A stretch of 14,066 nt of DNA from an uncultured Phycisphaeraceae bacterium (lineage in GTDB: Bacteria > Planctomycetota > Phycisphaerae > Phycisphaerales > Phycisphaeraceae): positions 1-14,066 of the forward strand of contig CAZHJL010000105.1 in the NCBI GenBank assembly GCA_964532795.1, given 5' to 3'. Under the pieces are notes generated by a model that saw only the letters and a list, made by a program, of their open reading frames with translations, did not search any database and was not told the DNA's origin. Below are positions 1 through 14,066 of the stretch, piece after piece. How positions within the stretch are numbered: the stretch's first letter is position 1; each line of letters starts with the position of its first letter. Both the position numbers and the translations under genes were made by a program.

Positions 1-199
1 ATCAAGCTCAAACACCTATACCCAAAGACTCAGCCGTGACACAGTACTAGGTCGGCCCCCAGGGCGGACCACATCGCAGCACAACGCTCCTGTGCGGCGC
101 ACTTGGGCCGGCGTTCCGATCGGGCGAAGGGCAATCATTACAACTACTTACAAGCGGTAGACGCCCGGCCGCGGCGAATCTGAGCGTGAAGCGAGTGGC

Positions 200-1852
200 T
201 CACGGCTCCTGGTCATCGCTGTCTTTCTCTGCGTCCGGCGCCGATTCTCGAAGCGCCTCGGTCGATGCTGTCGTCGCTCGTCTTTCACCATTGCCTGGCG
301 ATTTGCCGTCGCTCCCGGCGAAACTGGCCAGCGTCTCGGGCAGTTCGACCCCGCCGATATCCTTCATCACCTGCATCATGGGCGGCAGTGTCTTGGCCAG
401 ATTCGTCAGCCAGTTCGCGGTGCTCGAACTGCCATTCTGGTTACTGTCCCAGACGACCACCTTGTCGAACTTGATGTTCGAAATCGCGGCCGACGACGCT
501 TGGACGAGGTTGTCGAAGTGCTCGAGCATCAGCATCTGGAACGCTTCCTGCGCCCCGCCGCAAGCATCGACGATCTCTCGCAGGCCCTGGCCTTTCTTGG
601 CGAGGATCTCGTACTGACCACGGGCTTCCGCGTCGAGCTTCGCAAACAGCGCCGCCGCCTCGCCTTCGGCCTCGATGCGTTGCTTGTTCGCTTCGGCCTC
701 CGCATCGACCTCGATCTTGGCCCTCTGGGCCTTGGCAGGGGCTTCCAGTTCGGCTCGGCGCTCCGCTTCGATGCGCTGGGCTTCAGCCACGGCGGCCTTG
801 GCTTGCGCAAGGTGCTCGGATTCTCGCACCGATGCCTCCGCCCTGACCTTGCTGGTCTCACCCAACTGGTACGCCTCGGCACGCTTGACTTGGAGCGTGG
901 CCTGGGACGCCGCGACATCCGCCTTCGCGACGTTCTCGCCCTCGACGGCCCGCGCATCGGCGTCGGCCACCCGGATGCGCTTTTCGCGATCAGCATCCGC
1001 GATCTGCGCTTCGCGCTGGAAGTTGGCCGTCTTCTCGCCCACCTGCTGTTCCTTGTCCAACTCCGCCACGCGTACCGCCTGGTCGCGCATGGCCTCGCGC
1101 GTGCCGATCGACTGGATCTTCTGCGCGTTGGCGACTTGCACGGCCTTTTCGCGCTCGGCGTCGGCAACCCGGATCGCACCCATCTTCTCGTTGTCGGCAA
1201 CGTCGCCGCGCGCCTTGTTGATCGCTTCGCTGGCGGCCTTCTGCCCGATCGCGTCGATGTAGCCGGATTCATCCGTGATATCCGTGATGTTCACATTGAT
1301 CAGCACAAGGCCGATCTTCCGCAGTTCCGGTTCCAGTGAACTCTGAATATTCGTCAGGAAGCTGTCGCGATCACGGTTGATCTCTTCGATCTGCATCGAG
1401 GCGATCACTTGGCGCAACTGGCCGAAGATGATGTCCTCGGCCTGCTTCATGATCTCGCCGCGGCTGAGCCCCAGCAGGCGGATCGCGGCATTCTGCATGT
1501 ATTCGGGTGATGTGCCGATGGCGACGGTGAACACACTGGGGACATTGACGCGGATGTTCTCGATTGACAGCGCACCGCGCAGGGGGATCTCGATCTGGAT
1601 CGGCTCGAGGCTCAGCCAGGCATAGTCCTGAATGAGCGGGACGACAAATTTCGCGCCGCCCGGCAGGCAGGTGGCTGCCTGGCCGCGGCCGGTCTTGCCG
1701 TAGATCACAAGAATCCGGTTGCTCGGGCACCGCTTGTAACAGCGGGCTAGCAGCATGAGCAGGCTGAGCCCGAGAATGATCACGAGCACGATCAGCAAGA
1801 CGGCCGGCCCGGAAATGGGCAGGTCGACCGCCAGCAGCGGGGCGCTATGCAT
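200..1852 (-). CDS. yqiK: SPFH/band-7 flotillin-family protein (YqiK-like), 550 aa. It has an N-terminal TM helix, an SPFH domain and a long Ala/Glu-rich coiled-coil C-terminus.
   Basis: The 550-aa ORF starts at an ATG whose 8 nt overlap the stop of the upstream NfeD gene (1845-1852). The N-terminus is hydrophobic (LLAVDLPISGPAVLLIVLVIILGLSLLML). The SPFH-like core is followed by a highly repetitive EA-rich coiled coil (…AEAEANKQRIEAEGEAA…), typical of bacterial flotillins. Size and operon partner match E. coli yqiJK. The stop is TGA at 200-202. Confidence 0.85.
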   Translation of the reverse strand: MHSAPLLAVDLPISGPAVLLIVLVIILGLSLLMLLARCYKRCPSNRILVIYGKTGRGQAATCLPGGAKFVVPLIQDYAWLSLEPIQIEIPLRGALSIENIRVNVPSVFTVAIGTSPEYMQNAAIRLLGLSRGEIMKQAEDIIFGQLRQVIASMQIEEINRDRDSFLTNIQSSLEPELRKIGLVLINVNITDITDESGYIDAIGQKAASEAINKARGDVADNEKMGAIRVADAEREKAVQVANAQKIQSIGTREAMRDQAVRVAELDKEQQVGEKTANFQREAQIADADREKRIRVADADARAVEGENVAKADVAASQATLQVKRAEAYQLGETSKVRAEASVRESEHLAQAKAAVAEAQRIEAERRAELEAPAKAQRAKIEVDAEAEANKQRIEAEGEAAALFAKLDAEARGQYEILAKKGQGLREIVDACGGAQEAFQMLMLEHFDNLVQASSAAISNIKFDKVVVWDSNQNGSSSTANWLTNLAKTLPPMMQVMKDIGGVELPETLASFAGSDGKSPGNGERRATTASTEALRESAPDAEKDSDDQEP

Positions 1853-2534
1853 GGTGGGTCCTTTCGCTTTCGAGCACCGGTTCGACGGTGACGGTATCCG
1901 CGGTGACCACCCCGGTCACCACCACTTTGATGCCCGGCACCAGCTTCTCGCCGGGTGTTCGGGCCAGGTATTCCATGGTTCGGTTCTGTAGGTTGAGCTG
2001 TATTTTTCCGGTGCCGCCTTCCTGGCCGGGGATGGTCGTGTAGACCGTTCCGTGCAGGCCCACGGCCCCCGCGATGCGAGGCGTGCCCTCGGCCTTCAAC
2101 CGCAACAGCGCCCGCATCAGGTAGTACACGCCGTACATTGCGCCCGCCGCGGCCGCAACCGCCACCACAATCTGCACCTCCGGCGGCGAACCGGCGGTCT
2201 GCGCTGTCCACCCGGCCAGCCCGAAGAAAGCCAGCGCCGCCACTACCGTGCGGAACGAGAGCACGCGGAAGATCCCCGTGGAATGCTCGTGAACGGCGTG
2301 ATGTGCGTCCGCATCGACATCGAGATCGGTATCCGTCGAGAAATCAGCGTCGGCGTCGGCCATCTCGCCGACCTCGCCCGGCACATCCACGTCCAGCGCC
2401 TCGGCTCCGAAGCCAATGAGCGTCAGCAGAAACTGCACGACAAGTATCGTGCCGCCGACAAGCCCGCAGATGATGAAGACCGTGGTCACGTTTCCGACTC
2501 CCGGCTTAGACCGCCCCAGAGGGGGCCCGCCCAC
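1845..2534 (-). CDS. yqiJ: NfeD-family membrane protein (YqiJ-like, short-form NfeD with C-terminal OB-fold). The annotated start is GTG at 2534; an alternative GTG at 2489 has a better RBS.
   Basis: There are three hydrophobic helices (VTTVFIICGLVGGTILVVQFLL; FRTVVAALAFFGLAGW; IVVAVAAAAGAMYGVYYLM). A C-terminal beta-rich OB-like segment follows (GLHGTVYTTIPGQEGGTGKIQLNLQ…KVVVTGVVTADTVTVEPV). The stop TAG at 1845-1847 overlaps the flotillin ATG, which is the classic NfeD-flotillin operon. Start choice is uncertain: rc of 2487-2489 gives GTG preceded by GGGAG 8 nt upstream. Confidence 0.8.
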   Translation of the reverse strand: MGGPPLGRSKPGVGNVTTVFIICGLVGGTILVVQFLLTLIGFGAEALDVDVPGEVGEMADADADFSTDTDLDVDADAHHAVHEHSTGIFRVLSFRTVVAALAFFGLAGWTAQTAGSPPEVQIVVAVAAAAGAMYGVYYLMRALLRLKAEGTPRIAGAVGLHGTVYTTIPGQEGGTGKIQLNLQNRTMEYLARTPGEKLVPGIKVVVTGVVTADTVTVEPVLESERTHHA

Positions 2535-2793
2535 TGCTCAGGCACAAGATGCACGTGCCCGATTATCGTGAGCGGGTCGCCCGCTGCCAACCCAGCAGGC
2601 AGAATACACATCCAACAGCCCGCCCGCTGCGCCGGAAGTGGGAAAGACGTGGTCGCCCGTTGTATATCTGATACACAGCACTAACCGTGCAACGGGATAG
2701 CGGTTCACCTGTTCACTCTGGCCGCCCGCCACGCCACAACCCCACCCAGAACCGCCCCGAGCATGGCGGCCCCGACACCGAAGCGATGAGAAG

Positions 2794-2866
2794 TGGCCGG
2801 GCTGGGACTCGAACCCAGGACCCACGGCTTAAAAGGCCGCTGCTCTGCCAACTGAGCTACCCGGCC
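2794..2866 (-). tRNA. tRNA-Lys (anticodon UUU), 73 nt, CCA not encoded.
   Basis: Reverse complement reads GGCCGGG-TA-GCTC-AGTTGGCA-GAGC-A-GCGGC-CTTTTAA-GCCGT-GGGTC-CTGGG-TTCGAGT-CCCAG-CCCGGCC-A. This gives a perfect 7-bp acceptor stem, D arm, anticodon stem (one G-U pair), a 7-nt loop with TTT at positions 34-36, and a T-arm with TTCGAGT. Confidence 0.9.
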
Positions 2867-3070
2867 CCGATTGGGGAAAGACCGTACATTCTTGTTGCCG
2901 ACGGCCGGCTGTCAAATCAACTGGTCCGGTGGACAAGAGCGGGGCGCCATGAGGCGTTTCTGTCCCCGAGCCGCTGGCCGCACTTGACCGTCCGGGCGAT
3001 TCCGCTAATCTTTGGGGCTTCAAACCGGAAAAGGCATTCAACCGATACCGGTCTGTATAGACAACCCGTT

Positions 3071-3142
3071 TCCCCGATAGCTCAATGGTAGAGCGAGCGG
3101 CTGTTAACCGCTAGGTTGTAGGTTCGAGTCCTACTCGGGGAG
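3071..3142 (+). tRNA. tRNA-Asn (anticodon GUU), 72 nt, CCA not encoded.
   Basis: Reads TCCCCGA-TA-GCTC-AATGGTA-GAGC-G-AGCGG-CTGTTAA-CCGCT-AGGTT-GTAGG-TTCGAGT-CCTAC-TCGGGGA-G. All stems are Watson-Crick, the anticodon loop CTGTTAA gives GTT, and the T-loop is TTCGAGT. It closely resembles canonical bacterial tRNA-Asn. Confidence 0.9.
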
Positions 3143-3146
3143 CTTT

Positions 3147-3181
3147 CCCCAGTCACAAACAAGTGGCTGGGGCTTTCTTTT
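3147..3181 (+). terminator. Rho-independent terminator immediately 3' of tRNA-Asn.
   Basis: ccccagtcac / gtggctgggg form a 10-bp stem (one G-U pair) around the loop aaacaa. The hairpin is followed by cTTTCTTTT. Confidence 0.75.
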
Positions 3182-3413
3182 AGCTGCGGGCGGGTTGCGC
3201 AAGCCGCGTCGTCAACGTCAGTTCCGGCAACCCGTTACGCCGCTGCCGCTCTCGCCGATCCGCCCTGTCCAGTTAAACCCGCCGCCGCTTCGGCCGCACT
3301 TCGCCCGGCGCTCTCAGACTCTCGCCGCTCTCCCGTCCAACGGGTTAACAGACACGTTCGGGGTGGACCCTGCGTGGACCGAAACACCGTCGACCTCGCG
3401 TTCGCCGGACGTT

Positions 3414-3442
3414 TTGCCTAGTCGTGGGGTGTCCGGTAATCT
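3414..3442 (+). promoter_or_regulatory. Candidate sigma70-type promoter for the three-gene operon: TTGCCT, a 17-bp spacer, then TAATCT.
   Basis: The -35 TTGCCT is at 3414-3419 and the -10 TAATCT at 3437-3442 with a 17-bp spacer. It lies ~40 nt upstream of the ATG at 3481, which has its own SD (GGGGGA, 7-nt spacing). Confidence 0.4.
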
Positions 3443-3480
3443 TCACGGTTTACACTGGCGCTACTTTGGGGGATTTGCGC

Positions 3481-4590
3481 ATGGGTTTTTGGCACACGGG
3501 CTATGCCGAGTTCCACGAGGAAGTCGGCTTGGGCGACATTCAGGTCACCGACACCCCGGCACCTCGCTACTGCTGTGATCAGTGCGAAGCCGTTTTTGAT
3601 TCATTGGAGAAGCTTCGAACTCATCGTTTCGAGAAACATCCCATCGAACGCCCCTGCCTGCTAATTCGTGGTGTTGATGTGAACACCCAGCCCTTGGTAA
3701 TCAAGTCACCACTCTCGCCCTCCGACGTAACGGTGTTGTCGACAGAAGAGGTGGTTCTGAACGGGCAGTCACTCGCTTCGAACTCGTTAGGCGAGGCGCT
3801 CTCACGATGCCAATCAGGAACAGCGCGCATTGTTCTTTCGGGCGATTTGGCGCAGACGCCGAGAACCCTCCACTTCATGATCGCCACGCCCGACGACCTG
3901 GCTGGCGTAGAGCAGTCTTTCATGTCCACTGCAGCCGATGGACGGCTTGACCGGCGTGCCATCGAACAGTTCATCAGTGCGGCCAAGCGATTCCCGACCG
4001 CAGAGGCATACTGCGATGGCATCTGCGAGTATCTGTATGGCGTACTGGCCAAGGAGCGTTCCAGCGCCGTGGACGTACCGTACGAGCGATACCGAGACAA
4101 GCTCAATCGTTCGATGGAAGCCCTTCGTGATCTCCATCGTCCTTTAGCGAGACAGATTCTCGGCCTCATTGATTTCAACTTCAATCTGATGCAAAGCGCC
4201 AAGCATCGTGACCCAACCAGCCGCGTTGGCTTTGCGGCTGCACGTCTGCGGGCTTGGGGGAACGGCGACATTGCGCCCGATCCCCGCTCGACCACGCGAC
4301 GAACAGCGATCGATCGTGCATTGACCGACGCTGATACAGAAGCCATTGTCTCTTGGGCATGCCGGGGCCTGACAGATCTGGTTCAGTATGTCAACGATAT
4401 TGATGAGTTCTCGCGCAAACCGCTCGCCGAGTTCGACAAGAGCAAGTGCCATATCATGATGGTTACATTACGCCTTCACATGGGTGACATTGAGGGCGCG
4501 AGGCGGCACGCCAGAGAGCTCTACCACTTGGAGAACCCAGAGCTCTCAGGGCGTGGGCTCGTCAAGCTGATTGAAGAGCGAACGGCCTGA
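3481..4590 (+). CDS. Hypothetical protein (~369 aa) with an N-terminal C2H2-type zinc-finger motif. It is the first gene of the three-gene operon. An upstream in-frame GTG at 3424 would extend it to 388 aa.
   Basis: The long ORF has coding-like composition. ATG 3481 is preceded by GGGGGA at 7-nt spacing. The motif C-x2-C-x12-H-x4-H (CDQCEAVFDSLEKLRTHRFEKH) lies near the N-terminus. The rest is mostly helical with no recognisable catalytic motif. The stop TGA is at 4588-4590. Confidence 0.8.
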   Translation: MGFWHTGYAEFHEEVGLGDIQVTDTPAPRYCCDQCEAVFDSLEKLRTHRFEKHPIERPCLLIRGVDVNTQPLVIKSPLSPSDVTVLSTEEVVLNGQSLASNSLGEALSRCQSGTARIVLSGDLAQTPRTLHFMIATPDDLAGVEQSFMSTAADGRLDRRAIEQFISAAKRFPTAEAYCDGICEYLYGVLAKERSSAVDVPYERYRDKLNRSMEALRDLHRPLARQILGLIDFNFNLMQSAKHRDPTSRVGFAAARLRAWGNGDIAPDPRSTTRRTAIDRALTDADTEAIVSWACRGLTDLVQYVNDIDEFSRKPLAEFDKSKCHIMMVTLRLHMGDIEGARRHARELYHLENPELSGRGLVKLIEERTA

Positions 4591-4612
4591 CCACAAAGGA
4601 ACCATAACAACC

Positions 4613-5794
4613 ATGGGCGACGCGAACAGCATTTCAGGGCATCACGACGAACAGAGCCAACCCACAGATATAGACGGCTCGACGGAGTCTACGCCGAGCC
4701 GGCCCCCGGACGGTCCACCTCGTGACGATGCCTCTTCTGCAGGCGCGACTCCGAAGCGGAAGCCTTCCAATCCTAAAGGGCCGAAATACGAGGCGTTCGA
4801 GGACCTTCTGAGGCATGTCTACTCACGCAAGGGACAGCCAGTCACACTTGCGAAGAAAGATGCTGTGCATCTGGCCGACCAAGCAGTGCCTGACGAACTT
4901 CTGAATGACCTAGTGCCGGAACTGGCGCGGGCGGACCGTGTGCTGGCTGTACCAGCCCAGTTCCTCCTCGCAGGAGTACCGCACCGGCCGATGCTCAAGC
5001 TCTGGCGGCAGATCGAGCGGACCTACTTCATCATGCTGCAGCACCACCCGGGCTCAGCGAGACTGCTTGAGTTGCTGCATGAAGCGCGATCTGCCAACAA
5101 GCCCGCATGGTCCGCCCTCGACGTTGCCACGGATGACAGAGACGTCACGTCGCTACCAGCAGTTGACCCCGACAAGCCTTTGAAGAAGGCCGACCGCCTT
5201 AAGCTGCAACACAATCTGGTGTTCAATGTCGTCGTCTGGCTCAATCAATTCGCTTCGGTGAACACATCCACGATCGTGAGAAAACTCCATAACCAGCAGT
5301 GGTCACATGCGATCGCATCGGTGCGGAAGCCACTGGATCGCCTGAAGCTGTTGCACAAGCTCACAGACTATGCTGCGGCCGGCATGGCATCGTCCGCGTT
5401 CGCAGAGGAGGCACAGGCGCAAACCCAGGCTGCCGAAGATGCGGCACAACGCGAAATGGAAGCTGCCACCGCACTCGCTGAGTCGGAAGAACGCGTGCAG
5501 GCACTGGAGCAGAAAACCCAATTGCTTTCTTCAGACATCCAAGTCCTTCAGACGCAGTTGGAGCAAGCCAAGCAGAAGCACGAGGCCGACATGATTCATG
5601 CGGCAAACGATCTGGAACAGCTTCGTTCGCGCGTCGTTCGGGCGATCGAATCCGAAGTTGATCTTCTTCAGGAAGGGCTCGCGGCCCTAAGGCGCGACCC
5701 TCCGAAGACTCACGTCATGGATGATCACGCCGAACGTGCTATCAATGGCCTAAGGGCCGCAATCAACTCATTGAATGATGGGGGTAACTCATGA
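4613..5794 (+). CDS. Hypothetical protein (~393 aa). It has a Pro/Ser/Asp-rich disordered N-terminus, a helical middle region and a C-terminal coiled coil. It is the second gene of the operon. An alternative TTG start at 4571 overlaps gene 1.
   Basis: ATG 4613 has AAGGA ~12 nt upstream. The ORF runs to TGA 5792-5794, which overlaps the ATG of the next gene (ATGA). The C-terminal ~120 aa are heptad-like (…VQALEQKTQLLSSDIQVLQTQLEQAKQKHEADM…). No J-domain (HPD) or GrpE signature was seen. Confidence 0.75.
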   Translation: MGDANSISGHHDEQSQPTDIDGSTESTPSRPPDGPPRDDASSAGATPKRKPSNPKGPKYEAFEDLLRHVYSRKGQPVTLAKKDAVHLADQAVPDELLNDLVPELARADRVLAVPAQFLLAGVPHRPMLKLWRQIERTYFIMLQHHPGSARLLELLHEARSANKPAWSALDVATDDRDVTSLPAVDPDKPLKKADRLKLQHNLVFNVVVWLNQFASVNTSTIVRKLHNQQWSHAIASVRKPLDRLKLLHKLTDYAAAGMASSAFAEEAQAQTQAAEDAAQREMEAATALAESEERVQALEQKTQLLSSDIQVLQTQLEQAKQKHEADMIHAANDLEQLRSRVVRAIESEVDLLQEGLAALRRDPPKTHVMDDHAERAINGLRAAINSLNDGGNS

Positions 5795-7575
5795 CGACAG
5801 CTGGATTCGATTTCGGGACCACCAACAGCTTGGTGTCACATATCGTCGGGGATCGCGCCATCAGCCATTTCGATAGCCGTGGTCTCCCCATCTCCTCCGT
5901 CGTCTGCTACGAGGGGGGTAACGTCATCGTTGGTCGAGAGGCCAAAGACCGCCTCGAGGACGCGGGCCTTGGCGTTTACGGGAACATAGTGCGGTCACCC
6001 AAAATCCTAATGCAGGATGACTCGATCTACGTCGATGGCGTAGAACGCAGCACAATCGATGTCGTGGCAGATGTGATCAAGGGCGTCAAAGACCAGACGC
6101 TTGCGAGGCGGGCCGGAAGCATGGATACCCTCGACGCAGCCGTCGTCACCATCCCGATCACATTCGAGGGCGAGCGAAGAGCCAAGCTCCGCGAGGCCTT
6201 TGGGCGAGCAGGTATCCGAATCGTTCAGTATGTGCATGAACCACTTGCCGCACTGTACGGCTACTTCCGATCTGCGGGCGGCGTCGAGGAGAACCTTCGT
6301 CGGTACGATCGCCAGCATGTTTTGGTCTTCGACTGGGGTGGCGGAACACTGGACCTCACGCTCTGCCGCATCGAGAACGGCATGATCCTCCAGATTGCCA
6401 ACGATGGCAGCGATGAAGTCGGAGGTGATCGATTCGATGACGCGCTACGCAATGAAGTGGTTCGGCTTGGTCGTAAATCACAGGACGTAACAGAGGGAGC
6501 GTCGGTTCACCCAGACGCGAACGCCCGCCTCCTGCAGCGATGTGAACGCGCAAAGATTGATCTGTCCGAGCGAGATAGTGTCGAGGTGTATGTGGATCAC
6601 TTCTTCCGCGATGTGGCCAATGACGCTCTGGATTTCAAAGTGACTCGCCAGTTCCTTGAGGATGTGACCAAGCCCATCATCGATGCCGGCACCGATCGCA
6701 TCGACCGACTGCTCGAGGCTGCGATGTTGTCCCATCCGCAGATTGGCTTGTGCCTTGCTACTGGCGGCATGCTCCATATGCCTGCCATCCGCTCACGCTT
6801 GCATGAGCGATTCGGACCTCAGCGTGTCTGTGTTCCGGAGTCTGGCGCGGGCGCGATCTCCGTTGGAGCCGCATGGATCGCCCATGACAAGGCCGCTCTG
6901 CGGCTGGCCAAGACGGTCGAGCTTGCCCTTGCGCGGCAGTCATACCTGCCGCTTCTCAAAGCGGATACCCGGATGCCCATGCAAGGAGAAGTGCGCGGTG
7001 ACAACTTCGATCTGTATTGCGTCGATCCGCGTGATGGGTTTGCGAAACTACAGATTGTCTCGCCGAAGCGACCTGGAAGACACGTCCGTCCGAACGACAC
7101 CCGCAAGGTGCTGTCAACGATGACAGTCAATGTGGACAACACGGCCAAGCCGTTCCGCGAGCGCCTTCAGATGCGCGTCGAGGTGGATGACAACCTGATC
7201 CTTCACGCTACAGCCGTATCGCTCATGAACGGACACCATGACCAAGTTGAGATTCACGACCTCGAGTTCTGCATCTCGCTGGGAATGGATGGCACTGATC
7301 GGGCAAAGGACGATGACTCGGAGGCTGAGTCACAGGTGGACGGTGAGCCGCCACCACCGGGCGCAGTGGCACTTCGTCCGAACGTATCCAGCCATGTTGA
7401 GTCCTCGCTCGTGCCGGGCGAACTTTGGTACGAACACCAGCCCCAGGACTTCGATGTCCGGCTGCAGCCGCCGAGGATTCAGGTCGAGGAGCGACTGTAC
7501 TACGAGCCATGCAAGCTATGCGGGCGGCCGTCATACGACCCGCGCTGCAAATGCGTCTACGGAACGATGAAATAG
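5791..7575 (+). CDS. Atypical Hsp70-family (DnaK/HscC-like) ATPase, 594 aa. It has a complete actin-fold nucleotide-binding domain and a beta-sandwich substrate-binding-like domain. There is no helical lid. The C-terminus is a Cys-rich tail (CKLCGRPSYDPRCKC).
   Basis: Hsp70 signature motifs appear in order: FDFGTTNS (phosphate-1), VVTIPITF…EPLAALYGY (connect-1), VFDWGGGTLDLT (phosphate-2), GGDRFDDAL, ERAKIDLS, LATGGMLHMPAIR (adenosine). RVEVDDNLILHATAVS resembles the DnaK SBD beta8 strand. The SD GGGGG sits 6 nt upstream and the start overlaps the upstream stop. Confidence 0.85.
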   Translation: MTTAGFDFGTTNSLVSHIVGDRAISHFDSRGLPISSVVCYEGGNVIVGREAKDRLEDAGLGVYGNIVRSPKILMQDDSIYVDGVERSTIDVVADVIKGVKDQTLARRAGSMDTLDAAVVTIPITFEGERRAKLREAFGRAGIRIVQYVHEPLAALYGYFRSAGGVEENLRRYDRQHVLVFDWGGGTLDLTLCRIENGMILQIANDGSDEVGGDRFDDALRNEVVRLGRKSQDVTEGASVHPDANARLLQRCERAKIDLSERDSVEVYVDHFFRDVANDALDFKVTRQFLEDVTKPIIDAGTDRIDRLLEAAMLSHPQIGLCLATGGMLHMPAIRSRLHERFGPQRVCVPESGAGAISVGAAWIAHDKAALRLAKTVELALARQSYLPLLKADTRMPMQGEVRGDNFDLYCVDPRDGFAKLQIVSPKRPGRHVRPNDTRKVLSTMTVNVDNTAKPFRERLQMRVEVDDNLILHATAVSLMNGHHDQVEIHDLEFCISLGMDGTDRAKDDDSEAESQVDGEPPPPGAVALRPNVSSHVESSLVPGELWYEHQPQDFDVRLQPPRIQVEERLYYEPCKLCGRPSYDPRCKCVYGTMK

Positions 7576-7724
7576 GGCCACTCTGCCACACATGCCCGAG
7601 CCCGTCGCAGTCTCAGCGCCCTGCGACCGTGAGACTGATGCGGGCCGCAATGCGGCCAGTCGGGGCAAGGGGTTACGGCCGGGAGTCTCAAAGTCTCACG
7701 TTTTGGCGGTTCCGTCCCCCAGAC

Positions 7725-8108
7725 CTATGTCCGATCGATCACATCCACATCATCCATCAACTTGAAGCTGCCCTCACTGATATTCACTTGGACCAGTTGT
7801 CGCATCGGCTTGGGCATCGACAGGAACGGTATGAGCAGCTGCAACGCCGAGTCGTGAGCTTCGTCGTTGCTGCCCATCTGGTTGCTCAGTGACGCGAGGA
7901 CCACCAAGGTGTGGGGCGACAGCTTTGGTTCATCCGTTTCCCAAAGCACATCTATCAGAATCTGCATGGGTTCGAGGATGTTGTTGTCGAGGTCCGGAAC
8001 TCTCTTGCCCAGTTGCTCGCCGCCGGTGGTTATCCAGCAATGGATGTCCTCGACGGTGCACTCGTTCTCCAACGGCGGTGGACCTTCCGGTGCTCGGGTC
8101 TCGGTCAT
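7725..8108 (-). CDS. Hypothetical acidic protein, 127 aa. It is convergent with the operon and lies in a lower-GC patch.
   Basis: The ATG start (rc of 8106-8108) and TAG stop bound a protein-like composition (MTETRAPEGPPPLENECTVEDIHCW…). The overlapping plus-strand ORF is Ser/Arg-rich junk. There is no strong SD and no recognisable domain. Confidence 0.5.
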   Translation of the reverse strand: MTETRAPEGPPPLENECTVEDIHCWITTGGEQLGKRVPDLDNNILEPMQILIDVLWETDEPKLSPHTLVVLASLSNQMGSNDEAHDSALQLLIPFLSMPKPMRQLVQVNISEGSFKLMDDVDVIDRT

Positions 8109-8322
8109 GGTGGCATTCCGATCAGCAGACTTCGGCGGTGAGGGCCGCCTGGGTTGCCAGTTTCACAATCAGCGTCGGCTGATAACAGCCTACTGGTGGA
8201 CGGCGTCGGTCACAAGGCCCCTCGTAACTTTGGCATTGCTTGGATTCCACGCAAAATTTCGGCCCCTTCTGCAAAAAGACAAAGGTGAGGGACCACCTTG
8301 TTTAACTGCGGAAGGAGCCGCC

Positions 8323-8565
8323 GTGCCGCGACATAACCGACTTCGCCACGCCAGAATGACGCCAGCGGATCGCCGGCGGGAGATCGTCGCGATCCTGTCC
8401 CATGGTCTTTGCCGCATGCATGATCGCGGGAGTTCACGGGCTGAAGAAACTCTCCGCCCTGCGCGGGAACCCGCTTGCAATCCTGGCGAAAAGGCGGCTC
8501 AGTGTGTCTCGAACGCCGCCCCGCTCGTGGTTAGCGGGGCCGAGAACGACGAGGACGCACGATGA
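8323..8565 (+). CDS. Candidate small ORF (80 aa, GTG start) translationally coupled to the DUF2924 gene. It may be a regulator or excision cofactor.
   Basis: A strong SD GGAAGGAG (8310-8317) sits 5 nt before the GTG. The stop TGA 8563-8565 overlaps the ATG 8562 of the next gene. The sequence is basic/Arg-rich (…MTPADRRREIVAILSHGLCRMHDRG…). An internal ATG at 8356 is an alternative start. Confidence 0.35.
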   Translation: MPRHNRLRHARMTPADRRREIVAILSHGLCRMHDRGSSRAEETLRPAREPACNPGEKAAQCVSNAAPLVVSGAENDEDAR

Positions 8566-9083
8566 GCGACAACACGACCAGAACGGAACTGGCGGCGCTG
8601 CAGAAGATGACGCCGAAGCAGCTTCGGCAGCGATACCAGGAGCTGTACGGCGACGAGGCCCGGTCGGGCAATCGGCTATGGCTGCTGCGGCGCTGTGCCT
8701 GGCGGGTGCAGGCGCTGGCCGAGGGCGACATGACCGAACGGGCGAAGCGGGTACGCGAGCGGGCGCTGGCGATCGCCAACGACGCCGACGTCCGGGTGAT
8801 CCCGCCTCGCACGCCGGTGCCAGAAACAGAACTGCCACGTCGGGTGTCGGCCACCGACCTGAAACCCGATGATCGCCTGCCGATGGCGCACACCGTGCTG
8901 ACACGCGAGTTCAAGGGCAGACGATACGAGGTGACGGTTCTGCCCAATGGCTTCGAGTACGACGGCGAGATGTACCAGAGCCTCAGCGCCGTGGCCCACG
9001 CCATCACCGGCAGCCACTGGAACGGGTATCACTTCTTCAAGGGATCGCTGCTGAATGCGATCAAACTGCAGGGGGCCGAATGA
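8562..9083 (+). CDS. DUF2924-like protein (173 aa), of the kind commonly found immediately upstream of large serine recombinases.
   Basis: The N-terminal pattern LAALQKMTPKQLRQRYQELYGDEARSGNRLWLLRRCAWRVQALAEG and the C-terminal pattern FKGRRYEVTVLPNGFEYDGEMYQSLSAVAHAITGSHWNGYHFF match the remembered DUF2924 family consensus. SD GAGGA is 6 nt upstream. The stop overlaps the recombinase ATG (ATGA at 9080-9083). Confidence 0.7.
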   Translation: MSDNTTRTELAALQKMTPKQLRQRYQELYGDEARSGNRLWLLRRCAWRVQALAEGDMTERAKRVRERALAIANDADVRVIPPRTPVPETELPRRVSATDLKPDDRLPMAHTVLTREFKGRRYEVTVLPNGFEYDGEMYQSLSAVAHAITGSHWNGYHFFKGSLLNAIKLQGAE

Positions 9084-10654
9084 ACAAGTCGAACAGCAAA
9101 CAGGCTGCGGACACACCAACCGTGCGATGTGCCATCTACACCCGCAAGAGTACGGATGAGGGGTTGGAACTGGACTTCAACACGCTAGACGCCCAGCGTG
9201 ACGCGGGCGAGAACTACATCGCCAGCCAGAAGAGTCAGGGCTGGGTGTGCCTGGCCGACCGTTATGACGACGGCGGTTTCTCCGGCGGCACAGTGGATCG
9301 GCCCGCGTTCCAGCGGCTGATGGCCGACGTTGAGGCCGAACGCATCGACTGCATCGTCGTCTACAAGATCGACCGCCTGTCGCGCAGCCTGATGGACTTC
9401 GCCCGGATCATGGAGACGCTGGAACGGCACGGGGTGTCGCTGGTCAGCGTCACGCAGCAGTTCAACACGACCACCAGCATGGGCCGATTGACGCTCAACA
9501 TCCTGCTCAGCTTCGCCCAGTTCGAGCGGGAGATAATCTCCGAGCGCACGCGCGACAAGATCGCCTCAGCGCGGCGCAGGGGCAAATGGACCGGTGGCGC
9601 ACCGGTGCTCGGCTACGACCGCGTGCGGGACAACCGTGGCACGCGGCTGGTCGTCAACGAGGAAGAGGCGAAGCGCGTCCGCACCATCTTCGCCAGGTAC
9701 CTGGAACTGCAGTCCATCCTCCAAACCGTCCACTGGCTGGATGCCCGGGGCTGGCGGAACAAGCAGTACACCACGAGCAAGGGCGTGCCGCGCGGCGGGA
9801 AGGATTTCGACAAGTCCACGCTGCTGAAACTGCTGACCAACCGGCTTTACATCGGGAAGATCGTCCACAACGACCAGTGTTTCGACGGCGAACACGAGGC
9901 GATCGTGGACGAAGATGTGTTCGGCCGCGTGCAGGGCCAGCTCGCCCGCAACCGCAACAGCGGCGGCAAGTATCAGCGGAACAAGTACGGAGCGCTGCTC
10001 AAGGGGCTGGTGCGCTGCCGGCACTGCGGCGCTGGCATGAGCCATCACTACGCCTCGCGTGGCCAGCGCCGGTATCGCTACTACGTGTGCCAGACGGCGC
10101 AGAAGAAGGGCTGGTCATCGTGCCCGTACCCGTCGCTGCCCGCGGGCGAACTGGAACAGTTCGTGGTCGAGCGCATCAAGGAGATGACCGGCGACAGGAA
10201 CCTGCTGAGCGACGTGGTCAGCCGGGCCGGCGAACAGCTCAACCGCGAGACGGAAGACCTGGTGCAGCGCCGCAAGCTGCGCGAGAACCGGGCGCGACGC
10301 ATCAGCGAAGACATCAACGACCTGACCCGCAGCCTCGCCATGCACGCCACGCCTGGTGCAGCGGCCGAACTGGCCCGCCTGCAGGACGAACTGGTCGAGG
10401 TGGAGAAGGAGATCGGTGAACTGAACCGCCGGATCGTGGACCTGCAGCATCGAATGATCGACGAGGATGAGCTGACCGGGGCACTGGAGGCATTCGACCC
10501 GATGTGGGATCGGCTTCGACCGGATGAGCGGGCGCGTCTGATCCACCTGCTGGTGCAGTGCATCGAGTACGACGGGGCGAAAGACGAGATCGCCATCACC
10601 TACCACCCGGCGGGCCTGCAGGCCTTCGCCGAAATGGAGACATGCCATGCCTGA
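9080..10654 (+). CDS. Large serine recombinase (resolvase/invertase catalytic domain + recombinase domain + zinc ribbon + coiled coil), 524 aa.
   Basis: The N-terminal catalytic motif is AIYTRKSTDEG…LDAQRD. The resolvase core reads DCIVVYKIDRLSRSLMDFARIMETLERHGVSLVSV. The recombinase domain includes WTGGAPVLGYD. A zinc-ribbon Cys cluster (CRHCGAGMSHHY…YYVCQTAQKKGWSSC) and a C-terminal coiled coil follow. Confidence 0.92.
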   Translation: MNKSNSKQAADTPTVRCAIYTRKSTDEGLELDFNTLDAQRDAGENYIASQKSQGWVCLADRYDDGGFSGGTVDRPAFQRLMADVEAERIDCIVVYKIDRLSRSLMDFARIMETLERHGVSLVSVTQQFNTTTSMGRLTLNILLSFAQFEREIISERTRDKIASARRRGKWTGGAPVLGYDRVRDNRGTRLVVNEEEAKRVRTIFARYLELQSILQTVHWLDARGWRNKQYTTSKGVPRGGKDFDKSTLLKLLTNRLYIGKIVHNDQCFDGEHEAIVDEDVFGRVQGQLARNRNSGGKYQRNKYGALLKGLVRCRHCGAGMSHHYASRGQRRYRYYVCQTAQKKGWSSCPYPSLPAGELEQFVVERIKEMTGDRNLLSDVVSRAGEQLNRETEDLVQRRKLRENRARRISEDINDLTRSLAMHATPGAAAELARLQDELVEVEKEIGELNRRIVDLQHRMIDEDELTGALEAFDPMWDRLRPDERARLIHLLVQCIEYDGAKDEIAITYHPAGLQAFAEMETCHA

Positions 10655-11084
10655 ACCCCCGGAATCCCCCGCAACAGGAGTCACGCATCGCCATTCGCTC
10701 AAATTCATCCGCGAGCACAACGCCCGTCGGGCCGTGCAGCAGGTCGTCGAGGAAGACCCGGCTGAGATGGAACCCGGCCGGGTGCCGCGCGTCACGCGTC
10801 TGATGGCACTGGCGCTGCGGTTCGAACACCTGCTGCAGCGCGGGGCCGTGCGTGACCAGGCGGAACTGGCCGAACTCGGTCATGTGACCCGGGCGCGGGT
10901 GACGCAGATCATGAATCTGCTCTACCTCGCTCCCGACATCCAAGAAACCATCCTCCAACTACCTCGCATCACGTCGGGCAAAGCCCCGATCACCGAACGC
11001 GACCTGCGACCCATCGCCGCCGAGCCCGCCTGGTCGCAACAGCGGCGTCTGTGGGCCGACCTCGCGGCCCACCTGCCATCTTGA
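10647..11084 (+). CDS. Small DNA-binding protein (145 aa) with a ParB/KorB-like helix-turn-helix. Its start overlaps the recombinase stop.
   Basis: The segment DQAELAELGHVTRARVTQIMNLLYLAPDIQETILQL matches the ParB HTH plus the 'LLxLxPxxQExL' recognition-helix pattern. SD GGAGA is 6 nt upstream of ATG 10647, which overlaps the recombinase TGA (10652-10654). Confidence 0.7.
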   Translation: MPEPPESPATGVTHRHSLKFIREHNARRAVQQVVEEDPAEMEPGRVPRVTRLMALALRFEHLLQRGAVRDQAELAELGHVTRARVTQIMNLLYLAPDIQETILQLPRITSGKAPITERDLRPIAAEPAWSQQRRLWADLAAHLPS

Positions 11085-11287
11085 CAGCGACGTTTCTGTT
11101 CGGCGCATGTTCGGGCAGCCACATCCTCGGTCGCCACCTCGGCGCAAATCTATACCATATCATCCTTTAAGCATAACATCATTTTGGCGCGCCAGTTGCA
11201 GTACGCCCGCTTGGCCCGCGACGGATCGCGGACCGGGGTTTTGATCCATCAACGCCTTTGTTCTGGCCACTTCTGGCCGGGGAAAGG

Positions 11288-13096
11288 ATGCCCGAAGTGG
11301 CCACCAATTTCACGCCGAAACACATCTCCTCACCGCAGCTTTTGGAACACGTCACGCCGCAGGTGCTCCTCCGCTTCCTGAAGAAGTACAAGGAGTACTT
11401 CACCGCAGAAGGCGTAATGCCGACCTCGGCCGACGACATCGACTACGACCGCTTGTCGCTCGTACTGGCGTCGCCAAACGAGGTGATGCCCGCCTACCTC
11501 ATGGCGGACCTGTTCTACTGGGACGAGGTCGCCGAGATGGCCGATATCGAGGACCTCAACGAGATCGCCGCGCGGCAAGGGATCGAATTCGGCGACGAGG
11601 TGACCATCGAGGAGGCCGTGCTGCTCGTCCGGATGCACGCACCGGACGACCTCGAAGACCTTTACGACGTGTATCAGGCTCACGGCCTGCTCCGTAAGAA
11701 GAAGCGATTCCTGTCGTACTTTGCCAAGGTCGACGATCTGCCCGAATGGAAGAAGCCGACTCCCAAGAAAATGTCACAGTTCGCGGCTGAGATGGACGGC
11801 TGGTACGCTGACCAGAAGAAAGGCCGGGGAACGCGCGTCTCGGTGATCGAAAAGGATGATGCGGCCTGGTTCATTGTCCGCCACGGTGGGACGTTCAAGC
11901 GCGAGAATGCCGTGGAGAACGGCGAGCCCAAGCTCGTGTTCTACCGCCCCGAGGCGTATGACCTGCTGATCACCGTCATCACCACCGTGGTCGCGGTGCT
12001 CAAGGTGCTCGGTGCGGTATTGGCGTTCCTCGTCTCGCCCATCGGCCTGGTCATCGCGGCGGTGGCTGCACTAGCCGGTTATCTGATCTACGCCACCGAC
12101 ATCGGCGCGAAATCGCTGCAGTGGCTGGGCAGCCGGTTCCAGGTGCTTAAAGAGGATGCGCTGGCCGCCTACCAGGGCATCGCGGATGCTCTGGCTGCCG
12201 GCGACATAGCCCTGGCCGCGAAGGTGTTGTGGCTGACGCTGAAGATGGAGTGGACGCGCGGTGTGAATTTCCTCGAAAAGGTGTGGCTGAACTTCCGCAA
12301 CTTCTTCATTCGCATCGGCTACGACGCCTTCCACGGCCTGCTGGCGGTCGTCGAAATCGTCTGGCATGCGCTGGAGGTCGGCTGGATCGAGTCGGTGGCG
12401 GTCTTCAAAAAACTCTGGTCGAACCTGGTCGGCTTCTTCTCGCGGCTTTGGCAGAACATGGTCGCCATCGCGCGCAAGGCGTGGCAGTGGATCAAGGGTC
12501 TGTTCAGTGAATCCGCGCGCCAGAGCAGCGACAACGTCAATGCCCGCATCGACGCGGAGCGCGATGTCGCGATCAATCGGATCAATGACGCCGGGGAGCG
12601 GGACCGGGCGCGCGCCGAAGCCGAACGCCAGCGTCGCAGAGATCGGGCCGCATCCCAGCACGAGGCGACGCTGGCTGAGATCGAGCGGCAGAACCTCCAG
12701 AAACACAGCGAACTGGACGCCGAGTACGAACGGCGCATGGCCGAGAACGAAGAAGACCTCGAGCAGGCGCGGAAGGAATGGCAGGACGCCATCGACGAAG
12801 CGCGCAATAAGCGCGAGGCGCGTGAACGGGACGACTCCGGCCCCGAGGGACTGCAGAGTGCCGACGACGTGATCGACAAAGCCCGCGATGCGCTGGCCGG
12901 GCTGGGTGACATCGGCGACCTGGTCGAGCAGGAAGCGGCAAAGATCGGCGTGCGCGGCACGTTCAATGCCGCTGCCATTCAGGGCCTGGTCTCCGGCAGC
13001 GCTGCCGACCGCACCGCCAAGGCGACCGAGGAAACCGCCAAGAACACCAAGAAACTGGTCACCGCCGCCCAGACCGGCGGCCTGACCTTCGCGTAA
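11288..13096 (+). CDS. Large membrane-associated protein (~602-612 aa). It has a soluble N-domain, two TM helices, Trp-rich amphipathic repeats, a charged coiled coil and a Gly/Ala-rich C-terminus. It is tape-measure-protein-like (tentative). Alternative starts are TTG 11258 and GTG 11297.
   Basis: The ORF is long and codon-biased. The hydrophobic hairpin is VITTVVAVLKVLGAVLAFLVSPIGLVIAAVAALAGYLIY. Repeated ~25-aa W/F-rich units follow (KVWLNFRNFFIRIGYDAF…, VEIVWHALEVGWIESVAVFKKLW, SNLVGFFSRLWQNMVAIARKAWQWIKGLF). An E/R-rich coiled coil comes next. The product assignment is low-confidence. Confidence 0.75.
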   Translation: MPEVATNFTPKHISSPQLLEHVTPQVLLRFLKKYKEYFTAEGVMPTSADDIDYDRLSLVLASPNEVMPAYLMADLFYWDEVAEMADIEDLNEIAARQGIEFGDEVTIEEAVLLVRMHAPDDLEDLYDVYQAHGLLRKKKRFLSYFAKVDDLPEWKKPTPKKMSQFAAEMDGWYADQKKGRGTRVSVIEKDDAAWFIVRHGGTFKRENAVENGEPKLVFYRPEAYDLLITVITTVVAVLKVLGAVLAFLVSPIGLVIAAVAALAGYLIYATDIGAKSLQWLGSRFQVLKEDALAAYQGIADALAAGDIALAAKVLWLTLKMEWTRGVNFLEKVWLNFRNFFIRIGYDAFHGLLAVVEIVWHALEVGWIESVAVFKKLWSNLVGFFSRLWQNMVAIARKAWQWIKGLFSESARQSSDNVNARIDAERDVAINRINDAGERDRARAEAERQRRRDRAASQHEATLAEIERQNLQKHSELDAEYERRMAENEEDLEQARKEWQDAIDEARNKREARERDDSGPEGLQSADDVIDKARDALAGLGDIGDLVEQEAAKIGVRGTFNAAAIQGLVSGSAADRTAKATEETAKNTKKLVTAAQTGGLTFA

Positions 13097-13138
13097 CGCG
13101 TAGGAGCCCCGGCAGGAAACTTCCGGGGGGAGGCAAGG

Positions 13139-13978
13139 ATGCCGATTACCTGCACTGAAAGCCCCGACTCCCGCCAGTACACCGAAGGCGAATCGGCGGA
13201 ACTGACGTTCACCATCCGAGGCACCGCCGACGAAGCAGCGGCGCTGTCGTCGCTCAACGCCACGGCCCCGTCCATCTTCAACGGACTGGTGCGGCAGCCG
13301 TCCACCGTCGAGCCGGTGCATATCGACGCGACCAATTCCGGGGGCTGCATCTGGACCGGCACCGCGCGATACGCGCCATTCGAGAACCAGGAGCCGGAGA
13401 CCGGCGACTCGGTCTTCAGCTTCGACACCGGTGGCGGCACGCAGCACATCACACAGAGCCGGTCCACCATCGCCAGTTATCCCGCCCCCGGCGTGCCCGC
13501 CGCACCCGACTTCAAGGGTGCGATCGGTGTCACGCACGACAGCGTCGAAGGCGTGGACATCACGATTCCCGTCTACACCTTCTCCGAGACGCACTACCTG
13601 CCCGGGTCCACGGTGACCAATGCGTACAAAGGCGCGCTGTTTCAACTGACCGGCAAGGTCAACACGGGGAGCTTCCGGGGGCTGGCGGCGGGCGAATGCC
13701 TGTTCCTCGGCGCATCGGGTTCACGCCGCGTTCCTGAAGCGGATCCTTCCGGGGGCGATTGGGAGATCACCTTCCGCTTCGCCGGCTCGCCGAACGTGAC
13801 CGGCCTGATGGTCGGCGACATCGGTCCCATCGACAAGAAGGGCTGGGAATACCTCTGGCTGCGCTATGAGGACCAGGAGGACGCGGCCGCCACGGCGCTG
13901 GTCAAGCGACCCGTCGCCGCCTACGTGGAGCAGGTCTACGAGGCGGGTGATTTCTCGACACTTGGGATCGGCACGTGA
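13139..13978 (+). CDS. Hypothetical beta-rich protein, 279 aa. It may be a structural or tail-like partner of the preceding gene.
   Basis: SD GGAGG is 5 nt upstream of the ATG. The composition is Gly/Thr/Ser-rich (TFTIRGTADEAAAL…GDWEITFRFAGSPNVTGLMVGD) with no catalytic motifs. It directly follows the 612-aa gene, 42 nt after its stop. Confidence 0.65.
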   Translation: MPITCTESPDSRQYTEGESAELTFTIRGTADEAAALSSLNATAPSIFNGLVRQPSTVEPVHIDATNSGGCIWTGTARYAPFENQEPETGDSVFSFDTGGGTQHITQSRSTIASYPAPGVPAAPDFKGAIGVTHDSVEGVDITIPVYTFSETHYLPGSTVTNAYKGALFQLTGKVNTGSFRGLAAGECLFLGASGSRRVPEADPSGGDWEITFRFAGSPNVTGLMVGDIGPIDKKGWEYLWLRYEDQEDAAATALVKRPVAAYVEQVYEAGDFSTLGIGT

Positions 13979-13993
13979 CCCCCGGAAGTAAGA

Positions 13994-14066
13994 ATGCCTG
14001 ATTCGCTGAAGAAAGTCCGATCCGGCGAGAAGCTGCGTGTTCCCGCTTCCGCCTACAACGCGTTCA
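13994..14066 (+). CDS. 5' end of another gene (MPDSLKKVRSGEKLRVPASAYNAF…), truncated by the window edge.
   Basis: ATG 13994 is preceded by GGAAG at 5-nt spacing, 15 nt after the previous stop. The frame stays open to the window end. Confidence 0.4.
   Translation, partial: MPDSLKKVRSGEKLRVPASAYNAF

Follow-up and report, generated by a model that had tools for sequence, protein, structure and literature searches.

Our study identifies three adjacent genes, here called A, B and C, as a candidate anti-phage or anti-MGE system that has not been described before and that is organized around an Hsp70-type motor, with a mechanism that we infer. The genes are located in a 14,066-nucleotide stretch of DNA from an uncultured Phycisphaeraceae bacterium (GCA_964532795.1, CAZHJL010000105.1:1-14066), referred to below as the window. 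Because the triad is intact in more than ten phyla and its usual neighbours are anti-phage genes, it is probably an undescribed immune system. To our knowledge, nearly all bacterial immune systems rely in the end on a recognisable effector, be it a protease, a membrane disruptor, a nuclease or a protein that depletes NAD or nucleotides; the only enzyme of this triad, which is kept in at least 80 species, is an Hsp70-type ATPase. The relevant features of the window are the following:

3071-3143, tRNA-Asn, 337 nt upstream of gene A
3144..3480, + strand, non-coding region from tRNA-Asn to gene A, presumed promoter region, including a hairpin at 3147-3172
3481..4590, + strand, gene A (369 aa; C2H2 zinc finger, beta domain, TPR-like helical domain)
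4613..5794, + strand, gene B (393 aa; disordered N-terminus, helical domain, single helix of ~120 residues)
5791..5794, + strand, ATGA in which the stop codon of B overlaps the start codon of C
5791..7575, + strand, gene C (594 aa; Hsp70-type ATPase)
7600..7645, + strand, imperfect hairpin with 16-nt arms, 25 nt past the C stop, without a T-run
8562-9083, DUF2924 gene, downstream of the triad
9080-10654, large serine recombinase gene, downstream of the triad

The three co-directional open reading frames proposed in the initial annotation are all present, and they are not chance frames because full-length homologues of each are numerous. Gene A was found to start at the ATG at 3481, and not at 3414 or 3424, since the peptide MGFWHTGYxEFHE is near-invariant and protein-initial in the homologues and the ATG is preceded by a ribosome-binding site (GGGGGA). 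The tight junctions that had been reported were confirmed: gene A stops at 4588-4590, the ATG at 4613, preceded 12 nt upstream by AAAGGAA, opens gene B, and the ATGA shared by B and C indicates translational coupling. Start and stop codons overlap or nearly touch in most of 70 loci: the distance from the stop of B to the start of C is -4 at 25/70 and +1 to +4 at 33/70, and at 30/70 a possible B start shares 4 nt with the stop of A. The earlier observations that the operon lies next to a tRNA gene, shares its stretch with a serine-recombinase module and has a lower GC content than its flanks (0.56-0.60 over 3501-8000 vs 0.61-0.67) also hold. The tRNA-Asn has its own terminator-like hairpin, the two tRNAs are the sole matches of an Rfam scan, and the hairpin downstream of gene C is a possible operon end. 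A scan of the upstream region gave no sigma-70-like promoter match above shuffle expectation, and no iterated repeats were found upstream of gene A.

The conservation of the triad was examined with hmmsearch, using profiles of A, B and C, on 80 GTDB species loci and 9 others, the 80 being the top-ranked among the relatives of C confirmed by tblastn, which number at least 514. Within these best 80 of at least 514 relatives, the order A-B-C is found in every fetched locus with enough sequence; at seven loci, which are among the most divergent, the profile of B gives no score, and a gap of ~1 kb separates A from C. The hosts belong to more than ten phyla, including Planctomycetota, Cyanobacteria, Pseudomonadota, Actinomycetota, Acidobacteriota, Bacteroidota and Verrucomicrobiota, with Binatia and Geobacter also represented. 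The three proteins co-evolve, as their pairwise identity matrices correlate with r = 0.93-0.95. None of the fetched loci (80 GTDB species and 9 others) has a recognised chaperone-operon context, which, together with the retention of A-B-C, contradicts a scenario in which the genes are not co-conserved and C occurs in ordinary chaperone settings. The triad is a horizontally mobile module: relatives that are 83-85% identical occupy different islands, adjoining SIR2 in one case and DndB in another. On plasmids it was found in 2 of 72,556 records, and a collection of 50,697 phage records holds no copy. One of the plasmids, from Paenarthrobacter, was considered as a variant lacking A and was rejected as such, the gene being present and split by IS3.

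The neighbours of the triad strengthen the earlier proposal that it resides in defence islands. Type 1 BREX genes occur at 22 of 79 loci, and at ~14 loci the triad is inserted exactly between pglX and pglZ and is co-directional with them. For example, the Methylomonas locus has BrxR/BrxB/BrxC, and GmrSD and PglZ flank the triad in Massilia. The same pglX-pglZ slot is shared with GmrSD or an AAA_21 pair in some loci and holds GmrSD or an AAA_21 pair in other genomes, an alternation which suggests that it is a general hotspot for passenger systems. Other neighbours include GmrSD, a dynamin-PLD protein and dynamin-like GTPases, NERD-UvrD, SNF2-NOV, AAA_21 and N6 methyltransferases, as well as SIR2, Dnd, toxin-antitoxin genes and integrases, and the PADLOC matches among 131 immediate neighbours comprise, among others, PglZ, HEC-05, HEC-06, Orf5 and SspE. 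On the Paenarthrobacter plasmid the triad stands beside DUF262, GIY-YIG, helicase and methyltransferase genes, and in a Phycisphaerales prophage a Panacea toxin-antitoxin gene is near it. The triad is thus found next to defence genes and on mobile islands, and it spreads independently of the serine recombinase, as just 3/79 loci have one nearby. Neighbour clustering showed that a recurrent defence-type neighbour is missing at 37/79 loci; those without defence neighbours have integrases and transposases within housekeeping flanks. BREX genes are absent at 57/79 loci within the fetched stretch (up to 10 kb on each side), the closest relatives have none within the same distance, and the window contains none of brxA, brxB, brxC, pglX, pglZ or brxL. 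It is important to note that guilt by association can equally flag anti-defence, regulatory or addiction genes.

Protein C is clearly related to Hsp70 (PF00012, E = 5.5e-37; nucleotide-binding domains of DnaK in the PDB, E = 1e-44). Its nucleotide-binding domain extends from residue 1 to ~365, with the catalytic residues D7, K71, E150, D181, T186 and D188 intact and kept in at least 93% of 70 loci, and is followed at ~366-500 by a conserved linker, containing the linker-like segment LxLAKxVE, and an SBD-beta-like region. In a comparison made at the sequence level, tblastn aligned C with DnaK genes over residues 5-490 in one piece, and the motif ERLELDVxIDDNLIL aligned with DnaK PQIEVTFDIDADGIL. 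An acidic variable linker (~500-525) then leads to a conserved C-terminal domain (~526-594) carrying a Cys4 set (C574, C577, C586, C588) that would bind zinc. No helical lid was found in C, the alignments with DnaK ending at ~490, and, judging from sequence, the acidic linker and the Cys4 domain appear to stand in its place. The earlier description of C as lidless therefore agrees with the end of the DnaK alignments, but it has to be amended, because an SBD-beta-like region is kept and a Cys4 domain has been gained. NCBIfam models give C 117-123 bits against DnaK/HscA cut-offs of 648-822, so the equivalog level is not reached.

Protein A begins with an invariant peptide, MGFWHTGYAEFHE, of low confidence, followed by a single C2H2 finger (C32, C35, H48, H53) whose ligands are kept in at least 93% of 70 loci. 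This finger, already proposed in the initial annotation, is corroborated by a match to Pfam zf-C2H2_6 (E = 7e-5, under the gathering score) and by a comparison of the A-family profile with PDB zinc fingers (E = 3e-6). A small beta-rich domain (~59-133) and a TPR-like alpha-solenoid (~137-369) complete the protein. Almost all complete members among the 806 representatives of the A family have ~365-380 aa; the sole 639-aa member carries just a low-complexity tail, and an effector fusion was accordingly rejected. A search for a docking site of the A N-terminus on C, which looked for regions of C that covary with the two types of this terminus, gave no regional signal, in a test confounded by phylogeny. 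Protein B is the fastest-evolving of the three (mean identity 0.23, against 0.33 for A and 0.51 for C). It consists of a disordered, low-complexity segment (residues 1-53), a helical domain (62-235), one long helix (240-361), a turn (RDPPKTH) and a last helix (368-388); the long helix is a presumed coiled coil, and the AF2 model in this way lends support to the coiled coil claimed before. The string RRDPPKxH fits the R-x5-H pattern, and B was considered as a HEPN protein. This identity was rejected, since the string is restricted to one clade and is missing from actinobacterial and Halomonas members, the AF2 model ends the coiled coil with a helix-turn-helix and not a four-helix bundle, and Pfam gave no HEPN match in B.

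Hsp70 ATPases are usually paired with a J-protein and a nucleotide-exchange factor. It had been claimed that the triad has neither an HPD motif nor a GrpE signature, and the family-wide counts bear this out: the HPD tripeptide occurs in 0/70 A and 1/70 B proteins, and neither protein has a DnaJ or GrpE Pfam match at the thresholds used. A divergent J-protein/NEF pair was consequently rejected as the identity of A and B, and the claim of non-canonical partners stands. With the DnaK-DnaJ-GrpE and HscA-HscB machines, C shares the nucleotide-binding domain, all catalytic residues, the interdomain linker and an SBD-beta-like region collinear in sequence with DnaK. In contrast with these machines, C has a Cys4 C-terminal domain instead of a helical lid, its partners are C2H2/TPR-like and coiled-coil proteins and not a J-protein and GrpE, and the triad is mobile, patchy in distribution and tied to defence islands.

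The earlier statement that this gene combination belongs to no named system is upheld by the comparisons made here. Against PADLOC-DB v2.0.0 there was no significant match for A, B or C: protein A matched ZorC alone (E = 0.016), which we read as noise, protein B matched JetC, LmuB and others in their coiled-coil parts (E >= 0.0017), read as coiled-coil noise, and C had no match. Likewise, no description of the triad was found in papers with openly searchable full text. The accessible text on type III CoCoNuT systems describes the Hsp70-like CnuD (NBD/SBD) with McrBC homologues, coiled-coil proteins and zinc-binding modules in a predicted defence role, linkage to BREX superoperons, and degenerate Walker A-like motifs in CnuD (PMC11090510). 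The triad resembles them in combining an Hsp70-like protein with coiled-coil and zinc modules in a predicted defence context; however, the motifs of C are conserved where those of CnuD are described as degenerate. Scans of the window found no McrB-like GTPase, McrC/DUF2357 or HEPN in its ORFs (Pfam, PADLOC, NCBIfam, E <= 0.1) and no HEAT repeats (Pfam, PADLOC). The predicted DO-GTPase/GAP1 conflict systems, in the part of their description that is accessible, use HSP70-family proteins, some without a peptide-binding domain (Kaur et al. 2020, PMC7159879), have paired DO-GTPases with GAP1 as their defining, constant core, and are accompanied by GrpE and by DnaJ-fused FNIII proteins (PMC7159879). 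Paired GTPases beside a few triads recall them, at only 4 loci, all in Streptomyces, but the window and the conserved triad are without DO-GTPases, GrpE and DnaJ-fused FNIII proteins. Finally, the GmrSD-type BrxU is portrayed, in the accessible text, as a passenger defence gene in the pglX-pglZ slot of BREX (PMC8565348). Such passengers have the same genomic position as the triad at ~14 loci, but they belong to unrelated protein families; a nuclease domain is missing from the triad, and most triads are outside BREX loci.

Taking these neighbourhoods together, we infer with moderate confidence that the triad is a defence or conflict module acting against phages or other invading DNA, in line with the accessory conflict or defence cassette first suggested. 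No effector domain (nuclease, protease, NADase or pore) was recognised in A, B or C; this absence is unusual among defence systems and counts against the defence reading. It also means that the output would probably be non-enzymatic, through binding or sequestration, or would be exerted via host factors. Under the defence reading, C, with its complete catalytic site, interdomain linker and SBD-beta-like substrate clamp, would be the motor and switch, and A and B would replace the usual J-protein and exchange factor, although they are unrelated to those. Protein A could be an adaptor that combines a C2H2 finger, suited to nucleic-acid or protein contact, with a TPR-like solenoid for binding peptides; the flexible, invariant peptide at its N-terminus resembles a docking segment. 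Protein B would provide a long coiled-coil scaffold, probably as a dimer, and its rapidly evolving disordered and helical segments would be the likeliest to touch the invader. In the uninfected cell, C may clamp a conserved peptide of a partner and so keep A and B latent. A cue of infection, possibly a chaperone-engaging or a B-binding phage protein, would alter the nucleotide cycle or displace the partner, and the triggered complex might then capture or sequester a phage or host component, or arrest growth. We propose this specific clamp-and-release scheme, in which the formation of a complex, the roles of the parts and the trigger are all conjectural, as a tentative model that is rather unlikely to be correct as drawn. 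There is a precedent for a chaperone-linked infection sensor, since DnaJ is described, in the accessible text, as mediating phage sensing by bNACHT25 (PMC12169576).

Special attention was given to the alternatives in which the triad serves another system or the element that carries it. It might be an accessory or guard of BREX that remodels or assembles the type 1 system, or fires when a phage inhibits it, a guard role for which PrrC, encoded inside a type I restriction locus, offers a parallel. The insertion between pglX and pglZ and the BREX genes adjoining the triad at 22/79 loci, as in Massilia and Methylomonas, fit such a role, which we nevertheless regard as unlikely given that no BREX gene lies within the stretch covered at the remaining 57 loci, in the window or around the triads of the closest relatives, that other passengers occupy the same slot, and that the accessible part of a recent BREX survey leaves the triad unmentioned. 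A chaperone-dependent addiction module, with A or B as a toxin or antitoxin relying on its dedicated Hsp70 and stabilising mobile elements, would explain the tricistronic, translationally coupled operon, the conserved disordered termini of both A and B, and the occurrence in prophages, islands and one conjugative plasmid. TAC modules comprise three genes, with a SecB-like chaperone and HigB/HigA-type partners, and the triad is similar in being a three-gene operon whose dedicated chaperone could control a partner via a disordered segment. Nevertheless, its chaperone is of the Hsp70 type, no toxin or antitoxin fold was recognised in A or B, plasmid copies are rare and phage copies absent from the collections searched, and many loci are chromosomal BREX operons and not elements in need of stabilisation; an addiction role thus seems to us quite improbable.

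Still lower is the likelihood of a specialised but ordinary chaperone operon, in which A and B would do the work of a J-protein and NEF without being homologous to them, in proteostasis or in the service of one client. The Hsp70 catalytic core, linker and SBD-beta-like region of C speak for it, and the helical domain of A is no closer to TPR co-chaperones than to other TPR proteins. The distribution is, however, patchy and horizontal, near-identical triads occur in unrelated contexts, the neighbours are defence genes and integrases and not heat-shock or Fe-S genes, DnaJ/GrpE matches and HPD motifs are lacking as described above, and the NCBIfam scores of C fall far under the DnaK/HscA cut-offs, all of which makes this reading very hard to sustain. 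We also give little credence to another element-borne role, whether anti-defence, prophage superinfection control or actin-like segregation by an ASKHA-family ATPase with a DNA-binding adaptor. Such a role would agree with the serine-recombinase module and phage genes that adjoin the triad in the window and in close relatives, and with the possible DNA-binding finger of A; against it, C is Hsp70-type with an SBD-like region and not ParM-like, most loci lie outside elements that require partition, and no copy was present among the phage records. A partition system in particular was rejected, the region upstream of the operon having no iterated centromere-like repeats.

If the triad protects against phages, prokaryotic immunity would gain a mechanism based on protein remodelling, and the triad would offer a tractable model for Hsp70 cycles driven by non-canonical cofactors. 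It is possible, although we think the chances are against it, that it founds a chaperone-based form of immunity in which a lidless Hsp70 and non-canonical partners sense protein-level cues and stop phages by ATP-driven capture or remodelling without a nuclease, NADase or pore, and which also frequently provides a back-up layer for BREX. The mechanism of BREX itself is still debated, and the repeated insertion between pglX and pglZ could clarify how this system is backed up or guarded. For genome annotation, hundreds of entries named 'Hsp70 family protein' or 'C2H2-type zinc finger protein' would represent parts of one system.

Our study identified more than 1,800 database relatives of the Hsp70-type protein C, with full-length identities of 52-60% across phyla, and a scan that took a single genome from each GTDB species confirmed at least 514 relatives, of which the best 80 loci were fetched. 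The fetched loci belong to the Phycisphaerae, Cyanobacteria, Binatia and Geobacter, to the Gamma-, Beta- and Alphaproteobacteria, to the Bacteroidia, Acidobacteriota and Verrucomicrobiota, and in many cases to the Actinomycetota (Streptomyces, Mycobacterium, Nocardia and Arthrobacter). Using profiles of proteins A (zinc-finger/TPR-like), B (coiled-coil) and C, we found the order A-B-C in every fetched locus long enough to hold it; the profile missed B in seven loci, which are among the most divergent, and there about 1 kb separates A from C. Comparison of the matrices of pairwise identity gave correlations of r = 0.93-0.95 among the three proteins, with mean identities of 0.51 for C, 0.33 for A and 0.23 for B. 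The triad was found in none of 50,697 phage records and on 2 of 72,556 plasmid records. Its arrangement in the window is as follows.

200-1852, minus strand: flotillin-like gene
1845-2534, minus strand: a second gene
2793-2866, minus strand: tRNA-Lys(UUU)
3071-3143, plus strand: tRNA-Asn(GUU)
3147-3172: terminator-like hairpin with a T-run, of tRNA-Asn
3481-4590, plus strand: gene A
4613-5794, plus strand: gene B
5791-7575, plus strand: gene C
7725-8108, minus strand: 127-aa ORF separating the triad from the recombinase module
8562-9083: DUF2924 gene
9080-10654: large serine recombinase gene
10647-11084: small recombinase-associated ORF (phrog_14161)
11258-13096: tape-measure-like gene, matching several PHROG tail families
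13139-13978: ORF of 279 aa with no known identity

The three-gene operon described in the initial annotation is correct except for the start of gene A, which is neither at 3414 nor at 3424; the conserved N-terminus of the homologues, where the near-invariant peptide MGFWHTGYxEFHE is N-terminal in every case, and a GGGGGA site indicate the ATG at 3481 instead. Gene B starts at ATG 4613, 22 nt past the stop of A and with an AAAGGAA site, and the ATGA at 5791-5794 is common to the stop of B and the start of C; the overlapping or near-overlapping junctions noted earlier are real. The junctions are tight in the family as well: of 70 loci, 25 have a B-C gap of -4 and 33 one of +1 to +4, and 30 of the 70 have a candidate B start overlapping the A stop by 4 nt. 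The GC content of the three genes is 0.56-0.60, versus 0.61-0.67 on both flanks. Because tRNA-Asn has a terminator-like hairpin of its own, the triad is a separate transcription unit; a sigma-70 promoter scan of 3180-3480 gave no match exceeding shuffle expectation, and a hairpin with 16-nt arms follows the stop of gene C. The two tRNA genes are divergent, with 204 nt between them, and a clear hairpin of the terminator type is present for tRNA-Asn only. The 127-aa ORF may not be a real gene, since it has no match in Pfam, PHROG or NCBIfam and none of the fetched loci contains a homologue. Judging by the tape-measure-like protein and the 279-aa ORF, the right part of the window is probably prophage.

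To survey the genomic neighbours, all flanking genes of 79 non-redundant loci were clustered and the cluster representatives compared with Pfam. The most recurrent neighbours are BREX genes, namely BrxL (19/79 loci), PglX (16/79), PglZ (15/79; the representative of this cluster has no Pfam match, and its identity is based on a faint PglZ match in a Massilia locus, L008, and on PADLOC PglZ matches) and BrxC (9/79), followed by dynamin-PLD, GmrSD, SNF2-NOV, NERD-UvrD, AAA_21, N6 methyltransferases and kinases. Gene-order maps place the triad, co-directional, in the pglX-pglZ interval of type 1 BREX in about 14 loci or species (for example L014, L036, L039, L055, L063, L071, L084, L086 and L088, at about 7.5-11.8 kb of each locus), and elsewhere just past brxL or adjoining brxR. 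The pglX-pglZ slot of certain genomes holds GmrSD or an AAA_21 pair together with the triad; since in other genomes either of these fills the same slot, passenger defence modules in general seem to insert there. PADLOC matches among 131 immediate neighbours include PglZ, HEC-05, HEC-06, Orf5 and SspE. In addition, dynamin-like GTPases directly adjoin the triad in about 10 loci, either as dynamin-PLD at position -1 (L008, L021, L026, L030 and L047; one type carries a fused PLD-like MIT_C domain) or as an upstream GTPase pair (L054, L057, L058 and L064), and a fragment at L017:7123-7425 matches LeoA/LeoBC; this may reflect island co-location or a functional link.

We lean towards regarding the triad as a conflict or defence module, on account of its genomic context, mobility and co-evolution. 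At least one recurrent defence-type neighbour is present in 42 of the 79 loci; in the others there are integrases and transposases amid housekeeping flanks, and also individual defence genes, for instance HipA, AbiEii and a C5 methylase. Less likely alternatives are a role as a guard of BREX and a non-defence role borne by mobile elements. Triads 83-85% identical to the window's proteins occupy different islands, one adjoining a serine recombinase, ParB genes and a SIR2 protein and another adjoining DndB. The DUF2924 gene, serine recombinase and small ORF (8562-11084) form a conserved three-gene integration module, which the window shares only with a Phycisphaerales MAG (L005:9810-12297; 50-67% identity), where its orientation with respect to the triad is reversed; in the family as a whole, a serine recombinase lies near the triad in 3 of 79 loci.

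A specialised chaperone and a chaperone-dependent addiction module were also considered. An ordinary chaperone operon was rejected: no J-domain, GrpE or HPD motif was found, the scores fall far short of the cut-offs for DnaK and HscA, and the neighbourhood is not of a housekeeping kind. The initial reading as an unassigned accessory conflict or defence cassette withstood both refuting conditions set for it, a lack of co-conservation and a divergent J-protein/NEF pair. The triad differs from CoCoNuT in the absence of McrB, McrC, HEPN and HEAT components, and CnuD of that system, compared with C by description, has degenerate ATP motifs (PMC11090510); identity with CoCoNuT was ruled out on both grounds. 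Neither is the triad a DO-GTPase/GAP1 system. PADLOC v2 gave no significant match for it, a recent BREX survey, the DefensePredictor paper and a 2022 Sorek-lab preprint do not mention it, and in the literature searched only the CoCoNuT work links Hsp70 with phage defence. Within the databases and literature searched, we find no earlier description of the system, which appears widespread and unusual in its mechanism and has a putative defence role.

Protein C (594 aa) is an Hsp70 by any sequence test. Its alignment contains FDFGTTNS, VVTIP, HEPLAALYG, VFDWGGGTLDLT, GGDxFD and ATGGMxNMP, and residues D7, K71, E150, D181, T186 and D188, conserved in at least 93% of 70 loci, are those that we take to be equivalent to D8, K70, E171, D194, T199 and D201 of DnaK. 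A conserved LxLAKxVE segment lies between the ATPase domain and a region collinear with the DnaK beta-sandwich; residues 5-490 align to DnaK genes in a single piece (tblastn), and ERLELDVxIDDNLIL aligns with PQIEVTFDIDADGIL of E. coli DnaK. In the same comparison, the profile matched only the NBD (3-346) of an Hsp70 gene in L012, a locus of a Phycisphaeraceae MAG. Some 0.5 kb upstream of gene A of its triad, L012 has a second, conventional-looking Hsp70 gene (L012:1584-3539; 651 aa, lid-length C-terminus). No DnaK alignment of C reaches into the helical lid; instead, an acidic segment of about 14% identity (500-525) leads to a conserved domain (526-594) that bears C574, C577, C586 and C588, so the lidless character proposed initially is supported at the level of sequence. 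Identity in the SBD-beta-like region is about 52% in the main clade; this is unusually high conservation if the region were a generic clamp, and suggests that it binds a fixed ligand.

Protein A (369 aa) has a single classical C2H2 finger (Pfam zf-C2H2_6, E = 7e-5, under the gathering score; A-family profile against PDB fingers, E = 3e-6), whose residues C32, C35, H48 and H53 are kept in at least 93% of 70 loci. In the AF2 model (pLDDT 90), the finger stands between a low-confidence N-terminal part (first 20 residues) and a small beta-rich domain (residues ~59-133), with an all-helical domain at 137-369. Among 806 family representatives at 50% clustering, the complete ones nearly all have ~365-380 aa and none carries an effector fusion. 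A second N-terminal type, ...ITDAVDPGNAGGSVLIPE..., replaces MGFWHTGYxEFHE in nine loci (L027, L039, L050, L055, L059, L063, L065, L067 and L071; Halomonas relatives, Deefgea and Methylophilaceae).

C is the sole enzyme of the triad, apparently an active Hsp70 ATPase with a putative substrate clamp, and the obvious candidate ligand of this clamp is the N-terminus of A, which is invariant and flexible; the covariation test lends this no support, since no region of C covaries with the two N-terminal types. B might be the part that contacts the invader, an expectation that its fast evolution, the fastest of the three, and its variable disordered region fit. A latent A-B-C complex could then be switched by the Hsp70 nucleotide cycle, and its output might be either capture or sequestration or else an arrest of growth, no classical effector being involved.

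On the conjugative plasmid pA of Paenarthrobacter ureafaciens, gene A is split by IS3 (L007:5391-7845), and two DUF262 genes, a GIY-YIG nuclease, a helicase and a DNA methyltransferase lie beside the triad. Actinobacterial triads have a fourth co-directional gene right after C, encoding 442-500 aa with no Pfam match (L007:10763-12103, L077:11777-13129 and six other actinobacterial loci); the window lacks it.

Follow-up and report, generated by a model that had tools for sequence, protein, structure and literature searches.

An AT-rich intergenic patch beside a serine recombinase gene lies in a predicted sigma-54-type promoter region of a decaying Phycisphaerae prophage

A short, extremely AT-rich patch between a large serine recombinase (LSR) module and a long open reading frame (ORF) in an uncultured Phycisphaeraceae bacterium is an ordinary regulatory element in a decaying prophage. 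The patch occupies positions 11141-11193 of a stretch of 14,066 nucleotides (contig CAZHJL010000105.1 of assembly GCA_964532795.1), henceforth termed the window. Our preferred reading, to which we assign a probability of about 0.72, has two parts: the patch belongs to a sigma-54-type promoter of a phage gene here called Y, and a prophage deletion of ~30 kb has fused Y to a tail tape-measure gene. An earlier note on this DNA had instead proposed an LSR attachment (att) site or element boundary, with a promoter or operator of the downstream gene as its fallback.

Results

The window carries, in order, a Band7/SPFH gene, tRNA-Lys, tRNA-Asn, a three-gene cassette, a DUF2924 gene, the LSR gene, a gene for a 145-aa protein, the intergenic patch, a 612-aa ORF, and a 279-aa ORF. 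The tRNA-Asn(GTT) (3071-3143, + strand; ARAGORN and Rfam) is the likely host-side anchor of a prophage or island with the recombinase module, and the two tRNAs are the only Rfam hits to reach the gathering threshold. The cassette (3424-7575) ends with an Hsp70-like gene. The recombinase module begins with the DUF2924 gene (8562-9083, + strand; Pfam PF11149, E = 2.5e-38), which in relatives always lies directly upstream of the LSR gene. The latter (9080-10654, + strand) encodes a 524-aa protein with the Pfam domains Resolvase, Recombinase, and Zn_ribbon_recom. The small gene that always follows the LSR (10647-11084, + strand) matches PHROG 14161 (E = 5e-17), and its product weakly resembles a ParB-type HTH (Pfam HTH_ParB at E = 0.043, which does not reach the cut-off). 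These three genes form a constant trio in the relatives. We found 77 related LSR loci among species-representative genomes, mostly from Planctomycetota and chiefly from Phycisphaerae, the best being L001 with 85% identity.

LSR att sites often lie near the recombinase gene. The patch follows the recombinase module by 57 bp, is ~40 bp long, and has an unusual composition, all of which favors attL, attR, or attP of the adjacent LSR, or the edge of a unit starting at tRNA-Asn. Both the distance and the composition reported in the earlier note are correct: the 145-aa gene stops at 11084, the sequence of 11141-11193 is as quoted, and its core (11146-11185, 40 nt) contains 25% GC in a window of 61.8% GC. 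This is the lowest-GC 40-mer in the window (z = -4.9), the runner-up having 37.5%, and its + strand comprises nine C and a single G. The symmetry expected of an att site is absent. The supposedly inverted GGCGC arms at 11141 and 11186 have the same orientation. The left arm is part of a direct repeat, TCGGCGCA, with copies at 11100 and 11139, and the sole inverted partner of GGCGC is a 5-bp GCGCC at 11189, within the palindrome GGCGCGCC. A repeat search revealed no inverted repeat bracketing 11141-11193. For half-sites of 26 nt with their centre in the patch, dyad symmetry reaches at most 13/26, at background level (best-of-25, 12.3 +/- 1.3) and equalled by 39% of control positions in the window.

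Comparison with related loci further argues against a boundary at this place. The window aligns continuously with L149 from 10775 to 11971, and in L149 a near-identical patch (two substitutions and one indel) precedes an intact Y of 398 aa and a conserved early region. Between these two loci, identity is 93-95% over the patch plus promoter and 90-95% over the leader, compared with 62-88% in the flanking coding DNA. More generally, homology with relatives does not stop at the patch but extends into an intact gene downstream and over at least 8-10 kb of early phage genes that are conserved; the mobile unit, which had been proposed to run ~8 kb from tRNA-Asn and to end at the patch, does not end there. 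The closest relatives with intact Y (L259/L260, L261, and L262/L263) align over the whole intergenic region. The patch is also not tied to the recombinase: its sequence is absent after the closest LSR relatives (L001-L005), and AbiEi/AbiEii cargo separates the recombinase module from the promoter in L238. Compared with the attP and attB sites of phiC31, Bxb1, and TP901-1, the patch is of similar length and likewise near an LSR gene, yet it is without an imperfect inverted repeat around a central dinucleotide, marks no homology boundary, is not conserved with the recombinase, and has the module's constant tRNA neighbor on the opposite side. We therefore consider an att site or unit edge at the patch highly improbable. 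A blastn search of 10600-11400 against plasmid and phage collections returned no match.

The tRNA side of the module is a better candidate for recombination by the LSR. The DUF2924-LSR pair adjoins tRNA-Asn or tRNA-Met in at least 10 loci, which suggests that the LSR att site is probably located there. It lies 0.7-7 kb downstream of tRNA-Asn in the window, L001, L148, L149, L012, L014, L084, and L099, and downstream of tRNA-Met in L017 and L066, in constant orientation in all tRNA-linked loci. The cargo between tRNA and module varies, being the Hsp70-like cassette in the window, a mer operon in L259, and unannotated small genes, one with a weak DUF5677 match, in L149. Upstream of DUF2924, the motif CC[AT]GTTAA, frequently with CTCTC in front of it, is enriched about fivefold; where a tRNA adjoins, it occurs about 40-130 bp past the tRNA (3269-3276 in the window). 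Its bearing on the location of the att site is only a lead.

The right "GC clamp" of the patch is the -24 element of a sigma-54-type core, TGGCGC-gccag-TTGCA (TGGCGCGCCAGTTGCA; 11185-11200, + strand), with the -24 GG at 11186-11187 and the -12 GC at 11198-11199. The core departs from the sigma-54 consensus TGGCACG-N4-TTGCW by one change and has the exact spacing. We searched 4.1 Mb of fetched DNA with the strict motif TGGC[AG]C-N5-[TA]TGC[ATG], which has a background of 0.006 per kb in this set. Twelve of its 35 matches lie upstream of Y, at a distance of 97-112 nt in the window, L007, L122, L148, L149, L151, and L172, and of 393 nt in L001. One-base variants occupy the equivalent place in L008, L152, L238, and L261. 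Overall, 13 of the 14 distinct relatives checked have the core 97-112 nt before the Y start, often in surroundings that cannot be aligned. In roughly 60 LSR loci without a close Y, the strict motif was not found after the 145-aa gene. L238 keeps the core despite its AbiEi/AbiEii insertion upstream. In L151 and L152, the core is preceded by a tyrosine integrase, an M78 peptidase, and an ECF sigma factor instead of the LSR. The motif thus travels with Y and not with the recombinase. Persistence of the patch in genomes lacking the recombinase module had been named as the observation that would identify it as a promoter; L151 and L152 bear this out for the promoter core and leader, which stand at the same distance from the gene, although without the AT-rich 40-mer. 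Planctomycetota possess RpoN and make use of it, and rpoN and predicted sigma-54 regulons have been reported in them, Phycisphaerae included (PMC2754498, PMC12316311). Use of the promoter by the sigma-54 holoenzyme would place the predicted transcription start near 11211.

Several further elements surround the core. Upstream lies a tandem box, TGTTCGGCGCA TGTTCGGGCAG (11097-11118, + strand; about -114 to -93 relative to the predicted start), which may bind an activator or serve as an operator. It is conserved in L149, L259/L260, L262/L263, and L007 and occurs as a variant in L261; across the closest relatives with intact Y it takes the form TGTTCGGCGCA TGTTYGGGCAG. We infer that it may serve as an activator site. 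The AT-rich stretch (11146-11185, + strand; about -65 to -26) sits between this box and the core and may act as a bend or as a site for an architectural protein. The consensus of one such protein, IHF (WATCAANNNNTTR), does not occur in the patch region, where the best match read by eye, TATCATCCTTTAA, agrees at seven of nine specified positions. Among relatives, the 40-mer itself is conserved in L149 only, and extreme AT-richness upstream of the core is confined to the window, L149, and L262; the patch region in L259, L261, and L262 is AT-rich with variable sequence. Elsewhere among the relatives, the GC content of the 40 nt preceding the core varies between 23% and 55%, with 80% in L007; it falls below the locus value in 13 of 14 relatives. 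Given this limited conservation and variable GC content, extreme AT-richness is dispensable for the promoter.

Downstream of the predicted start, a first leader hairpin, GGCCCGCGA-cgga-TCGCGGACC (11213-11234, + strand; beginning at about +3 to +5), was identified by repeat search and RNAalifold. Because MAFFT misaligned this hairpin in distant relatives, each sequence was folded singly; their stems differ in sequence around a conserved (A)CGGA loop. A second hairpin, TCTGGCC...GGCCGGG (11262-11281, + strand), directly precedes the Shine-Dalgarno sequence AAAGGA (11283-11288). RNAalifold retained its seven pairs in 7/7 sequences, one of them through a single one-sided change from C-G to U-G. 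L259-L263 share the complete order of tandem box, variable AT-rich stretch, invariant TGGC...TTGCA, hairpin, and second hairpin with Shine-Dalgarno sequence.

The patch might also be regulatory in a different manner, as a sigma-70-type promoter or as a repressor operator, for example for the 145-aa HTH-like protein. AT-rich upstream DNA is typical of sigma-70 promoters and UP elements, the TCGGCGCA direct repeats and the conserved box resemble protein-binding sites, and the small HTH-like gene ends just upstream. In addition, TGGCGCGCCA is a perfect 10-bp palindrome in the window, L149, L151, and L262, which makes an operator overlapping the core possible. However, a scan of 10900-11400 for sigma-70-like promoters (-35/-10 hexamers with a 16-18 nt spacer) yielded no site, and L151 and L152 keep the core without the 145-aa gene. 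The palindrome, moreover, is lost in L122, L148, L172, L261, and L238, all of which retain GG-N10-GC with TTGC. We accordingly rate a regulatory region of this other kind as rather unlikely. The same interval, 10900-11400, contains no intrinsic terminator (GC-rich hairpin plus T run).

The predicted sigma-54-type arrangement resembles known enhancer-dependent promoters. In Pu of the TOL plasmid, nifH, and glnHp2, an activator site is followed by an AT-rich or IHF-bound spacer and a -24/-12 core. The window shares with them the near-consensus core (TGGCGCG-N4-TTGCA), a conserved repeat box about 70-90 nt upstream of the -24 element, and an AT-rich stretch in between, and the whole lies at a fixed distance from Y. 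Unlike them, it is predicted in a temperate phage of Planctomycetota, before the first early gene; its box consists of tandem direct copies, where an inverted repeat would be usual; and its AT-rich stretch deviates from the IHF consensus. In the mechanism that we propose, 11141-11193 would form part of the sequences that regulate Y, the gene that opens the early operon of a temperate Phycisphaerae phage. An activator bound upstream would loop onto the closed complex by way of the AT-rich spacer, either bendable in itself or bound by an architectural protein, as is usual at this place in sigma-54 promoters. The transcript would then start near 11211 and pass the two-hairpin leader before reaching the Shine-Dalgarno sequence and the Y start. 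Among the neighboring phage-region genes scanned, none encodes an enhancer-binding protein or AAA+ activator, and neither Y nor the 409-aa gene that follows it in relatives, the first two early genes, has a Pfam match.

The fallback of the earlier note, a promoter or operator of the downstream gene, is upheld in that the region looks like a promoter, specifically of the sigma-54 type, but the downstream "gene" is not what it seemed. On sequence comparison, the 612-aa ORF is a chimera and not a natural gene or gene family. Its first part is the truncated 5' portion of Y (11297-11971, + strand), covering residues about 1-225 from the conserved GTG start at 11297; in-frame alternatives are ATG at 11288 and TTG at 11258. 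This part is 62-85% identical to the N-terminal 228 aa of intact proteins of 391-394 aa from more than 20 contigs and 36 database proteins. Intact Y (about 394 aa) reads ...RPEAYDLLI followed by YYHKQGELAIYN at the break position in relatives. The second part (11972-13096, + strand) encodes the C-terminal 374 aa of a phage tail tape-measure protein and shares 43-72% identity with the C-terminal part of ~670-aa proteins, which have matches in PHROG tape-measure families (E = 2.5e-45) and the break context ...LGxLI followed by TVITTV. In line with two origins, residues 1-228 and 223-602 of the ORF match separate sets of viral contigs. The fusion is in frame, leaving the chimeric ORF open for 602 codons, and the break falls within a beta-strand of the predicted Y fold (pLDDT 83), not at a domain border. 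After the tape-measure part comes a 279-aa tail-module gene (13139-13978, + strand), which holds the same place in nearly all related viral loci that extend that far. PADLOC, run on Y and the three cargo genes, gave nothing convincing.

The only real break near the patch is located 800 bp further right, at 11965-11971. The earlier note was correct to see a discontinuity near the recombinase module and to ascribe the tape-measure part to another origin; the break, however, is inside the 612-aa ORF and not LSR-like. All blastn alignments with intact-Y loci stop at 11970-11971, and those with two intact tape-measure loci, L078 and L082, begin at 11965 and 11972. At the junction, the parents share only GCTGATC (7 bp; 11965-11971, + strand), the Y parent reading ..CTGCTGATC and then TACTAC.., the tape-measure parent ..GCGCTGATC and then ACGGTC... 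Dyad symmetry is at background level at both parental sites. The early genes of related phages are ordered Y, 409-aa gene, AAA_24, DUF669, and helicase, with the tape-measure gene about 19-22 kb past the helicase on the same strand (L161 + L112, L208 + L082, and L201 + L098). L161 + L112, a single contig with both genes on the + strand, places the Y and tape-measure sites about 30.0 kb apart; in L208 + L082 and L201 + L098, the helicase and the tape-measure gene occur together in the same order, and the Y-tape-measure link rests on the distant Y of L161 (27%) and on transitivity through the helicase. No record with both a close Y (above 60%) and this tape-measure family was recovered, and a tape-measure motif scan of viral contigs did not return those of L151 and L152.

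Since Y and the tape-measure gene are ~30 kb apart on the same strand in related phages, the junction is most likely the scar of a deletion of about 30 kb within the prophage, formed at 7 bp of microhomology and in frame by chance. The window lacks 167 codons at the 3' end of Y, about 300 codons at the 5' end of the tape-measure gene, and, from between the two, the 409-aa gene, AAA_24, DUF669, and the helicase. This resembles microhomology deletions in cryptic prophages, in which distant genes on one strand are joined at a few shared bases: the replication, packaging, and head genes expected in between are gone from the window, and the integration module and tail genes remain. It differs from them in that the fusion is in frame, with a long open chimeric ORF behind a strong-looking promoter, and in that a second contig (L238) breaks Y at a matching codon. 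As the deletion fused Y to the tape-measure gene, the Y promoter would now drive the chimeric ORF, which is probably non-functional in this decaying prophage. The other fetched loci have Y or the tape-measure gene intact, with the exceptions of Y in L238 and the tape-measure gene in L090/L267. In L090, a different fusion occurs in the tape-measure gene, about 26 codons away.

A molecule formed during library preparation or assembly could produce the same junction. Exact look-ups of the LSR, DUF2924, and 279-aa proteins of the window found no record in a large assembly collection, and hence no independent copy; the junction contains GATC, a site used in proximity-ligation libraries (read by eye); and chimeric Y fragments do occur in metagenome assemblies. 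Against such an artifact, 7 shared bases would not suffice for a de Bruijn or overlap assembler to make the join, the partners come from one phage type in the order and orientation required for a simple deletion, and the ORF stays open across an in-frame fusion. An artificial junction is therefore unlikely in our judgment. Inversion by the LSR was considered in view of L082- and L084-type phages, in which the LSR module is inverted about 3 kb past the tail genes, and was rejected, there being no Y between tail genes and module. As the module of this type adjoins tRNA-Asn like the others, it simply sits at the other prophage end.

Preference for an internal deletion has to be weighed against a second truncated Y. 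L238 encodes a 225-aa Y homologue (P0016; 71% identical) that ends exactly at ...YDLLI, followed by TAA, 28 nt of unrelated AT-rich DNA, and the contig end. Its Y break falls within 2-3 bp of that in the window, with different cargo and a different partner. A comparison of the 28-nt tail with the fetched loci gave no informative match, and since the tail is shorter than an assembler k-mer, it may be an artefactual tip. If taken as genuine, an independent cut at nearly the same place is a coincidence that random deletion does not predict, and the site lies 0.9 kb from the recombinase module. Y might then contain a hot spot for insertion, or a secondary site at which the LSR or another element recombines. 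Several results point away from site specificity. All 21 pattern matches in viral and metagenome contigs are intact, as are all other full-length Y proteins in the database. Neither parental site has dyad symmetry, synonymous positions around the break vary freely, and 30 intact proteins show no recurrent mosaic breakpoint at residue 225. Copies integrated beside host genes and tRNA-Asn keep Y intact (L149). The database also contains other odd or chimeric Y fragments (P0037-P0040), in view of which we put the chance of a coincidence at about 2-6%, a rough estimate. A site-specific junction is quite unlikely on this evidence. It is likewise doubtful that the codon-228 site of Y (11960-11975) is a recurrent recombination target of which the window and L238 are two independent products with different partners. 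An attP inside Y was rejected on the same evidence and on the intact Y of integrated copies beside host genes.

Discussion

For annotation, these results remove a false att-site call, identify the 612-aa ORF as a probable deletion chimera, and move the likely att site of this LSR family to the tRNA-Asn/tRNA-Met side. What we find moderately interesting is a predicted sigma-54-controlled early operon in a Planctomycetota phage, and that its first gene, Y, is broken recurrently (window and L238). If codon 228 of Y were indeed a recombination target, recombination there would split the first gene of the phage early operon and so turn the operon off.

Text searches of the literature returned no described phage early operon under sigma-54 control, which is a weak negative; if the prediction holds, such an operon would be a modest, useful addition. 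Our analysis predicts that, in a family of temperate Planctomycetota phages, transcription of the early operon begins at an enhancer-dependent sigma-54 promoter and runs through a conserved structured leader. If this is true, entry into the lytic cycle would depend on an AAA+ activator of the host, or on a still-to-be-found one of the phage.

Leader, product and breakpoint of Y

The leader of Y, the first early gene of the Planctomycetota prophage, contains two conserved hairpins (window 11213-11234 and 11262-11281), for which Rfam gave no matching family. The first retains its (A)CGGA loop in distant relatives (loci L148, L151, L152, L007 and L172) while the sequence of its stem is wholly different. 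We additionally observed that CATCCTTT (11161-11168), located within the AT-rich patch upstream of the core of the predicted sigma-54-type promoter of Y, is the perfect complement of AAAGGATG (11283-11290), which corresponds to the Shine-Dalgarno sequence and ATG of Y. In read-through transcripts, translation could be occluded by pairing of these two segments. Chance alone predicts about 0.3 complementary pairs of this kind, and L149 is the only other locus that carries the pair.

The N-terminal part of Y is encoded at 11297-11971. The AlphaFold model of Y (P0001; pLDDT 83) found its top PDB matches by Foldseek among kinetochore proteins, CENP-N and CENP-L (E = 5e-5 to 6e-4, TM 0.24-0.48), whose fold is akin to that of RdgC, a bacterial DNA-binding ring protein (PMC9235857). 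Y is possibly an early protein that binds DNA.

A second case of a broken Y occurs on an independent contig (L238:5218-5281), where the gene is cut at the codon identical to that in the window (compare 11940-11975). There, Y ends in ...YDLLI followed by TAA, and the DNA past the break is AT-rich and unrelated, with the contig ending 28 nt further on. On the other side of the fusion, another tape-measure gene devoid of its N-terminal 300 codons was observed at L090:9548-11041; this remnant is joined to a different upstream gene (MIGFKITKLFF...), ca. 26 codons from the window breakpoint. The hydrophobic, GC-rich part of the tape-measure gene appears to be deletion-prone.

The tRNA side of the recombinase module

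A tRNA-Asn or tRNA-Met gene is always found upstream of the recombinase module (the window, L001, L012, L013, L066, L084, L099 and L149). The motif CC[AT]GTTAA is approximately fivefold enriched upstream of DUF2924, frequently follows CTCTC and, where a tRNA gene is adjacent, lies ca. 40-130 bp past that gene (window copy 3269-3276). Copies of AACCCGTT/AACGGGTT are present at 3062, 3230 and 3341. We regard window 3144-3360 as a candidate location of the module's actual att site.

Between tRNA-Asn and the module, a cargo slot holds a three-gene cassette (3424-7575) of lower GC content (ca. 54-60%), encoding a 388 aa protein with a C2H2-like finger, a 407 aa coiled-coil-like protein and a 594 aa Hsp70-like protein. 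The cassette had no match in PADLOC and may represent an uncharacterised defence or accessory system; in relatives, comparable slots are occupied by a mer operon (L259) or by AbiEi/AbiEii (L238).

In several loci, a small conserved ORF with the motif ...TPxxRRREIVAILxxGL... was observed a short distance upstream of DUF2924 (window 7591-7719 and 7867-8565; L149:6021-6416; L084:9881-10132), with 86% identity between window 7591-7719 and L149. This ORF could belong to the recombinase module as its fourth member.

A sister phage group (L082, L084, L086, L099, L100, L104 and L111) carries the DUF2924-LSR-145aa module, at ca. 52% identity, at the opposite prophage end and convergent with the tail genes, and tRNA-Asn still adjoins it where sequence is available (L084 and L099). 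The integration module is therefore a swappable cassette.
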